Source: an uncultured virus (IMG/VR IMGVR_UViG_3300021085_002396)
Taxonomy: Duplodnaviria > Heunggongvirae > Uroviricota > Caudoviricetes
Direction: 5' to 3' (one strand)
Length of the DNA stretch: 64,000 nucleotides
Virus record (IMG/VR): IMGVR_UViG_3300021085_002396
Below, piece by piece: positions 1 to 64,000 of the stretch. Position 1 is the first letter of the stretch. Each line of letters opens with the position of its first letter. A model generated the notes under the pieces. That model searched no databases. It saw only the letters and a list, made by a program, of their open reading frames with translations, and was not told the origin of the DNA. The translations under genes were made by a program, and so were the position numbers.

Positions 1-410
1 AGAATATCTCGAAGGACCAACTGTTTGGTGGGTTATTTTCTGCTATAGAGAGAAAAAAAAGAGTAGGGGCACATGCAGGACTGATCTTACCCACCTAAAT
101 TACACACACCTGCCTATGTTTATTCTATACAGGCTATATATCTTTATATGAATCTATAAGTATATCTATATATGAATATATACACTAGTTATTATTAATA
201 GGCTTCAATGGTATTAGACGTTAGTCTCCTATGGGTATGCATATCATAGCACTTCTCTCTTAGAGGATCTATGTAAACATATATCTATGTAAAGGCAAAG
301 CCGTACACTACCTCAGAGACTAGCTATGCTAGTACCTTATTTATATGCCCCAGTACCCGGTAATCCGCTATAATGGTCCCATTGGTAGGATTGGTTGGAT
401 GTTTTGTCAA

Positions 411-470
411 TATTGCGCGTGCTCACTTCGTTCGATGAGGAGAGAAACGCCCTCCCCCTCTCACTCTTTT
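411..470 (-). repeat. Diverged copy of dispersed GC-rich structured element
   Basis: Shares GCGCGTG..CTTCG..GAGAGAAACGCCC (plus strand) with the copies at 1217-1280 and 48367-48434; lies just after the stop of 485..1033. Confidence 0.6.
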
Positions 471-484
471 TTAAAGCAGCCATA

Positions 485-1033
485 TCAAAGCCCCATCCTT
501 TGAGTGATAAGTCTATCTTCATCTTTAACTAATTTAAATTGTTTATACATACTATAATCTTCTTCATTGGCTTTGTAACCCCAATGTAGTAATGACTGTT
601 GTATCCTTGGTGATATACTCCAATCATCTTCTTGTTCTATTCTCTTATATAATCTATTACGCCATCTACCATTAGTACCTGCAAAGTCTTGCCATCTTCT
701 TATCTGCCTATCATCGTCCTCTCCTCTGATGCCCATACTATACTTACAATACCATTCAAACCAACCATATGGATCTCTCTCATGCATCCAATTCATCTCC
801 TTCCAATACTCATAATCCATACCCGATCTTATCTTGTACTTATTCATACGAGGTTTATATGTCTCTCCTAAGTATAAGCTTGTATCTAAGCCCTTAAAAT
901 GATAATCAAATAACTCACTATACTCATAATTACTATACTCCTCTATAGGCAATCCGAAGTAACAACCACCAAAGGCTCCTTCTTCTACGATCTCTCTTGG
1001 AGTTAATATAGGATAGAATGCTAAGTTACTCAT
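485..1033 (-). CDS. Conserved hypothetical protein (DPYGWFEWYC..GxRxxDDxRQIxRW family)
   Basis: 182 aa ORF with a W/Y-rich motif I recognise from uncharacterised viral and eukaryotic proteins. Confidence 0.75.
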   Translation of the reverse strand: MSNLAFYPILTPREIVEEGAFGGCYFGLPIEEYSNYEYSELFDYHFKGLDTSLYLGETYKPRMNKYKIRSGMDYEYWKEMNWMHERDPYGWFEWYCKYSMGIRGEDDDRQIRRWQDFAGTNGRWRNRLYKRIEQEDDWSISPRIQQSLLHWGYKANEEDYSMYKQFKLVKDEDRLITQRMGL

Positions 1034-1206
1034 ACAAATAAACTTATTATAAGATAAAATAAAGCTACTACTATGACTGAGACTATAGTCAACCCAATGA
1101 CTTTATAGTTATTCTCTACTTGACGCTTAGTCCTTCCTTGATGTAGAGTAGTATCCCACTCCTTAGTCCTTGCATCTAACATAGTATATTTCTTCTTTTT
1201 CTTCAT
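1030..1206 (-). CDS. Small C-terminally anchored membrane protein (58 aa, not in ORF track)
   Basis: MKKRRKYTML...VIGLTIVSVIVVALFYLIISLFV; ATGA overlap with the next gene. Confidence 0.7.
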   Translation of the reverse strand: MKKKKKYTMLDARTKEWDTTLHQGRTKRQVENNYKVIGLTIVSVIVVALFYLIISLFV

Positions 1207-1216
1207 ATTACTTTTT

Positions 1217-1280
1217 TAAATTCGCGCGTGGCTCCTTCGGAGGAGAGAGAGAAACGCCCCCTCACCCCCTCGCCATGCTT
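1217..1280 (-). repeat. Dispersed GC-rich structured element, copy 2
   Basis: Nearly identical to 48367-48434; starts immediately after the stop of 1282..1791. Confidence 0.9.
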
Positions 1281-1281
1281 A

Positions 1282-1791
1282 TTATGCAAACAAACTTAAT
1301 TGCTTAGCTTCCGTTCTTTTAGACTTCAATTGGAATACACTAGTTACTTTTCTAGTAGGTCTAAACTTCTCATCAGCATTATCAATCAACGTACCATCCT
1401 TTATAGTAAAGGCATGACCTGCTACTCCAACAATATAAGTCCCTTTAGGATTATCTTTAATGAATGACTTAACAGTCTTCTGACGGTAAACCATCTCTCC
1501 ATATAACTTATACCCATTAGTAATTCTCATCTTGTTAAGAACTTTAAAGTCAAAGTCTTTATTACCTATACTTAAACCTTTATCTTCAAGAGGATTTATT
1601 GTAGCGCCAGTAAAGTATACACCCTTACCGTTTGCTCTTCCGAAATAATCTTTAGTGAATTTATGAGCAACGTCATAATTAACTTCTGTAGCTGATGCTA
1701 AAGCTCTAACGAAACAATCGTTCTTCTCGCCCTTAGCTAACTCAGAACCATAACCCTTAATACTTGTACTTGATCTTTTAAAATTTACCAT
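1282..1791 (-). CDS. Hypothetical protein, possible papain/transglutaminase-like Cys-His-Asp fold
   Basis: NDCFVRAL and GHAFTIKDG..ID motifs; AAAGGTTATG start context. Confidence 0.55.
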   Translation of the reverse strand: MVNFKRSSTSIKGYGSELAKGEKNDCFVRALASATEVNYDVAHKFTKDYFGRANGKGVYFTGATINPLEDKGLSIGNKDFDFKVLNKMRITNGYKLYGEMVYRQKTVKSFIKDNPKGTYIVGVAGHAFTIKDGTLIDNADEKFRPTRKVTSVFQLKSKRTEAKQLSLFA

Positions 1792-1814
1792 AACCTTTAT
1801 TTGTTTTAATATTA

Positions 1815-1852
1815 TACCTTAATATATGAATAATATATCAGACGAGCAACTA
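1815..1852 (-). promoter_or_regulatory. Bacteroidota-type promoter (class 1)
   Basis: Minus strand TAGTTGC-N-TATATTAAG; motif recurs across the window. Confidence 0.75.
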
Positions 1853-1866
1853 GTTACATAGTTATT

Positions 1867-2022
1867 TTACCAGTTTTTTATAATATTAGCTACAATCAAA
1901 GCATTACATATTACTGCCTGGAGTATAATTAATGTTCTCAGTATAGCTATTTTATCTGCTTCACTTGTTGGACCTATCTTTTCTCCCAAAGCTCTCGCCC
2001 ATAATCTCCATGCTCTACGCAT
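1867..2022 (-). CDS. Small phage membrane protein (51 aa, not in ORF track)
   Basis: MRRAWRLWARALGEK..EADKIAILRT..IVANIIKNW, a common small phage family; overlaps the upstream stop. Confidence 0.8.
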   Translation of the reverse strand: MRRAWRLWARALGEKIGPTSEADKIAILRTLIILQAVICNALIVANIIKNW

Positions 2023-2230
2023 ACTTAGTTATTTTATGCTTCTTCATATACTTTTCTATAAAGTACTCCCCCCATCCTAAATCATGTACAACAATATCTT
2101 TATCAAGAAGCTTTGATCTGGAGCTATTAACTTGATCTATGTACCTTACATTCCGGAAGACTTTCATATACTTTTTGAAGCCTTTACCTTTTGTGTAGAC
2201 TACTACGATTGGTATAATTTTAGAGGGCAT
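2015..2230 (-). CDS. Hypothetical protein
   Basis: 71 aa ORF overlapping both neighbours. Confidence 0.7.
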   Translation of the reverse strand: MPSKIIPIVVVYTKGKGFKKYMKVFRNVRYIDQVNSSRSKLLDKDIVVHDLGWGEYFIEKYMKKHKITKYA

Positions 2231-2453
2231 GTTTTATAGTCTCAGTTTTAAACTCAGTTCTTAAAAACTCTAATAAGCATCCTTGAAAGTCTGTATCTCG
2301 ATCAGCAATCTCATTCCAATCTATAAAGAACCATTCAATTAACGCATCCATATACGTTGGTTCTAAGTCAGGAGTCTTTTCATTATTAAGCTGCATCATA
2401 TGTACAGTATCAATAATCTCTTGCATTACATAATCTTTACTTAAATATTTCAT
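2220..2453 (-). CDS. Hypothetical protein (77 aa; start reassigned to MKYLSK)
   Basis: ATG at 2453 has the AAAGGTTATG context; the longer ORF would run through the tRNA. Confidence 0.75.
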   Translation of the reverse strand: MKYLSKDYVMQEIIDTVHMMQLNNEKTPDLEPTYMDALIEWFFIDWNEIADRDTDFQGCLLEFLRTEFKTETIKHAL

Positions 2454-2470
2454 AACCTTTATTAATTTAG

Positions 2471-2543
2471 TTGCGCTGGGAGGATTCGAACCTCCGACCT
2501 TTGGGTTATGAGCCCAACGAGCTGGCCACTGCTCTACAGCGCT
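2471..2543 (-). tRNA. Initiator tRNA-fMet (CAT)
   Basis: AGCGCTG TA GAGC..GCTC G TTGGG CTCATAA CCCAA AGGTC GGAGG TTCGAAT CCTCC CAGCGCA A; unpaired 1:72 and three G-C pairs closing the anticodon stem; CCA not encoded. Confidence 0.95.
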
Positions 2544-2549
2544 ATAAGA

Positions 2550-2831
2550 TGGAGTTAGGGTGGGTGTTAGGTATCCTCTCTGTGAAAATAGTTTCGCCCG
2601 GAATGGACTTGGTACCTCGCTGTCTTCACACAGCTTATTTTCTTCCCCTTTTAAAGTGATCAAAATTTACACTCCCAATGTCGAGCCTCAGTCTTTAGTT
2701 CCTTTTCCTTTCCCTCTATAACCGGCGGTAGTCAGTACTAAGCTTTCAACTTCTAGCGAGCTCTTGATATCATCTCATCGCGTCGGCCTCTCTTTAACGG
2801 ATCAATCTTTCAGATCCAACACTTTCCTCCA
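2550..2831 (-). ncRNA. Candidate ~280 nt structured ncRNA upstream of the tRNA
   Basis: GC-enriched, no convincing ORF; 5' TGGAG..GTGTTGG pairs with 3' CTAACAC..CTCCA; several internal hairpins. Confidence 0.6.
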
Positions 2832-2834
2832 ATA

Positions 2835-2846
2835 TGTTAAAGAACG
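2835..2846 (-). promoter_or_regulatory. boxA-like antitermination site
   Basis: CGTTCTTTAACA resembles rrn boxA TGCTCTTTAACA and lies directly before the RNA genes. Confidence 0.6.
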
Positions 2847-2852
2847 TTGCTA

Positions 2853-3092
2853 CTAAAATGGTAGCGGTTCATCTTTTTCTTTCTCGATAGGTCTAGATTT
2901 ATCATCTAGTTTTCTATATGAAAGTGAAGCAAATGGTTGCTCACCTATCTCTATTACATTAGCTCTAGCATTAACATGCTTAGCATCTATCTCTTCAGCA
3001 TACTCATGAGCTTTTTTACGAGCCATATAATCATTGTCTGCATGAATGTACAAATCTATCTGTACTGAATATCTTTTTTTATCTCTAGCCAT
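2853..3092 (-). CDS. Hypothetical protein
   Basis: 79 aa ORF ending in DEPLPF, an SSB-tail-like acidic-PF end. Confidence 0.7.
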   Translation of the reverse strand: MARDKKRYSVQIDLYIHADNDYMARKKAHEYAEEIDAKHVNARANVIEIGEQPFASLSYRKLDDKSRPIEKEKDEPLPF

Positions 3093-3280
3093 TACTTATA
3101 TACTTTAGTTACTACATCCTCTCCATCGAATAATATCGTAATACCATCTGATTCAACAACGTACTTATTCATTCCGTTATAAGCGTGAAGGGTACAATCA
3201 GCTTGAACTGTATCACCATTCTCTGTTAAGCCTTCCATCTGGAAGATCTGACCTACTTTTAAATCTTTAATCTGTATCAT
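3092..3280 (-). CDS. Hypothetical protein
   Basis: 62 aa ORF behind a promoter/leader cassette. Confidence 0.75.
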   Translation of the reverse strand: MIQIKDLKVGQIFQMEGLTENGDTVQADCTLHAYNGMNKYVVESDGITILFDGEDVVTKVYK

Positions 3281-3342
3281 AACCTTTATTTTACCTTTTT
3301 AATTATACTTAAATATAAGAAGAAATACTCAGGGAGGCAACT
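3278..3342 (-). promoter_or_regulatory. Promoter plus leader cassette, copy 1 of 3
   Basis: Plus strand CATAACCTTTATTTTACCTTTTTAATTATAC..AATATA.GAA...GGCAACT, shared with 7262-7327 and 15877-15942. Confidence 0.85.
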
Positions 3343-3363
3343 CCTCCCCAAGTTATTTTTAAT

Positions 3364-3504
3364 TTATTCTTGGTCGGTTAAATTTTTATTATATACTAAG
3401 TTGTAAATATCGTCGGCGAATTCGGGTGTAATCGAATTAGATTCTAATAGAGATTGAATAGTTTTTTTAATGTTGTCGTCGGTGTGATAGATAGGTTGAA
3501 TCAT
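3364..3504 (-). CDS. Small hypothetical protein (46 aa, not in ORF track)
   Basis: MIQPIYHTDD...NLTDQE fills the gap downstream of a promoter motif near 3557-3594. Confidence 0.6.
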   Translation of the reverse strand: MIQPIYHTDDNIKKTIQSLLESNSITPEFADDIYNLVYNKNLTDQE

Positions 3505-3603
3505 AGTAGAAATAAATTAAATTAATTATAAAGAGAGTATATCTCTCTTTCTTTAATACTTAAAGATATGAAAAATAACAATAAGAACCTACTAGTTACT
3601 AAG

Positions 3604-3972
3604 TTATTTTACTGACTCTTTCCAGAAAGCCTGTACAAATAATACTGCAAAACAAAGTAATAATTGAAATGCTATCTTCATAGTAAACTTCTCCTGAAAG
3701 AATATTTGGATCATAATAGCATATATAATCATTCCTATAGCAAAGCCTACAAATCTAGCTCCCCAGATACTTCCTCCATATCCTTCAACATTGTACTTAG
3801 TCGCAAGAATAAATACATAAGTTAGAGGAACAGATAAAGCATACATACCCCACCATTTCTCATCGTACTCAGGATACTTAAACTGTAAGTTATGTTGAAA
3901 CCAAGCTCCAATTTGAGCAACTATAGTTACAAGTGCTCCTAATAGTATATAATACCAATTTAAATCTTTCAT
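3604..3972 (-). CDS. Four-TM membrane protein
   Basis: Four hydrophobic segments, SMR/DMT-like size. Confidence 0.75.
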   Translation of the reverse strand: MKDLNWYYILLGALVTIVAQIGAWFQHNLQFKYPEYDEKWWGMYALSVPLTYVFILATKYNVEGYGGSIWGARFVGFAIGMIIYAIMIQIFFQEKFTMKIAFQLLLCFAVLFVQAFWKESVK

Positions 3973-4187
3973 ACTTCTAGTAGTACGCTTTTCTCTGCGT
4001 GTTTAATTAGTAACCTCTGGTACATTCTATGTATGCTATCATCTGCTGTAAAAACATCTTTAGTGTTTACTGAATAGAATTTAAAGAAGTTATTAATGTA
4101 GTTCTTAGCTCCATCTAACTGAGTATGATTCTCACATGAATCTACTACCTTTAAAGCTTTCTTATATGTAGTAAATGAATTTATCAT
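3969..4187 (-). CDS. Hypothetical protein (start reassigned to MINSFT)
   Basis: ATGA overlap with the 4184..4369 stop. Confidence 0.7.
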   Translation of the reverse strand: MINSFTTYKKALKVVDSCENHTQLDGAKNYINNFFKFYSVNTKDVFTADDSIHRMYQRLLIKHAEKSVLLEV

Positions 4188-4369
4188 GATATGCCCTTTA
4201 AAAATTCCCATATGAATGTTCCTAGACTTATTGGCCATAGTAAAGAATGAAATAATCGTTCTCGCCATACCCAAGGTCGTCCTAGAAAGCCATCTATTTG
4301 ATTTGTTGTATAATACTCTAACCATGCTGCCCATATTACTCCTATTATTATATATAATCCTAGTGTCAT
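4184..4369 (-). CDS. Small two-TM membrane protein
   Basis: Hydrophobic helices, LLWP motif. Confidence 0.75.
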   Translation of the reverse strand: MTLGLYIIIGVIWAAWLEYYTTNQIDGFLGRPWVWRERLFHSLLWPISLGTFIWEFLKGIS

Positions 4370-5670
4370 TAATTCTTATATTTTAAGTTAAACTGTCCGT
4401 TATCCTGCTGTTCATAGTATATACCTCTCACAGAGTTAAAGTCTACAAAGCTAGCTGCGTTAAGCTTATCGCTTTCCGGAATTATATCTAGTAAACAATC
4501 TCCGTTTACATCATAGATCGTACTCTTATGAGGCCATATAAATGTCCCTAAGCCTATTATGTTAGGAGACTCTAATGCCTGGTCTTGATACCAATTAAAT
4601 CCTTCTCCTTTAAGTATTTGAACTTTAATACCATCGTAGTATTCATTATCTACTAATTCAAATTGTACTCCATCTCTTCCAGTAGTTCTAGTAATAATAA
4701 TTTCTACATTACCATCTCGATCAATATCGTAGATATCAAAGTCTGTAATTACACCCCAGTTTAATATCTGAGGGAGTATAATTGGGTTATCTACATCGAA
4801 CTGTCCTGGACCTAATCCTCTAAGTATATGAGTCTGCCATACTACTTTACGTAATGAAGTAGCCATCCAATCTTCTTCCCATTCGTGCCCACCTAGTATT
4901 AAATCTAGAATTCCATCTTTATCGAAATCATATAATTCACTATGAAAAGTTCGAGCTACATGATGAGTAGTTATGTTAGAATCACTATTAGTCCATACTT
5001 CACTAGTTCCGCTAGATTGTAAAAGGTTAACATACCCGTTACTACCATTAGTAAAAGCTTGAGAGTTAATCTCTAAAATCTCTGCATTTCCATTTGTTAC
5101 TCCATACGCTCCTGTATGGTAATATCCGCTGATGCTTCCTATTTCCTGTACCCTATAGCTACCAGAAGCATACATATAGATCACAGTAGTAATATCTCCT
5201 GATGATTGTGCAGTATCAGGTCCTGTTCCAAATAGAATTATATCATCTATACCATCTTGATTTAGATCTTCTGTAACTACCTTCCTAGTTTTTAGTTGAG
5301 GACTTGGTATTGCTATTACTATAACATCATCTACTACTATAACTACTTCACCCCTAGGAGGATTTTCTATATTAGTTCCTCCTTCTGTTACGATTACATA
5401 ATCAGACGTATCGTTATTATTAAAATTACCAAATGCAGACCATAAAGTAAATTGTCCAAATCTAGGTAAGTTAACATTTAACTTCTTAGCAGTATCAACA
5501 AAAGGAATATCCCAATGAAGGTAATCTGTTTCACAATCAGTAGCAGAAGGTATCTGTACATCTACTACTAACTCACAGTTACAGGGTTGTACTGGAGCAA
5601 TAGGTTCCATAGGTTCCTTCTGACATCCTATTATAAGAAGTCCGAGTATTATGTATCTATTGATTCTCAC
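4369..5670 (-). CDS. FG-GAP/VCBS repeat lipoprotein
   Basis: Lipobox-like LLIIGC; repeats DLNQDGIDDII, DFDKDGILDLI, DIDRDGNVEII, DVNGDCLLDII; GTG start chosen. Confidence 0.85.
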   Translation of the reverse strand: MRINRYIILGLLIIGCQKEPMEPIAPVQPCNCELVVDVQIPSATDCETDYLHWDIPFVDTAKKLNVNLPRFGQFTLWSAFGNFNNNDTSDYVIVTEGGTNIENPPRGEVVIVVDDVIVIAIPSPQLKTRKVVTEDLNQDGIDDIILFGTGPDTAQSSGDITTVIYMYASGSYRVQEIGSISGYYHTGAYGVTNGNAEILEINSQAFTNGSNGYVNLLQSSGTSEVWTNSDSNITTHHVARTFHSELYDFDKDGILDLILGGHEWEEDWMATSLRKVVWQTHILRGLGPGQFDVDNPIILPQILNWGVITDFDIYDIDRDGNVEIIITRTTGRDGVQFELVDNEYYDGIKVQILKGEGFNWYQDQALESPNIIGLGTFIWPHKSTIYDVNGDCLLDIIPESDKLNAASFVDFNSVRGIYYEQQDNGQFNLKYKN

Positions 5671-5821
5671 AATTATCTTTATGTTTAAACCATCCACCAC
5701 ATTTACATTTAATGTAATGTACAGCAGTAAGAAAGATGGGAGAGCCGGCCAACAAGGTTATGACGTTTGGATGCCAATGCTCTCCACAAATTCCTAATGT
5801 ATGTTTTATTATTTCAATCAT
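5657..5821 (-). CDS. Small His/Cys-rich protein (54 aa, not in ORF track)
   Basis: MIEIIKHTLGICGEHWHPN...CKCGGWFKHKDNC fills the gap exactly. Confidence 0.7.
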   Translation of the reverse strand: MIEIIKHTLGICGEHWHPNVITLLAGSPIFLTAVHYIKCKCGGWFKHKDNCENQ

Positions 5822-5825
5822 ATTA

Positions 5826-6062
5826 TTATCTATTTACTTTATGAAGGTTGGAACCCCAACCAGTTCTTACATCCATAGCAGCTATCTCTTTAGCTACATT
5901 AGGATCTTTTATTACTTCAGTTTCAGCATACTCAGTCTTCCCAGATATAATATTTCTAACGTACCATCTAGAAGTACTAGAGCAGTTTACACAGGTCTTA
6001 GTTCCTGGTAATGCTTTTAATCTCAAAGGATTAATCTCGTTACAACATTTACTACAGTCCAT
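5826..6062 (-). CDS. DksA/TraR-type C4 zinc finger protein
   Basis: CSKC.NEINPLRLKALPGTKTCVNC. Confidence 0.85.
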   Translation of the reverse strand: MDCSKCCNEINPLRLKALPGTKTCVNCSSTSRWYVRNIISGKTEYAETEVIKDPNVAKEIAAMDVRTGWGSNLHKVNR

Positions 6063-6453
6063 CTTTAACTTCTTTTATATGCTTACACTTCTTATGACCT
6101 ATATACCCCCAGCAATCACAGCTTAAGTTACCAGCTGCATTATATCTAACAGTATATTCTTTATCGCTTGAAGCAGACTTAAATGACCACTTTTGATCGT
6201 TTCTCTCTTCTACGAATAGCTCTTCAAAAGGTTTCTTATCTACTAAGATATCATCTAAGGTAGCTTTTTCGTGAACCTCTATCCAAGAAGGAGTATGAAA
6301 TCTACCGGTAGGTAAATTTACTAACCCACCTTTACCTACATTAGTAAAGGGTACTTTATAATAGTGGCGAGTAGCCCATCCACTCTCAGGATTCGAAATG
6401 GATAGGGCACCGTCAGAGTAGACTATCTCACCGTTATAGTTCCATAGAGCCAT
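6052..6453 (-). CDS. SWIM zinc finger protein
   Basis: YTV...SCDCWGY....CKH motif. Confidence 0.85.
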   Translation of the reverse strand: MALWNYNGEIVYSDGALSISNPESGWATRHYYKVPFTNVGKGGLVNLPTGRFHTPSWIEVHEKATLDDILVDKKPFEELFVEERNDQKWSFKSASSDKEYTVRYNAAGNLSCDCWGYIGHKKCKHIKEVKDGL

Positions 6454-6454
6454 A

Positions 6455-7264
6455 TTACTTACTATCAGCAGTTAATACATAATCTCTATATTGCCAAAGT
6501 AGATTCTCTACATTAGTCATTCTTACCTTTTCATAAACTCTAGGAGTTTCTCCGTAGGTAGCAATTTCAACATCAGCTGACTTACCAGAGGCAGTCTTGC
6601 TAATTATTTTAGCAGATGATATACCTCTCAAAGTCCAATCCCATCTTAAATCCATAGAACCTTTCTTCTGACCGTCAAACTTTAAACCTTTTTTAGATTC
6701 TAAAAGCTTCTCAGCAGTATCTAAGTAAGAGTTATTCTTTTCATCTCTAAGTTTCTGAATATCAGCTTCTAAAGTTCTTACTTCTTGGTACTTAGTATCA
6801 TACTCATCCTTATAAGAATCAGTTTTACTATCCATCTCAGCAATAATATCATCTTGAAAGTCTTGAATAACAGAAGCAACTTTACCTAGAACGGCAAATC
6901 TTTCTAACTCCCAAGGACCTCCAGCAGAAGTACTATAAGTAGAAATTCTCATAGAAGCCTTTTCACCTTTCTCTTCTCTCCAAGACCAAGGTCTTTCAAT
7001 TCTAATAGTACCTAACTCTTTATCATAAGAATAATCTTCATGAGGTCTTAAGATCTCAAAACTAGAATCTCCATCGTATTTAGGCTTAAGAATATAAGCA
7101 TCACTAGAGTATTCAGTATTTAATTCACCACCGAAGTATTTTTGAATAACAGAGAAATAAGAATCTCTTCTATCATCTCTAACCTTAAGAGCTTTCTTCT
7201 TAGCTTTAGATAATAGTTCTTGCTTTTTAGCAATAATCTCGTCAATAATTTCAATTTTTGTCAT
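6455..7264 (-). CDS. Hypothetical coiled-coil protein
   Basis: 269 aa ORF behind a promoter cassette. Confidence 0.8.
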   Translation of the reverse strand: MTKIEIIDEIIAKKQELLSKAKKKALKVRDDRRDSYFSVIQKYFGGELNTEYSSDAYILKPKYDGDSSFEILRPHEDYSYDKELGTIRIERPWSWREEKGEKASMRISTYSTSAGGPWELERFAVLGKVASVIQDFQDDIIAEMDSKTDSYKDEYDTKYQEVRTLEADIQKLRDEKNNSYLDTAEKLLESKKGLKFDGQKKGSMDLRWDWTLRGISSAKIISKTASGKSADVEIATYGETPRVYEKVRMTNVENLLWQYRDYVLTADSK

Positions 7265-7327
7265 AACCTTTATTTTACCTTTTTAATTATACTTAAATAT
7301 AAGAATAATCCTTCGGGGAGGCAACTA
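7262..7327 (-). promoter_or_regulatory. Promoter plus leader cassette, copy 2 of 3
   Basis: Minus strand TAGTTG-N20-TATATTTA followed by the shared AAAAAGGTAAAATAAAGGTTATG leader. Confidence 0.85.
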
Positions 7328-7762
7328 TTTCCCTATATTTCTCAGTAACTTATTTACTGAATAGTGTATAGAGTTCACTGAGATTGTTGCTCCACTTATA
7401 GCTGAAACTCTATCAATTGGTTCTTTCAAACCTATGAATTGTCTCAACCATCTTGTGCTTCCTATTTCACCTCCATAGTTTTCTCTATAGATCAAAACCT
7501 TTACTTTTACTATTGCAAAATTACTATCTAATAGAGCTAGATATTCAAAATCATCGTATCTAGACTTGGAACTACCTATGAAAGCATATCCCTTAGGGCC
7601 TTTATCAGTTAAGACAGAGTAGAGTGTTCCATCTAAATAACCTTCTTCTAATACGTCAAGTATTACTAGATCAACTTCATACTCTTTGGCGATAGCCTTA
7701 TGAGCTTTCTTCTCTAGATTAGATAGAAATAATAAAAGGCTAATAAAAAAGATACGCACCAT
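7325..7762 (-). CDS. FMN-binding domain protein (RnfG/NqrC-like FMN_bind)
   Basis: YRENYGGEI..WL.QF.G and AISGATIS flavinylation motif; N-terminal signal. Confidence 0.85.
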   Translation of the reverse strand: MVRIFFISLLLFLSNLEKKAHKAIAKEYEVDLVILDVLEEGYLDGTLYSVLTDKGPKGYAFIGSSKSRYDDFEYLALLDSNFAIVKVKVLIYRENYGGEIGSTRWLRQFIGLKEPIDRVSAISGATISVNSIHYSVNKLLRNIGK

Positions 7763-7997
7763 AACCTATAAGTAAATTAAAATTAACAATAACTAAGTTC
7801 CATTGTTTAGCTAACCAAACCTGAGGAAGAGATAATAATGCTCCTGCTAAATAAGTATAGGCACCCATATTATCATAAGGAAGTAGGTAAGGAGACATCA
7901 TTATAAATCCAGTCCCCATATAGCCCAACCTATTTCCTAATCTTTCTACCGGTTTAAGTTTTCTTTCTTTAACTAAAGACCTTAAAAACTTTCTCAT
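7740..7997 (-). CDS. Small three-TM membrane protein
   Basis: Hydrophobic segments, KQWNLV motif. Confidence 0.7.
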   Translation of the reverse strand: MRKFLRSLVKERKLKPVERLGNRLGYMGTGFIMMSPYLLPYDNMGAYTYLAGALLSLPQVWLAKQWNLVIVNFNLLIGYGAYLFY

Positions 7998-7998
7998 T

Positions 7999-8184
7999 TT
8001 AATTGTAAATTACAAATCGATCTCCAGAGTCTGAGCCAATTAAGTTGTGTTTAATAGATCGACCTCTAGGTTTTGAGCTTAGTTGGATATAGTTATACCC
8101 TCCTAGGCGTATTCCACCCCCATCGACTACAGTTTGTTGAAGTTTAAAATTTAGTTTTGATTTTAAAATAAAGTAGCTTTCCAT
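7999..8184 (-). CDS. Hypothetical protein
   Basis: 61 aa ORF behind a promoter motif near 8210-8245. Confidence 0.6.
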   Translation of the reverse strand: MESYFILKSKLNFKLQQTVVDGGGIRLGGYNYIQLSSKPRGRSIKHNLIGSDSGDRFVIYN

Positions 8185-8242
8185 ATGTTTTATATTATAT
8201 TAGTGAACTATCAATATAAGAAGAATATAGCAGAAAAACAAG

Positions 8243-8959
8243 CTAAAGTAGATGTTTTTTAGTAAGAGGAAGAAAACTATCGGTATGTTTCTTCTTGCCT
8301 GAGTAGTGTGTGTAGATGCCATTATTCTCTCTCACTTTGTTAGAGTAAGCGTAATGAGAATATCCTTTAACATCTGCTATAGTAGCTAATAGGTACTGTG
8401 CTCCTATTGCTGTACATTTACTGACGTCTAGCATATTCCTATACCTTTCTACAAATGCTTTAAATTTTATATACCTATCTAAATAAAGTGCTTGATATTC
8501 TTTATTATTGAAGCTTAGTATACCTGTACAAAAGGCTGCTCTCTTCTTACCATCCCATTCCGGAATAACCTTATTAATTTCTAAATAAGATAATGTATTA
8601 ACATCTATTTCGTAAAGTGATTTCCAATTAAAGTCTTCATAACTATCAATTAAAACATCAACATTTTTATTTACTTTGAAGCCTTGGTGCCAAATTATAT
8701 CACCATCTGATAGTAGAAAATCACTTTTATTATCATGAAGAGGAAATGATTTAAATTCATCCCAGAACATTACTGGTGTATCTACATAATGAAAAGTATC
8801 TACTAGGTGTTCAAAATCTCTATCATTAGAGTACATTTCTGTTGGATGTCCAAATATTTTAGCATCTATAATAGATCTTTTATAGTAAGCTTTATTATTT
8901 TTAATGGTACCCTCATCGTGAAATACATTTTTATCGTATGTCCATATAATTTTTATCAT
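8243..8959 (-). CDS. Putative GT-A fold glycosyltransferase-like protein
   Basis: FW..FK, DGD motif, (C)TGIL and a late YxH.SG. Confidence 0.6.
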   Translation of the reverse strand: MIKIIWTYDKNVFHDEGTIKNNKAYYKRSIIDAKIFGHPTEMYSNDRDFEHLVDTFHYVDTPVMFWDEFKSFPLHDNKSDFLLSDGDIIWHQGFKVNKNVDVLIDSYEDFNWKSLYEIDVNTLSYLEINKVIPEWDGKKRAAFCTGILSFNNKEYQALYLDRYIKFKAFVERYRNMLDVSKCTAIGAQYLLATIADVKGYSHYAYSNKVRENNGIYTHYSGKKKHTDSFLPLTKKHLL

Positions 8960-9447
8960 AACAGTGTTCTATCTAAATCTTTTCTTAATCTTTCTTTTGA
9001 ATTAAGGTCAAATAGATCTTCATAATATTGAATAGGTACTTTAAGTTCGTCACTTAATACATGCATTAGTAATTGACAATGTACTATTCTATGGTTAGTT
9101 TGCTCTAAATACCACTGCGGTACTTCTTTGAGTAAATCAGCATGCCATGGTTTCTCAGCATGACTTTCATCTCCCCAGTGATGAAGCATTGTAGCTAAAG
9201 ATTCTGCTGTAGATTCTATATCATGTCTGCTATGCAATATAATATTATCGTAATTTTCAGCTATAGAAAAAATATCTACCATACTGAATCTATCAACAAT
9301 AACTTTGGTAACGTCGTCTTTAGGTGCTACTGGCCATTGAGTTAATTCAGGTTCAAATCTTGCTTTTAAATTATGCTTTTCAGCTAACTGATGCATAATA
9401 GAAGTTCCTCCTGATCTTGGTAATGCTATTATTAGTATATTTTTCAT
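8956..9447 (-). CDS. Sulfotransferase family protein
   Basis: ILIIALPRSGGT PAPS-binding loop, FEP, R......ES, YEDL. Confidence 0.8.
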   Translation of the reverse strand: MKNILIIALPRSGGTSIMHQLAEKHNLKARFEPELTQWPVAPKDDVTKVIVDRFSMVDIFSIAENYDNIILHSRHDIESTAESLATMLHHWGDESHAEKPWHADLLKEVPQWYLEQTNHRIVHCQLLMHVLSDELKVPIQYYEDLFDLNSKERLRKDLDRTLL

Positions 9448-9992
9448 ATGGCTGTTCTTTTAGTATAATCATACCAATCTAAAATAATATGTAGCCTGTC
9501 TTGGTTACTGCTATTTACTACTCCATGAAGTTGATCATTGTTGTTTATTTCATACATTTCTCCTACAGGCATATTGATTGTTTCTTCTCCTACTGTGAAA
9601 AGAACTTTATCATTAGTAATTAAAGGTATATGTACTCTATTATAAAGTTTAAAACTATTTGCTTTATCTCTATGCTCATCGACTACTGTATTAGCTGGAA
9701 GGTTAGTAATAATAAATCTTATTATAGAGCAGTTAGATTTGGTTAACTCAGATATCTTTTTAGTTGCATGCTCTATTGAACTTTCAAATATTTTGTAAAA
9801 AGATGATTTTTTACTTACTCCTATTTCGTAGTCTGTATCATATAGTACTGGTATAGTTTGAGTTTTGTTATGCATAGGAAATAAGTCTTGACGGTAGGTA
9901 TATTTACTCCAGTCTTGAGGTTTGATAGCTTCCAAAGCAGAAAGAAAAGGAGCTACATTTATAGAACCATAATGTTTAAAATTAGGTTTCAT
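9444..9992 (-). CDS. Aspartyl/asparaginyl beta-hydroxylase-like 2OG-Fe(II) oxygenase
   Basis: HRD, RVHIPLITN, H.V.N..DRLHIILD. Confidence 0.9.
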   Translation of the reverse strand: MKPNFKHYGSINVAPFLSALEAIKPQDWSKYTYRQDLFPMHNKTQTIPVLYDTDYEIGVSKKSSFYKIFESSIEHATKKISELTKSNCSIIRFIITNLPANTVVDEHRDKANSFKLYNRVHIPLITNDKVLFTVGEETINMPVGEMYEINNNDQLHGVVNSSNQDRLHIILDWYDYTKRTAI

Positions 9993-10534
9993 TAAATTAT
10001 AGTATTATTAGGTTTAAGAAGGTCTGGTGTAATAAAACATATTAGGCTATATCTTGTACCTTTTGTAACTTTAGTAACTTCATGAAACATAGTCGGATCT
10101 CCTATAAGTATGTTACCTTGTTTCCTATCTAATTTATACACAGTATCTTTATTATCATATGCTAGAAAATCTCCTCCTTCAAAATCATCATTAAGAAGAA
10201 TAATAAAGTAGTAACGTGCTTGAACTAAACCATTTAATGAAGAGGTAACGTCATCTTTATGCTTGTAGATAAATCCTCCTTTTTTGTATTTTAATATCTG
10301 AATAAGTAAAGGTTCTTCAGATACGAGCTCTTCAGAAACAAGGGAAAGGCCTCTTTGTATGTATTCATACAAGGCCTCTCCTTTTCTTGGTTTCTTAATA
10401 TGTACGAAACTATTTCTAAGCTTAGGTTTATATTCCTCCTTACCCAATAATGATGGGTACCAAATGTCTTTACATGATGCTATTACATCTTGACACTCCT
10501 TAGGAGTCAATAAAACCTTTTGCTCTAAGATCAT
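9992..10534 (-). CDS. 2OG-Fe(II) oxygenase (prolyl hydroxylase-like)
   Basis: KY..GG...HKD, LNDDFEGG, HEV..V..G.RYSL. Confidence 0.9.
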   Translation of the reverse strand: MILEQKVLLTPKECQDVIASCKDIWYPSLLGKEEYKPKLRNSFVHIKKPRKGEALYEYIQRGLSLVSEELVSEEPLLIQILKYKKGGFIYKHKDDVTSSLNGLVQARYYFIILLNDDFEGGDFLAYDNKDTVYKLDRKQGNILIGDPTMFHEVTKVTKGTRYSLICFITPDLLKPNNTII

Positions 10535-10543
10535 TTAACTATC

Positions 10544-10681
10544 TTATAAATGTTCTGCTTTGAAAAGTTCGATGAACTTAGTAACAGTTGCTCTTACATC
10601 TGTTTGTTCGTCAGCAGTCAAAGCCGTTGCATTTCTGTTTCCGTAATCTGCTAGTGAGATTGTTTTATATATTTCTGGCAT
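10544..10681 (-). CDS. Small protein (45 aa, not in ORF track)
   Basis: MPEIYKTISLADYGNRNATALTADEQTDVRATVTKFIELFKAEHL starts 2 nt after the Hint-protein stop. Confidence 0.75.
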   Translation of the reverse strand: MPEIYKTISLADYGNRNATALTADEQTDVRATVTKFIELFKAEHL

Positions 10682-10683
10682 GA

Positions 10684-12918
10684 TTATAAGTGTTTAGTTA
10701 ATTGTTTAGGTTGTCTCTGATATTTAGCATTAAGCTCTTTGCTGTCTCCTAATCCTGATGATACCATTCCGTCAACGATATAGTTATGATCACTTTCAGA
10801 AATGTTTCCGTCAATTTCTAAGTTATAGAAGTTATCAACAAATACACTTTCTACTTCTCCTAATTCTTTAGCAGCTACCCACTCACCGTCAACTAAGATT
10901 GGGTGATTGATTTCTGTATATCCATTAGTAGTTTTGATTGTTCTCATTACATCGTTAGTAACGTGAATTAAATGATCAGTAACAGTACCTTCTGTTACGA
11001 TTCCGTCTTTGATAGATTTTACTTTATCTCCAACTTTTACTTCTCCTATAGCTTTGTGAGTACCATCAGCCATTTCTACTTTACTATCATAAGTATGACA
11101 AGAAAAGATAAATCTGTTGTGTACTAACATTCCATATATAAAGTAGTTATTATATTTGAATACGTTATCTAAGTTATATACTGTCGCTGTCCAGTCACAA
11201 GAAGTAATTCCTGTAACAATAGAAGTTTCTCCTTCCTTACCTGTCAGTATACTATCTCCTGCATCTAATAGAGCAGCTTCCATTCCAGTCTTTTCTTTAA
11301 GTAATTCTGGATCTTGACATGCCCAACCTTTACCACCTTCTACAAAGAATGGATGGTCTGGAGTTGCATATATATCTAGATCATTACCGAAGCATTTAAA
11401 TGTTATCTGTACTACTTTCTGATCTTCTGTTTCAGTAGTTATTAATACTTTCTCATTTGAGAAACCATTTATTTCAAAGTCCCAACAACATACTTGATCT
11501 CCTTCTTTAACGTCTTCAATATTCTTCATTGAACCGTCTTCCATATTAACTTTAGTTCCGGCAATGAAACAAGGTGCGTTGTGAATAATAGTATTAGACC
11601 CACTTACAACATAGTTATCTACATCCTCTACTCCTAATTCTATAATTTTAGAATCTGAGTCGTTATCTAATATGATTATATCATGTGCAGTAACTCCTTT
11701 ACTAGCTCCGTTTTCATCAAATAATTTGAATCCAGCTTTAATATCTCTAGCTCTTAAGTAAGAAGTTTCATTATTAACATTATCATGTACTAATGCTCTG
11801 TTAGCTCCTCCTAATAGTACTGTTTGTCCGTCATCAAGAGTAATTCTTCTTAATGAATTATCTCCCATTGTGACTGAAGTGTTTGACTGTAAAGATGATG
11901 ATGTACTATATGAACCAGAAGGTAGAGTATCTCCAGCAAAAGACCATGAGTCTAATATAAGACTGTTATCAGTCATCGGCGATCCACTTACATAATAAGA
12001 ATCATATAATGTACCTATTACTGCATCTTCCGCTACATCGTAGTTACCATCTTCTTTCTTAATTTTAGCCTCATAATAAACACCTTCGTTATCTGAGATG
12101 TCATTAGTAGCAAATTCATAGTAATGCTTGTTAGCTAATTTATTAACTACTTTATTATCATCGTATACTAAACTTAAAGTATGAGTAAATAAAGCATCAA
12201 GAGTATAAGCACCTAACCAAGTGATATCTAAATCAGCTCCATATACGATTTGATATGATCTTACTGACTTAGCTGTATCTGTTGCATCACTAACGTAGTT
12301 TGTAATTACATTAACGCCTGAATCAATAGAAGCAGTAAATTCGTTTATCCTGTCTTCAATAGATCCTGTTGAACCTCCTAGCTTATAAAAGTCAATTCCT
12401 GATTTAGTAGGAACTTTAGGCTTAACAGCAAAATCTGGTTCTGTTGGTCCGTTTAATACGTAATTAAGGTTAGAGGAATCTGCTGACTGTTTAGCAGATA
12501 CTACAAGTGATGCTGATGCTGGTCCTTGTGCTCCGAACAAACCATGTAAGTTTGCATCATTTTTAGCGTAAATGGCATCTAATAATGCATTTTCGTCATA
12601 AGCTAATCTCAATATAAACTTAGTAGCATCGTCTGCTATAGAAGTTGGATATATAGAAGAGTGTATTTCCTTATGTTCGGTGATTGTTACTCCCTCAGGT
12701 TTCTGAGCTTTAAGTCTATCTAAGATTGGCTCTTGAAATTCTTTATAGATTACCTGTAGGTCTGTGATTGTGTTTGTAGCTAAAACTGAGTAAAGATCAG
12801 TAAAGTCGATGTTAGAAGCTAATCCTGCGATACAAGCTGTATCAGTGTTGATTTCGATTAGTTTACTATCGCCGTTTCCGTCTTTTACAAAGTCAGCTGA
12901 AAATAATGTACCTTTCAT
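10684..12918 (-). CDS. GspS-like/circularly permuted ATP-grasp domain fused to three tandem Hint domains
   Basis: N-terminal DF..DGNG..KLIEINTDT, VKP, VITNYV; Hint1 G279-HN447, Hint2 C450..TPDHP..VHN601, Hint3 C607..NHP..YNL. Confidence 0.8.
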   Translation of the reverse strand: MKGTLFSADFVKDGNGDSKLIEINTDTACIAGLASNIDFTDLYSVLATNTITDLQVIYKEFQEPILDRLKAQKPEGVTITEHKEIHSSIYPTSIADDATKFILRLAYDENALLDAIYAKNDANLHGLFGAQGPASASLVVSAKQSADSSNLNYVLNGPTEPDFAVKPKVPTKSGIDFYKLGGSTGSIEDRINEFTASIDSGVNVITNYVSDATDTAKSVRSYQIVYGADLDITWLGAYTLDALFTHTLSLVYDDNKVVNKLANKHYYEFATNDISDNEGVYYEAKIKKEDGNYDVAEDAVIGTLYDSYYVSGSPMTDNSLILDSWSFAGDTLPSGSYSTSSSLQSNTSVTMGDNSLRRITLDDGQTVLLGGANRALVHDNVNNETSYLRARDIKAGFKLFDENGASKGVTAHDIIILDNDSDSKIIELGVEDVDNYVVSGSNTIIHNAPCFIAGTKVNMEDGSMKNIEDVKEGDQVCCWDFEINGFSNEKVLITTETEDQKVVQITFKCFGNDLDIYATPDHPFFVEGGKGWACQDPELLKEKTGMEAALLDAGDSILTGKEGETSIVTGITSCDWTATVYNLDNVFKYNNYFIYGMLVHNRFIFSCHTYDSKVEMADGTHKAIGEVKVGDKVKSIKDGIVTEGTVTDHLIHVTNDVMRTIKTTNGYTEINHPILVDGEWVAAKELGEVESVFVDNFYNLEIDGNISESDHNYIVDGMVSSGLGDSKELNAKYQRQPKQLTKHL

Positions 12919-12978
12919 TCTTTTTGGGTTTTATTAGTGTTTATTATAAATATTGTTAATTATCAATTACGCATAGTA

Positions 12979-13425
12979 TTACAAAAGTGGTCTACTTCTT
13001 GCTTCATAGAGTGAAAGCTCTGTTGTAGCAATAATATCCCATCTAGCCTTTATAGTTCCTGACTCTAAGTTGCCACCCTCTCCATCGGGGGATAAAATAC
13101 ATTCAGGTTGTGCCACTATAAAGTTAACACCGTGCACTAATTTAAAATTAACAACACCCTTTTCTAAATAAGAATGATTGTCAAAGTATCGTAGTAGGGT
13201 ACCAAATACGTTTCCGTGGAGTTCTTCGATCCTATCTACAATAAAGCTGTATTCCCTTGTTGGTCCATCCCAAGGTAGGAATACCTCTTGTCCTTTATAA
13301 ATATCGGTCAAAGCACAAAACGTAAGACCAATTTTTCTACAAGTTAATTGAGTGACGACGTTATTTTTTATATGCTGAAATGCCTTTTCGTTAAGAAGGT
13401 CTAAAGCTGCCATTGGTCCTTCCAT
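12979..13425 (-). CDS. Diverged SET-domain-like protein
   Basis: IG..FCALTDIYKGQEVF at the N-terminus and ARWDI...TELSLY at the C-terminus; canonical NHS motif absent. Confidence 0.55.
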   Translation of the reverse strand: MEGPMAALDLLNEKAFQHIKNNVVTQLTCRKIGLTFCALTDIYKGQEVFLPWDGPTREYSFIVDRIEELHGNVFGTLLRYFDNHSYLEKGVVNFKLVHGVNFIVAQPECILSPDGEGGNLESGTIKARWDIIATTELSLYEARSRPLL

Positions 13426-14150
13426 TATCCAAATATTTCTACTCTGATATCTTTAGTCATTTCAAATCCTCTAGCATCTAGATGGCTTCTTCCTTCTCTA
13501 ATCATTTTATCCCATCCACAATAGTATACTAAAGGTTTTTCATCCATCTCATCTATTAGTTTAAGGTAGTGGTCATGGACATATCCTGTTTTACCGTCCC
13601 ATTGTTCTTGAGATAATGTTGGAATGAATTCAAAGTTAGGAAGCTTCTTTTCTAAAGCCTCCATTTCATCTCTATAAAGTATTTCCTTTTCAGTTCGTGT
13701 ACCAAAGAATAATTTAAGCTTCTTAGTTTCTATCTTATCAGGATTTTCTCCTATCCAACCCATTATGGATCTAAAAGGACTTATTCCGGAACCAGTACTC
13801 ACAAAGTATATATCTCTATCTAGTTTCTGTAAGTTCGGTAAAGTAAATACTCCTAATGGACCTCTGTAGAGAAATTCATCTCCTATCTTTGCTTCCTTAA
13901 ATAAAAACTCAGAGAATAAACCTCCAGGTATGTAGGTTATGATAAGTTCAAACCTGTTTGTACCATCTGGCCAAGATGCTACTGAATAATTTCTTTTATG
14001 GTAGTAGCCTGCCTCAATAGGATCCTGGATCGCTAATTGAACAAGCTGGCCAGAGACGAAATCTATCTTATCGTACAAAGGCGACTCAAATATGAATCGC
14101 CAATTTTTGTCCGTCTCTTTTATAATTTCTACTAATACTGCTACATTCAT
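13425..14150 (-). CDS. FAD/NAD(P)-binding oxidoreductase (ferredoxin reductase family)
   Basis: GQ, RNYSVAS, GGLFS, GPLG.F, TGSGISPF, YYCG. Confidence 0.92.
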   Translation of the reverse strand: MNVAVLVEIIKETDKNWRFIFESPLYDKIDFVSGQLVQLAIQDPIEAGYYHKRNYSVASWPDGTNRFELIITYIPGGLFSEFLFKEAKIGDEFLYRGPLGVFTLPNLQKLDRDIYFVSTGSGISPFRSIMGWIGENPDKIETKKLKLFFGTRTEKEILYRDEMEALEKKLPNFEFIPTLSQEQWDGKTGYVHDHYLKLIDEMDEKPLVYYCGWDKMIREGRSHLDARGFEMTKDIRVEIFG

Positions 14151-14203
14151 ATATACAATATAGTCTTTTAAGAGTTAATAACCAACTTTTATTTAGAATG
14201 TTT

Positions 14204-15049
14204 CTAAATTAAATTAGTCGCTAATTTAAATAGTTCCTTATTAACTTTCAAGTCCTTTTCGAAAGATTTAATTTTACGAACTTTTCTTACTTTTGCACCT
14301 GTTAATGCAGCATGGAAATCTCCTTGAGTAATCTTTTCTTGTACTACATTAAATACTCTCCAAAGATCATCTCCTTTATCTTCATCTCTTTTAGGATCAA
14401 GAATATCTTCAATAGTCTCAGCATCATAATTAAACTCTTTTGCTTTTTCAGAACCAGGAGTAATATTAGCTCTAATTAACATAGCATCTAAAGCTAATTT
14501 ATTCTTTTCTTCTTGAGTAAGAACTCTATCTTTCATATCGTTTAATACTTGGACTCTATTAGGAAGATCAGCTACAGCTTGATTAACTACTTCTCTAAGT
14601 TCACCAAAGGTATAACCTTTATGCTTAATCTTAAAGTCACTAAATTGCTCATCTGCAACTACTAAACCATTAGAACAAACCATTCTAAATATACCAACGC
14701 TAAACTTAAACGCTTGCATACCATCATGACTGTTCGTCATAATAATTCTAGGCCAAGCATCATCTCCGCCTTCACCTTTAATCTTAATATCTGGATTCTG
14801 GAATGCAACCATATGCTTACTAAAAATAGTACCTGCATTACCTCTAGCTTTTCTTTGAGCAGCTTGAACTGGTTTCCATCCTAACTTATCTAAATCGTCT
14901 ACAATAGTTTCTGTATTAACGAATAAGTATTTACCACTAACATTAGGGTTAGTTGGTGCACTAGCGAATGCTAAAGGGCATTCATTCCTAAGATCTTCCT
15001 TACTCATGTAAGTTTCATCTTGCTTAAAATTGAACATAATATCTGACAT
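14204..15049 (-). CDS. DUF932/DUF945 family protein
   Basis: NSHDG, GIFRMVCSNGL, DLWRVFNVVQE. Confidence 0.9.
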   Translation of the reverse strand: MSDIMFNFKQDETYMSKEDLRNECPLAFASAPTNPNVSGKYLFVNTETIVDDLDKLGWKPVQAAQRKARGNAGTIFSKHMVAFQNPDIKIKGEGGDDAWPRIIMTNSHDGMQAFKFSVGIFRMVCSNGLVVADEQFSDFKIKHKGYTFGELREVVNQAVADLPNRVQVLNDMKDRVLTQEEKNKLALDAMLIRANITPGSEKAKEFNYDAETIEDILDPKRDEDKGDDLWRVFNVVQEKITQGDFHAALTGAKVRKVRKIKSFEKDLKVNKELFKLATNLI

Positions 15050-15135
15050 AACCTGATTTTTATTTAATTATTAATTATTAATTTATATTTACAATATACG
15101 AATTTTATCTTTGTGAGGCAACTATTTAAGTAACT

Positions 15136-15879
15136 TTATTCTTGACCTACTGCAACAGTTCCTAACCATCCGATTCTATTTCTATTCTGCAAGCTAAACA
15201 TTCTTACAGACATATCACCACCTCTTCTGTTTTTTGAGAAGAAGAAAGTTCTATCACCTTCTTTAGTCCATTTCATATGAGCCATTCCAGTCATCATATG
15301 CTTAAATCTATTCGATCCAGCAAACTCACCACCTTTAGTAACTTGTTGAATAACTAAGAAAGAAGTATTAGTATTAGAATCATTCTGACCTAAATTATGC
15401 TTTTCAAATAAGTTCAATAATTCAGTCTCAGCTTTTTTAGATGACATCCATCCTTTATGAGTATCTACAACAGCATTTTGAACCTCTGCCATAGAATCTA
15501 TAAGTACAACATCCCAACCTTCTGATAAGATATTTTCAATAACTTCTAAGTTATTATCTTCAGTATGGTCACCCATAAATAATATTGGAAGTTCACCAAA
15601 CTTAGGGTATCTTTTTACGTAACCGTACATATCAATCTGATTCATTTCACCAGAAATAAATAAAACTTTCTTACCTTTATTCTGTAAGTCAGCTAACATA
15701 TCTAACATAACAGTAGTTTTACCAATACCTGGATCACCTACGATTGCATAGTTAGTACCTTTCATCAAACCTTTCTGAGAAGAGAAGTGAGCATCGATTA
15801 TACGTCCTGATTTCATTGGACGGAATAGAGAAGGATCAAACTTCATGTCCTTCATTTTAACTGTTTTAATATTTGTCAT
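15136..15879 (-). CDS. RadA/Sms-like RecA-fold ATPase
   Basis: GDPGIGKTT, ISGE, VLIDS, VTKGGEFAG, KNR. Confidence 0.85.
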   Translation of the reverse strand: MTNIKTVKMKDMKFDPSLFRPMKSGRIIDAHFSSQKGLMKGTNYAIVGDPGIGKTTVMLDMLADLQNKGKKVLFISGEMNQIDMYGYVKRYPKFGELPILFMGDHTEDNNLEVIENILSEGWDVVLIDSMAEVQNAVVDTHKGWMSSKKAETELLNLFEKHNLGQNDSNTNTSFLVIQQVTKGGEFAGSNRFKHMMTGMAHMKWTKEGDRTFFFSKNRRGGDMSVRMFSLQNRNRIGWLGTVAVGQE

Positions 15880-15942
15880 AACCTTTATTTTACCTTTTTA
15901 ATTATACCTTAATATATGAATAATTAAGTTCCTAGGCAACTA
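15877..15942 (-). promoter_or_regulatory. Promoter plus leader cassette, copy 3 of 3
   Basis: Same leader and promoter boxes as 3278-3342 and 7262-7327. Confidence 0.85.
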
Positions 15943-15977
15943 TTTACATAGTTATTTCCGGAAAAGTTTAACTTTAT

Positions 15978-16274
15978 TTACCAGACTTTAGCTGCTTCTA
16001 GAAGTTTCCACGTATCTATAGCATCATCTGCTAATTGTAATTCATGGTAATGTTCTAGACAAGACTCTAATGCAACAACCCATTGAGATCTAGGTAGTGA
16101 AAGTTCATACATCATATCTGAGTCTCCAAAAGAGAGTTGAAATAAATCAGCACTCTTAACATTTCTTTTCATAGCTTCTTCTATACCTTGGACAATGCCC
16201 TGAGTGACTGCTAATTTTTTAGATTTAAATAAACCTTCAAATTCATTAGTATTTTCAAAATGTAATTTTATCAT
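15978..16274 (-). CDS. Hypothetical protein
   Basis: 98 aa ORF in tight operon. Confidence 0.75.
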   Translation of the reverse strand: MIKLHFENTNEFEGLFKSKKLAVTQGIVQGIEEAMKRNVKSADLFQLSFGDSDMMYELSLPRSQWVVALESCLEHYHELQLADDAIDTWKLLEAAKVW

Positions 16275-16606
16275 GTTCTTGATCCTGATACTTTAGTTAC
16301 TTTTTCGTAATAAGGACTATTGACTATCTTTTCATTCATCTCTCTATCTAGTACCTGAATATTAGTACCAAACATGTAAAGAGGTTCATCAGTATAATCA
16401 ACAGTAATAAATTCTATCTCGTGCATATCTTTCATGCCAAGGCCTGGTTGACGAGTAGGTTTAGAATATCTTCTTTTACCGTCAAAAGATCTAAAGTCTT
16501 GTGAAGTGACTCTATACCAATTACCTTTAATATTAACTTCCAATACTGCTTCAGTAGGAAAGTCGAACCTGATTTTCTCAGTATGTCCTGCTTTTTCTCT
16601 ACCCAT
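16271..16606 (-). CDS. Hypothetical protein
   Basis: 111 aa ORF, WYRVT..DFRSF motif. Confidence 0.75.
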   Translation of the reverse strand: MGREKAGHTEKIRFDFPTEAVLEVNIKGNWYRVTSQDFRSFDGKRRYSKPTRQPGLGMKDMHEIEFITVDYTDEPLYMFGTNIQVLDREMNEKIVNSPYYEKVTKVSGSRT

Positions 16607-16908
16607 TATTCAAACAACATTATCATTTTAGCTTTAGAAATAGAGCCTTCATTTAGCTTTTCATCAACAACATAGATAAATTCTTTTGTCCATTTATCTT
16701 TTTTAAGACCTTGATCTCCATCAGTTAATATACTCAAAACTTCTTTTACTCTAAATGCAATAGCATCATAAGTTCTATCAACTTCCTTTGAAAAATTATC
16801 TAATACTAGACTATAATCTTTTCTAGTAATATTAGCTAAATAGTAATTCATAAATAATCTTGCTTCATCAATTGACCAAGATTCGTAGTGGCGTTTCGCT
16901 TTTGTCAT
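16606..16908 (-). CDS. Hypothetical protein (possible Myb/HTH-like)
   Basis: WS.DE...RT.DAI..R pattern; AAAGGTTATG start. Confidence 0.7.
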   Translation of the reverse strand: MTKAKRHYESWSIDEARLFMNYYLANITRKDYSLVLDNFSKEVDRTYDAIAFRVKEVLSILTDGDQGLKKDKWTKEFIYVVDEKLNEGSISKAKMIMLFE

Positions 16909-16957
16909 AACCTTTATTTTTTATTAATTAATTATACCTTAATATAAGAAAATTATA

Positions 16958-17551
16958 TCAGAATTCCAACCTATAGTTACTAAACTTTGTCATATAAGAT
17001 GTCATTGTAGTACCGTTACCATCTTTAAATTCATAACCTTTTCTAAGGAACTTTTTAACATTACCTGGACCAGCTAAATGAGCTGCTGCTAATAGACCTG
17101 ACTCTGTAATGTATACACCTGCTATTGTTTGTCCTACGTATTTGCTTATCTGTCTTCTAAGTATCTTTCTATTATGAGTAAGTAGAGCATACATAGCTTC
17201 TTCTTGGATAGATCCATTAGATAAAAACTCTCTATTAGATACATTATCATATCCTAATGCATCAAGAGTTCTTCTTCCGAACTGATACTTACCTAAATAT
17301 CCGAATTGATTGACTGCTTTATAGTTTCCGGAAGACTCTCTCATTCCGATGTCTTCTAGAAACTTACTGTGATTTTTAATTATGAGCTCTATTTTTGGAG
17401 CTGTGATTTCTGGGGTGATGTTAATTAAGGCCAAGGGCCTCTCTGGTTCTAATTCTATTGCACTCTTTACTTCTCCTCTTGTTGCTAAACTAAATGCCAT
17501 CACAACGGTGCTGGCTAAAGACACAACTATAGTTAATAATAAGTTTTTCAT
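16958..17551 (-). CDS. Lysozyme-like/lytic transglycosylase with N-terminal signal
   Basis: RESSGNY..VN..GYLGKYQFG, LLAAAHLAGPG. Confidence 0.8.
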   Translation of the reverse strand: MKNLLLTIVVSLASTVVMAFSLATRGEVKSAIELEPERPLALINITPEITAPKIELIIKNHSKFLEDIGMRESSGNYKAVNQFGYLGKYQFGRRTLDALGYDNVSNREFLSNGSIQEEAMYALLTHNRKILRRQISKYVGQTIAGVYITESGLLAAAHLAGPGNVKKFLRKGYEFKDGNGTTMTSYMTKFSNYRLEF

Positions 17552-17565
17552 AAAATAGTTTTAAG

Positions 17566-17715
17566 TTAAAATAAGTCTAAGAAACTAGTTCCTATACTTT
17601 TTTCTCTGAGCTTTTCATTTTTCTCAGACTGCTTGACTAGATCGTCAGCAACCTTTCTTTCTAAAGGTTTTTTCTTTTTCCATGTTGAAAATTTATTCTT
17701 TTCTTTTTTGGCCAT
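17566..17715 (-). CDS. Small basic protein
   Basis: MAKKEK..., preceded by the CTATTTATA motif. Confidence 0.6.
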   Translation of the reverse strand: MAKKEKNKFSTWKKKKPLERKVADDLVKQSEKNEKLREKSIGTSFLDLF

Positions 17716-17728
17716 GGTTATAAATAGT

Positions 17729-18358
17729 TTATAATCTAGAGATAAATTCATCTCCGGGGTTAGATTCGTCTAATAGCCCTAACTCTCTTAAATGTTCCTT
17801 ATGGTGTTCATCTAGTTCCCAATCCGGCTCATCTCTTTTAGTTTTTACGTAGTCTTCCATTGCCTCTGCACGTTTCTCCTCGATAGGTGATGCTGCATAG
17901 AGAAAAGAACAATTGTAACAGAGAAACTCTAAATTCTCTAAATGCCAATTTTTTTTATTTCCGTCTTTAAAACTTAAGATAACAGGTATTTTTTGATCTA
18001 CAATTCTTCTTTCAGAGAATTTACATCTAGTACATACCTCAACTAACTTACCTTCACTTAATAATCTAGCCTTAATTTTTCTGGAATCGAAATGTTCTAT
18101 AGGAACTCTTCCTTCCAGTACATCCATTAAGGGTACATTATCTATACCAGCTACAGCAAATTTAGGGATACCTTTCCCTTCTTGATTCTTATGAGCTTCC
18201 AACAGAGTTACTCCTTCGTCATTTTTAAACATCTTAGCATACTTCTTATAGTGGTTATAAGATATATGTAGATATCTGGCTGCTGCCATATTAGAACGAG
18301 TATTCTGTTGTGCTCTAAGAATATCTTCTTTAGTAACTATTTTAGACGGTCTTGCCAT
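17729..18358 (-). CDS. HTH plus HNH-like zinc-binding protein
   Basis: N-terminal AAARYL HTH; CTRC...(F)KDGN..N..LENLEFLCYNC; the usual HH is replaced by SF. Confidence 0.75.
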   Translation of the reverse strand: MARPSKIVTKEDILRAQQNTRSNMAAARYLHISYNHYKKYAKMFKNDEGVTLLEAHKNQEGKGIPKFAVAGIDNVPLMDVLEGRVPIEHFDSRKIKARLLSEGKLVEVCTRCKFSERRIVDQKIPVILSFKDGNKKNWHLENLEFLCYNCSFLYAASPIEEKRAEAMEDYVKTKRDEPDWELDEHHKEHLRELGLLDESNPGDEFISRL

Positions 18359-18756
18359 TAATAATCTATTCCTTCTATACCTTCAGGTTCTTTATCAGGA
18401 TCCAACATATCATATTGTTCCTCTTCTCCTTCTAGTATGTTTTTAGTTTGATCTTTAATTGATTGAGTAACTTCGTTATCATTCATAGGCTCTTTATCAA
18501 AGTCTAAAACTTCTACATCAATTGCTTTCTTACCCATAGCTTCATTAGCTGCTCTTTCAATAGCCAAAGCTCTATCTTGATCCATTATAATAATATCATT
18601 ATAGGTATGATCGCCTGTTCCTTCTACTGTAGTAATACCTACGACAGGTTTAGTAGTCGAGCAATCAACACATACATGATAGTTGTATAATGTCTTTCTA
18701 AGTTCTGGGAAATCGTTGCCACATTTAGGGCATGGAATCATTTTTAATTTTTGCAT
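18358..18756 (-). CDS. TraR-like C4 zinc finger protein with acidic tail
   Basis: CPKCG.DFPELR......CVDCS, resembling 5826..6062. Confidence 0.75.
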   Translation of the reverse strand: MQKLKMIPCPKCGNDFPELRKTLYNYHVCVDCSTTKPVVGITTVEGTGDHTYNDIIIMDQDRALAIERAANEAMGKKAIDVEVLDFDKEPMNDNEVTQSIKDQTKNILEGEEEQYDMLDPDKEPEGIEGIDY

Positions 18757-18830
18757 ATAGTATAACCGTTTTAATTAGATATAAAGATAAGAATAAAGAT
18801 CCAGGATTCCAACTAATTTAATGTATATTT

Positions 18831-20051
18831 TCATATTATAGATGAATAAGTTGGTAGATCTACTTTCTTAGAGTTCTTCTTATACATACCCCAAACGATG
18901 TTGAGTAAATAAGTATCAGTCTTTTCTAGTTTATACTCACGTATCACGTTTTTTATTTGATCTTCTGAGCATTCCATCCAGTTCCAAGCGTTTTGTTTTT
19001 CATATTCTTCCTTTGATACAAAGAAATCATGCACTCCTATAAAGTCTCCCTCCTTTATTAAAGTAGCATAAGCATTAAAGATAGAAGGTTTGTCACCTCC
19101 ATCACAAAGTACTAATGTCTTTCCTTCTTTAGAAATAAACTCTTTATGTAAGAACTGCTGAGTTTGAAAGCTCATATGATCTGCTTCCATTACTCGTGCT
19201 ACACTATATACTTTTTGGTCTATTAGCTTAGTTACGTTATCAACTGTAATAATAGGTCCGTCAAATATAGTAGAGAGGAAATATGTTAAACCTCCTCTTG
19301 AAGTTCCTAATTCTAATATCCTATCAAATTTATTTAGTTCTAAAAATTTAGTAAAGTACTCCTCAAATCCTCTAAATTGTTGTATTGGTATGCCATTAGA
19401 TAGATGATGAAGGTGCTGTGTATCTGTATCTTTAAGTAGAAAAGGTTCCTTATAGTAATTTTGTAAGTTTATCTGTCCTTCAGAATACACACAAGCATAT
19501 AGTCCTCTAGGTTTATCAGAAGTATTAGGACCTGATCTATGTATACAGTTTCCGTTTATGGCTATAATATCTCCTGCTTTAGGATAGACTCTATGCCACT
19601 CTTTTGTTTTTAAGCTTTGAAGTTCTAATGTTCCGTTATCATCTGTAAAGTCATCTAGTACCCAACTCATATTAACAGTATGCATTTTACCATCCTTATT
19701 TTCAGCTCCATATTGATTATCGTAATGAGGAGCAAATGTAAAGTTATCATTTGGAAACTTATAGACCATTTGATCATTAAATAAAAATATATCTTTTTTC
19801 TGTAAAATAGTGGTAACTAAATCATATGAGATTTTAGAAGTATAAAGGTTCATTAACTCTCCTTCATATGCTCCAGCACATCCTACATGTAGATTTAATG
19901 TAGGTGGGCCAGCTAGTGCAGGTTTATTAACATTTTCTCTAGACCATTTGACTAAAGGCATGCCTTTTTCTCTTGCAATTTCTATATACTCTTTTGGGAT
20001 AGCATTTTCGATATGGAGATATCCATGCTCATTATAAAAATCTAAATCCAT
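18831..20051 (-). CDS. PhyH-family dioxygenase fused to a class I SAM methyltransferase
   Basis: GYL.I, PHYD, HRSGPN..R in the N-half; ILELGT..GG, DGG, GD.I.VHD in the C-half. Confidence 0.85.
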   Translation of the reverse strand: MDLDFYNEHGYLHIENAIPKEYIEIAREKGMPLVKWSRENVNKPALAGPPTLNLHVGCAGAYEGELMNLYTSKISYDLVTTILQKKDIFLFNDQMVYKFPNDNFTFAPHYDNQYGAENKDGKMHTVNMSWVLDDFTDDNGTLELQSLKTKEWHRVYPKAGDIIAINGNCIHRSGPNTSDKPRGLYACVYSEGQINLQNYYKEPFLLKDTDTQHLHHLSNGIPIQQFRGFEEYFTKFLELNKFDRILELGTSRGGLTYFLSTIFDGPIITVDNVTKLIDQKVYSVARVMEADHMSFQTQQFLHKEFISKEGKTLVLCDGGDKPSIFNAYATLIKEGDFIGVHDFFVSKEEYEKQNAWNWMECSEDQIKNVIREYKLEKTDTYLLNIVWGMYKKNSKKVDLPTYSSII

Positions 20052-20060
20052 AACTTATTA

Positions 20061-20468
20061 TTATGAGAACTCAGTAACTACTTTCCAAACCTCTTCAGGT
20101 GTTTTAAATTTTACTACTTTCTCTTCTTTTGATTCTCCTACTTCAACAACTATAGTTCCATCCCATTCTTTATCTGGTGAAAGAGTGTAGAGATATAATT
20201 GTATTAATCCTAACTGAGATTTATTAAATGACATCTTCATTAGATCTTCTATAACATTAAAGAATTGATCTTCGTAAGTAGTCATATCCATTCCTATCTC
20301 TTCAGCCATAAAGTCTCTCCTGTCCTCAATCTTCTTTAACTGAGTAATAATTCCAGTAAATAGTTTTTTATTCATAGATTCTTTATCAAGACCTTTCTTC
20401 TTGATACGATAAGATAATGGATGTAATGAGAAGAGAACTTCTCTAATCTTCTTGTTCGGTGACACCAT
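20061..20468 (-). CDS. Hypothetical protein
   Basis: 135 aa ORF. Confidence 0.75.
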   Translation of the reverse strand: MVSPNKKIREVLFSLHPLSYRIKKKGLDKESMNKKLFTGIITQLKKIEDRRDFMAEEIGMDMTTYEDQFFNVIEDLMKMSFNKSQLGLIQLYLYTLSPDKEWDGTIVVEVGESKEEKVVKFKTPEEVWKVVTEFS

Positions 20469-20483
20469 ATTTTGCGTTAGTTT

Positions 20484-20861
20484 TTAAACTTCGGCTGGTC
20501 CGTCTACAGGGTCATCAGTCGTTGGATTCTGTCCTGATAATGCTTTTCTGATTATTCTATCAAAATATTCAATGTAGATGAAAAAGCCAATTATAGTCTT
20601 GTCTTTGAGATTTCTATCTCTTTCTACTCTCATATCAAAGCTTGCTAACCCTTTCTCCAATCTAGATTCAAGCTCAATTGCTATATCATCTTGTTGAGTT
20701 TTAGTTAGAGTACCAAACTCTGTTGGTAGAAATTGAACTTTGACACCTTTCTTCTGTGGATCTTCGTTGGTATCTACCTTAAGCACAAACTTATGTCCAG
20801 CAAAATTAATCTTTGCTGACTCACTTAATACGTTTCTTATATACTTTTCTAGCTGTTTCAT
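20484..20861 (-). CDS. Hypothetical protein
   Basis: 125 aa ORF preceded by a CTATTTAT motif; N-terminal L..YIR..L.E leader. Confidence 0.75.
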   Translation of the reverse strand: MKQLEKYIRNVLSESAKINFAGHKFVLKVDTNEDPQKKGVKVQFLPTEFGTLTKTQQDDIAIELESRLEKGLASFDMRVERDRNLKDKTIIGFFIYIEYFDRIIRKALSGQNPTTDDPVDGPAEV

Positions 20862-20874
20862 ATTTAATAAATAG

Positions 20875-21048
20875 TTAGTCTAATAACATTCTTTTAGTAT
20901 TTGATGAACCTTCTTGAATTATTTGGTAACTTCTTACTGCTCTATTGCGTCCCCATTGCTCTATACTCCAATCAATTTTGTCAGTTACAAACTCTATTTC
21001 TTCAGATGTACCATCTAATAAGTTAAATTCTACAATATACTTTTTCAT
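20875..21048 (-). CDS. Small protein (57 aa, not in ORF track)
   Basis: MKKYIVEFNLLDG...KRMLLD fills the gap. Confidence 0.7.
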   Translation of the reverse strand: MKKYIVEFNLLDGTSEEIEFVTDKIDWSIEQWGRNRAVRSYQIIQEGSSNTKRMLLD

Positions 21049-21049
21049 A

Positions 21050-21799
21050 TTATCTTTTTGTTAAATCCTCTTTTAACTTATCACTTGGCTTAGGTTCAGT
21101 AAAAAATATTTTAGATTTCTCTAAAGGTAACTGACCTTTGTGTGCTGTAAAAGATTCTGTTATAGTTAGTATTCCTTTGTCTCCTTTTTCTCTTCTATTC
21201 CAAACAATATATGGAGTTGATATCTGATCTCTAATACTATCAGTTGTAAGCTCAGTATAAACTTCTTTTGAAAATTCATTTGCGTCTTTATTATTTTTTC
21301 TAATTAGTACTCCAGTTTCGAAATGATCGTATTGATATGGCATTCCATTCTCATGATACCTTTCTAACTGTCTGTTTACTATAGAAGGTTTATCATTCAT
21401 ATAAGCATACGATGTAACCATTCCTTCTACATATATACTTCTTAGATCTGTATGGTGATGGATAGCTGTATGTTTGTTATCTTTTAAATAATGATCTACA
21501 ATAGCCTTTGGTTCAAATTTAAAATAACATTGAGAGTCCATCCAGAGACTATGAGTATGTTTCGGTAACTTAGCTTTAGATGGATTCCATTTAAGAAATC
21601 TTGACATCATTCTAAAAGACTTGTCTTTATCTTTCTTTAAAACTTTAACATCCCAGAAATCTGATTTTAAATCTTCTCTGTTTGTAAAAGCTATATACTT
21701 AACATCTCCTCTTTCATGAGTAAACGGAAAGAATCTTCCTACCTCTTCTAAAGGTAGTGATTCATCTGCAAACAGTGCTGTGTATACTACTAGTTTCAT
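21050..21799 (-). CDS. DUF616/TOD1-type glycosyltransferase
   Basis: VVYTA, FT, SR..K, SLWMD, ETGVL.R, RDQIS. Confidence 0.85.
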   Translation of the reverse strand: MKLVVYTALFADESLPLEEVGRFFPFTHERGDVKYIAFTNREDLKSDFWDVKVLKKDKDKSFRMMSRFLKWNPSKAKLPKHTHSLWMDSQCYFKFEPKAIVDHYLKDNKHTAIHHHTDLRSIYVEGMVTSYAYMNDKPSIVNRQLERYHENGMPYQYDHFETGVLIRKNNKDANEFSKEVYTELTTDSIRDQISTPYIVWNRREKGDKGILTITESFTAHKGQLPLEKSKIFFTEPKPSDKLKEDLTKR

Positions 21800-22644
21800 A
21801 AGCTATTGATATAAGATAGTAATTTATCTTCAGGTTTCCAACCTAATCTTAATAAAGCATCATTATTTTCTCTTAACGTTTCTCTATAATTACCATTTTG
21901 ATCTGGAATGTATTTATAGTCTGTTCCAAACTTTTCTTTAAACATTAAGTAAACATCATTAATAGAGTAATTAATACCTGTTCCTAACTCCCATGCATCT
22001 TCATGCACTTCTAATTTAAATCCTATTCTAAATAAACCTTCTACTATATCTTCGACATGAGTAAAATCTCTCTTTTGTTCTCCATCACCAACTATAGTTA
22101 TAGGTTCTTTAGCTTCTGATTGACGTCTCCATATTCCTATTACTGCTGCCCAATCACCGTAAACTATCTCTCCTGGACCGTATACGTTATAAAATCTAGC
22201 TATCTCTATGTCCATACCGTAAGTCTTCTTATACATCTTACATACTTCTTCACCCATATACTTACAAGCAGCATAAGGAGATTGATATGGATCATGATGC
22301 TTTGAGGATGAACCAGCATAAACTACCTTTATACCATTCTTTCTAGCAAACTCACATACTTTCTGAGTACCTAAGGTATTAACTCTATAAGTCTCATCTG
22401 GGTTATTGAATGAAGGTTGTATTCTAGATAAAGCTGCACAGTGATAAATTATATCAAAGTCCTTATCTAAAGTATTAATCAATTCTATATCACCGGGAAT
22501 ATAATCTGCTCCTTGGTGATGATTCTTCATTGTTCCGGAATCATAATTATCTAAAGAAGTTACCTTATGACCTTTTTCTAATAGTAACTTAATTAAATTA
22601 GATCCTACAAAGCCTGCTCCTCCTGTTACTAGTATTTTTTTCAT
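21796..22644 (-). CDS. NAD-dependent epimerase/dehydratase
   Basis: VTGGAGFVG, YAACK, RFYNVYG, GDG.Q.RDF. Confidence 0.95.
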   Translation of the reverse strand: MKKILVTGGAGFVGSNLIKLLLEKGHKVTSLDNYDSGTMKNHHQGADYIPGDIELINTLDKDFDIIYHCAALSRIQPSFNNPDETYRVNTLGTQKVCEFARKNGIKVVYAGSSSKHHDPYQSPYAACKYMGEEVCKMYKKTYGMDIEIARFYNVYGPGEIVYGDWAAVIGIWRRQSEAKEPITIVGDGEQKRDFTHVEDIVEGLFRIGFKLEVHEDAWELGTGINYSINDVYLMFKEKFGTDYKYIPDQNGNYRETLRENNDALLRLGWKPEDKLLSYINSL

Positions 22645-23366
22645 TTTCTTTTCATTACTCTTTTATACCCTTTATCAGATAGTTTACTACAAATTTCGTT
22701 ACGTAAAGGAGCATGATTGCTCTTCCAATGAGAAGCATTTTGGTCATTTCCTTTTTTATACCCATTTATGCTACCCCATAAGTGTTCTTTACCTTCAGGA
22801 TGCGGTGGTACTGCTGTTTCAATACCTCCATGTAAATAAGCAAAAGCTGAAAGTTGTATATCTTCTCCGTTCTCCCATGAAATAGGATCTTCTTGCCAAA
22901 GGTACTTTAACGTATCTCTTTTCATAAACCAGGCATGTCCTACTAAATCAACTAATTCCAACTTATTGCTTAGAACTCCATTCCATCCTACCTTTTTATT
23001 AGGGTCATAATTCTCACTTTCTAACCTTACTCCTGAAGTTCCTAAAATATAATTTCCATGTTTCATACAAGCAAGGCAATTCTTAAACCAATCTTTACCT
23101 GGTATTGTATCGTCATCAAAGAATGCTACATACTCAGATTTAGCAAGTAAGCCATATGCAAACCTAGCATGAAACTTTAAATTAGTATTGCTATAAGCTA
23201 CCTTTACTCCTAATTCATCTAGATTAAATTGCTGACCTTCTTCAGGTTTATTAGACCAAATCATTATATCCTCTGGTGGAATTGATTGACCTGTTACAGC
23301 TTCTATCTGCTCTTTAAGGTACTCTGCTCTTTTATAGCAATTAAGTATTACTGTTATCTTCGCCAT
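22641..23366 (-). CDS. Glycosyltransferase family 2
   Basis: FFDDD motif, GEDI. Confidence 0.85.
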   Translation of the reverse strand: MAKITVILNCYKRAEYLKEQIEAVTGQSIPPEDIMIWSNKPEEGQQFNLDELGVKVAYSNTNLKFHARFAYGLLAKSEYVAFFDDDTIPGKDWFKNCLACMKHGNYILGTSGVRLESENYDPNKKVGWNGVLSNKLELVDLVGHAWFMKRDTLKYLWQEDPISWENGEDIQLSAFAYLHGGIETAVPPHPEGKEHLWGSINGYKKGNDQNASHWKSNHAPLRNEICSKLSDKGYKRVMKRK

Positions 23367-24348
23367 ATAATATTCGTTTAACTCTTTTAGCTGTATCACC
23401 TTTACCGTAAGGTGAGTCTTTTTTTATAATATAATCTCTATTTATTCTGTCTACTATGTCCATTAAATCAGAAGGAGTCTTACATAATGTTAAGTGACCT
23501 GTATAAATACCTTCTGGTCTTTCAGTTACGTCTCTACATACAATTACTTTCTTATTTAAAAATGCTCCTTCTTCTTGTAAGCCCCCACTATCAGAAATAA
23601 TAAACTTACATTTAGACATAAGCTTTAACATTTCATCATGAGGTAATGCTGGAACTATATTAACATTTGTTAGTAAATGTTTATGTTTTCTTACAGCTGG
23701 GTTATGATGAAGAGGAATAGTAAATTCAATATTTGAATACTTCTCAGCTACTTTATTTAGTTCTGTAAACCATTCATCCATCCAATGGTGATTCTCCCAT
23801 CTATGTAATGTAACTAATACTTTATCAGTATACTCACAATCATCTTTATATTCAATAAGATTATCTAATACTGAATTACCAACTACATATGACATTCCAT
23901 CTGTCTTTTCATTGAATAAATTCTGTGCTGAAATAGAAGTCGGTGGAAAGTTTATATCAGCTATTCTAGATATCATCTGTCTATATCCTTCTTCAGGATA
24001 AGGTTGCTTTAAGTCATAAGACCTTAAGCCAGCCTCTAAATGTATAATCTTTAATTTTCTACTAAATGCTGCTAAAGCACAAGCAAATGCTGATACAGTA
24101 TCTCCATGAACTAATACATCGAAGTCTCCTTCTGGGAACTGGGTTAAGCAATCGCTTATGATTTGATCTAATCTATTAGTTTGATCTCCTATTTCGATTC
24201 TATAATCTACTTTAATATCTTTTAATAAGTCTTTATGTTGACCAGTAAATAACAATTTGTAGTTACTTATCTCCTTAAGTAATGGCTTAACTTTTAACCA
24301 TTCAGGTCTAGTTCCAAAACATATTAATAATTCTTTACCTACTACCAT
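23341..24348 (-). CDS. wecB: UDP-N-acetylglucosamine 2-epimerase
   Basis: GTRPE, TGQH, HGDT, HLEAGLRS, DSGGLQEE, TERPE. Confidence 0.95.
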   Translation of the reverse strand: MVVGKELLICFGTRPEWLKVKPLLKEISNYKLLFTGQHKDLLKDIKVDYRIEIGDQTNRLDQIISDCLTQFPEGDFDVLVHGDTVSAFACALAAFSRKLKIIHLEAGLRSYDLKQPYPEEGYRQMISRIADINFPPTSISAQNLFNEKTDGMSYVVGNSVLDNLIEYKDDCEYTDKVLVTLHRWENHHWMDEWFTELNKVAEKYSNIEFTIPLHHNPAVRKHKHLLTNVNIVPALPHDEMLKLMSKCKFIISDSGGLQEEGAFLNKKVIVCRDVTERPEGIYTGHLTLCKTPSDLMDIVDRINRDYIIKKDSPYGKGDTAKRVKRILYGEDNSNT

Positions 24349-25031
24349 ATGCAAGTTTTTAATTCTGTAGCTCCTCCTCTTAGATAGCTTCTATTAGTTT
24401 CAGTTAAATAAGGATTGAGTGTAGATCCTATATCAAGATAAGTATTAGTTTTATTTTTCTCCCAGAATTTAGCTGCTAACATATTACCTAGTGGACCAGC
24501 ACAAAATAGAAATAAGTAATCTTTATAGCTTTCTACTGGAAATTCGTTTACTAACTCAAAGTTATCTATCATTGCTTCTGATGTGATAGGTACGAATTGA
24601 TCTACAGCAAATGGTAATTCTGTATACCTTGCATCATCTCTAGCAAATAGTATTACTTTATGATTACTAAATTCAGGTATAAACTTATCTACAAAATATG
24701 GATAATTGCTGTTAACAAATATATTTGCCCAAGTTAACTTATCTTGTTGTGATTGTTCTCTCATCCACATAACATGATTAACAGGTTGACAGCATACACA
24801 ACTAACTCCTACGTAGTAATCTGGATCATTAAATTTAAATGATTCTATTAATTGGTCTCTAACATAATCATGCTTAGTGTTATCGAAAGTCCAATTGTCA
24901 ACGTTAGTAATATTCTGATTTGCCAATATAGCAAATTCACCATCAGCATATTTGCTGAAGCTAAACTTATCTTTATTGCTTAATCTGGTATAAAGAAATT
25001 CTATATCTTCTCTAAAACTATTTTTTATCAT
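24342..25031 (-). CDS. GT-D fold (DUF1792-like) glycosyltransferase
   Basis: FSKYADGE, CAGP, LDIGS. Confidence 0.75.
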   Translation of the reverse strand: MIKNSFREDIEFLYTRLSNKDKFSFSKYADGEFAILANQNITNVDNWTFDNTKHDYVRDQLIESFKFNDPDYYVGVSCVCCQPVNHVMWMREQSQQDKLTWANIFVNSNYPYFVDKFIPEFSNHKVILFARDDARYTELPFAVDQFVPITSEAMIDNFELVNEFPVESYKDYLFLFCAGPLGNMLAAKFWEKNKTNTYLDIGSTLNPYLTETNRSYLRGGATELKTCIW

Positions 25032-25848
25032 CGCTAACTGCTCTTCCTAATTTTGATTCCCAATCTTTTTCTGGTCTTACTTCTAAGTTAGTTTTCCATC
25101 CTGCCTCTATAGTATGCATAGGAGTATCTAATTTATTACCTAACTTAATTAATGCGTTTACATCTTTAGGAAAACAAGTACCTCCGTAGCCATGCTTACC
25201 GTCTGGTCCAGGAACATGCAAATGACTGTCTCCTATTCTATGATCAGAAGCGAAACCATATAAAGCATCTGGCCAATTGGTTCCTAATTTATCTGATAGT
25301 CTTTTGAACTCATTCATTATACTAACTTTAGTAGCAAAATAAGTATTGTTCATATATTTAGTTAATTCAGCTGTTGCAGAGTCAGTTTCTATAATATGTC
25401 TATTCATAAACCTCTCTTCATAAAGCTCTTTAGTTCGCATAGTAAGATCTTTCCTACCTCCTAGTATAATTCTAGCTTGAGTAAGCATATCTAACTTAGC
25501 GGTTCTCTCAGTAAGAAATTCAGGATTAAATATAATACTTAATGTTGGGAACTTACTACATAAGGTGTTAGTAGTACCGGGTAGAACCGTAGATTTTATT
25601 ATGTATACAGGCCCGTCTACTGCATCTTCAAATACTTTTTCTATATAACTTAAATCTTGAGTACCGTCTCTAAACATCGGAGTAGGAACACAGACAAATA
25701 TAAACTCACATTCGTCTATTTCTTCTTTCGTATGAGTTGACCTTAAAGGATCAATATCGTATACTCTTAAGTCTGTAGTTGGGGAAAATGCAAATGAAAT
25801 AGCTTCACCTACGAAACCATTACCTATAACTCCTACTTTTCTTTTCAT
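25018..25848 (-). CDS. ugd: UDP-glucose/GDP-mannose dehydrogenase family protein
   Basis: GNGFVG, VPTP, KSTV.PG, NPEFL, GYGGTCFPKD. Confidence 0.9.
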   Translation of the reverse strand: MKRKVGVIGNGFVGEAISFAFSPTTDLRVYDIDPLRSTHTKEEIDECEFIFVCVPTPMFRDGTQDLSYIEKVFEDAVDGPVYIIKSTVLPGTTNTLCSKFPTLSIIFNPEFLTERTAKLDMLTQARIILGGRKDLTMRTKELYEERFMNRHIIETDSATAELTKYMNNTYFATKVSIMNEFKRLSDKLGTNWPDALYGFASDHRIGDSHLHVPGPDGKHGYGGTCFPKDVNALIKLGNKLDTPMHTIEAGWKTNLEVRPEKDWESKLGRAVSDDKK

Positions 25849-25867
25849 AACTTTTTAACCTGTAAAT

Positions 25868-26410
25868 TTAAGTGAGTATCGATCTACTCCTGCTAATCTT
25901 TTTATTCTTATTTAAAGGTACCTTACCTTTGATAAAATTAATATAAGAATAATTTTCCAGATGGACAAGATATTGTGCATCAAATTCAGAATTTATTTTT
26001 GATACAAATTGAATTCTGTGTAGAGGTTTATAGGGAACAATTATTAATCCAGATTCTTTAATGCTGGGAGTTATTTTATTAATAAGTTTAATAGCATAAT
26101 CAACATCTGGTGCTTCTACTATAGCTATTCCTATATTTCCTGTATCACTATAGTCAATACTGTATATGTCTTTCTTTTTAATGAATGATGATTTTACTCC
26201 AGTATCATTTTGTAACGATATATGACTATCGTACCATTTTTGCCAACCTTGAGTATTGACAGGAAGGTAAAAGTCTACATCTCTCTTTACAAGATTACCG
26301 CTATTCATGTTAGTGAGTAGTAAATCTGTAATCGAATAGTTAATGCAACCTAATACGACTGTTTTTCCTACGTATTGCTGGTTTGTCTCTAAAGTTTGTA
26401 TCATTGCCAT
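25868..26410 (-). CDS. Hypothetical protein (possibly degenerate methyltransferase fold)
   Basis: 180 aa ORF; weak P.IK.SG.II pattern. Confidence 0.6.
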   Translation of the reverse strand: MAMIQTLETNQQYVGKTVVLGCINYSITDLLLTNMNSGNLVKRDVDFYLPVNTQGWQKWYDSHISLQNDTGVKSSFIKKKDIYSIDYSDTGNIGIAIVEAPDVDYAIKLINKITPSIKESGLIIVPYKPLHRIQFVSKINSEFDAQYLVHLENYSYINFIKGKVPLNKNKKISRSRSILT

Positions 26411-26430
26411 GTATATAAATAGGTTGTAAT

Positions 26431-26589
26431 TTATCTTGGGTTAGGTACTAACCTAAAATTACATCCGGGTTTACCATTTATCATTGGCATACCAAATTCA
26501 TCATATTCTATACTCTTAACTTTTACTCTCTTATTCTTAAATCGACCTACCATAATAGTATCGCCGACCTTAACATTTATTTTAATCAT
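26431..26589 (-). CDS. Small KOW-motif protein
   Basis: VKVGD.I..GRFK. Confidence 0.65.
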   Translation of the reverse strand: MIKINVKVGDTIMVGRFKNKRVKVKSIEYDEFGMPMINGKPGCNFRLVPNPR

Positions 26590-26779
26590 TACCTTTATAT
26601 TTAATCCAGAGTCTTTCAAAACTAAAGTAACCTATAGTCTTTAAAACTGTATCTATACTTCCTATAACTAAACCAAATCTCCAATTACCTGAAACTACCC
26701 AGCCGACTAGAAAAGTTATACTAGTTGCTATTACTCTCCATATGAGAGTCTTTATTAAAGTACTTTTATAACTTGCCAT
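26582..26779 (-). CDS. DUF2061-like small membrane protein
   Basis: L.KT..WR..AT, K...Y..ERLW. Confidence 0.8.
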   Translation of the reverse strand: MASYKSTLIKTLIWRVIATSITFLVGWVVSGNWRFGLVIGSIDTVLKTIGYFSFERLWIKYKGND

Positions 26780-27116
26780 CTTTCCTCATTTGTTCTCTAA
26801 TCTTTGTAGCTGATATTTCTTCAACATTCTGAGGAGGTACATGTTCTATAATTTCATACCCTACACCTCTACCGTAATTGATAGATTCTATATCAGGTAC
26901 TATTGTAATTTTTATACTGCCCTCTTCTAAAAGATCTGCTAATTCATTAGAGAGATTCATTAAAACTTCTTGAGGAGTCCAAGGTTGTTTTTCGTTTGGT
27001 TCTACATCTCTAATTGCTATCCAAACTTTTTTACCTTCTTTTAATCTTTGATCTATTAACCATCTGTGGCCTGAATGCCATGGTTGCCATCTACCTATAA
27101 ATAAACTATATTTCAT
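26766..27116 (-). CDS. HIGH-family nucleotidyltransferase (candidate minimal sulfate adenylyltransferase)
   Basis: GRWQPWHSGH, ISATKIR; adjacent to APS kinase. Confidence 0.8.
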   Translation of the reverse strand: MKYSLFIGRWQPWHSGHRWLIDQRLKEGKKVWIAIRDVEPNEKQPWTPQEVLMNLSNELADLLEEGSIKITIVPDIESINYGRGVGYEIIEHVPPQNVEEISATKIREQMRKDGKL

Positions 27117-27534
27117 TTAATATTTTTTCGAATGATTCATTGATTGAATCTTTTGTTGTGTCAATATCTATATAGTTCTCAAGAGGTGGAGTATAAGCTA
27201 TAGCTTTAAAATGATCTCTTTCTCTTGGTTCTGTTGTATGTACATATATCTCTTTTATATTATCACCTAAGAGAGTTTTAAATTCTTCTCTTTGATCAAC
27301 ATAAGGAGATACTAATGATACAATTACATCTCTACCTTGATTGTGTAGGTAGTGAGCAATACGTTGAGCTGTTCCTACATTATCTATTCTACCTTTAGCA
27401 GAATAATCTTTATTAGAAAATAACTCTCTCATATCGTCACCATCGATTCTAAAAGCACCAGGCTTTTCTTTCTTTAATAAATCTGCTAATGTTGTCTTAC
27501 CTGCACAAGGCTGTCCTGTAAACCAATATATCAT
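27106..27534 (-). CDS. cysC: Adenylylsulfate kinase
   Basis: WFTG..AGKTT, DGD.MR, DYS..GR..N, SP...R. Confidence 0.9.
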   Translation of the reverse strand: MIYWFTGQPCAGKTTLADLLKKEKPGAFRIDGDDMRELFSNKDYSAKGRIDNVGTAQRIAHYLHNQGRDVIVSLVSPYVDQREEFKTLLGDNIKEIYVHTTEPRERDHFKAIAYTPPLENYIDIDTTKDSINESFEKILNEI

Positions 27535-28142
27535 AGTGTGTCGTAATAAGCATTTTGTTTCTCTTGTCTTTTTATCTCTTTTGGATGATATAAAGATAAT
27601 TCTTCTTTAGGAGGTAATGGAGCATAAGTTTTAAAACCTTCTAATACTTCATGTACTTTATTTACCCATTTAATCTCTGATTTATTCTTCCATAATCTCC
27701 ATTGATAGTCTGGATAGTTTACCCATCCGTTCTCATCTACTCTCCAATTCCATTTAGCTCTATGCTCTTCTGTTAAACCATTTACAGTATTAACTCTAGG
27801 AACTAAATATACTTCGTTATCAGGATTTGATCCTAAGATGACTGGAAGAGCAGTTAAGAGTGACTTGTGAGGAAATTCATCTGCATCTATTTGAAAGATA
27901 TAATCTCCTGAGCACATACCTGTTAAGTAGTTCTTCCAGTCTGCAAAATGATTCTTAAAAGACTTAGCTTCACATATTACATCTTGGTCTTGTAAATAAG
28001 ACCAGACCTCAGCCGTACCGTTCTGTTTATCAAAGAGTACTACTACTTCATCATCTTCTCTTTTACTTTCAAGAAGAATAGAAATGAGTTTCTTAATCTC
28101 TTTAACCTCATTACAAACTGTAATAGCATAACTTATTTTCAT
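27531..28142 (-). CDS. Glycosyltransferase family 2
   Basis: NE, IFQIDADE, PDYQ.R, VHE. Confidence 0.9.
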   Translation of the reverse strand: MKISYAITVCNEVKEIKKLISILLESKREDDEVVVLFDKQNGTAEVWSYLQDQDVICEAKSFKNHFADWKNYLTGMCSGDYIFQIDADEFPHKSLLTALPVILGSNPDNEVYLVPRVNTVNGLTEEHRAKWNWRVDENGWVNYPDYQWRLWKNKSEIKWVNKVHEVLEGFKTYAPLPPKEELSLYHPKEIKRQEKQNAYYDTL

Positions 28143-28145
28143 ATT

Positions 28146-28604
28146 CTAATTATAGAACCCTATAGTTTCTAAAGCATCCATAAAGTCTCTTTGATCATAT
28201 AACTTAGCGTTTGCCATATCCATCTTCCACTCTTGTCCTTTAGGGAACTTACCGCTACTAAGTTCTTCTTCTGTCAACTTGATCGCATTTACTGATGACC
28301 ATTTCCAGTCTTTAGTTGTTTTACCGTCCACAAACACCATTCCTTTTTCCGGAAGAGTAATAGTAGCAGGGAACCAAACTCTACCGTTCTTATCAGTATG
28401 CATTAAGTCTTTATATAATTCAGGAGATGTTTCAGTTAAATCTTTTACAGGTTTAGATCCTTCTGTCATTAAAGTTGAAGTTGTAAACCCACTTCCGAAA
28501 CATAACCAAGTTGTTATCTGTTGTCCATCTTGTTCGAAGTTTTGCTCATAACAAGCATTACTCCCGAATGGACCTTCTACTAATTGATCTTTTTCTATAT
28601 TCAT
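28146..28604 (-). CDS. Hypothetical protein
   Basis: 152 aa ORF inside the GT operon. Confidence 0.75.
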   Translation of the reverse strand: MNIEKDQLVEGPFGSNACYEQNFEQDGQQITTWLCFGSGFTTSTLMTEGSKPVKDLTETSPELYKDLMHTDKNGRVWFPATITLPEKGMVFVDGKTTKDWKWSSVNAIKLTEEELSSGKFPKGQEWKMDMANAKLYDQRDFMDALETIGFYN

Positions 28605-28606
28605 AA

Positions 28607-29866
28607 CTATAATTTAGGTAATTCTAATTCAGGTAATTTCAATTCTACCTCTTGAGGAAACTCAGGAAGTAATTCTTTTAGTCTATTGTCTACTAAAGTA
28701 AACATATGATTTAGAGTAAACTCTTTATTAGTTCTAGCTCTTTGTTGTTTAGCAGGTATTAAGTATTTCTTATAATGCTTAAAAGTTTCTTTATATGCTC
28801 TAGCTGTTTCTCCATCATTAGGTTTAAACCATTTCGCATCTTTAAGTATCATATCTTTAACCGTAGCCGACTGATGTACATTCTCTAATGTTCCTCCTAT
28901 TAATATACTTTTATCTTTATCTAAAAAGTCTACCTGTCCTGACCATCCGGAAGCTATAACTGGTTTACCTGTAGTAGTAAACTCTAAGAGAGGTCTTCCA
29001 AAGCCTTCACCTTTTGTATGGCTTACCATTACTTTAACCTTAGAGTGATTATATAAATTGTTTATATTATCATCAGAAAGCTCTCCATGCAGTAAATAAA
29101 TGTTGGGTAACTTACCTTTTACAGTTTTTCTAATATCATCTATTCTCTGTAGTAACCTATCTCTATCTAATATAGATGTATTAACTAAAGAAGTCTTTAA
29201 TATTAATGCTGGTTGCTTAGGTTTATTTTTAAATGTTTCTAAGAAAGTTTTAATTGTATACCCTACATTCTTTCTGTCCTCTCCAAAGTCTCCTTGCATC
29301 CAATGACCAACAAGTAGATAACAGAACTGCTCTTGTATATCAGATAAATCTAACTTATCACCTGGAGATGGTAGGTACTTTGTAGTATCTACTCCTTCAA
29401 ATATTACCTCTATAGGTGTAGTACATTTTAACTGTCCTTTCGTTTTAGTTTTCTTATCTTCAGTATCATATGCAGTTGCTTCAAATACTAACTTAGAATG
29501 TTCTGATGATGTCCATACTACGTCCATTCTGTTTACACCTTCAATCCATTGAGGGGCTACTAATGTATTTTCCATCCCAGCAGTACAACCTATATTATAT
29601 TTACCTGCAGGAGTAAACTCATTAGGTACTGTAATCTGCATCCAATAATCTGGTTTCTTTACTACATGAGGTAGTATTAGTTTAATCATATCTTGACGTT
29701 TATGATCAGCTAAATATCCAAATCTAGTATTACCCCATCGTTGAGATAATATTTTTACATCATATCTATCTGTTGCAATGATAGCATCAACTATATCTCT
29801 TGATCTTGCTCCATATCCTGAATAGGTATCTACAGGAGCGCTTATAATAAATAACGGTTTACTCAT
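28607..29866 (-). CDS. Glycosyltransferase family 4 (GT-B)
   Basis: SGYG, RKN, GEGFGRPLLE. Confidence 0.9.
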   Translation of the reverse strand: MSKPLFIISAPVDTYSGYGARSRDIVDAIIATDRYDVKILSQRWGNTRFGYLADHKRQDMIKLILPHVVKKPDYWMQITVPNEFTPAGKYNIGCTAGMENTLVAPQWIEGVNRMDVVWTSSEHSKLVFEATAYDTEDKKTKTKGQLKCTTPIEVIFEGVDTTKYLPSPGDKLDLSDIQEQFCYLLVGHWMQGDFGEDRKNVGYTIKTFLETFKNKPKQPALILKTSLVNTSILDRDRLLQRIDDIRKTVKGKLPNIYLLHGELSDDNINNLYNHSKVKVMVSHTKGEGFGRPLLEFTTTGKPVIASGWSGQVDFLDKDKSILIGGTLENVHQSATVKDMILKDAKWFKPNDGETARAYKETFKHYKKYLIPAKQQRARTNKEFTLNHMFTLVDNRLKELLPEFPQEVELKLPELELPKL

Positions 29867-29867
29867 A

Positions 29868-31316
29868 TTAATAATCTAACAAGTTATGGGTAACTTTTGG
29901 TTTAACATAATTTTCTACTTTAATAATATCGAATTCACTTCTAGGAGTAAAGCTATCAAACCCTTTATCCATAACTTCGATAATTCTATCGCCCATCTTC
30001 TCAGCTGTCATACTAGCTTCATCCGACATAGCCCACTCACGTCCTTTAAGGCCTCTTCTATTTCTTTCATCCTGACCTAATTCATATGCCTCTAGCATTC
30101 TATCTGCTACGTCTTCTGAGTTACATCTATCGTCAAATATATAAGGAGTTAAAGGAGACCCCATAAGAGCTAAGTTAGAAGGAAAGACTGGTAATGACCA
30201 CTCTCCACATTTTTTATACTTACCTCTATGGTTAGAAGGAAAATCAGAATCAAAGTCTATCCACTTCCCATTTTCATCTTCGAACCTAGATTGGTCTTGC
30301 ATACCTCCAGTAGTGTTAGGAATAATCATAGTACCTGACATCATTGATTCAGTTAAAGATAATCCCCATCCTTCATTAGAGCTCATTAAAACATTAACAT
30401 CTGCTACGTTATATAACATATTCATTTGTTCTGGAGTTAATCTCTCTTCGTTAAAGAATACATTAACATACTCTGTATCACATATAGCATCTCTTACTGC
30501 TCTTAGATCTGTACCATGAGGTGAACTTATCTCTCCTTTCATTACTAAAGCACATTTCTTAGCTTTTTCAGGTCCTATCTTATCACAGAAGTATTTATAA
30601 GCTAATATAGTATCACCTGGGTGCTTCCTTTGAATATTTCTGGAGTTAAAGAAAACTACATACTCGATCTCTTTTTCTCCGAATAAGTCTTTTCTAAAGT
30701 TAGAAAAGTTATCCCAAGATGGATGTTCTTTAGTAATAGGATAGAATGCCTCTTCATCTATTCCGTGAGGAACATACTCTATAACCTTATCTTTAGCTTC
30801 TTCTCCTAATACTAGTTTATTAATATTAACTGTCTGTTTAGATATACCCATAAGAGTATCAACAGAATTATAATACTGTTTGTTGTACATAGGAGCAGGA
30901 TACTCATCCCATATGTTTAACCAAAAAATAGGAATCTTACTTCTTATCTCTCTTTCTATTTCAAATAACCATATCCAATATCTAGGGTCAGTAAATATAA
31001 AAATAGCATCTGGCTTTTCAGTAAAGAGTAGCTGACGTATTTTCAATGCATCTCCATATCCATTGTAAGGTTGAACTTTAATATCCGCATCTTTAAGACC
31101 TCTTCTTTTATTTATATCTTCTGATAGATCAAATGTCTTACCTGCTTCTGGATGCTTTAAAGCTGCTCCTAATTGAAACCAATTAAAGTGATGAGCAGTT
31201 TTTACTACAATCTCTCTCGACATAGTAGCAACTCCTGAGTGCATTCTGATATCATCAGATAAAAGTAGTATCTTCTTTCTTTTATCCTTTGGTATATAAC
31301 CTAATTTTTCTTCCAT
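29868..31316 (-). CDS. Glycosyltransferase family 4 (GT-B)
   Basis: SGVA, PHG, RN..RK, EGWGLSLTE. Confidence 0.9.
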   Translation of the reverse strand: MEEKLGYIPKDKRKKILLLSDDIRMHSGVATMSREIVVKTAHHFNWFQLGAALKHPEAGKTFDLSEDINKRRGLKDADIKVQPYNGYGDALKIRQLLFTEKPDAIFIFTDPRYWIWLFEIEREIRSKIPIFWLNIWDEYPAPMYNKQYYNSVDTLMGISKQTVNINKLVLGEEAKDKVIEYVPHGIDEEAFYPITKEHPSWDNFSNFRKDLFGEKEIEYVVFFNSRNIQRKHPGDTILAYKYFCDKIGPEKAKKCALVMKGEISSPHGTDLRAVRDAICDTEYVNVFFNEERLTPEQMNMLYNVADVNVLMSSNEGWGLSLTESMMSGTMIIPNTTGGMQDQSRFEDENGKWIDFDSDFPSNHRGKYKKCGEWSLPVFPSNLALMGSPLTPYIFDDRCNSEDVADRMLEAYELGQDERNRRGLKGREWAMSDEASMTAEKMGDRIIEVMDKGFDSFTPRSEFDIIKVENYVKPKVTHNLLDY

Positions 31317-31504
31317 TAACTTTTTATATTGATTGAATTTATTTTGTGTATTTGCTTCTTAAACTCCTTATCAGTAAGATAGAGAAAAATTGCCCGATCT
31401 GCAAGCTTTTTAAAAGAAAAGTTGTCTTTGAGGGCAGCCATTTTAAATTCGTCAAAAAGAGGTTGTGTGATTTTAACCGAGGTAAGCTTTTCGTCTTTTA
31501 TCAT
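31316..31504 (-). CDS. Ribbon-helix-helix-like DNA-binding protein
   Basis: LTSVKI strand followed by two helices. Confidence 0.65.
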   Translation of the reverse strand: MIKDEKLTSVKITQPLFDEFKMAALKDNFSFKKLADRAIFLYLTDKEFKKQIHKINSINIKS

Positions 31505-31540
31505 AACAGTATATAATTATATATTTATATATAAATAGGC

Positions 31541-32482
31541 TTAATTTACATAATCTTTACATTCATTGCACTTACCTAAAGGAGAAGTACAAGAGTATTC
31601 CTTATCTATATAGTTGTTATCGCTATCTAATACATCTGATATAAATTTGTTCATAGATTCAATAACTTGTTTTGTCTTTCTAGGTCCAGATGCAGGAGTA
31701 AATTCTTGAACTCTTCTCTGTTGAGTAGCAAACTCTGCTTCTGCAGGTACTCTTCTCTTAACGATAAAAAACTCAACATCTATTTTACTAGGATCAATTT
31801 TAAACTGCTTAGCAAAAAACTCTCTATATAGAATAACTTGAGCAGTTAGATTAGGATTCTTCTTGTAAGCATCATTCCAACCTCTAGTAGAAGTCTTTAT
31901 GTCCATAACAGTCCATCTATCAGTATTTGGATGGTAGAAGATCAAATCTACTAGTCCTTTAAACATTACTCCAGGACGTATCTCCTGGTATAAGAGTGTC
32001 TCTATCCCAGCCAATTTAGCTGTCTTAGTACTAAAGTATGCAGCTCTTTTCTTCTTGATAAACTCTAGAATATGTTTTCCGTCTAACCAGAATTCTTGTA
32101 ACTCTTCTGCTGAAGAGAAGTGAGTATGTCCATTTATTGCTTTGCCAGATTTATATGACTTAATCATATTATCATAAAGCAATTGATTAATGTTTATATC
32201 ATTAGCTGTCTTTACCTTATCGTAGTATAAAGTTTCTAAGTAAGTTTGTAATGTTTCATGCATAGCTGTACCGAAGCAAGTATAAATGTTCTGAGTAAAT
32301 GGTATTTCATTTCTCAAATACATTAGCTCCCATTTCTTAGGACATTTATTATATGTACTAAGTGAACTATATGAAATATGTTTATTCTTAGAAGGAGATT
32401 GTTTAATTTTACTCTCCCAAACTTCTTTAACTAAAGGATTAGTCTTCTTCTTTTCAGAATCAGGATATATTCTTTTCGGCAT
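31541..32482 (-). CDS. PD-(D/E)XK exonuclease (RecB/Cas4-like)
   Basis: SYSSL..Y.KCP, GTAMH, G.VD...DIKT, Q..LY, C-terminal Cys cluster. Confidence 0.9.
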   Translation of the reverse strand: MPKRIYPDSEKKKTNPLVKEVWESKIKQSPSKNKHISYSSLSTYNKCPKKWELMYLRNEIPFTQNIYTCFGTAMHETLQTYLETLYYDKVKTANDININQLLYDNMIKSYKSGKAINGHTHFSSAEELQEFWLDGKHILEFIKKKRAAYFSTKTAKLAGIETLLYQEIRPGVMFKGLVDLIFYHPNTDRWTVMDIKTSTRGWNDAYKKNPNLTAQVILYREFFAKQFKIDPSKIDVEFFIVKRRVPAEAEFATQQRRVQEFTPASGPRKTKQVIESMNKFISDVLDSDNNYIDKEYSCTSPLGKCNECKDYVN

Positions 32483-32869
32483 TTAATCGTTTTTCCAGAG
32501 ACCTCTCTGTACTAACTGCGCTATAATACCATAGTTAGTAACATCTTGAAAAGTATCTATTAGAGTTTCATTTTGAGCTTTACGGCCTGATATGATCATA
32601 TTCTTCCATCTATTAATTTTATCTGAAAGTCTGTACCATAATCCTGTCATTGCAAATTCGATTTCATCTGGTGTATCTAAATTCGTACCAGCACTTACAT
32701 TATGCATTCCGTAATCAAGATGCTTCTTAGCAAATAGTTCAAACTGTTCGTCAACTACTTCTTTGTAAGCATTATAAATTGTTGGGTACTCATCTCTAAG
32801 TATCTCAATTGCTGTGGTTCTTTTCCCACTCATTGCATCGCTAATTTCTCTACTACTCATACTTTCCAA
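32483..32869 (-). CDS. DUF1599 (nucleotide-modification associated) protein
   Basis: K..DYG, R..DK..R, E...DT..D..NY. Confidence 0.8.
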   Translation of the reverse strand: MESMSSREISDAMSGKRTTAIEILRDEYPTIYNAYKEVVDEQFELFAKKHLDYGMHNVSAGTNLDTPDEIEFAMTGLWYRLSDKINRWKNMIISGRKAQNETLIDTFQDVTNYGIIAQLVQRGLWKND

Positions 32870-33071
32870 AATGTCTTTTAAGGGTTTCTAAAACGTCTTC
32901 ACTTTCAGCTAATGCCACTGCTGCTTCTTCAGCATTCTTATAGAAATCAGAAGTTGAATGATCTCCTATACCAGCAGGATGGTCTATTAATAAGTCGAAA
33001 GTCATTAGTGCCTTTTCTCTTTGAGCCTCATAGGTCTTTGTGAGCATTTTTATAACTCTATGCTGTGCCAT
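32853..33071 (-). CDS. Hypothetical phage protein
   Basis: PAGIGDHS motif. Confidence 0.75.
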   Translation of the reverse strand: MAQHRVIKMLTKTYEAQREKALMTFDLLIDHPAGIGDHSTSDFYKNAEEAAVALAESEDVLETLKRHFGKYE

Positions 33072-33126
33072 AACTATTATTTAAGTTTGTATATCTATAC
33101 AATATACGAAGAAAAAATCAGAATAC

Positions 33127-34245
33127 CTACAGATATTTGATAATGTTGTCGTCTTTACTAACCTTTCTTTCAGAACCATCACTGTAAAGTACTCTGTGTT
33201 CACTTGGTCCTTTTTGTAGTATCTTTTGTGGTACTGGATCTCCGTCTACAACTTTCCAGTCTTTAGGATCCTCATCATAATGTTCTCCATCATTACCGTT
33301 ACGTCCTATAACGTCCATTCTTTTCTCATCTTCTTCATCGTAGTTCAGTAAAGTATCTTCTGATTCTTTAGGACTATCGTTACTATCCCATAAGTCATCT
33401 TCAACCTCATCCTCATATTCATCATATAAGTTTTTTCTATTAGCTTGATCGAAGGCAAAGTTTGCTGCTATTACTAATGAAATAGCTAAAGGATCAAATA
33501 CAAATATAATTACAAGGAGTAGTATATTAATAATCTTATCCATTGGAGTGCCAGTTAATCCAGAAAGGTATTCTAGTGGTCCTAACTCTCCTGCTAGATC
33601 TGTATTATTCTCTAAATCTAATATTTCTAATTGGTATTTCTGAAGACTATCAGCTACTTGTTCTCTTTTTAATTGAACAGATGCTCTATTTTCCTCTTCA
33701 ACATTAATACGACTTTGGGATAATCTAAGTTCGGCAGTACTAACTGTTGATCGAAAGCCTGTAGATGATGTCGTGTCTCGTACTTGAATCGAGGTCGCTT
33801 TCGCACCAGATAGAGTAGAAATGTTATTAGAGATTCTTTCAAGTTCCTGATCATACCTTGCCACATCCTTTCCATAAAAATCTGTCTTTTGTTCTAGAAA
33901 TGCTACTTGATTATTCTTAACTGTTAACTGTCTGTAAGTATCTTGATATGCTGCACTTAAAAAGCCGTATATACCCATACTAGTAATGAGTACCAATACT
34001 ACTGCAGCTATAGTGAGATACGTTCTAAGAAGCTTATTAATTGTATTCCAGTATTGGTATAAAAGAGATGCAATTACTAACTTTGCTACCTCTAATGAAC
34101 CAGCCATTATAATTACTTCAAATGTAGCTCCTGCAAATAGTTTAGATAGTCCGCTAACTGAATAGAAAGCAGCTGAAGCACTAACAGACAATGCTGAAAT
34201 TGCTATAATACTTGGGAATATGTTCTGTTTAAATCTTTTTATCAT
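33127..34245 (-). CDS. Membrane protein with long coiled coil
   Basis: Three N-terminal TMs, ELGPL.Y, IIFVFDPLA. Confidence 0.8.
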   Translation of the reverse strand: MIKRFKQNIFPSIIAISALSVSASAAFYSVSGLSKLFAGATFEVIIMAGSLEVAKLVIASLLYQYWNTINKLLRTYLTIAAVVLVLITSMGIYGFLSAAYQDTYRQLTVKNNQVAFLEQKTDFYGKDVARYDQELERISNNISTLSGAKATSIQVRDTTSSTGFRSTVSTAELRLSQSRINVEEENRASVQLKREQVADSLQKYQLEILDLENNTDLAGELGPLEYLSGLTGTPMDKIINILLLVIIFVFDPLAISLVIAANFAFDQANRKNLYDEYEDEVEDDLWDSNDSPKESEDTLLNYDEEDEKRMDVIGRNGNDGEHYDEDPKDWKVVDGDPVPQKILQKGPSEHRVLYSDGSERKVSKDDNIIKYL

Positions 34246-34637
34246 TGTACTAGCAATAAAAGAGTAGCTGCTGCACCGATACCCGCTCCTATTTTATAAA
34301 TAGTAGATTGTCTCTTTTGTCTCTTTAAAGCTATTTCCAAATCCTTGGAAAGATTAGTTTGAACATCATATTTCTTATTCAGACCTGAGATAACTGATTG
34401 TAAATTGTTATTTTGTAGCTCTAAATTAACAACTAATTGGTTCTGAGTGAGTAGCTTATTATTAGTCTCAGTAAGAATAGACTGCATAGTAAGCATTTCA
34501 GTTGATAGTCCATCAAACTGAATTAAGTCTTTAATAACTAACTTAGCTATAGGCTTAGTTAATTGAATCTTTATGCTGTCTGTAGCGGTTTGCGAAAAAC
34601 TGTTGAAGCTCATCATCAAACATACTATCAACAGCAT
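34242..34637 (-). CDS. Secreted coiled-coil protein with C-terminal hydrophobic tail (possible spanin-like)
   Basis: Signal peptide, coiled coil, TM tail; overlaps the upstream gene. Confidence 0.55.
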   Translation of the reverse strand: MLLIVCLMMSFNSFSQTATDSIKIQLTKPIAKLVIKDLIQFDGLSTEMLTMQSILTETNNKLLTQNQLVVNLELQNNNLQSVISGLNKKYDVQTNLSKDLEIALKRQKRQSTIYKIGAGIGAAATLLLLVQ

Positions 34638-34917
34638 TAATTTTTTGCTCTGTTTGTTTCTTAATAACATAAATTCTAGAATTTAATTTCTTTATCTCTT
34701 GATCGTAAGAGGTTATTCTTAAATATAATGAATCAGCTTCTAATTTTAAAGCATTATTCTGAGTATTTATAGAATCGATTCTCTGTTCTAGTAGCTGAAT
34801 CTTTAATTCATAAGACTCTATGTCAACACTTATCTTAGGTTGACCCCATATCATCCAAGCTACGAACCCGCCTAATATAGCGAACAGTAGGTATCCTTGT
34901 AAACCTTTTACTTTCAT
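34555..34917 (-). CDS. N-terminally anchored coiled-coil protein (possible i-spanin-like)
   Basis: Single TM followed by heptads; follows DUF5675. Confidence 0.55.
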   Translation of the reverse strand: MKVKGLQGYLLFAILGGFVAWMIWGQPKISVDIESYELKIQLLEQRIDSINTQNNALKLEADSLYLRITSYDQEIKKLNSRIYVIKKQTEQKINAVDSMFDDELQQFFANRYRQHKDSIN

Positions 34918-34953
34918 ATAATACAATATAATAAATATTTCTCAGACGAGCAA

Positions 34954-35433
34954 CTATCCGTGGATAATTCCTTCGTCAAAGTCAATATATGTTACTTCTG
35001 CTTCTCCATCTCTTTCAATAGCTTCTGCTATAGATGGGTAAACTCTTTTGTAAGCTTCAGTAGAAGCTCCTATAAATCCTGATTTAGAAATATTTTGCTG
35101 AGATGTATCTCCGAATAGTAAACATCCCATTGTATGTTCGTCAGTATTACCGGTATGCCATAGTATGTAAGTAAAATTCGGTACATCTTGTACATGAATC
35201 ATACCTTTATGCATTGAACCGTACTTCTTAACATATCTGTTATGATATCCTCCTTCTTTACGTAAATTAAGTTTATACGTACCTTGAGGTATTCTAGTTT
35301 CTCCTTTTACTTTAGTTTCTCTTGCTTCATCTTCTATAGTGAAACATAAAAACTTTCTACCATTAGTTACATCGAATAATAACCCGAGTGTAGAATCGCT
35401 CTGTGAGCTGAATCTTAATACTTCTAATTTCAT
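34954..35433 (-). CDS. DUF5675 family protein (putative peptidoglycan enzyme)
   Basis: T.G.L, TIED, IP.GTY, IL.H.GN...T.GCLL. Confidence 0.85.
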   Translation of the reverse strand: MKLEVLRFSSQSDSTLGLLFDVTNGRKFLCFTIEDEARETKVKGETRIPQGTYKLNLRKEGGYHNRYVKKYGSMHKGMIHVQDVPNFTYILWHTGNTDEHTMGCLLFGDTSQQNISKSGFIGASTEAYKRVYPSIAEAIERDGEAEVTYIDFDEGIIHG

Positions 35434-35436
35434 AAT

Positions 35437-35691
35437 TTATTTATTTCTTTGTCCAAAAGCTTTTCCTGCTTCTGCAATACCAAAAGCACCTAATACAATC
35501 CATACAAATGAGTTGTATATGTACTCATTGATAACTAAATCTTTGCCTACATATCCAGTAATTAAATCTGCAAATGCAAATATTACCATGATTATGAAAG
35601 CTGCGAAACCAACTACTGATTTTTCATTGATATCGTTTTCGTCTTTAAATATGTCTCTAAAGCTCATCCATTTACGTTTTATATAGTTCAT
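35437..35691 (-). CDS. Two-TM holin-like protein
   Basis: Two TMs, basic C-terminus, directly upstream of DUF5675. Confidence 0.6.
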   Translation of the reverse strand: MNYIKRKWMSFRDIFKDENDINEKSVVGFAAFIIMVIFAFADLITGYVGKDLVINEYIYNSFVWIVLGAFGIAEAGKAFGQRNK

Positions 35692-35739
35692 AATAATGAA
35701 AACTGTTTTTAGTGTAACGTTATTTAATATAAATAGTTT

Positions 35740-37590
35740 CTAGAATTGGAATCTAGAGCCTACTGTGATTGCCCATGAAAGTGGTACTCCTGGTCCAGTA
35801 TTTCCAATTAAAGTTCCTCCTATGTTAGCTTTAAATCTTTGAGTTAAATTAAAATCAAAGTTACTACCTGCTATCCATGTACCATGATAATTACCTTGTG
35901 GATACATTAGGTTAATATCAAATGTTATAGGAGTCATAGAATAAGCAAGCATAGGTGAAACAGTTAATCTATCCCATTTTTTAAAATTAAAAGGTTTAGT
36001 ACCAAATACTGTAACTGCTGCTACTAAAATAGGTTTACTCCCTTCTGGGAATATTGACATTCCAGTTAATGCCCATCCACCTACAAATCCTTTCCATTTA
36101 TTATCTTTCTGTCCCATATATACATCACTAATACCTGCTGTTGCAATATGAGTTGAAAACATTCTCATATATCCTGCTGATATAGATTGTACTTTCATTA
36201 TAGATCCTCTCTCCATATGAGTACCTAGCTTATCTTTTCCTCCAGTCATAGGATTATCAATATAATAATCTACTGGTTTGTCGTATTTAAAGAATACATG
36301 ACTCTTTGATAAGTTAATACTATACTGTTTAAGATTAGACCAGAGCATTGCATTAGCTGCATATGTATCTTCTCCTGTTAATGAAGATTGAGAGTAACCA
36401 AAAGATGCAGCATTAGTTAGTGCTCCATCTATCATTTGCATTGTTACCAAGTTAGCTGTAACAATTGGAGGAGCTAAAGTTTTTTCTTTCTCCTCTTCTT
36501 CTTCCTCTTCCTCTTCTTTACTATCTTCCTTTTTTTCTTCTTCCTCTTCTTCTTCTTTATCTTCTTTCTTTTCTTCTTCTTCCTCTTCTTTCTTTTCCTC
36601 TTCTTTTTCCTCTTCCTTTTCTTCTTTCTTATCTTCTTCTACTTCTTCTTCTTTTTCTTTTTCTTCAGATTTTTCTTCAGACTTTTCGTCAGACTTTTCA
36701 TCCTTACTTTCCTCATTTTTTGAATCGTCTGAATTTTCTTCTGTTTCGCTTCCTGAATCACTTTCTTCTCCTCCTGACGAATCACCATCGCTGCTATCTC
36801 CATCCCCAGAAGAGTTATCTGAATCTGACGAATCACTGTTATCACCCGAGCTATCAGACCCACCTGAATCTTCACTCCCTCCTGAGCTGCTATCGCCAGA
36901 AGAGTCTCCTCCTCCACTGTTGCCGGAATCACTTCCTCCTGAGTTATCATTTGAAGAACTGCCTGAATCCCCTCCTGAGCTTGATCCACTAGAGTTTCCT
37001 TCGCTGCTTCCTGAACTGCTTGATCCAGAGGAGCTTCCTGAACTACCACTGCTTGATCCATTTCCTGTTGATGATCCTGAGCTTCCTGAGCTTGAAGATC
37101 CTGTTGATCCTGTATTTCCATTTGATGTGTTTGTATTAGTTGTACCTGTATTAGTACTACCTGTATTAGTACTACCTGTATTAGTTGTTCCGGTAGTCCC
37201 AGTTGTACCTGTTGTTCCAGCAGCACTTGATGTTGCATTACTAGTAGCATTACTAGTAGCATTAGATGCTGCATTAGTAGCGTTTGTTGTAGCGTTTTGA
37301 GTCGTCTGTTGAGTTGTATTAGACGTAGCATTATTTGTTGAACAAGGTGATAATGCTTGCCACCATGAATAAGTTTCTTCTAACCATGTTATTAAAGTAC
37401 CGTTAGTAAACTCAGCCGCTGTAAAGACTCTAGATCTATTATAATAAGCCACCACAGTAGAGCTGTTCATCTGTACAGTCATTACTTTGACTTCTCCTGT
37501 ACATCTGTCAGTATAGGTTTGAACAAGGGCCTGTGAATGACCCTTGAACATCCCCATCGCAGCAATTACTATGAATAGTAACCATCTCAT
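35740..37590 (-). CDS. Secreted protein with T/N/S/G and E/K low-complexity stalk and C-terminal beta-barrel-like domain
   Basis: Signal peptide; amphipathic strands ending VGSRFQF. Confidence 0.8.
   Translation of the reverse strand: MRWLLFIVIAAMGMFKGHSQALVQTYTDRCTGEVKVMTVQMNSSTVVAYYNRSRVFTAAEFTNGTLITWLEETYSWWQALSPCSTNNATSNTTQQTTQNATTNATNAASNATSNATSNATSSAAGTTGTTGTTGTTNTGSTNTGSTNTGTTNTNTSNGNTGSTGSSSSGSSGSSTGNGSSSGSSGSSSGSSSSGSSEGNSSGSSSGGDSGSSSNDNSGGSDSGNSGGGDSSGDSSSGGSEDSGGSDSSGDNSDSSDSDNSSGDGDSSDGDSSGGEESDSGSETEENSDDSKNEESKDEKSDEKSEEKSEEKEKEEEVEEDKKEEKEEEKEEEKKEEEEEEKKEDKEEEEEEEKKEDSKEEEEEEEEEKEKTLAPPIVTANLVTMQMIDGALTNAASFGYSQSSLTGEDTYAANAMLWSNLKQYSINLSKSHVFFKYDKPVDYYIDNPMTGGKDKLGTHMERGSIMKVQSISAGYMRMFSTHIATAGISDVYMGQKDNKWKGFVGGWALTGMSIFPEGSKPILVAAVTVFGTKPFNFKKWDRLTVSPMLAYSMTPITFDINLMYPQGNYHGTWIAGSNFDFNLTQRFKANIGGTLIGNTGPGVPLSWAITVGSRFQF
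37143..37185. repeat. 15-bp tandem repeat (~3 copies) encoding TNTGS
   Basis: TACCTGTATTAGTAC units. Confidence 0.85.
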
Positions 37591-37600
37591 AACACTTGAA

Positions 37601-38320
37601 TTAGTGATCAAATATTTTCTTTCTTATCATCCTTTTAACGATCTTAGCAACTGCTGTCTCTAATGCTTTACGTGTTGATACCCCAATCGATGATTGATTG
37701 AAAGATACTTCTGATAAATTTTGATCATTAAGTATGGTCACCTCTCTAGTAGTTGTAGCGAGTCCTAATCCCGAACCAGTCATATATAGACCGGTTTGAG
37801 CATCGACCATTTTAACTTGGAGCCCAAGTCTGGTCACAAGAGTATTTTTCACTCCGTCTTTTAAATTGATTGATTCATCTTCAGATATAGAAAAGTCATA
37901 GATCTCTACATAAGCAAAATATCGAGCAAGAGTTATCTTTCCTCTTATCTCTATTTCATTAGCAGTAAATCCTTTCTGAGATGCTTTGAACTGTACAATC
38001 ATACGGTCCTTTATCTCATCTTTAGTTTCTACAAATTCAAATCTAAAAGTTTCATCTAAAAAAGCTACAGTAATATTTGTTAGACCTAAGCCTACACGAT
38101 AGTCTCCTAGTTCAGGATACTGTAGCAATATGTCATCTGTTAAACCTACGTCTAGAAGTGCTACTGGTACTGGATCACCAAAGTATTCGGGAATTGAGTA
38201 TAACGAGGCTTGTCTCTCAAATTCCGCTTGATAATTCTCAGTCGTAGTCTTTCCGACGACTTGTCCATTTACTAGTGCAAATCCGAATATTACGAATAAT
38301 ACACTAATATACTTACCCAA
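37601..38320 (-). CDS. CsgG/HfaB-like protein
   Basis: Signal peptide; L.ET.RF..VE, EIYDF, LQVKMVDAQTG, RKALETAV. Confidence 0.75.
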   Translation of the reverse strand: MGKYISVLFVIFGFALVNGQVVGKTTTENYQAEFERQASLYSIPEYFGDPVPVALLDVGLTDDILLQYPELGDYRVGLGLTNITVAFLDETFRFEFVETKDEIKDRMIVQFKASQKGFTANEIEIRGKITLARYFAYVEIYDFSISEDESINLKDGVKNTLVTRLGLQVKMVDAQTGLYMTGSGLGLATTTREVTILNDQNLSEVSFNQSSIGVSTRKALETAVAKIVKRMIRKKIFDH

Positions 38321-38537
38321 GGGTATCGAATACCCCGAATGTTGCGTTGTCGAATGATGATGGGTTAGTAATTAGTTCAAATACTAAGCTAGACCAGCCT
38401 ACAATAAACAATAAAAATAAGCTAGATACCCATACTAGCAAAAGAGTTTGCCAAATTTTCCATAATAAAGTTGGCTGCTCGAAGATTTCTTCATACATTA
38501 AGATGAAGGGGCTTGCGAAAAAGTTAATTACATTCAT
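38313..38537 (-). CDS. Small membrane protein
   Basis: Long hydrophobic helix; ATFG.FD motif. Confidence 0.65.
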   Translation of the reverse strand: MNVINFFASPFILMYEEIFEQPTLLWKIWQTLLLVWVSSLFLLFIVGWSSLVFELITNPSSFDNATFGVFDTLG

Positions 38538-38585
38538 AGTTAGTTAATTTTAAAGGTTACCAATCAAGTTCTTTCGAAACTATGT

Positions 38586-38624
38586 GAGGGGTCTGGATTT
38601 GCGACATTCAGGCCCTTCTTTTTT
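38586..38624 (+). terminator. Intrinsic terminator-like hairpin on the plus strand
   Basis: GAGGGGTCTGGA-N9-TTCAGGCCCTTC-TTTTTT. Confidence 0.55.
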
Positions 38625-38629
38625 GTTTC

Positions 38630-38929
38630 TTACCAGTCGATTTCTTTCTTACGTTTTTCTGTATCTGTTAATTTAGGTTTAGGTTTAACGTAAACTTTTT
38701 TAACTACAGTATCTTTTTGTTGTTCCGGAATATTGATAGTAATCGAGGGTCCTTCAACATTTACATTTTGTTCTTGAACGACTTCAATTGCTGTATCATC
38801 TTCTACTCCGAATAACTCTTCGATCTTATCAGTAAATACAGTACCTAAGGTAGTTAACACTACTCCAGCTCCTGCTATTAATTGATTTCTGACGTTTGAA
38901 AAGAATCCTTCTTTTTTTTCTTTACTCAT
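38630..38929 (-). CDS. Single-TM hypothetical protein
   Basis: One TM, KDTVVK stalk. Confidence 0.7.
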   Translation of the reverse strand: MSKEKKEGFFSNVRNQLIAGAGVVLTTLGTVFTDKIEELFGVEDDTAIEVVQEQNVNVEGPSITINIPEQQKDTVVKKVYVKPKPKLTDTEKRKKEIDW

Positions 38930-38930
38930 T

Positions 38931-39476
38931 TTAATTAGATAATTGAGATGGACTACATCCGTTTCCATCTACTTCGTTTATTTCTTCTATTGGAGTATCT
39001 GGGCATTGATCTAATGCGTTAATAACTCCATCATAGTCGTAGTCAGCTATAGCTACAAGTTGCTTTACTTTATCTCCTGCATCTTGTACTTGAGCTAATA
39101 AAGCTTGAACTTGTTCTGTTGTTGCCATATTTTCTACAACTGTGAGAGTTTCCTGTAGCCTAACAGTTATGTTAAGTACGATCTGCTCCATGGCTGTTAG
39201 TTGACCTAGAACAGTAGTGTCGAAATCGTCACCCCATGCTAGATTGTCTGCCATTTCCTGCAACATTGCTTCAGTAGCTTCCATGTCTAATGTCATTTGG
39301 TCTACTGCGTCTTGTGCAGATGCTATATCATTTTGCATTTGTTCGATGTCTAATGCTATAAAAGCTGCATCTAACTCTGCTAATGATTCACTTAAGGATT
39401 CAAATCCTCTTTCCAAGGAAGGGTTTGCACACCCAACCATTACGAAACCTATTACTGCGATAATTGCTTTTCTCAT
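38931..39476 (-). CDS. Coiled-coil lipoprotein with thrombospondin type-3-like Ca-binding repeat
   Basis: MVGC lipobox; DYDGVINALDQCPDTP...VDGNGC. Confidence 0.85.
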   Translation of the reverse strand: MRKAIIAVIGFVMVGCANPSLERGFESLSESLAELDAAFIALDIEQMQNDIASAQDAVDQMTLDMEATEAMLQEMADNLAWGDDFDTTVLGQLTAMEQIVLNITVRLQETLTVVENMATTEQVQALLAQVQDAGDKVKQLVAIADYDYDGVINALDQCPDTPIEEINEVDGNGCSPSQLSN

Positions 39477-39839
39477 TTAACGAATTGTTAATTTCCTCTC
39501 ATGGATGACGTCCTGTCCATTCAATATGACTATTGTATAGTCACCGTCTAGGAGCGCTTTAGTATAAAATTTAGATACATTATCTCCGATTTCAGCGTTG
39601 AATTTATTTTTTGATATTAATGTTTTAAAATGATTTCTAATTTCTAGAGTATATTTTCCCTCTGTTAATGTTTTAAAGTTCCATAATGAACCATCTGTTA
39701 TATCGCTGCTTTGAAATTTTAATCCTTCTATATCTAATATCTCTAACTGAGAATCAACGGGAGCATCGATAAACATTTCTTCGTCTTTCATACATGATAC
39801 TGCAAGTATGGCGAATAGTAAGTAAGTAAGTTTCTTCAT
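39477..39839 (-). CDS. Lipoprotein with Ig-like/T9SS-CTD-like domain
   Basis: AVSC lipobox; L..G.Y.I....KL.I end. Confidence 0.7.
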   Translation of the reverse strand: MKKLTYLLFAILAVSCMKDEEMFIDAPVDSQLEILDIEGLKFQSSDITDGSLWNFKTLTEGKYTLEIRNHFKTLISKNKFNAEIGDNVSKFYTKALLDGDYTIVILNGQDVIHERKLTIR

Positions 39840-41524
39840 TATTGTATATTTAAATGTTGTTGTAATCCTTCTGTGCTTGCTGCATCAGTATTTCTTATAC
39901 TTACCAATCCTGCAGCGGATGTTATTGTTTCTAATGGTTCAAATACAATTTTCATTGTTGAATTGACTGGTATAGCTCCTCCATTTTGGATTATACTACC
40001 CATATTAACTGTAGAGTAATCTGAGTTACCAAAGTTAGTAGTAGTATCACCTGTGTCAAATATTACTTCTTTAAATTGTAATCTTGAACTATCGTAATTA
40101 ACTTTTAATTGTAATGCTGCTGTATCATCAGATAAAATTTCAAATTCAACATGAACATTACCATTGTCTTTTATCTCAGTAACTAATGTAGCTTCTACTG
40201 TAGAATCTGATACTGCATATTGAGTCATTGATTTAGAAGTTAATGGTGAAGAGTTAGCTATAGAATAAGTAACTCCTGATCCTGTTGCATTATCTTGTAC
40301 TGTTCCGTGAGATAAGTTAGCATCCCCCCATAGAGCAGATTTATAAGCTAAATTAACATCTCCATTTGATAAATCTAAACTAAATGATCCATCTCCCATA
40401 TCAGGTAAGTCTTCATCTGTCCAATTGTTCATTGTTATTGCATTGTAAACAGCACTAGGTACTAATGCAAAACCAGAACTAAATGTATCTTCTATGTACT
40501 TAACAAATACATCTGCTACATCTAATACGTGTGCTAATAGATCAAATGAATCTTGATTATTAAGAGTTCCGTTAGCATCAAAATCTGTAGCTATATACTG
40601 AATAGGATGCTCATAAGCATTACCAGCATTACCATGTTCAAAGTCTCCAGTTTCTTTTAATAGTAGAACAGCATCTGAAATCGTAATTGCATCATCTTTT
40701 AAATCTTGCCATTCTTGTTCTGTTCCATCCCAGTCGAAAGTAATATGATAAGTCTCTGAAGAACTATTAAAGTAATCTGTTACATTAGCTTCTCCATTTG
40801 CATCTAAATTTAAAGTAGTAATAGTTTCATTATTTGATCCTTTACCTAATGTTGCTTTAATTTTAGTTGCATCTACATTTGAACTAGTTTCTACTTTAAT
40901 ATATACATTGTTATCAAAATCTTCTAAAGGTACTTGAGATATAAACTGAGTATCGTGTCCTCTAACTTTACCAATTGGATAAGTATATCCAGTATTGTTA
41001 TCAGTTACTTTAGCCATTGTTACATTTATTGCTTTTGCATAATTAGAATTATCTGTAGTCTTAGCTATAAAGTGTAGTTCAACATAATCTCCAGCAAATG
41101 CACTAGTATATTGTGTTGTCCAATGTCCTACTTTCCATCCAGTAGTAGAGGCATAATTTCCTCCTCCTCCAGACCACTGTGCCCATAAGTCACTAAGGTC
41201 GTAATTTGTGTTAGGATTCCATTTTGTATCGTCATAGAAGAATAAATTATTATTTGCTCCTGATACTTTCCATACTGGGTCTAGTAACGTATAAGCGTTC
41301 TTATTGTATTCTACATCAGTGTGAATATAAGTAACGTCGTTACTATCGTTCAAATCAGTAATATTTAGTGCGAACACTAAGGTATCATTAACCTGAATTT
41401 TAGTAATATCGTTTTCACCTGAGGTCGTACCTTTAAAATCTAAGTCTATGTCTATACCATCTGAAGATGATTGACCTAGAGCTAGAGCAGGTACTAATAA
41501 AAGGGTTAAAAGTAGTTGTCTCAT
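39839..41524 (-). CDS. Secreted protein with cohesin-like and dockerin-like segments
   Basis: Signal peptide; ITISDA, DFDANGTLN..D, GDANLSH, ALQL.V.YD..L.F. Confidence 0.7.
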   Translation of the reverse strand: MRQLLLTLLLVPALALGQSSSDGIDIDLDFKGTTSGENDITKIQVNDTLVFALNITDLNDSNDVTYIHTDVEYNKNAYTLLDPVWKVSGANNNLFFYDDTKWNPNTNYDLSDLWAQWSGGGGNYASTTGWKVGHWTTQYTSAFAGDYVELHFIAKTTDNSNYAKAINVTMAKVTDNNTGYTYPIGKVRGHDTQFISQVPLEDFDNNVYIKVETSSNVDATKIKATLGKGSNNETITTLNLDANGEANVTDYFNSSSETYHITFDWDGTEQEWQDLKDDAITISDAVLLLKETGDFEHGNAGNAYEHPIQYIATDFDANGTLNNQDSFDLLAHVLDVADVFVKYIEDTFSSGFALVPSAVYNAITMNNWTDEDLPDMGDGSFSLDLSNGDVNLAYKSALWGDANLSHGTVQDNATGSGVTYSIANSSPLTSKSMTQYAVSDSTVEATLVTEIKDNGNVHVEFEILSDDTAALQLKVNYDSSRLQFKEVIFDTGDTTTNFGNSDYSTVNMGSIIQNGGAIPVNSTMKIVFEPLETITSAAGLVSIRNTDAASTEGLQQHLNIQ

Positions 41525-41622
41525 TTTTTTTTCATGTGTTTAGTCAGCCCAGGGTACATATCATGTACCTGATCAGAGAGCCATTTGTCGATTTTTAATA
41601 TTATATTAATTATTTTATTCAT
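41521..41622 (-). CDS. Small protein (33 aa, not in ORF track)
   Basis: ATGA overlaps on both sides. Confidence 0.5.
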   Translation of the reverse strand: MNKIINIILKIDKWLSDQVHDMYPGLTKHMKKK

Positions 41623-42095
41623 AATTCCATTTTTAACTTTTTAACTAACTGTTCACAAAGCTTTTTAATTGCTGATGAAACATTAGCTTGGGAGAAGTTA
41701 CCTCCTTGATCTATGATTAATGTAGCTGTTGATATGCTTTTAGCAACTCCCTTTGCTGTTGCTTTTTTAGGTTTTTTACCTTCTCTAGTAAAAGTACCTC
41801 TAGCTACTATTTGATATACGTCTATGTTTTTAGCGAATGCTGCCAACTGAACGTTATTTCTCTGAACGTCAAAATAAAGCAGTTCAACTTCTAAAATGTT
41901 GTTTGAATTAGGATTGAGATACCAGCCGTAGTCTTGGACAACTTCCTCTAATACATTCTTTACTCCGAATGATAAGTCTCTGTTACCAGCTAGCTCACCT
42001 AGAACGATGTTATTCTCTACGTCCCCTATTTTCAGTTCTTGTGCAACTAAACTAAAACTAAAAAGGAAACTAAGTAAAAATAATAATAGTCTCAT
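41619..42095 (-). CDS. Secreted protein, possibly CsgG/LptE-like fold
   Basis: Signal peptide; FGVKNVLEE, C-terminal SSAIKK.C helix resembling 37601..38320. Confidence 0.6.
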   Translation of the reverse strand: MRLLLFLLSFLFSFSLVAQELKIGDVENNIVLGELAGNRDLSFGVKNVLEEVVQDYGWYLNPNSNNILEVELLYFDVQRNNVQLAAFAKNIDVYQIVARGTFTREGKKPKKATAKGVAKSISTATLIIDQGGNFSQANVSSAIKKLCEQLVKKLKMEL

Positions 42096-42336
42096 ACTAA
42101 TTACTGCTTTGCGACTGCAACAATTAAAAAACGGTTACCAATAATGAAACAATATGAGAAAACGGTTAGGAAAAACGGTTGTTGTGAACGAAGAAACGTT
42201 CATCGGTAATAAATATGCATTCAACGAGGAAAATACAAAATATTCTTAAACTTATTTAAAAAAAAGTAGGCAAAAAAAAAATGGGATCTAATGATCCCAC
42301 TCCTTTGATTGTCCGTATTCGTGTAGTCCGGAATAA

Positions 42337-42561
42337 CTATTCCTTATCAAGCGATTCAATTTCTCTTGGGAGGAAATCTCCGTTGACGTGTCCGCAGTCT
42401 GTGCAGGCGAAGACGGGGATTGGGATATAGGTGGGTTTCGATTGACCCGTGAGTAGTCCTGAGGCTTTTCTGAGGAGTAGTCTTTGTTCAAAATACTTCT
42501 CATTACATTCCTCGCATACAACCGGAAGTGTTTGATTAATGTCAACATTTAGGTTTTGCAT
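42337..42561 (-). CDS. Small zinc-ribbon protein
   Basis: CEEC...CTDCGH. Confidence 0.8.
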   Translation of the reverse strand: MQNLNVDINQTLPVVCEECNEKYFEQRLLLRKASGLLTGQSKPTYIPIPVFACTDCGHVNGDFLPREIESLDKE

Positions 42562-42562
42562 A

Positions 42563-42790
42563 CTAGGACTTTTTCTTCCTACCTGGTTTCTTTCTAGTCA
42601 CCTTTTTGACAACTTCTTTGGCGTCATCGACCACGTCTTCGATTTTGTCTTTGGCTTCTTTAGAAACTTCTTTTGCGGATATTTTAATGTCATTTACATC
42701 GACATCTCCATCTCCATCTTGGTCACCGCGTTTCCAGAGATACACTCCGACTCCGACGGCAATAATTAATAAAATGATAATAACTTTCAT
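42563..42790 (-). CDS. Small membrane protein with EF-hand-like loop
   Basis: N-terminal TM, DQDGDGDVDVND, basic tail. Confidence 0.75.
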   Translation of the reverse strand: MKVIIILLIIAVGVGVYLWKRGDQDGDGDVDVNDIKISAKEVSKEAKDKIEDVVDDAKEVVKKVTRKKPGRKKKS

Positions 42791-42832
42791 GAATTCTAAA
42801 TTTAGTTAATAATTAGTGTTACTTATAAATAT

Positions 42833-43357
42833 CTATGTTTTCTTAACATAAGATAAAGGTTTCCAATATGTCCCATATTTATCGGACATCTTGTCATAAA
42901 AGGCTAATAAATCTTTAGAAGTAGTCTTAATTACTTCCTTGTCATACTGCTCTTTAGTCATTTTAAGATGCAGTACAAACCCTTTACGTATATCTTCTAA
43001 CTTGTTATGTTCGTCTTTCTCGTAGTCTTCGTTCAATCGTTTGATACGAGCTCTATCGATTGCAGTTTCACTATGAAACTTACCAGTATCGGCATCACCA
43101 TTTGTTGTAATAGTATTCAGATACTTGTCGTTCATAGTATGTTGAGCTAAGTCGATTTCAAGTAGATAAGTTGCTTGTTCGAAGTCACCATTTAAAATTC
43201 TATCCCTAAAGGAAGCTCTTTTATCTAGAGGTTTATTCTTAGGAGTATAACTTCTCCACCACATAAATCTATCATAAGGTTTCTTGTAGTGAGTCTTTCG
43301 TAGTTTCGTTTCAATCCATTGTCTAGAAAAACGAGGTTTATAAGGTAACTGATTCAT
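42833..43357 (-). CDS. Hypothetical protein
   Basis: 174 aa ORF; ATG lies immediately after a promoter, so possibly leaderless. Confidence 0.75.
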   Translation of the reverse strand: MNQLPYKPRFSRQWIETKLRKTHYKKPYDRFMWWRSYTPKNKPLDKRASFRDRILNGDFEQATYLLEIDLAQHTMNDKYLNTITTNGDADTGKFHSETAIDRARIKRLNEDYEKDEHNKLEDIRKGFVLHLKMTKEQYDKEVIKTTSKDLLAFYDKMSDKYGTYWKPLSYVKKT

Positions 43358-43391
43358 ACTTAAATATAAGAAACTTTTTTCTGAATAACAA

Positions 43392-43907
43392 CTATAAGAG
43401 AGGAAACTTTAGAGTTTCTTTGAACATAACTACAAAAGAAAACCTTATTCCTTCTGTTATTTCTGTTAGTTCGTGATCAGTACTACTAGGAAAAATTATA
43501 CCGTCTCCTTGATTTTTCGAAAGCTTTACTTCTTTATCTCCATAAACTATAGTATCTCCTCCTTTATACAAATTAGGATGAGTCATTTGTGCTACTAAGG
43601 AATAGAGTCTGCCAGAACTTGTAGATGTTTGCCAATTGTCATTATGCTTTTTAATATAATCTCCTTTGTAATATTTTATAAAGTATAATTCATGGCTCTT
43701 AAGTTTTTTCCCAAAGTGTTCAAAAAAAGTATTATCACATTTATCGAACAAGTTAGTAAATAACTTATTTTCTCTTTTGGCAATGTAAATAGATCTGTTA
43801 AAAGTCTCGTCCTCATTTCTAAGTTCACCTAGAAGCGTAAGATTAGACATAATGAAAGTTATATCTTTCTTTGATAATAAATTACTAACTTCAACTATTT
43901 TTTTCAA
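43392..43907 (-). CDS. 2OG-Fe(II) oxygenase
   Basis: KY..GD..KHND, Y.GG, IFPS...HE...G.R.S. Confidence 0.9.
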   Translation of the reverse strand: MKKIVEVSNLLSKKDITFIMSNLTLLGELRNEDETFNRSIYIAKRENKLFTNLFDKCDNTFFEHFGKKLKSHELYFIKYYKGDYIKKHNDNWQTSTSSGRLYSLVAQMTHPNLYKGGDTIVYGDKEVKLSKNQGDGIIFPSSTDHELTEITEGIRFSFVVMFKETLKFPLL

Positions 43908-44322
43908 ATCCTATCTTTTCAAAAAATTTCTGTGCTCTAATATTCCAGTCATCACAATATAAACGTATCTTATCATGTACTATAAATTGAAGGCAAAACT
44001 GTACAAAGTTAACTCCATAACCTTCTGGCCGTCTAGGATTAACGTACATATTATAAAGATAATCGTTGTCAAACCAAACATGTGCAAGTGGACCATCTTT
44101 ATCTACTCCTATAAATAGAACATGACCTTCATCTAATCTAGATTTAGCATCTTCTAAGTCCCACATCTCAGTCCAAACTATACTATTATTAAAAGAGTCA
44201 ATACTAGCTTGAATAGTATTCTTATAAGAACAAAAAGTATCTGGTCCGATGCAGACTACTCCATCAACATGAGGGTAACTTAAATTATTCTCTATAGTAT
44301 ACCAAACTTCGTTAGTTCCCAC
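43891..44322 (-). CDS. GNAT acetyltransferase
   Basis: MYV.P....GYG, N.RAQKFFEKIGF. Confidence 0.8.
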   Translation of the reverse strand: MGTNEVWYTIENNLSYPHVDGVVCIGPDTFCSYKNTIQASIDSFNNSIVWTEMWDLEDAKSRLDEGHVLFIGVDKDGPLAHVWFDNDYLYNMYVNPRRPEGYGVNFVQFCLQFIVHDKIRLYCDDWNIRAQKFFEKIGFEKNS

Positions 44323-44506
44323 TCTTTAAAATTCTAGCTGCCTCTATTATAGATTCCGATTGGTACGTACATAAGATGGTGTAAGCTTCTTTCTTATGTC
44401 CTTCACTAACAAGGTAACTATCAATATTTGGTTTGGGTGATAATGTAGTATCTTTTAAAATACCATCTTCAACCATTTCGTAATACTTCTTTACTGAATC
44501 GCTCAT
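44312..44506 (-). CDS. Hypothetical protein
   Basis: MSDSVKKYYE small phage family. Confidence 0.65.
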   Translation of the reverse strand: MSDSVKKYYEMVEDGILKDTTLSPKPNIDSYLVSEGHKKEAYTILCTYQSESIIEAARILKSGN

Positions 44507-44511
44507 AACAT

Positions 44512-45645
44512 TTAAATTAAAAATTTATTATAATCACTGTTTTTTAAGAAAATTAAAAGTTGATATCTAACTCCTTCTTTTAATTTATTATACTGAACAT
44601 GTTGATAGGTCTTATATTTCAACATTTGTCCTTTTTTACATTTAAGAGTAGAATAAATAAGTCTATTCTCTTTTCTAAAATCATCGTATATCTGAGTTAC
44701 TCCATTATCAGTAAGTGATATTTCCACAGTATCTACATACTGTTCTTTATCGTCTAACGGCATACCTTTTAATGATTCTACATGTCTATCATAACCTTGT
44801 CCAGGTTCATATTTAACTAATGCTATCCATAAATCATTAATATCTATTTCTTTAAATCTACTAAAAATGGTATTATTTAATATAGATTCTAATTCAGCAT
44901 TATATTTTATATGAGTAAAATAAAATTTTCTTTGATGTTTTATTTTATTTATAACAGCTTCTTGTTCTGTATATACTAGAGTTTCTTTATTATCTGATAT
45001 TAGTTCATCACATAGTTTATCAGAAAGAAAATTATCTTCTCTATCGAAATACTTATCTTTTCTAAATTTACCTGCAGTAAAATACGTCCAACATATCTTA
45101 TGAGTAGAAGGAAATCCAGAAGTCATCCATGGAGTATCAACGTAGTAAAAATTTAAATCTTCTAACTTTCTATATTTACTATACTCGTATAAACATAAGA
45201 TACAATTTTCATCTGCTACAGATTCAGCATAACTTTCAAATGAACTATACTTATTCTCTTCTGCTTGAGTAGGCTTAACATAAAAATAGTTAAGCATTTC
45301 TTTATACTCTTCTTCAGTTTTATTAAAAGTAAAATCTTCATTTTCAGGGCAGAAAGTATCCATATATATACCATCGTACTTTTCTCCTGCTGCTGCTAAC
45401 TCTGGGATTACATCTTGCCAGTCCCCTTGATAAACAGTTACATTAGGTTTATCTGCTGCCCATTCACTTGCTCTTGCAGCTATATCACTTCTCTGTTCGA
45501 TAATAGTAAGAGACTTACATCCTTTTTCGTATATATACTTAGAAGTCATCCCCCATCCAAAACCAACGTCTAAGACGCATTTATTAGGTTTAGCTATCTT
45601 ATCTAATAATAAGGACTGATAAATTATAACCTCATCTGTAATCAT
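44512..45645 (-). CDS. GAMT/Rmt2-like SAM methyltransferase fused to a diverged 2OG-Fe(II) domain
   Basis: VLDVGFGWG, IIE, GDWQDV, YDGIYMDT; C-half KYEPG..YDRHVE...G.RY. Confidence 0.8.
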   Translation of the reverse strand: MITDEVIIYQSLLLDKIAKPNKCVLDVGFGWGMTSKYIYEKGCKSLTIIEQRSDIAARASEWAADKPNVTVYQGDWQDVIPELAAAGEKYDGIYMDTFCPENEDFTFNKTEEEYKEMLNYFYVKPTQAEENKYSSFESYAESVADENCILCLYEYSKYRKLEDLNFYYVDTPWMTSGFPSTHKICWTYFTAGKFRKDKYFDREDNFLSDKLCDELISDNKETLVYTEQEAVINKIKHQRKFYFTHIKYNAELESILNNTIFSRFKEIDINDLWIALVKYEPGQGYDRHVESLKGMPLDDKEQYVDTVEISLTDNGVTQIYDDFRKENRLIYSTLKCKKGQMLKYKTYQHVQYNKLKEGVRYQLLIFLKNSDYNKFLI

Positions 45646-45646
45646 A

Positions 45647-46618
45647 CTAATTCCAATTAAATCCTCTTCCCATATGACCCCAAGTAGCAGTTCCTGCAAA
45701 TATAGGTTTTCTCAAATCTAAGAAACTAATAATACTATTAGGAGCTAATTTATAATCATATTTAGCTAACGATATCTGCTTACCGTCTACAGTAGCAGTA
45801 GCTTGAATAGGTCTATTATGTCCAATTGCATATGACAATTCAACAAAGACTTCTTCAGCTTTCTTCTTTTTAAGTAAATCTACAGCAATATACCTTGCCA
45901 TATATGCAGCTGATCTGTCAACCTTAGTAGCATCTTTACCGCTAAAAGCTCCTCCTCCCAAAGGTACTCTTGGTCCGTAATTATCTACTGCTAGTTTTCT
46001 ACCAGTTACTCCTGCATCTGCATCAAATCCTCCAAGCTTCCAGTCTCCCGCCGGGTTACAATGAAGTGATTTAATTTTTAATTTCTCTGTTTTAGCAAAA
46101 GCTTTACATATTCTCTCTAATGCACTCTTAGGAGCCATTTGAAATGAAGCAACAATTGAAACATTTTTACCGGCTATAGTAACTTGAGTTTTTCCATCGT
46201 ATGGATACTCTTTGTATATCTCCCTATTTAATTTTCTAGCCAAGTAATACTCTTGCGGTATGTATTCCTCATTGTCGTTACATGCATAACCTATCATAAT
46301 ACCTTGATCACCTGCACCTCCTGTGTCGACTCCTTGTGCTATTTCTGGTGATTGTGCTACAATATTAAGAGTGACGTTTTCAGGTTCAATACCTGTAATA
46401 ATTTTAGCAATATTTTTAATTTGACTCTCTTCAATTACTGGACCATAATATGTTATCTCTCCTGTAATAAATAACTTACCGTGACCGCCGCATGTTTCAA
46501 CTGCACATCTTACTAATGGATCTTTTTCTAAAAATAAATCTAGGATAGCGTCAGAAACTCTATCACATAATTTATCAGGGTGCTTTGGTGAAACTACCTC
46601 TGCTGTTCTCTGTATCAT
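45647..46618 (-). CDS. metK: S-adenosylmethionine synthetase
   Basis: HPDK.CD, GAGDQG, TGRK..VD.YG, GGGAFSGKD.TKVDRS. Confidence 0.97.
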   Translation of the reverse strand: MIQRTAEVVSPKHPDKLCDRVSDAILDLFLEKDPLVRCAVETCGGHGKLFITGEITYYGPVIEESQIKNIAKIITGIEPENVTLNIVAQSPEIAQGVDTGGAGDQGIMIGYACNDNEEYIPQEYYLARKLNREIYKEYPYDGKTQVTIAGKNVSIVASFQMAPKSALERICKAFAKTEKLKIKSLHCNPAGDWKLGGFDADAGVTGRKLAVDNYGPRVPLGGGAFSGKDATKVDRSAAYMARYIAVDLLKKKKAEEVFVELSYAIGHNRPIQATATVDGKQISLAKYDYKLAPNSIISFLDLRKPIFAGTATWGHMGRGFNWN

Positions 46619-47154
46619 AAAAACTTTGATTTAAATATTTCTTTAAAATTTTCGAAGCCTAAAGCTGCATTCTCTAGCCAATGAGATGGATCACCATCAT
46701 CACTAACCCATTTATAACAATATAAGGATTTTTCTTCGAAGAGGCAACTAACTGCTATAGAATATAATTCCATATCAACTACATCACAAGTCTCTATAAG
46801 TCTTAGGTATTGATTTGTATATTGACTGCTTGATTTATTGTAGAATGAATCCGTAGTAAAGCAGGTTTTATTTGCTTTTTCATTGAATGTAATAGGTTCA
46901 AATTCTACTGTACCTCCGCCATCAAAATCATATACAGCTGTACCTACTTCTAAGACATCTCCTACTTTATGATCTTGAACGCTACCGCAGGAACCAAAAT
47001 TAACTACGATATCTGGATCGTATTCTTTGATAAGTCTAGTTGTATTTACTGCTGCGTTTACTTTACCTATACCTATAATGTGTATAGGCACTCCATGTAA
47101 CTCAGTCTGACCGTGCTCCAAGTCAGTAGCTGAAACTAATAATATTTTGCTCAT
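46615..47154 (-). CDS. mtnN: MTA/SAH nucleosidase-like (PNP_UDP family)
   Basis: GIGKVNAA, N.G..G, VDME, K.VSD. Confidence 0.8.
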   Translation of the reverse strand: MSKILLVSATDLEHGQTELHGVPIHIIGIGKVNAAVNTTRLIKEYDPDIVVNFGSCGSVQDHKVGDVLEVGTAVYDFDGGGTVEFEPITFNEKANKTCFTTDSFYNKSSSQYTNQYLRLIETCDVVDMELYSIAVSCLFEEKSLYCYKWVSDDGDPSHWLENAALGFENFKEIFKSKFL

Positions 47155-47637
47155 TTATTTTATTAAAACTTTTGTATCATGATCTTTTACTAATCCGATA
47201 TCAAGTAAGCATACTGTATCTAGTACGGTGTAACCCGCTTGCACACAAAGCTCTTTTGCAGCTTGCATAGTTCCTCCGGTAGCATAAACATCATCTACTA
47301 TTATAACATTTCCTTTTCCTTTTTTCATTTCAATAGTATCAGAACCATATTCTAGATCGTACTGAAAGGATACAAGATTTTTTTGATTAGGAAGCTTTCC
47401 AGCTTTACGTATCATTTTAAAACCATCATAAGAATGATCAGCAATAGCTGCTGCAAATATAAACCCTCTAGATTCTATACCTACCCAATAGTCAACTCCT
47501 ACAAAATTGCATAGTTGTTTCATTCCTACTATGCTGTGCTTGAAAGCACCTGCATCTTCAAGTAAAGGCTGTATGTCTTTATAGATTATCCCTTTTTTTG
47601 GAAAGTCGGGCACTTCCTTAATAAATTTTTCTAACAT
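47155..47637 (-). CDS. apt: Adenine phosphoribosyltransferase
   Basis: PDFP..GI..KDI, ESRGF, RKAGKLP, LEYG, VDDVYATGGT. Confidence 0.95.
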   Translation of the reverse strand: MLEKFIKEVPDFPKKGIIYKDIQPLLEDAGAFKHSIVGMKQLCNFVGVDYWVGIESRGFIFAAAIADHSYDGFKMIRKAGKLPNQKNLVSFQYDLEYGSDTIEMKKGKGNVIIVDDVYATGGTMQAAKELCVQAGYTVLDTVCLLDIGLVKDHDTKVLIK

Positions 47638-47936
47638 AACTCACATTCAGGCATATATAATGCCCATAAAATTAAAACTATTATACCAACTATAGTAAGA
47701 ACTATCTTAACCGGCACGGATTGTTTTGACCTCCATGTCGATATCTTCTCACTTCTTTCTTCGATTTTCATTTTCTTAGCTAACCATGACTCATATCTAC
47801 CCACCCAATCAAATGGTGGCATTTTTAAAAGACATATAATGAGCACGAACCACATTTCGGATTCTCCTGCTAATATTAGATAGACTGTTGGTATAACTAC
47901 ATACCACCCTAAGTACTTTTTAAGATGATTTATCAT
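47631..47936 (-). CDS. Membrane protein
   Basis: Hydrophobic segments; C-terminal CELC. Confidence 0.7.
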   Translation of the reverse strand: MINHLKKYLGWYVVIPTVYLILAGESEMWFVLIICLLKMPPFDWVGRYESWLAKKMKIEERSEKISTWRSKQSVPVKIVLTIVGIIVLILWALYMPECELC

Positions 47937-48051
47937 TTTTGTGTTTTACTGTTCTGGTATATTTCTTCTTGTTCTTCACTGGCGTAGGCATGACCAACGC
48001 ATGGTGCCACTCTTCCCTTGTCAATATTACCTTTTCTAATTTTTTCATCAT
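47920..48051 (-). CDS. Small basic protein with KKKYTR..KHK motif (43 aa, not in ORF track)
   Basis: MMKKLEKVILTREEWHHALVMPTPVKNKKKYTRTVKHKNDKSS; an in-frame upstream ATG at 48063 is possible. Confidence 0.6.
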   Translation of the reverse strand: MMKKLEKVILTREEWHHALVMPTPVKNKKKYTRTVKHKNDKSS

Positions 48052-48141
48052 TCCACTCTTCATTGAAGTAAGTAAATTCTGTCATATTAATAAATATAAG
48101 AATTAAACTTTTTATAAGCAACAATATGGCCATATATCTCC

Positions 48142-48168
48142 AATAAAAAACCCGGCACGTCTGCCGGG
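48142..48168 (-). terminator. Intrinsic terminator
   Basis: CCCGGCA-GACG-TGCCGGG-TTTTTTATT. Confidence 0.9.
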
Positions 48169-48290
48169 CTTATACTGTTAAGAAGTGTACTGCAACCGGA
48201 TGCATTTAAGATTACCGGAAATTTCTTTTACGCTATTGGGGTACTTGACGCCGGACTACTCCTTACCGACTTTCTTACCTTAACTAATTT
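48142..48290 (-). ncRNA. Candidate standalone ~150 nt small RNA
   Basis: Own promoter (48292-48327) and terminator; only an 11-codon ORF inside. Confidence 0.6.
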
Positions 48291-48333
48291 ACCACAATAT
48301 ATGAATAATATCTCGAATATGCAACTATTACCC

Positions 48334-48364
48334 AATAAAAAACCCCTCCGATTAGGGAAGGGTT
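48334..48364 (-). terminator. Intrinsic terminator
   Basis: AACCCTTCC-CTAATC-GGAGGGGTT-TTTTATT. Confidence 0.85.
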
Positions 48365-48366
48365 AG

Positions 48367-48434
48367 TTAAATTCGCGCGTGGCTCCTTCGGAGGAGAGAG
48401 AGAAAAACGCCCCCTCACCCCCTCGTCCATGCTT
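48367..48434 (-). repeat. Dispersed GC-rich structured element, copy 3
   Basis: Near-identical to 1217-1280; lies between a stop codon and a terminator. Confidence 0.9.
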
Positions 48435-49262
48435 TTATAAGTTCTCGAACTCTTTTATAAATTCAATCCACCATAAAATGAATTTTGACTCTTTAGCTGC
48501 ATCCCATGCTGCTGTCATTTCTGTTACTAATGTTCTAAAGTTTACAACGTTAGTATCAGTTGAAGTATCATAAAATGAACTTGCTGCTGTAGTCATTGAT
48601 ACAGTACCAGATTTAACTGCGTTATTAAAAACCCAATTAGATTCTGCTGTAATTAATCCTTTAAGAGTTGCTGGAGTTATACTTGTTGAAGTTAATCCAA
48701 TCGATACAGAGTCTATAGCTTTATTCAGATTTGTATCTGAGATAGTAGCTGCAACCATTGCATCGACTTTATGTCTTAAATCTTTGAATTGCTGTAAAAC
48801 TAAAACATCAGCTTCTGCTGCATCTATTGATGCTTGTAGAGTAACTGCGTTTGCTGTAAGGCTAGTTACTTGTGAAGTTAATGTAGTAATTTGTGCATTT
48901 AAGTCAGTAGTTGAACTCCCATTCGCTGTAATTGTAGCGTTAAGAGTCACTATTTCTGCATCTAAAGTAGCAATCTGATCTGTCAGAGTTGTTACAGATG
49001 TAGTTAGAGTGGCGATTTCGGCTACTTGGTCATCAGAAGTTACTCCCAATGCAGTAATCGTAGCATTTAAATCGTCAATCTGCTCTGTTAAAGATGTTGT
49101 TTGAGTAGTTAACTCATTTTTAGAAATAGTAAGCTCATTAATTTGTGCTTGATAACTACTTCTAATTTCTTGAACATCTTCAGGTGAGAACCAGTCTGAT
49201 TTCTCACAGCTTACACTTACACCAGCAAGTATAAACATTAAAATAAAAATTGATTTATTCAT
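48435..49262 (-). CDS. Coiled-coil lipoprotein
   Basis: SVSC lipobox; long T/A-rich heptad repeats. Confidence 0.85.
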   Translation of the reverse strand: MNKSIFILMFILAGVSVSCEKSDWFSPEDVQEIRSSYQAQINELTISKNELTTQTTSLTEQIDDLNATITALGVTSDDQVAEIATLTTSVTTLTDQIATLDAEIVTLNATITANGSSTTDLNAQITTLTSQVTSLTANAVTLQASIDAAEADVLVLQQFKDLRHKVDAMVAATISDTNLNKAIDSVSIGLTSTSITPATLKGLITAESNWVFNNAVKSGTVSMTTAASSFYDTSTDTNVVNFRTLVTEMTAAWDAAKESKFILWWIEFIKEFENL

Positions 49263-49282
49263 AATTACGTATTTAATTAACG

Positions 49283-49339
49283 TAGAAAAGGAAAGGGGAA
49301 TCGAACCCCTAACCTTTTTATATGAGAATTGCTTCTCTA
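49283..49339 (-). other. tRNA-like T-arm minihelix or tRNA remnant
   Basis: AAAAGG-TT-AGGGG-TTCGATT-CCCCT-TT-CCTTTT; no D or anticodon arm. Confidence 0.5.
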
Positions 49340-49507
49340 GGATTTTGTAGCCTCCATATTGGCTTTCTTATAAGGGGTAATTAATTTCTTAATTTCTCCT
49401 GCTGCTTTTCTAGCTCTTGCTTGAGAAGCTTTTGTACTTCCGCTATTATTTTCAGCTAGTACGTTAAATTGCTCTGCAATTTGTTCGAATAATTCTTCTT
49501 TGTTCAT
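49337..49507 (-). CDS. Histone H1-like (Hc1-family) small DNA-binding protein (56 aa, not in ORF track)
   Basis: KASQARARKAAGEIKKL..YKK matches the Bacteroidota pattern KAAGTRARK...EKL.KEFRK. Confidence 0.8.
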   Translation of the reverse strand: MNKEELFEQIAEQFNVLAENNSGSTKASQARARKAAGEIKKLITPYKKANMEATKS

Positions 49508-49526
49508 CTTTTAAATTTAATGTTAA

Positions 49527-51170
49527 TTAACCTAACAGCATATTAGGATCTACTCCCGGTGCTGTATCTTTTTTCTCTTTTCCTTTTGAGACAACTGCTT
49601 CAGTAATAAGTAACGTACCTGCTACTGATGCTGCATTTTCTAAGGCTAGTCTCGTTACCTTAGTTGGATCGATTATTCCTTCTGCAAACATATTAACTAT
49701 GTTTTTGTTTCTTGGATTATAACCTGACCATTTATCATAGTTGGTTTTTAAATCTTCTTCTATATCTCCTATCTGATCATTAGTATAACCTGCATTTAAT
49801 AAGATAGTATAGAATGGTCTTTCACAAGCATTAATAACTATATCAGCTCCTAATCTTTCATCATCACTATCAAAAGAACTTAATGTATGTACTAATTCCA
49901 TAGAAGCGTTAAGTAAAGCTACTCCTCCTCCAGGTAAAATTCCTTCTTCCAAGGCAGCTTTGGTGGCATGTAGAGCATCATCAACTCTATCTTTTTTCTC
50001 TTTCATTTCAACTTCAGTATGTCCTCCAACATGAACTAGAGCTACGCCACCCATAAATTTTGCTAACCTATCTTGAAGTTTTTCTTTTTCATAAGGTGAA
50101 TTGCTTTCATCTATTTGAGTTTTGATTTCTTCAATCCTCTGTGTAATTACTGACTCTTCTCCTTTTGCATCGATTATAGTACAGGTATCTTTTGTAACGG
50201 TTACCTTTCCGGAAGAACCTAACCATTTAGCATCGAACTTTTCTAACCTCATTCCTTTATCTGGAGATATGACTGTTGCACCAGTAAGCACTGCTATATC
50301 TTCTAACATTGCTTTTTTTCTATCACCAAATTCAGGAGCTTTAACTGCTACTACAGGCAAAATACCTCTCATCTTATTAACTACCATAGTAGATAGTGCC
50401 TCTCCTTCTATATCATCTGCTATTACTAGTAATGATTTGTTTTGCTGAGAAGCTCCTTCTAAGATAGGTAGTAACTCTTTAATAGCACTAACTCTTTTGT
50501 CGATTAATAATACTAACGGATTCGAGAGAACAGCTGACATGGTATTATTGTCTGTAACGAAGTAAGGAGACTTATAACCGCGATTGAATTGCATACCTTC
50601 GACTGTTTCGAGATATGTTTCTCCTGTTTTAGATTCTTCAATTGTTACGACTCCATCCTGACCAACTTTGTCCATGGCAGTGGAAATTAATTCACCAACT
50701 TCTTTATCATTATTAGCTGAAATGGTGGCTACCTGTTTCAACTGTTCCTCGTCCGTGATTTCTTTAGAGTAATCTTCTTGTAGTCCTTCTACAATTATTT
50801 TAACAGCTTTCTCAATACCTCTCTTTACGTCTACGGCATTTGATCCTGCTTTTAGCCTATCCAGTCCTTCATTAAGTATAGATTGGGCTAATAATGTTGA
50901 AGTAGTAGTTCCATCTCCAGCTAAGTCAGCTGTTTTAATAGCTGCTTGTTTAACTATTTGTGCTCCTAGGTTCTCTACTTTATTTTTTAATGTAATTGAT
51001 TTTGCTACAGTAACTCCGTCTTTAGTAGATACTGGGTTACCCATATCTTGTTCTATAATAACGTTTCGTCCTGCAGGTCCTAAGGTTGCCGTAACTGCAT
51101 TTGCTAGTTTATCGACTCCATCAGCTAGATTATTCCTAGCATCGTCTGAAAATGTAATCTTTTTAGTCAT
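49527..51170 (-). CDS. groEL: Chaperonin GroEL
   Basis: TLGP.GRN, TKDGVTVA, GDGTTT, EGMQF.RGY. Confidence 0.98.
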   Translation of the reverse strand: MTKKITFSDDARNNLADGVDKLANAVTATLGPAGRNVIIEQDMGNPVSTKDGVTVAKSITLKNKVENLGAQIVKQAAIKTADLAGDGTTTSTLLAQSILNEGLDRLKAGSNAVDVKRGIEKAVKIIVEGLQEDYSKEITDEEQLKQVATISANNDKEVGELISTAMDKVGQDGVVTIEESKTGETYLETVEGMQFNRGYKSPYFVTDNNTMSAVLSNPLVLLIDKRVSAIKELLPILEGASQQNKSLLVIADDIEGEALSTMVVNKMRGILPVVAVKAPEFGDRKKAMLEDIAVLTGATVISPDKGMRLEKFDAKWLGSSGKVTVTKDTCTIIDAKGEESVITQRIEEIKTQIDESNSPYEKEKLQDRLAKFMGGVALVHVGGHTEVEMKEKKDRVDDALHATKAALEEGILPGGGVALLNASMELVHTLSSFDSDDERLGADIVINACERPFYTILLNAGYTNDQIGDIEEDLKTNYDKWSGYNPRNKNIVNMFAEGIIDPTKVTRLALENAASVAGTLLITEAVVSKGKEKKDTAPGVDPNMLLG

Positions 51171-51507
51171 AGTACTCTGGATCTATTTTAGTTTTTGGTT
51201 CTGATTCTACTTCTTTAATCACCGCTAATACTTCTCTATCTTGAGCAATATAATACTCTTGACCTTCAAAGTCAATTCTCAAAGTACCAATTTTAGGTAC
51301 AAGTACTATATCTCCTTCTCTACAAGTTCTAACGGGAATGTTTTTTCCATATTCAGATAGTCTACCAGGACCAACTGCAATAACTTTGCCCATTTCAGGC
51401 TTTTCCTTCCCCATGTCAGGGATTACAATCGAACCGTATGTCTGCTCACCTTCGTCTATAGGTATTAACAGTATTCGATCGTTTTTTGGGTATAACTTTT
51501 TATCCAT
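51163..51507 (-). CDS. groES: Co-chaperonin GroES
   Basis: P..DRIL, GSIVIPD..KEKP..G.VIAVGPG. Confidence 0.95.
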   Translation of the reverse strand: MDKKLYPKNDRILLIPIDEGEQTYGSIVIPDMGKEKPEMGKVIAVGPGRLSEYGKNIPVRTCREGDIVLVPKIGTLRIDFEGQEYYIAQDREVLAVIKEVESEPKTKIDPEYYD

Positions 51508-51600
51508 AAAATATTTTATAACTTTTAATATTAATTAATATAAGAAAATTTAATTAAAGGACCAACGTCGAGAGCGAAAAAAAACTAAAAAACTTAAAAT

Positions 51601-52038
51601 TTAGCTAATCTTCAGAGTTTTTGGCTCTGATCCTTTAGCAAAAGGAATTATAACTTGCAATAGACCGTTCTTAAAGTCAGCCGATGCTTTAGAAAGGTTA
51701 AACTTACTATCAATTTTCCAACCTAAGTTGAAGGATCTTTTAGCAATACCTTTATGTATATAAGACACGTCTTTGCAATCGCACTCTGGAGCACAATGGC
51801 AGTCGTCTTTGTCTTTATCGTAATTTATTCTGATTATATTACCTTCAATAAGAATTTCGATATCTTCTTTAGAAATACCGGTACAAGCTATATCTAAAGC
51901 TAGGCCGTTTTCAATTTCGTAAATATCTACTGGGTGAGGTAATTTTGAATCTGATATAGGTTGATACCTATTTGTTGTTTGCAGGAAGTTCCTGACTAAA
52001 ATGTCGAACGGATTACGTTCGTAAATTAATGTACTCAT
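51601..52038 (-). CDS. Small heat shock protein (Hsp20)
   Basis: PVDIYE, HKGIAKRSF, A.FKNGLL. Confidence 0.95.
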   Translation of the reverse strand: MSTLIYERNPFDILVRNFLQTTNRYQPISDSKLPHPVDIYEIENGLALDIACTGISKEDIEILIEGNIIRINYDKDKDDCHCAPECDCKDVSYIHKGIAKRSFNLGWKIDSKFNLSKASADFKNGLLQVIIPFAKGSEPKTLKIS

Positions 52039-52162
52039 ATCATTATGTTTTGTGATGTCCTAAGATCATCGGGTTAAAATAAAAAATCGCTCTCGAGTCG
52101 ACCTTTATATAATATAAATATATGAAAAAAAACTAAACGAACCAACTACCTATTAAATTATA

Positions 52163-53182
52163 TTAATTATCTTCCCATATTACATCTACATGTTCTATTT
52201 CTCCTTGTAATTGTTTAGTGCGTTCTTCGTAATTATCTTTTAGATTAGTCCAACCAACTATCTTACCTAAAGGTGGGTTCCTAGTTAAATAGAAAGGTAT
52301 GTTAGTATCGTCGAGCCATTTACTCCAGTCTGAGTTATCTACACATCGTTTATAATTTGCTTCGTTTTTATTAAGACTAGGAGTAAAGAATAAAAACTCT
52401 CCTTCTATATTTTCAACGTTTGTTACGTCAAATTCAATAGGAGGGTCTTCTTCAAAATAAGTTTCTCTATATGATTTCCCAAAAATAGAAGAATGTATAT
52501 GAACATCGTAATCCGCATAGTCACCAGGAAAACATGATTGAAGTTCCTTAACCGTAAGAGTTAATGAAGTTACGTGTTGTGCTTCTTTTCTCATAAATTT
52601 AACATAAACGTAATCTGCGGATTCTTTTTTACTAAGACTCTGTATACTCCTTGGTAAGACTATTGACGGTTCGTATTGATGTATAAGGTCATTAATTAGG
52701 TGACAGTTTTCTTCGAATACTGTTTGGTCTAAAATTTCGAATTGCTTAGGAGCGAGATCAATAAATGCTTGACGTTTTTCCGGCCAATTCATACTCTTAA
52801 ACTGCAGCAATTGTTTATGATCCCAGTTATGCTTCCAAGCTTTAAGTGTGGTGATTCCCGTTGTGAAACATCTGTGTATTAGCTGAGTCTCAGCAATTGT
52901 CATTTTTTGTTTTGCCCAATGTGGAAATTTCTTTCCTTTTATTGCTTTATTAACATTGCTTATAGCAGTATTTAATTTTATGCTAATATCTTTTTTATCT
53001 TTTTGGGATACTGAGCTCGATTTAGAATTACCGTCCAATGCCCATTTGACATTCGTAGCTTCCATATCATTTGAAGGCTTGTTTTTAAGAAAGCAATAAA
53101 CCCATTTTCTAACTGCCGGTGTATCAAGTAGTCTGATATCCAGTGTAACTTTAGATTTATATGTAACTTTAAGGTTGTACAC
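52163..53182 (-). CDS. Hypothetical protein
   Basis: 339 aa ORF; INDLIH..E and GK motifs. Confidence 0.75.
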   Translation of the reverse strand: MYNLKVTYKSKVTLDIRLLDTPAVRKWVYCFLKNKPSNDMEATNVKWALDGNSKSSSVSQKDKKDISIKLNTAISNVNKAIKGKKFPHWAKQKMTIAETQLIHRCFTTGITTLKAWKHNWDHKQLLQFKSMNWPEKRQAFIDLAPKQFEILDQTVFEENCHLINDLIHQYEPSIVLPRSIQSLSKKESADYVYVKFMRKEAQHVTSLTLTVKELQSCFPGDYADYDVHIHSSIFGKSYRETYFEEDPPIEFDVTNVENIEGEFLFFTPSLNKNEANYKRCVDNSDWSKWLDDTNIPFYLTRNPPLGKIVGWTNLKDNYEERTKQLQGEIEHVDVIWEDN

Positions 53183-53183
53183 T

Positions 53184-55715
53184 CTAGTGACCGTCTTTCC
53201 AGTTATTAGCTATCTCTGGAGGAGCTTTTAAAGTTACGCCAGGTAGTATTGTAGTATTCTCCATTAACTCTTGGACTATAGGGGCGAACATCTTAGCATC
53301 TTTCTCATCTACGTTAACAACAAGTTGATCATGAACCTGTGCTTGCACTATAGCATCGATACCTAATTCTTTAGCTTTTCTATTAATCTTTAAAGCAGCT
53401 CTATTGACTACAGCAGCTGCTAATGATTGCAATTGAAAGTTTAAGCAGTTATTTCTACCGTTTCTATAATCTCTATAAGTCTGTAAAGCTTCAGCTTTAG
53501 CTTTATCTCTAACAAAACGAGTAAAAGCATCGGTATACATTTGATTAATCTGTTGAGGAGGCATAGACTCTTTTACCTTAGGAGCTCCTATAATTTCATG
53601 AAACGATTCTAAGTCCCAAGTATCCCCATCTGATATTTTATCCCAAGTCTCTTCTCTCCACTTTTCAGTTAGAGTAGTATCTTGCCAATCTTGTCTATAT
53701 CTCCAGTTTAGTATATTACATTTAACATCACCAGATTTCTTATCTATATAAGTACCGTGCTCTTCTTGTATTCTCTGCACCTTAGGTAAATGACGTATCC
53801 TGCCAAGATAATTAGTAATTCTACCATGAGTTTCTACTTGTAATCTAGAATCCTCTCTCCATTTAGCTAATCCTGGGAATCCCTCTAGATAACCTTTGAT
53901 TAACTCTTCAGCTACATTCTGCTCTACTCCTAAAGTCATTTTTAAAGCAAATGCCTCCATACCGTATGCAACTCCTAACGAATAAGCTTTAGCTTTATTT
54001 CTCTTTACAGGATCTAACTTCTTAAGATAGTTATCAGCTTTTTTATCAGCAGATACTCCTTCAAGATTTTCAGTTTGTATAGCTACATAAGAATAAAAGT
54101 CCCAATTATTAGCAAATATCTCTTGCAGTTTTTTATCTCCTGATACAGATGCAAAGCAGTGAGGTTCTAGAGATTCGTAATCACAGTCAATAACTTTTCT
54201 ACCTTTACCAGCAGTCAGGAAAGCTCTAACTATATTAACATACTTCATAATAATAGGAGCATCTTCTCCTTCTTCTAAAGGCTTAGGTAGCTGTTGAGCA
54301 TCAGATCCATAACGACCAGATACTGTACCGTTCTGCTTAAAGTAAAAGAAGTACTTACCGTCTTCCTGACGGTCTCTAAACCTGTCTACGTAGGTAGATT
54401 TAATCTTAAGTAACTTATTATATATACGTAAGTTTTCAGCCCAGGGATACTTCTTAGCTAACTCTTCTACCATAGTCATATCAAATTTATCTCTACCTGA
54501 CTTGGTATTAGCACCTGACGTTTTAGGCTTTTCTTTTAGGTATTGAAAAACTATTTCACCTAAATGCTTCTTAGATTGAATATTAATATAATCTCCATCA
54601 TTAGATTCTCTCCACAAGTCCATAGATATACGAGCCTGTTCTTTTAACTCAATCAATTCTAAATTACCAGTGAGAAGAAACTCTTTAATGTTAGAGTCTT
54701 CTAACTCCTCTATATTCTTTTGAGTAATAGAATACTTACCTGTCTTTTCAGACTTAGGTAACGGTAATGAATACCTGCTAATTAATCTCTGAGCCCAAGT
54801 ACCTTTATGATTAGGAGGGTAAGCAGACGTAGCAGTATGTATTACCCATTCCTGAACCTGTCTTAAGTCAAGTAGGGATTTCATAACAATCTCTTTATTC
54901 TCTTTCTGATCTTTTTCAATCTCACTATGAATCTTTTCAATAAGGTCATTATCTAAATCTACTCCATAAGCTTCCATAGGAACAGTAACTTCTCTATAGA
55001 TTGGCATTACCTCATCTTCAAAGAAGAATTTAGTTAGTCCTTCTTCTTCAAGTTTTTTAAGGTACATATTACATATACGTAATGTTAAATCGGTATCTGC
55101 AGAAGCATACTTAGAAAGAATACTAAGATCGGCTTTATAAATTTCATATAAATCTTTAGTAACAGAACCTCCGTTACCTTTAATACTCTCTTTCAATTCT
55201 ACTTGCTCATCATTAGCCGCTTTGTCCATATCAAGACCTAGCTCTTTCTGATTCATCTTAGCAATAGACTTTAAACCAAAGGGGTTACCAAAACCAAATG
55301 CTCCTTCTTCAAATACAGTATGTACTAGTAATCCAGTATCTACCCATACGTCAGGTAATAAATCAACTCCTAAGTAATTCTTAATAAATTGAACATCAAA
55401 CGATGCGTTATGGAATACTAGTTTTTTACCTTTAAGTAAGTTAAGTAAGTTTCTGGAAATAGTCTCAGTAGAAGTACCATCGATAGTTTGCAACTCTAAT
55501 TCTCCTTTATCAAAGTTCCATACTAACGTAGGAAGATAAAATCCTATACCTTCATCACCAGAAACAGACCAACCTACTATCTTATCCTTCCTAGGATTAA
55601 GACCAGTAGTCTCTGTATCGACTGCAAGTATATCAGATTCTACAATATGCTGATGTAATAATTTTAAGTCCGCTTTATCTTGGACTGTGTAGTACTTTTT
55701 TTCTAAGTTAGCCAT
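53184..55715 (-). CDS. polA: DNA polymerase family A (3'-5' exonuclease plus polymerase)
   Basis: DTETTG, HNASFD, YA.AD, SGR, DYESLE, R..AK...LG..YG, QVHDQ. Confidence 0.95.
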   Translation of the reverse strand: MANLEKKYYTVQDKADLKLLHQHIVESDILAVDTETTGLNPRKDKIVGWSVSGDEGIGFYLPTLVWNFDKGELELQTIDGTSTETISRNLLNLLKGKKLVFHNASFDVQFIKNYLGVDLLPDVWVDTGLLVHTVFEEGAFGFGNPFGLKSIAKMNQKELGLDMDKAANDEQVELKESIKGNGGSVTKDLYEIYKADLSILSKYASADTDLTLRICNMYLKKLEEEGLTKFFFEDEVMPIYREVTVPMEAYGVDLDNDLIEKIHSEIEKDQKENKEIVMKSLLDLRQVQEWVIHTATSAYPPNHKGTWAQRLISRYSLPLPKSEKTGKYSITQKNIEELEDSNIKEFLLTGNLELIELKEQARISMDLWRESNDGDYINIQSKKHLGEIVFQYLKEKPKTSGANTKSGRDKFDMTMVEELAKKYPWAENLRIYNKLLKIKSTYVDRFRDRQEDGKYFFYFKQNGTVSGRYGSDAQQLPKPLEEGEDAPIIMKYVNIVRAFLTAGKGRKVIDCDYESLEPHCFASVSGDKKLQEIFANNWDFYSYVAIQTENLEGVSADKKADNYLKKLDPVKRNKAKAYSLGVAYGMEAFALKMTLGVEQNVAEELIKGYLEGFPGLAKWREDSRLQVETHGRITNYLGRIRHLPKVQRIQEEHGTYIDKKSGDVKCNILNWRYRQDWQDTTLTEKWREETWDKISDGDTWDLESFHEIIGAPKVKESMPPQQINQMYTDAFTRFVRDKAKAEALQTYRDYRNGRNNCLNFQLQSLAAAVVNRAALKINRKAKELGIDAIVQAQVHDQLVVNVDEKDAKMFAPIVQELMENTTILPGVTLKAPPEIANNWKDGH

Positions 55716-56161
55716 ATTTCTTCTAAAGTTTGTTGTTTAAGATCGTATTCAATTTCGTATAAGTCTATCTTGCAAGGAAATCCAGTATCATTAACCCAAT
55801 TATCAGGTAGTTTAGCTGATATCATAACTGCTTTTTGGCCATTTTTAAGCTTTTTATCTAATATATCACAAGTCTTAAAACTACCGTTATCTTTTTTATT
55901 ACCTTTTCTCCACTCAAGTAGATTATTATTAGCACTCCTATATTGACTAATCCTATTGTTTACGCCTTTCTTTTTTCCTTCACCGTATATACCATTTTTA
56001 CGTACTCTAACTACACCTTCATTATCTTGTACTAAGATACGATAAACTCCTTGTTTATACAACGTTGCAAATTCTCTAGGACATTCAGGCCAAAATAGAC
56101 CAGAGGGAGTTTTAGTGATATCTATTATCTTTTCCCACTCTAATTGATTTAAGTAATCCAT
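55703..56161 (-). CDS. Possible diverged GIY-YIG-like nuclease
   Basis: GVY..., K.G, R..QY and a late E; weak match. Confidence 0.45.
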   Translation of the reverse strand: MDYLNQLEWEKIIDITKTPSGLFWPECPREFATLYKQGVYRILVQDNEGVVRVRKNGIYGEGKKKGVNNRISQYRSANNNLLEWRKGNKKDNGSFKTCDILDKKLKNGQKAVMISAKLPDNWVNDTGFPCKIDLYEIEYDLKQQTLEEIWLT

Positions 56162-56196
56162 AACCGTTTAATAATATACAATATACGAATAATATA

Positions 56197-56763
56197 TCAG
56201 AATGCCAAGAAAGTACCTATATCTTTTTCTGATAATTTAATCTGATGAACTTTTTCTAGTTCATTAATTACTGCTTGTTTTGTAGGTATGTCGCCATTAA
56301 AATAAGTCCATACTAAGCTCTGATGTATAGTGTTTATTTTATTAGATAAAGAGTTTATCCTAGCTTCTATTAATTTAGAATCTGACTCTACCAATTTTAC
56401 TTTAACGTTATACTTAACAGCAAATTTAATAAGCTCTATTACATCTCTTTCTTCGTATGCTTTTTTTAACTCATTAAAGTCATCTACAGTTCCTCCTTTG
56501 TCTGGGTGAGCATGCTTACTAAGTCTTTTATAAAGTTTTCTTAATCTTGGATCTGCTTCTGGTTTAGATTCTTTATCAGGTTTTTCCTCTCTAATCTCAC
56601 CAGTTTCTTCATCAACCCACATAACCTTTTGTTTGTCCATTAAGTACTTACCGATAATGCTATTCCACTTATCAAGATACTCGTCTAGTTGTTCTTGATT
56701 TTCTTCGAGTTCTAATCTTAAGAACTCATACTTATGTGAAATTTTGGCAAGTGATTTGTCCAT
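56197..56763 (-). CDS. J-domain protein
   Basis: KLYKRLSK.AHPDKGG...F..L..AY. Confidence 0.85.
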   Translation of the reverse strand: MDKSLAKISHKYEFLRLELEENQEQLDEYLDKWNSIIGKYLMDKQKVMWVDEETGEIREEKPDKESKPEADPRLRKLYKRLSKHAHPDKGGTVDDFNELKKAYEERDVIELIKFAVKYNVKVKLVESDSKLIEARINSLSNKINTIHQSLVWTYFNGDIPTKQAVINELEKVHQIKLSEKDIGTFLAF

Positions 56764-57023
56764 TAGTACTCTCCATAAAGATCGAATTTCATTGGTTCTG
56801 GTTCAACAACTTCTACTTCTTGTTTTTCAATAGCATAAAGTTTACCGTCTAATGGATCTAGTTGGTAAGATCCTTTAAATTTAGTTTTACGCATATACAT
56901 TGTAAGAGCCATTACAAGGCTCTCGATTGTTGTTCCCTGATCAATGACTAATTCCCAGTTATCTCCAGGAGGCATTCTATTCGCTATAAGTACTCTTTCT
57001 TCCTCAATTTGTATTTCTGGCAT
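56763..57023 (-). CDS. Hypothetical protein
   Basis: 86 aa ORF, R.PPGD.W motif. Confidence 0.75.
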   Translation of the reverse strand: MPEIQIEEERVLIANRMPPGDNWELVIDQGTTIESLVMALTMYMRKTKFKGSYQLDPLDGKLYAIEKQEVEVVEPEPMKFDLYGEY

Positions 57024-57025
57024 AA

Positions 57026-57700
57026 TTATTTTTTAGTGGCTATTAATAAATAGTATCCTTCATCGAGTGTATCTTGAAATTGTATAAACTCATAACTAAA
57101 TCTATCTCCTAAATGTTCTTCTAGTCTTTTATGAGGTATAAACTTTTCATTTTCTAAAAAAGCTATTTGACCATTTTTAGTTAACCTGTCGTAAACTTCC
57201 TCACAAAAATGAGTATGAAATTTAAAATCTTCGTCTAATAAAATTAATCTAGATTGTCTCTCTTCTTCTGGTGTTTCTGTAGGAAACCATTCAGGGACAG
57301 TCTTAGCTAGATTATCAAATTGTTTTTCTTCTACTAAATGAGGAGGGTTAAGAACTATTAAATTAACTTTTGGACCTGTATATGATTTAAAACCATCAGA
57401 CACTTTATGACTAACTTTAAAATTAACTCTCTTTTTATTCTCCTTATAAGAATCTGCTACTTCAGGATTAATATCTAAAAAGTAAGCATTATTAAGGTTT
57501 AACTTATATGCTAGGTAGTAGCCCATAAACCCTGGACCGCTACACATTTCCATTACGGATGTAGTAGCATTAAACTTATCGAGAACACCTGGTTTACTCA
57601 AAAACTTTTCTATAAAGAAAGGTCCTCCTCCATTATGTTTATTTACATGACTGAGCGATAAATCACACCCCAGTGGTCCATTGATGATGCAAGTTTCCAT
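57026..57700 (-). CDS. SAM methyltransferase (HemK/MTS-like)
   Basis: EMCSGPG..G, DIN, SDG, NPPH. Confidence 0.85.
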   Translation of the reverse strand: METCIINGPLGCDLSLSHVNKHNGGGPFFIEKFLSKPGVLDKFNATTSVMEMCSGPGFMGYYLAYKLNLNNAYFLDINPEVADSYKENKKRVNFKVSHKVSDGFKSYTGPKVNLIVLNPPHLVEEKQFDNLAKTVPEWFPTETPEEERQSRLILLDEDFKFHTHFCEEVYDRLTKNGQIAFLENEKFIPHKRLEEHLGDRFSYEFIQFQDTLDEGYYLLIATKK

Positions 57701-58608
57701 TACTGTCTTAAAGTCTTCCTAATAGTATATTCTGGGTTAGTAAAAAATTCTGGAATTAATGATTGATGAGTAGCTCTAATAGGATTAATATCTAATCCTC
57801 CTCTACGAGTATATAAACAAGCAACCATTAACTGTTCTGGTTTACAAGCATCAGATAAATGCTTAAATACCATTTCACATATTTCCTCGTGAAAATGACT
57901 AACTGTTCTATGACTAACAATATATTTAGCTATTGATTCTGCTGTTGGTACGTTTTTACCTATAATCTTAATAAATACATCACCCCAATCTGGTTGGTTA
58001 GTCACTCTACAATTAGACCTTAATAAGTTAGAACTAAATCTAACAGTAGTAGTATCGCTATGCTCTTCAATATCAAGCTGACTTTCATCTGATTGGAAAG
58101 CTGTAAAGTCTATAGCATCTAAGTTAGCTATTTCTCCTAAATCTGTATACTCTTGAAAAGATAAAGGTTCAGTTTCTAGATCTGAAGCATAGAAAGTAAC
58201 AGTTGTTGTAGTCTCTAATAATTCATCTAGATCTCTCTTAACTCTTGCTTCAATACCACTAATACAATCAGCTGCATTATCTCCTATTCTGGTCATATTA
58301 AATGAATTCAAATATAATTTAATTGACTTAGATTCTACGTGAAATTCACTATTACTAGGGCAAACGATTTTTAGCATTCCTGCTACTGGTTGACCTTTAG
58401 TAGTAATTGCTGATACTTCGTAACAATTCCATGTATCTACTCCTACAAAGCTATCAGATGTTAATCCGTAACCTTCTCTATTTAAGTATCTTGGTATTTT
58501 TACTAGTAGCTCAGGAGCATAGGTATCTTTGTACCCAGCACCTCCTACAGTTCCTAAATGTTTAGATGCAATATCTACAACTTCTTGATAATTTTTAACT
58601 TCTGCCAT
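57700..58608 (-). CDS. queF: NADPH-dependent preQ0 reductase (bimodular type)
   Basis: W..YE.S, ESKSIKLYLNSFN, SNC.VT.QPDW, FHEE.CE, YTRRGGLDINP. Confidence 0.95.
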   Translation of the reverse strand: MAEVKNYQEVVDIASKHLGTVGGAGYKDTYAPELLVKIPRYLNREGYGLTSDSFVGVDTWNCYEVSAITTKGQPVAGMLKIVCPSNSEFHVESKSIKLYLNSFNMTRIGDNAADCISGIEARVKRDLDELLETTTTVTFYASDLETEPLSFQEYTDLGEIANLDAIDFTAFQSDESQLDIEEHSDTTTVRFSSNLLRSNCRVTNQPDWGDVFIKIIGKNVPTAESIAKYIVSHRTVSHFHEEICEMVFKHLSDACKPEQLMVACLYTRRGGLDINPIRATHQSLIPEFFTNPEYTIRKTLRQ

Positions 58609-58609
58609 A

Positions 58610-58975
58610 TTAACCTTTAAATAATTGTTTTTTACCACCCTCATAAACATAAGCGTGACCGTTTTCTATTAATAAATCATTAAGAGATTTTTCTTCTCCA
58701 TCTATGAATATTTCTGCAAGTACTCTACCGTACTTACCTTTACCGTAAGATTGTATTTCAAACTTACCATCATTCATCTCTAGGTATTTTTTCGTAAATT
58801 CCGAAGCAAGTAAACCTTTAGCTTTTTCCTCTAGGTTTCTTGTTCTCTTTTCCCAGGTGTCAACACCTTTAAATCTTAACCTAGCTTTTACCCAGGTACT
58901 AAATCCTAAATCGATCATAACATCTGCTGTGTCACCATCTACTACTCTTAGTAATTTTGCTCCGTATCTAAACAT
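58610..58975 (-). CDS. Thermonuclease (SNase) family protein
   Basis: VVDGDT, R..GVDT.E, KYGR.L, L...GHA..Y. Confidence 0.9.
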   Translation of the reverse strand: MFRYGAKLLRVVDGDTADVMIDLGFSTWVKARLRFKGVDTWEKRTRNLEEKAKGLLASEFTKKYLEMNDGKFEIQSYGKGKYGRVLAEIFIDGEEKSLNDLLIENGHAYVYEGGKKQLFKG

Positions 58976-59489
58976 TTATAAATTTTAATATTTGTTCTAC
59001 CCTTTGCATAGGGGAACCAGTTATCGTCAAGTAAGGCTGACGTACACCTTCTAATACTGCTTTAAACTCTTCATCAATATCTGTTCTCCACTTTTCATTT
59101 ACACTTCTAACTCCATCATCTACAGAATCAAATTCTATAGGAAAATAAATATAATGAGTATATTCATGCTTTATTCTATTCCAAGTATCATTAATATACT
59201 TGATTGTTCCTCCTCCAACATTATCCATAAATCTTGTATATACTACAACATCCATAAAACATCTATCGAGAACTTGATTATAAGGTTGCAATAAAGCCTC
59301 TAAGTGAAAACAGCTAATAGCTAACTGAGTAGCTTCTGTTCCTTTCTCATTAATAGGAAATTCGTAACTACTTACAGTTCTAGTAGACTCATTTACGAAT
59401 TCATACTTAGGTAATTTATTTTTAAGTAGTTCATAAACAGTAGTCTTACCTGTACTACTAGCTCCTACTAATGCTATTCTTTTAATCAT
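58968..59489 (-). CDS. P-loop kinase (AAA_28/NMP kinase-like)
   Basis: GASSTGKTT, E..R, DR...D, DDGVR. Confidence 0.85.
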   Translation of the reverse strand: MIKRIALVGASSTGKTTVYELLKNKLPKYEFVNESTRTVSSYEFPINEKGTEATQLAISCFHLEALLQPYNQVLDRCFMDVVVYTRFMDNVGGGTIKYINDTWNRIKHEYTHYIYFPIEFDSVDDGVRSVNEKWRTDIDEEFKAVLEGVRQPYLTITGSPMQRVEQILKFINV

Positions 59490-59521
59490 AAAACCTTTTT
59501 ATTTATATAAAGATAAGAAAT

Positions 59522-60070
59522 TTACTTCGTATTTCCTAATAATTCTTTTAAAAATTCTAACCACAAATATAACGATCTATCCCTCATAGTTTCCCACATC
59601 TCCGTTTCTGTAATACCCCAAGAGTTAAAGAATATTTCCTTTAAGACTCTTCCTTCATCTACTCCTGCAGTAACTTTATGTATTACTGCTCCCATTACTT
59701 CATGTTTTGCTAGATATGCTTTAAGTTGAGGATCTTTACCTTTTAATTCAGGGTACCTAGTAATCAAACCTGGATGTCCATTGTATATATTAAACTTATC
59801 ACAAATTTCAGGAGGCATAATTCTTAACCAACCATGTAATGTTATTGTAGCTTCCGGAAAATAAACTAAAAACTCTTCATAATCCTCTAACGTAGGTTTA
59901 TTAGGTAATGTATAGAATCCTTTTTCTACAATTCTAGGATCTACAGTTCGAAGATCTTCCGGTCTATCGTTAGTATAAATTCTATCAGGCCATCGACCTA
60001 TTGATTCCGCTATGTCTGCTATTTCTTTACCAGTTTGGCTAAAGAACGTTATCCACATTTTGCTGTCCAT
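59522..60070 (-). CDS. Formyltransferase (PurN-like; candidate preQ1 formyltransferase)
   Basis: GWLRI, NGHPGL..YP.LKG, G..IH.V...VDEG. Confidence 0.85.
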   Translation of the reverse strand: MDSKMWITFFSQTGKEIADIAESIGRWPDRIYTNDRPEDLRTVDPRIVEKGFYTLPNKPTLEDYEEFLVYFPEATITLHGWLRIMPPEICDKFNIYNGHPGLITRYPELKGKDPQLKAYLAKHEVMGAVIHKVTAGVDEGRVLKEIFFNSWGITETEMWETMRDRSLYLWLEFLKELLGNTK

Positions 60071-60866
60071 TTGTAAACCATCTAAATTTTTGAATATTAC
60101 TTTTAATATATGTTAATTGATCTTCATTAACTTCATAGTTAATTAATTCAAATAACTTCTGAGATTCTTTATCCCATAGTCCTTGATCTTTATAGATTAT
60201 TTCTTTTATTCCATGTACTACAGGATTAGATGTATCTAAAGAGTATATCCAATCATAGTTAGATTCTCTATATAACATAAACTCTTGAGGTAAACCACAT
60301 CCTAATAAATGATGAGGCTTATCTTTATTAATAACATCGTTTTTAACTAAATCTCCAAGTAGCTTTGCACGTCCTAGCATCCAACTAACGTACTTGTTAG
60401 GATGCGGACAAACCTCTTCATAATACGAATAATCAAAAGATATAGCAATCATATCTACAGGAGCTACTTTATCCATATAGTCGTAACAGCTAGCTATTGA
60501 TTCATATGTTTTACCTTGTACTACTCCAATTGCTTTTCCCGGTAGACTATCTTTAGGATACTTTTCAAAAAACTTATGAGCTTGATCACAAGTCTTAAAA
60601 CATTGCTCTAAAGCATCTGGAACTATATACCAAGTGGGTTTTAGTTCTTTTATCCAGTATGCAAATCTATCAGCATCGAATGCTTCTTCTAATTCAAATA
60701 TAGAATTATCTAAAATTACTTCTCTACCGTTTGCTAATGCATCTTTAAAGTGTTGAAGGTACTCTTCGTCTTCTTCAAATAAATGTACTAAAGCATAATC
60801 GTAGTCTGTAAATTTCTGTACAGTACTAAAAATACTCTTTGGTGATTCGTGTGCTATCTTAATCAA
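60039..60866 (-). CDS. TGT/DpdA-like 7-deazaguanine transglycosylase
   Basis: ILDNS.F, PD, GVVQG, HHLLG, SLDTS; sits in the que cluster. Confidence 0.75.
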   Translation of the reverse strand: MIKIAHESPKSIFSTVQKFTDYDYALVHLFEEDEEYLQHFKDALANGREVILDNSIFELEEAFDADRFAYWIKELKPTWYIVPDALEQCFKTCDQAHKFFEKYPKDSLPGKAIGVVQGKTYESIASCYDYMDKVAPVDMIAISFDYSYYEEVCPHPNKYVSWMLGRAKLLGDLVKNDVINKDKPHHLLGCGLPQEFMLYRESNYDWIYSLDTSNPVVHGIKEIIYKDQGLWDKESQKLFELINYEVNEDQLTYIKSNIQKFRWFTNGQQNVDNVL

Positions 60867-61041
60867 TATCTAAATCTTTAAATGCGTTATTTAAATCCAT
60901 AGTAGATTTTTTTATTGTATCTACTACCTGTTCAAGTGACTTATTACTTGCATAAGCCTCTGCTAGAGCTTTCACTGCTATATCGTAAGGTACATATAAA
61001 GTACCTTCTACTTCTTTTTTATGTTCGTCTAAGTTAATCAT
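60859..61041 (-). CDS. Hypothetical protein
   Basis: 60 aa ORF overlapping both neighbours. Confidence 0.65.
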   Translation of the reverse strand: MINLDEHKKEVEGTLYVPYDIAVKALAEAYASNKSLEQVVDTIKKSTMDLNNAFKDLDID

Positions 61042-61579
61042 TAAAAAATTGTTTAAGGTCGGGTCTAAAATAACTAAGGCTTTTCAATACTTTTCTATCT
61101 CTTGTTCTGTAGACAACGTACCGTCCTTCCGCAACCTTCTCAAAATGACAGGCCTCACCTTGCTCCTTAGCTCTTTGGCTGACACTCTGTATGGCCTCTT
61201 CTTCAGTTTTGCAAGCTTTTGACATATTAGAAGCTTGTACTTCTTGATATGCTGGCCATATCTTATCTTTAAGGCCATGTAGCATAGTACCGTTCCCAAG
61301 GGAAACATAAGTAATGTCGCACAAAGCGTCCAAAACTTCCACAATGTCCCCTCTTTCGCAAGCTTCTCTATATTCTTCGAGTTCTTCGAGGATAAAATCA
61401 TAGACAAATTTCCACTCTTTGTATTCTGGGATGACTGGTTCATAGTTATTAGTTTTTCCGAATGTATTATTAAATGTTTCTACTTCATCTACAAAAGGAA
61501 CTCCGTTAGTCCATACTGGTAGCGGTTCCATGTCTTTCATCTCATTATCTGAGAATAATGTTAATTGGTTATCTTTCAT
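61034..61579 (-). CDS. MazG-like NTP pyrophosphohydrolase
   Basis: EELEEY..A...E.LDAL.D..YV, V..SNMSK, KVLKS. Confidence 0.9.
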   Translation of the reverse strand: MKDNQLTLFSDNEMKDMEPLPVWTNGVPFVDEVETFNNTFGKTNNYEPVIPEYKEWKFVYDFILEELEEYREACERGDIVEVLDALCDITYVSLGNGTMLHGLKDKIWPAYQEVQASNMSKACKTEEEAIQSVSQRAKEQGEACHFEKVAEGRYVVYRTRDRKVLKSLSYFRPDLKQFFND

Positions 61580-61916
61580 AATCGTCTTCTAATCTTACTA
61601 TATCGTCTTCTCCGAAATAGCTTCCTGTTTGTGTTTCTATAAATTGTGATACTTCCATAGTATCGTTAAATGCTCTGTGTTTAGCTCCTTGAGGAATAAC
61701 TATTGAATCCCCAGGATATAACTCATGTAAAACATCATCTAAAATAACTGATAATTTACCTTTTACACAAGCCCAAACTTCTGATCTTTTATGATGGTAT
61801 TGATAAGATAATCTACCGCCTGGTTTTACAGTTATAATTTTAACCTTAGTTGTATCAGTATCTAATAATACATCATAACAACCCCAAGGTCTTTCATCGT
61901 GTTCTAATGCTTGCAT
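61569..61916 (-). CDS. Type II mannose-6-phosphate isomerase cupin domain
   Basis: RPWG.Y, LS.Q.H..RSE.W, Y.GEDDIVR. Confidence 0.92.
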   Translation of the reverse strand: MQALEHDERPWGCYDVLLDTDTTKVKIITVKPGGRLSYQYHHKRSEVWACVKGKLSVILDDVLHELYPGDSIVIPQGAKHRAFNDTMEVSQFIETQTGSYFGEDDIVRLEDDYER

Positions 61917-62617
61917 ATACTTGCTAATTCTATATTTTTATAAAACTCTGCTTTAGCTGAGTCTTCATTTAGAAATGCTCCAGTTAATTTAGCTGTTTGC
62001 ATAGAAGCTCCTCCATGCTTAACTCCTCTACATGATACACATGCATGAGTTGCATTTACTTGAACTGCTACTCCTAAATTACCTTCACATATCTTATCTA
62101 CAGCATTATGTATAGCTACAGTTAGCTGTTCTTGAATAGCTCCTCTTCTGCCGAATTGCTCTACTATTCTATTTAATTTAGATAGTCCTACTACCTTACC
62201 ATCTTCTGATGCTATATAAGCAATACTTACTGTACCTCTAATAGCTTGATGGTGATGAGAGCACATAGACGTTACAGGTATATTACTTTCCTGTACAATA
62301 CCGTCATAACCGTCAGATGGAAATGCTGTAATACGATCTAGTGGAGCATATCTTCCAGCCCATAAATCGTTAACGTATGCTTTTGCTACTCTCATTGGAG
62401 TATCTGAAGAGTTAGGATCATCAGCATAATCACATCCTAAGGCAGTTAGAAAATCTGCATATGCTTTTGCTGCATTATCTATAATAACTTGCTTCTCTTC
62501 AGCATTTAACCTTGCTTCAGGTCCTTCTTTCTCCTGTTTCTTTGCTAATTGACTTGATATTCCGTTAGCAAAACCGGCTCGAACTAATTCTGTTCCTTCT
62601 ATAAACTTTTTAGGCAT
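61904..62617 (-). CDS. folE: GTP cyclohydrolase I
   Basis: TP.RVA, SMCSHH, GLSKL.R, IQE.LT, H.C..CRG. Confidence 0.97.
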   Translation of the reverse strand: MPKKFIEGTELVRAGFANGISSQLAKKQEKEGPEARLNAEEKQVIIDNAAKAYADFLTALGCDYADDPNSSDTPMRVAKAYVNDLWAGRYAPLDRITAFPSDGYDGIVQESNIPVTSMCSHHHQAIRGTVSIAYIASEDGKVVGLSKLNRIVEQFGRRGAIQEQLTVAIHNAVDKICEGNLGVAVQVNATHACVSCRGVKHGGASMQTAKLTGAFLNEDSAKAEFYKNIELASICKH

Positions 62618-62681
62618 AATATAACTTCTGTTTTTATTGAGGTTCTACGACTCATTGTTAATACAATATAGTAATTTATTT

Positions 62682-63080
62682 TTAATTATCCAAATAATCT
62701 TGGATGGATTTTGCGTTTTCATTTTCCCATGGGTATACAATCCATTCAGGTCCTACTTCTTCAACATAGTAATTAGGTTTAAATACTGATTGTTTTTTAT
62801 AGTGTAGAGATGCATACATAGGTTTTGGACATTCATCATAATACTTTTTAAATGTTTTTCCTGTGTCAGCTATATCATCAATAACTAATAAGTGAGGATA
62901 ATGATTACTAATGTTGTTAAAATACTCAACTCCAAATCTATGAGAATATAAGATAGCTATTATTGCTCCTCCTCTTGGAATACCTGTTACTAATCTAGCT
63001 TTCCCTCCTACTTGTTCATGTAACTTATCTAAAAGTACATTTATATCGTCCCAAGTTAAATATACTTTCTCTACTCCCAT
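62682..63080 (-). CDS. Purine phosphoribosyltransferase (Gpt-like)
   Basis: GIPRGG, VIDDIADTGKT, WIVYPWE. Confidence 0.9.
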   Translation of the reverse strand: MGVEKVYLTWDDINVLLDKLHEQVGGKARLVTGIPRGGAIIAILYSHRFGVEYFNNISNHYPHLLVIDDIADTGKTFKKYYDECPKPMYASLHYKKQSVFKPNYYVEEVGPEWIVYPWENENAKSIQDYLDN

Positions 63081-63134
63081 GTATGATTTGTTGTCCAGTA
63101 ATTATCTGGTAATTCTATTGTTGCGATAACTGAG

Positions 63135-63449
63135 TTATCCGTTCCACTTTTCTCCAAAAAATTCATAATTTAATTTAACATATTTATCTGTGCCATCTTT
63201 TTCTATGGCTGTTTCTTCATCTTCGTAGATTGCATCTACTGGACATTCCGGAAGACAAGCACCACAGTCGATACATTCTTCAGGATTAATATAGAGCATT
63301 TTATTAACTAGCTCTTCTTTACTCATATCTGCTACTTCAGCTCCTGCTCCATCTACTTTAATAGGACCATGTATACAATCTACTGGGCAAACTGCTACAC
63401 AAGCTGTATCACAGGTACTAACGCAAGGATGTCCAATTATATAACTCAT
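63135..63449 (-). CDS. Ferredoxin (4Fe-4S dicluster)
   Basis: C...CD.ACV.VCPVDCI; CIDCGACLPECPV.AI. Confidence 0.93.
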   Translation of the reverse strand: MSYIIGHPCVSTCDTACVAVCPVDCIHGPIKVDGAGAEVADMSKEELVNKMLYINPEECIDCGACLPECPVDAIYEDEETAIEKDGTDKYVKLNYEFFGEKWNG

Positions 63450-64000
63450 TAGACTTCTCTTTGATCTTCAAATGCAATAATATGAGGTCTCCAGGTCATT
63501 CTATAACCATTATCTCTAACCCAATCAAATAATATAGGGTAAGATTTATATAAAGCTTCTCTACTATCTCCAGCAGGCATAAACCATACTTTATCTTTTG
63601 GAGCATTTAGTGTTTCAATACATTCCATAATTTCATTTAGAGCATTATTATCTTTACCGTCCCAAACAGGTTTAATATGGTAATCAGAATGATAGTCCAT
63701 ACTCTGTTTTATAGTATCGTATTTTAATCTAAATTTATTATGTTGTTTAATCATTCTTTCGTCTGTAGTCGCTCCTTGAGGCGTAGATACTCCCAGTACA
63801 GGAACACTATTGGAGAACTTAGGACTAATAGAAAGCAAATTAATAGGATAATCAGTGGGTAGAAAATGGCTTCCTTCAGTCTCGATAGTAATAAAGATAT
63901 TTCTTTCATTAGCAAAGTGTGTTAATTCGTTTACAAGTTTTTTATGCATAGTAGGTGAACCTCCAGTTAACATCATTTCTGATATTTGAGGATTCTTATC
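63449..64000 (-). CDS. queE: 7-carboxy-7-deazaguanine synthase (radical SAM), 5' truncated by the window edge
   Basis: LTGG.P, ETEG, SISPK, R.H; frame stays open to position 64000. Confidence 0.85.
   Translation of the reverse strand, partial: DKNPQISEMMLTGGSPTMHKKLVNELTHFANERNIFITIETEGSHFLPTDYPINLLSISPKFSNSVPVLGVSTPQGATTDERMIKQHNKFRLKYDTIKQSMDYHSDYHIKPVWDGKDNNALNEIMECIETLNAPKDKVWFMPAGDSREALYKSYPILFDWVRDNGYRMTWRPHIIAFEDQREV

Follow-up and report, generated by a model that had tools for sequence, protein, structure and literature searches.

A probably new orphan RNA of about 283 nt beside the initiator tRNA of an uncultured phage

A stretch of about 283 nt in the genome of an uncultured phage (IMG/VR IMGVR_UViG_3300021085_002396) occurs in RNA libraries as a separate piece, one end of which lies shortly before the initiator tRNA. 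We consider this element likely to be a discrete non-coding RNA, because contigs from RNA libraries end at 2548-2551, because its conservation exceeds that of synonymous sites and because its ends pair. That reading is strengthened by the layout of a phage tmRNA (L189), by the presence of GOLLD or of a family that we call family A in the same slot of other phages, and by a relative (L292) that has the tRNA without the RNA. It is weakened by the existence of two sequences only, an MFE z-score of about +1 and a boxA-like site that is not enriched elsewhere. The original prediction of a non-coding RNA at this position is supported by conservation relative to the variant L361, by RNA contigs bounded at the element and by the lack of a conserved reading frame between the two sequences. 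The element probably represents a new orphan RNA of phages, though its general kind is known.

The genome record is a single virus contig (113,071 bp, 68% complete, 33.6% GC), of which a window of 64,000 nt was analyzed; positions refer to this window. In the window the long ORFs lie on the minus strand; among their products are GroEL, GTP cyclohydrolases and a family A DNA polymerase. Over its whole length this polymerase shares 60% identity with its counterpart in Flavobacterium phage vB_FspM_immuto_2-6A, and we infer a flavobacterial host. Sequencing runs containing the genome's DNA are labeled marine, seawater, estuary or viral metagenome.

Locus anatomy and RNA-library contigs

The locus extends on the minus strand from a terminator-like hairpin to the tRNA:

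3353-3327, minus strand: terminator-like hairpin, upstream of the promoter-like motif
3302..3320, minus strand: promoter-like motif, from sequence; unchanged in L361, with like motifs at other intergenic sites
3092..3280, minus strand: 62-aa ORF, function unassigned, upstream in the putative operon; PHROG search negative
2853..3092, minus strand: 79-aa ORF, function unassigned, on the same RNA-library contig as the element (X15, 2548-3120)
2849..2865, minus strand: short hairpin spanning the stop of the ORF, immediately 5' of boxA; unchanged in L361
2835..2846, minus strand: boxA-like site CGTTCTTTAACA, 10/12 identical to the E. coli consensus
2548..2830, minus strand: ncRNA element, ~283 nt, from RNA contigs and conservation relative to L361
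2816..2830, minus strand: 5' strands of predicted end helices P1 (2830-2827) and P2 (2822-2816), from pair probability and chance tests
2702..2789, minus strand: variable domain with 9 of the element's 10 changes, holding the second UGAAA (2748-2744)
2548..2701, minus strand: strongly conserved 3' half with predicted hairpins 2634-2619 and 2590-2572
2551..2570, minus strand: 3' strands of P2 (2570-2564) and P1 (2554-2551); RNA contigs end 0-3 nt past P1
2470..2543, minus strand: initiator-type tRNA-Met(CAT), from ARAGORN and Rfam RF00005 (66.7 bits)

The precursor transcript would start at the promoter-like motif near 3320, judging from its sequence; a sigma-70 scan was at chance level (8 sites found, 8.3 expected). 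Homologues of the 62-aa ORF in related phages are 40-66% identical, and those of the 79-aa ORF are 44-58% identical, the latter at loci without a match to the element. More broadly, small ORFs around the element (window 485-7264) recur in shuffled order in relatives L122, L125, L128, L140 and L082; those flanking the element here lie side by side in L122 and L125, without an RNA between them.

The tRNA at 2543-2470, one of two on the whole contig (Ala and Met(CAT)), lies 6 nt from the element as originally described. It has a 1:72 mismatch and a GGG/CCC anticodon stem, and CCA is not encoded; from these features, read off the sequence, we take it to be of the initiator type. The hairpin at 2849..2865 stands in what we assume to be a boxB-like position. 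The boxA-like site matches the E. coli consensus UGCUCUUUAACA, as quoted in a portion of PMC13753749, at 10/12 positions here and at 9/12 in L361 (one change). The exact 12-mer occurs once in the genome, with 0.007 occurrences expected per strand.

The element is 44.7% GC in a genome of 33.6% GC, placing it in the top 0.5% of windows, and together with the tRNA it has the highest GC among the 14 ORF-free gaps found in the genome. Another GC-enriched gap without an ORF, at 48134-48283 on the minus strand (150 nt, GC 0.43), ends in a terminator-like hairpin and U-run and is a small-RNA candidate with a negative Rfam scan. Stop codons occur in all three minus-strand frames of the element, except in the 3' part of one frame, and further on this frame is broken in L361.

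In six RNA runs, the fraction of sampled sequence words of 2400-2900 present was 0.46-0.67, vs 0.83-1.00 in 14 DNA runs, among which four are possible sources. Contigs were mapped on 1500-4000 for RNA runs only, namely four of the six, from four studies (X15, X16, X18 and X20). The X15 contig (2548-3120) has no other letters, carries sequencing adapter joined at 2548 and joins the element to the upstream 79-aa ORF. The X16 contig (2548-2951) comes from a relative, its nine listed differences all falling in the upstream ORF. X18 and X20 yielded stand-alone contigs of 277 nt (2551-2827) and 273 nt (2549-2821), with next to no contig cover over neighboring genes, although absent cover does not prove the flanks silent. 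In all four runs the contigs end at 2548-2551, 4-7 nt before the tRNA and 0-3 nt past the terminal stem; in two of them (X18 and X20) the contig also ends near the other side of that stem. Contigs give neither strand, abundance nor true ends, and their ends are a weak hint; the RNA would derive from the minus strand, because the tRNA and boxA lie there.

Conservation, distribution and predicted fold

A metagenome scan returned 88 matches, and the element is found in two of these, L318, whose record equals this genome in length, and L361, the sole variant. The L361 contig is 94.5% identical over 1.37 kb and has a different gene after the tRNA. Within the element, 10/283 positions differ from L361, vs 27/153 synonymous sites in four upstream ORFs (p = 1e-6); the tRNA differs at 2/74, a similar rate. 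The changes are unevenly placed, with 1/154 in the 3' half (2548..2701; p = 3e-8 against synonymous sites), none in the first 41 nt and 9/88 in the middle (2702..2789), which is indistinguishable from synonymous sites (p = 0.14). Synonymous changes in the adjacent ORFs number 7/46 and 5/38. A recent module exchange could mimic the high identity of the element, since one nearby ORF shows only 1/26 synonymous changes and the gene after the tRNA has been replaced in L361.

We rejected about half of the 88 matches as homologues. In about half of L317-L404 (e.g. L322, L341 and L355), the query 17-mer sits within an unrelated recurring sequence that looks non-coding, with a GC hairpin and an AT-rich tract, and is often near contig ends; it is possibly the genome end or origin of another phage group.

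Further scans found no other copy. Homologues numbered 0/27 loci in a 15-mer scan of viral contigs, 0/13 and 0/23 for boxA-to-tRNA spacing patterns, 0/100 for loci reached by way of two proteins, a core one (best 80 of 594) and a neighbor (20), 0 among the 125 loci listed in tRNA-anchored scans and 0/5 matches in GTDB genomes; a scan through the upstream ORF gave no relative. By blast, the element is absent from 47 related-phage records (five of them at least 90% complete), which contain only 14-22-nt matches; 8/14 were inspected and judged to be chance. Blast of 50 further whole records (of 82) gave one 23-nt match only, blastn of the element with 50,697 phage records yielded nothing longer than matches of 24-30 nt, in three records, and GenBank phages and plasmids gave short matches only. 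A two-sequence covariance model found one 13-bit match in 50 records, which failed a recheck, and in 91 sources scored only both training sequences. Distant homologues may be missed because all scans need exact short words. A search of open-access papers found no description of this RNA, and six short motifs of the element are absent from six supplement files, a part of the supplement, of PMC10690425, a viral structured-RNA catalogue whose candidates are, in the portion available, at most 151 nt long.

The boxA-like site and every pairing and hairpin string of the original prediction are present on the minus strand, including TGGAG (2831-2827) with CTCCA (2554-2550) and GTGTTGG (2822-2816) with CTAACAC (2570-2564). 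The proposal that the ends pair holds in part. The end-to-end duplex (-13.8 kcal/mol) was equalled in 84/2000 shuffles, but the inner 7-bp helix has a probability of 0.0 in the predicted ensemble. For segments chosen post hoc, CUAACAC found a 7-bp partner (P2) in the first 20 nt in 1/2000 shuffles, and the exact ends formed four Watson–Crick pairs (P1) in 87/2000. The end pairing is modestly better than chance. Among the internal hairpins proposed, GCTGT-GTGAAG-ACAGC (2634-2619) is, with P1 (pair probability 0.99), predicted to be near-certain (~1.0), but both UGAAA hairpins fall away, with probabilities near zero (AAGT/GCTT 0.02, GATC/GATT 0.01). Two UGAAA motifs arise in 21% of shuffles and the best short hairpin is equalled in 32%, neither being above chance, and the AAGT/GCTT hairpin, which carries the second UGAAA, loses 2/4 pairs in L361.

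The MFE of the whole RNA is no better than that of shuffles (z = +1.2; 88/100 shuffles as good), and its z-score (~+1) is worse than those of 8/8 control RNAs. This does not exclude structure, because the GOLLD controls also fold weakly relative to shuffles (z -0.07 to -1.5). For covariation, suggested at the outset as a check, the score from the two distinct sequences includes one double-sided change and was matched or exceeded in 267/500 shuffles. Covariation cannot be shown from two distinct sequences; the 5' strands of P1 and P2 are identical in both and so carry no such signal, and in the one A-U to C-G double change relative to L361, position 2740 has two possible partners. The changes in L361 fit the consensus fold no better than random placement (75/200), and a 3' pseudoknot partner is at chance level (555/1000 shuffles). 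The internal fold is putative. In the predicted boxA-RNA-tRNA precursor, boxA pairs with the 5' end of the element and P1 is absent. Complementarity between the element and the tRNA reaches no more than 6 nt, and a search of the contig for antisense targets gave none save one 13-nt match.

RNAs beside the initiator tRNA in other phages

No Rfam family matches the element at the gathering score or at E <= 10, only the tRNA being matched, in agreement with the earlier statement that no family could be assigned. The accompanying remark that large phage ncRNAs adjoin tRNAs also proved apt, since GOLLD (in L158 and L179) and tmRNA (in L189) fill the slot before tRNA-iMet in other phages by Rfam. 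A census by motif of 98 distinct tRNA-iMet loci counted six with GOLLD-type ends (Rfam-confirmed for 2/6), and eight with family A just upstream; a T-arm lies just upstream in 23, and the remaining 61 show none of these features. In L292, a complete relative, a similar tRNA-iMet lies directly behind a promoter-like motif without such an RNA.

Like the element, GOLLD (RF02032) and ROOL are large phage RNAs near tRNA islands, with no function assigned in the available part of PMC12286853. GOLLD in L158 ends ~10 nt before tRNA-iMet, much as the element adjoins its tRNA; GOLLD shares its A-rich make-up and weak MFE signal, and GOLLD and ROOL, like the element, have a conserved 3' part and a more variable 5' part. 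The differences are nonetheless substantial. The element is ~283 nt long, whereas, according to portions of PMC12286853, many GOLLD RNAs exceed 800 nt and the solved ROOL is 659 nt. The GOLLD covariance model, of the conserved 3' domain, scores 243-310 bits on L036, L158 and L179 but gives the element no match at E <= 10, and neither does the Rfam model of the ~600-nt ROOL. GOLLD and ROOL form homo-oligomeric cages and have a covarying multi-pseudoknot fold, whereas the element is known from two sequences. RNAC and RNAD of phage T4 are likewise small and stable and come from the tRNA region of a phage, no role being assigned to them in the parts of PMC3014915 and PMC9697503 at hand, but they belong to another phage group and host phylum, and the likeness is one of description.

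The L189 tmRNA (RF00023) shares with the element a boxA-like site, ATATT, a GG.G start, a CTCCA end and a short spacer before tRNA-iMet. The tRNA-like domain of tmRNA consists of a 7-bp acceptor with G3.U70 and a T-arm. The element, in contrast, lacks a T-arm, has A3-U where tmRNA has G3.U and closes its ends with a stem of 4 bp instead of 7 bp; no tag frame was found in it, and ARAGORN and Rfam were negative for tmRNA. As for an RT-associated ncRNA of the retron or DRT type, PF00078 is absent from the 113-kb contig (68% complete), and the neighbors are 62-79-aa ORFs. By analogy, the element would work like GOLLD, ROOL and T4 RNAC while probably being a member of none.

Family A is an uncatalogued RNA of 110-215 nt that precedes tRNA-iMet in marine phages. 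Its ends pair, its core is conserved, and it contains two variable inserts as well as a pseudoknot:

L178, 661-770, plus strand: family A member
L212, 925-1127, minus strand: family A member
L217, 621-776, plus strand: family A member
L272, 1095-1218, minus strand: family A member
L283, 1047-1231, minus strand: family A member
L299, 830-995, plus strand: family A member
L301, 778-990, plus strand: family A member
L302, 1202-1354 and 1048-1191, minus strand: family A members
L311, 1045-1210, minus strand: family A member

For family A, 99/99 cells pair and 5/11 pairs change on both sides, and 0/500 shuffles score as high; the members scanned have no Rfam match. The element resembles family A in its paired ends and in its marine phage setting, family A mostly ending a few bases before tRNA-iMet. 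A pseudoknot with the topology of that in family A can be drawn in the element, but at chance level, whereas that of family A covaries, and the family A profile found no match in this genome at E <= 10.

About 400 nt 5' of tRNA-iMet in related 60-70-kb marine phages, we also observed arrays of small stem-closed RNA modules, some of them nested (L276, L277, L279, L286, L289, L290, L296, L312, L170, L175, L187, L156 and L173). Some array RNAs have only a tmRNA-like acceptor and T-arm, with partial RF00023 matches of 33-38 bits (L156, L170 and L173). BoxA-like sites precede tRNA clusters in 3/10 regions from relatives, and a loose boxA is not enriched upstream of tRNA-iMet loci (7/96, vs 8 on the opposite strand). 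In L437, L438 and L439 (relatives G033, G015 and G014), a boxA-like site lies between tRNA-like RNAs with enlarged anticodon arms and a tRNA cluster; other phages (L447, L455, L462 and L464) have structured-looking stretches flanked by a boxA-like site and tRNA-Met.

The slot before phage tRNA-iMet thus houses several unrelated stable RNAs, including a second uncatalogued family that covaries, and gives a simple way to mine phages for further RNAs and to test for one shared role. Orphan RNAs beside phage tRNAs, namely GOLLD, ROOL and T4 RNAC and RNAD, have no assigned function as far as the available portions of PMC12286853, PMC3014915 and PMC9697503 extend. The small size of the present element would make probing and structural study easy; it is found in sea-water RNA as a separate piece, and its phage has a cultured relative in Flavobacterium phage immuto_2-6A.

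Proposed processing route and competing explanations

On balance we lean, by a modest degree, toward a scheme in which a stable untranslated RNA of ~283 nt uses the initiator tRNA as a processing handle. The element would be transcribed in one piece with the upstream small ORFs, a step partly shown by the X15 contig. BoxA, whose role in antitermination is described in parts of PMC13753749 and PMC10250234, would load the host NusB-S10 antitermination complex. Some 370 nt of untranslated RNA would then escape Rho and fold. RNase P cleavage, exonuclease trimming and endonuclease cutting are established RNA-processing steps. Here, host RNase P would cut at the 5' end of the tRNA, as the contig ends suggest, 3' exonucleases would shorten the RNA until its end lay no more than 3 nt from the terminal GGAG/CUCC stem, and the 5' end would be freed by an endonuclease cutting the AU-rich linker that follows boxA. 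During infection the freed RNA may have a trans-acting role, its fold serving to bind host proteins of translation or RNA decay as a scaffold or decoy; we put this role forward tentatively, by analogy, and what the free RNA does is the least supported part of the mechanism. Proposals of the scaffold or decoy type exist for GOLLD and ROOL in portions of PMC12286853 and PMC12990946. The element would be accessory, the tRNA being made without need of it.

The 280-mer could instead be the stable by-product of a folded leader acting in cis, which together with boxA would cause antitermination or set the timing of maturation for tRNA-iMet and the downstream genes. The hairpin and boxA directly 5' and the tRNA directly 3' fit such a leader, as do the boxA-like sites ahead of tRNA clusters in relatives (3/10 regions) and the predicted precursor, with boxA paired to the 5' end of the RNA and P1 unformed. 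We nevertheless judge this unlikely, for L292 has the tRNA without such a leader, the slot elsewhere holds known trans-acting or free RNAs, and the piece persists in RNA libraries where its flanks do not. Decayed or passenger sequence, a remnant of a tmRNA-like RNA, intron or gene kept by recent spread whose ends pair by accident, would account for the lack of a folding signal and of covariation, the very narrow distribution (2/88 metagenome matches) and the tmRNA-like first and last bases. It is hard to square with 1/154 changes in the 3' half against 7/46 and 5/38 synonymous changes in the adjacent ORFs, with the high GC in an AT-rich genome or with the lack of similarity to phage tmRNAs under a covariance model, and we think it quite improbable.

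More speculative is a derived RNase-P-like RNA, in which the 5' GAGGAAAGU and a 3' CUUAU would form a P4-type helix with a bulged U and the RNA would cut itself off the tRNA or mimic RNase P RNA. GAGGAAAGU at 2829-2821 is identical over 9 nt to the RNase P conserved region I motif, with divergence thereafter; it arises in only 82/20000 shuffles of the element, though it was noticed after the fact, and the bases immediately ahead of the tRNA allow a helix of 7/8 pairs with the bulged U to be drawn. This helix is nonetheless calculated at +1.6 kcal/mol, vs -11.1 for the competing P1 and P2, the Rfam RNase P models give no match at E <= 10, P1/P2/P3 of RNase P are absent ahead of the motif, and the RNA contigs end short of the helix's last bases, so that we regard the idea as highly unlikely. 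Equally far-fetched would be its extension to an RNA with a P4 core of the RNase P type, catalytic or a mimic, tethered 2 nt from the 5' end of tRNA-iMet, that cuts itself loose by a switch from the precursor fold and is one of several interchangeable cassettes for stable RNAs placed by marine phages ahead of tRNA-iMet. A small-protein gene is the least credible alternative. A 147-codon TTG frame (2663-2220) and a short plus-strand frame do exist, the latter (53 codons) still open in L361, which is uninformative because the L361 DNA is near-identical there. The 147-codon frame, however, crosses the tRNA, stops early in L361 and has protein homologues whose matches extend over no more than 75 residues, which is as long as the ORF downstream of the tRNA, and the plus-strand frame opposes the surrounding gene direction.

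The 10-mer AAAGGTTATG occurs ten times on the coding strand of the whole contig and not at all on the opposite strand, with minus-strand sites in the window at 56629, 17041, 16915, 15886, 7271, 3287, 2460 and 1798 and two more beyond it. The copies inspected are at gene starts, one of them immediately past the tRNA-Met, and the 10-mer is likely a translation-start or recombination motif.
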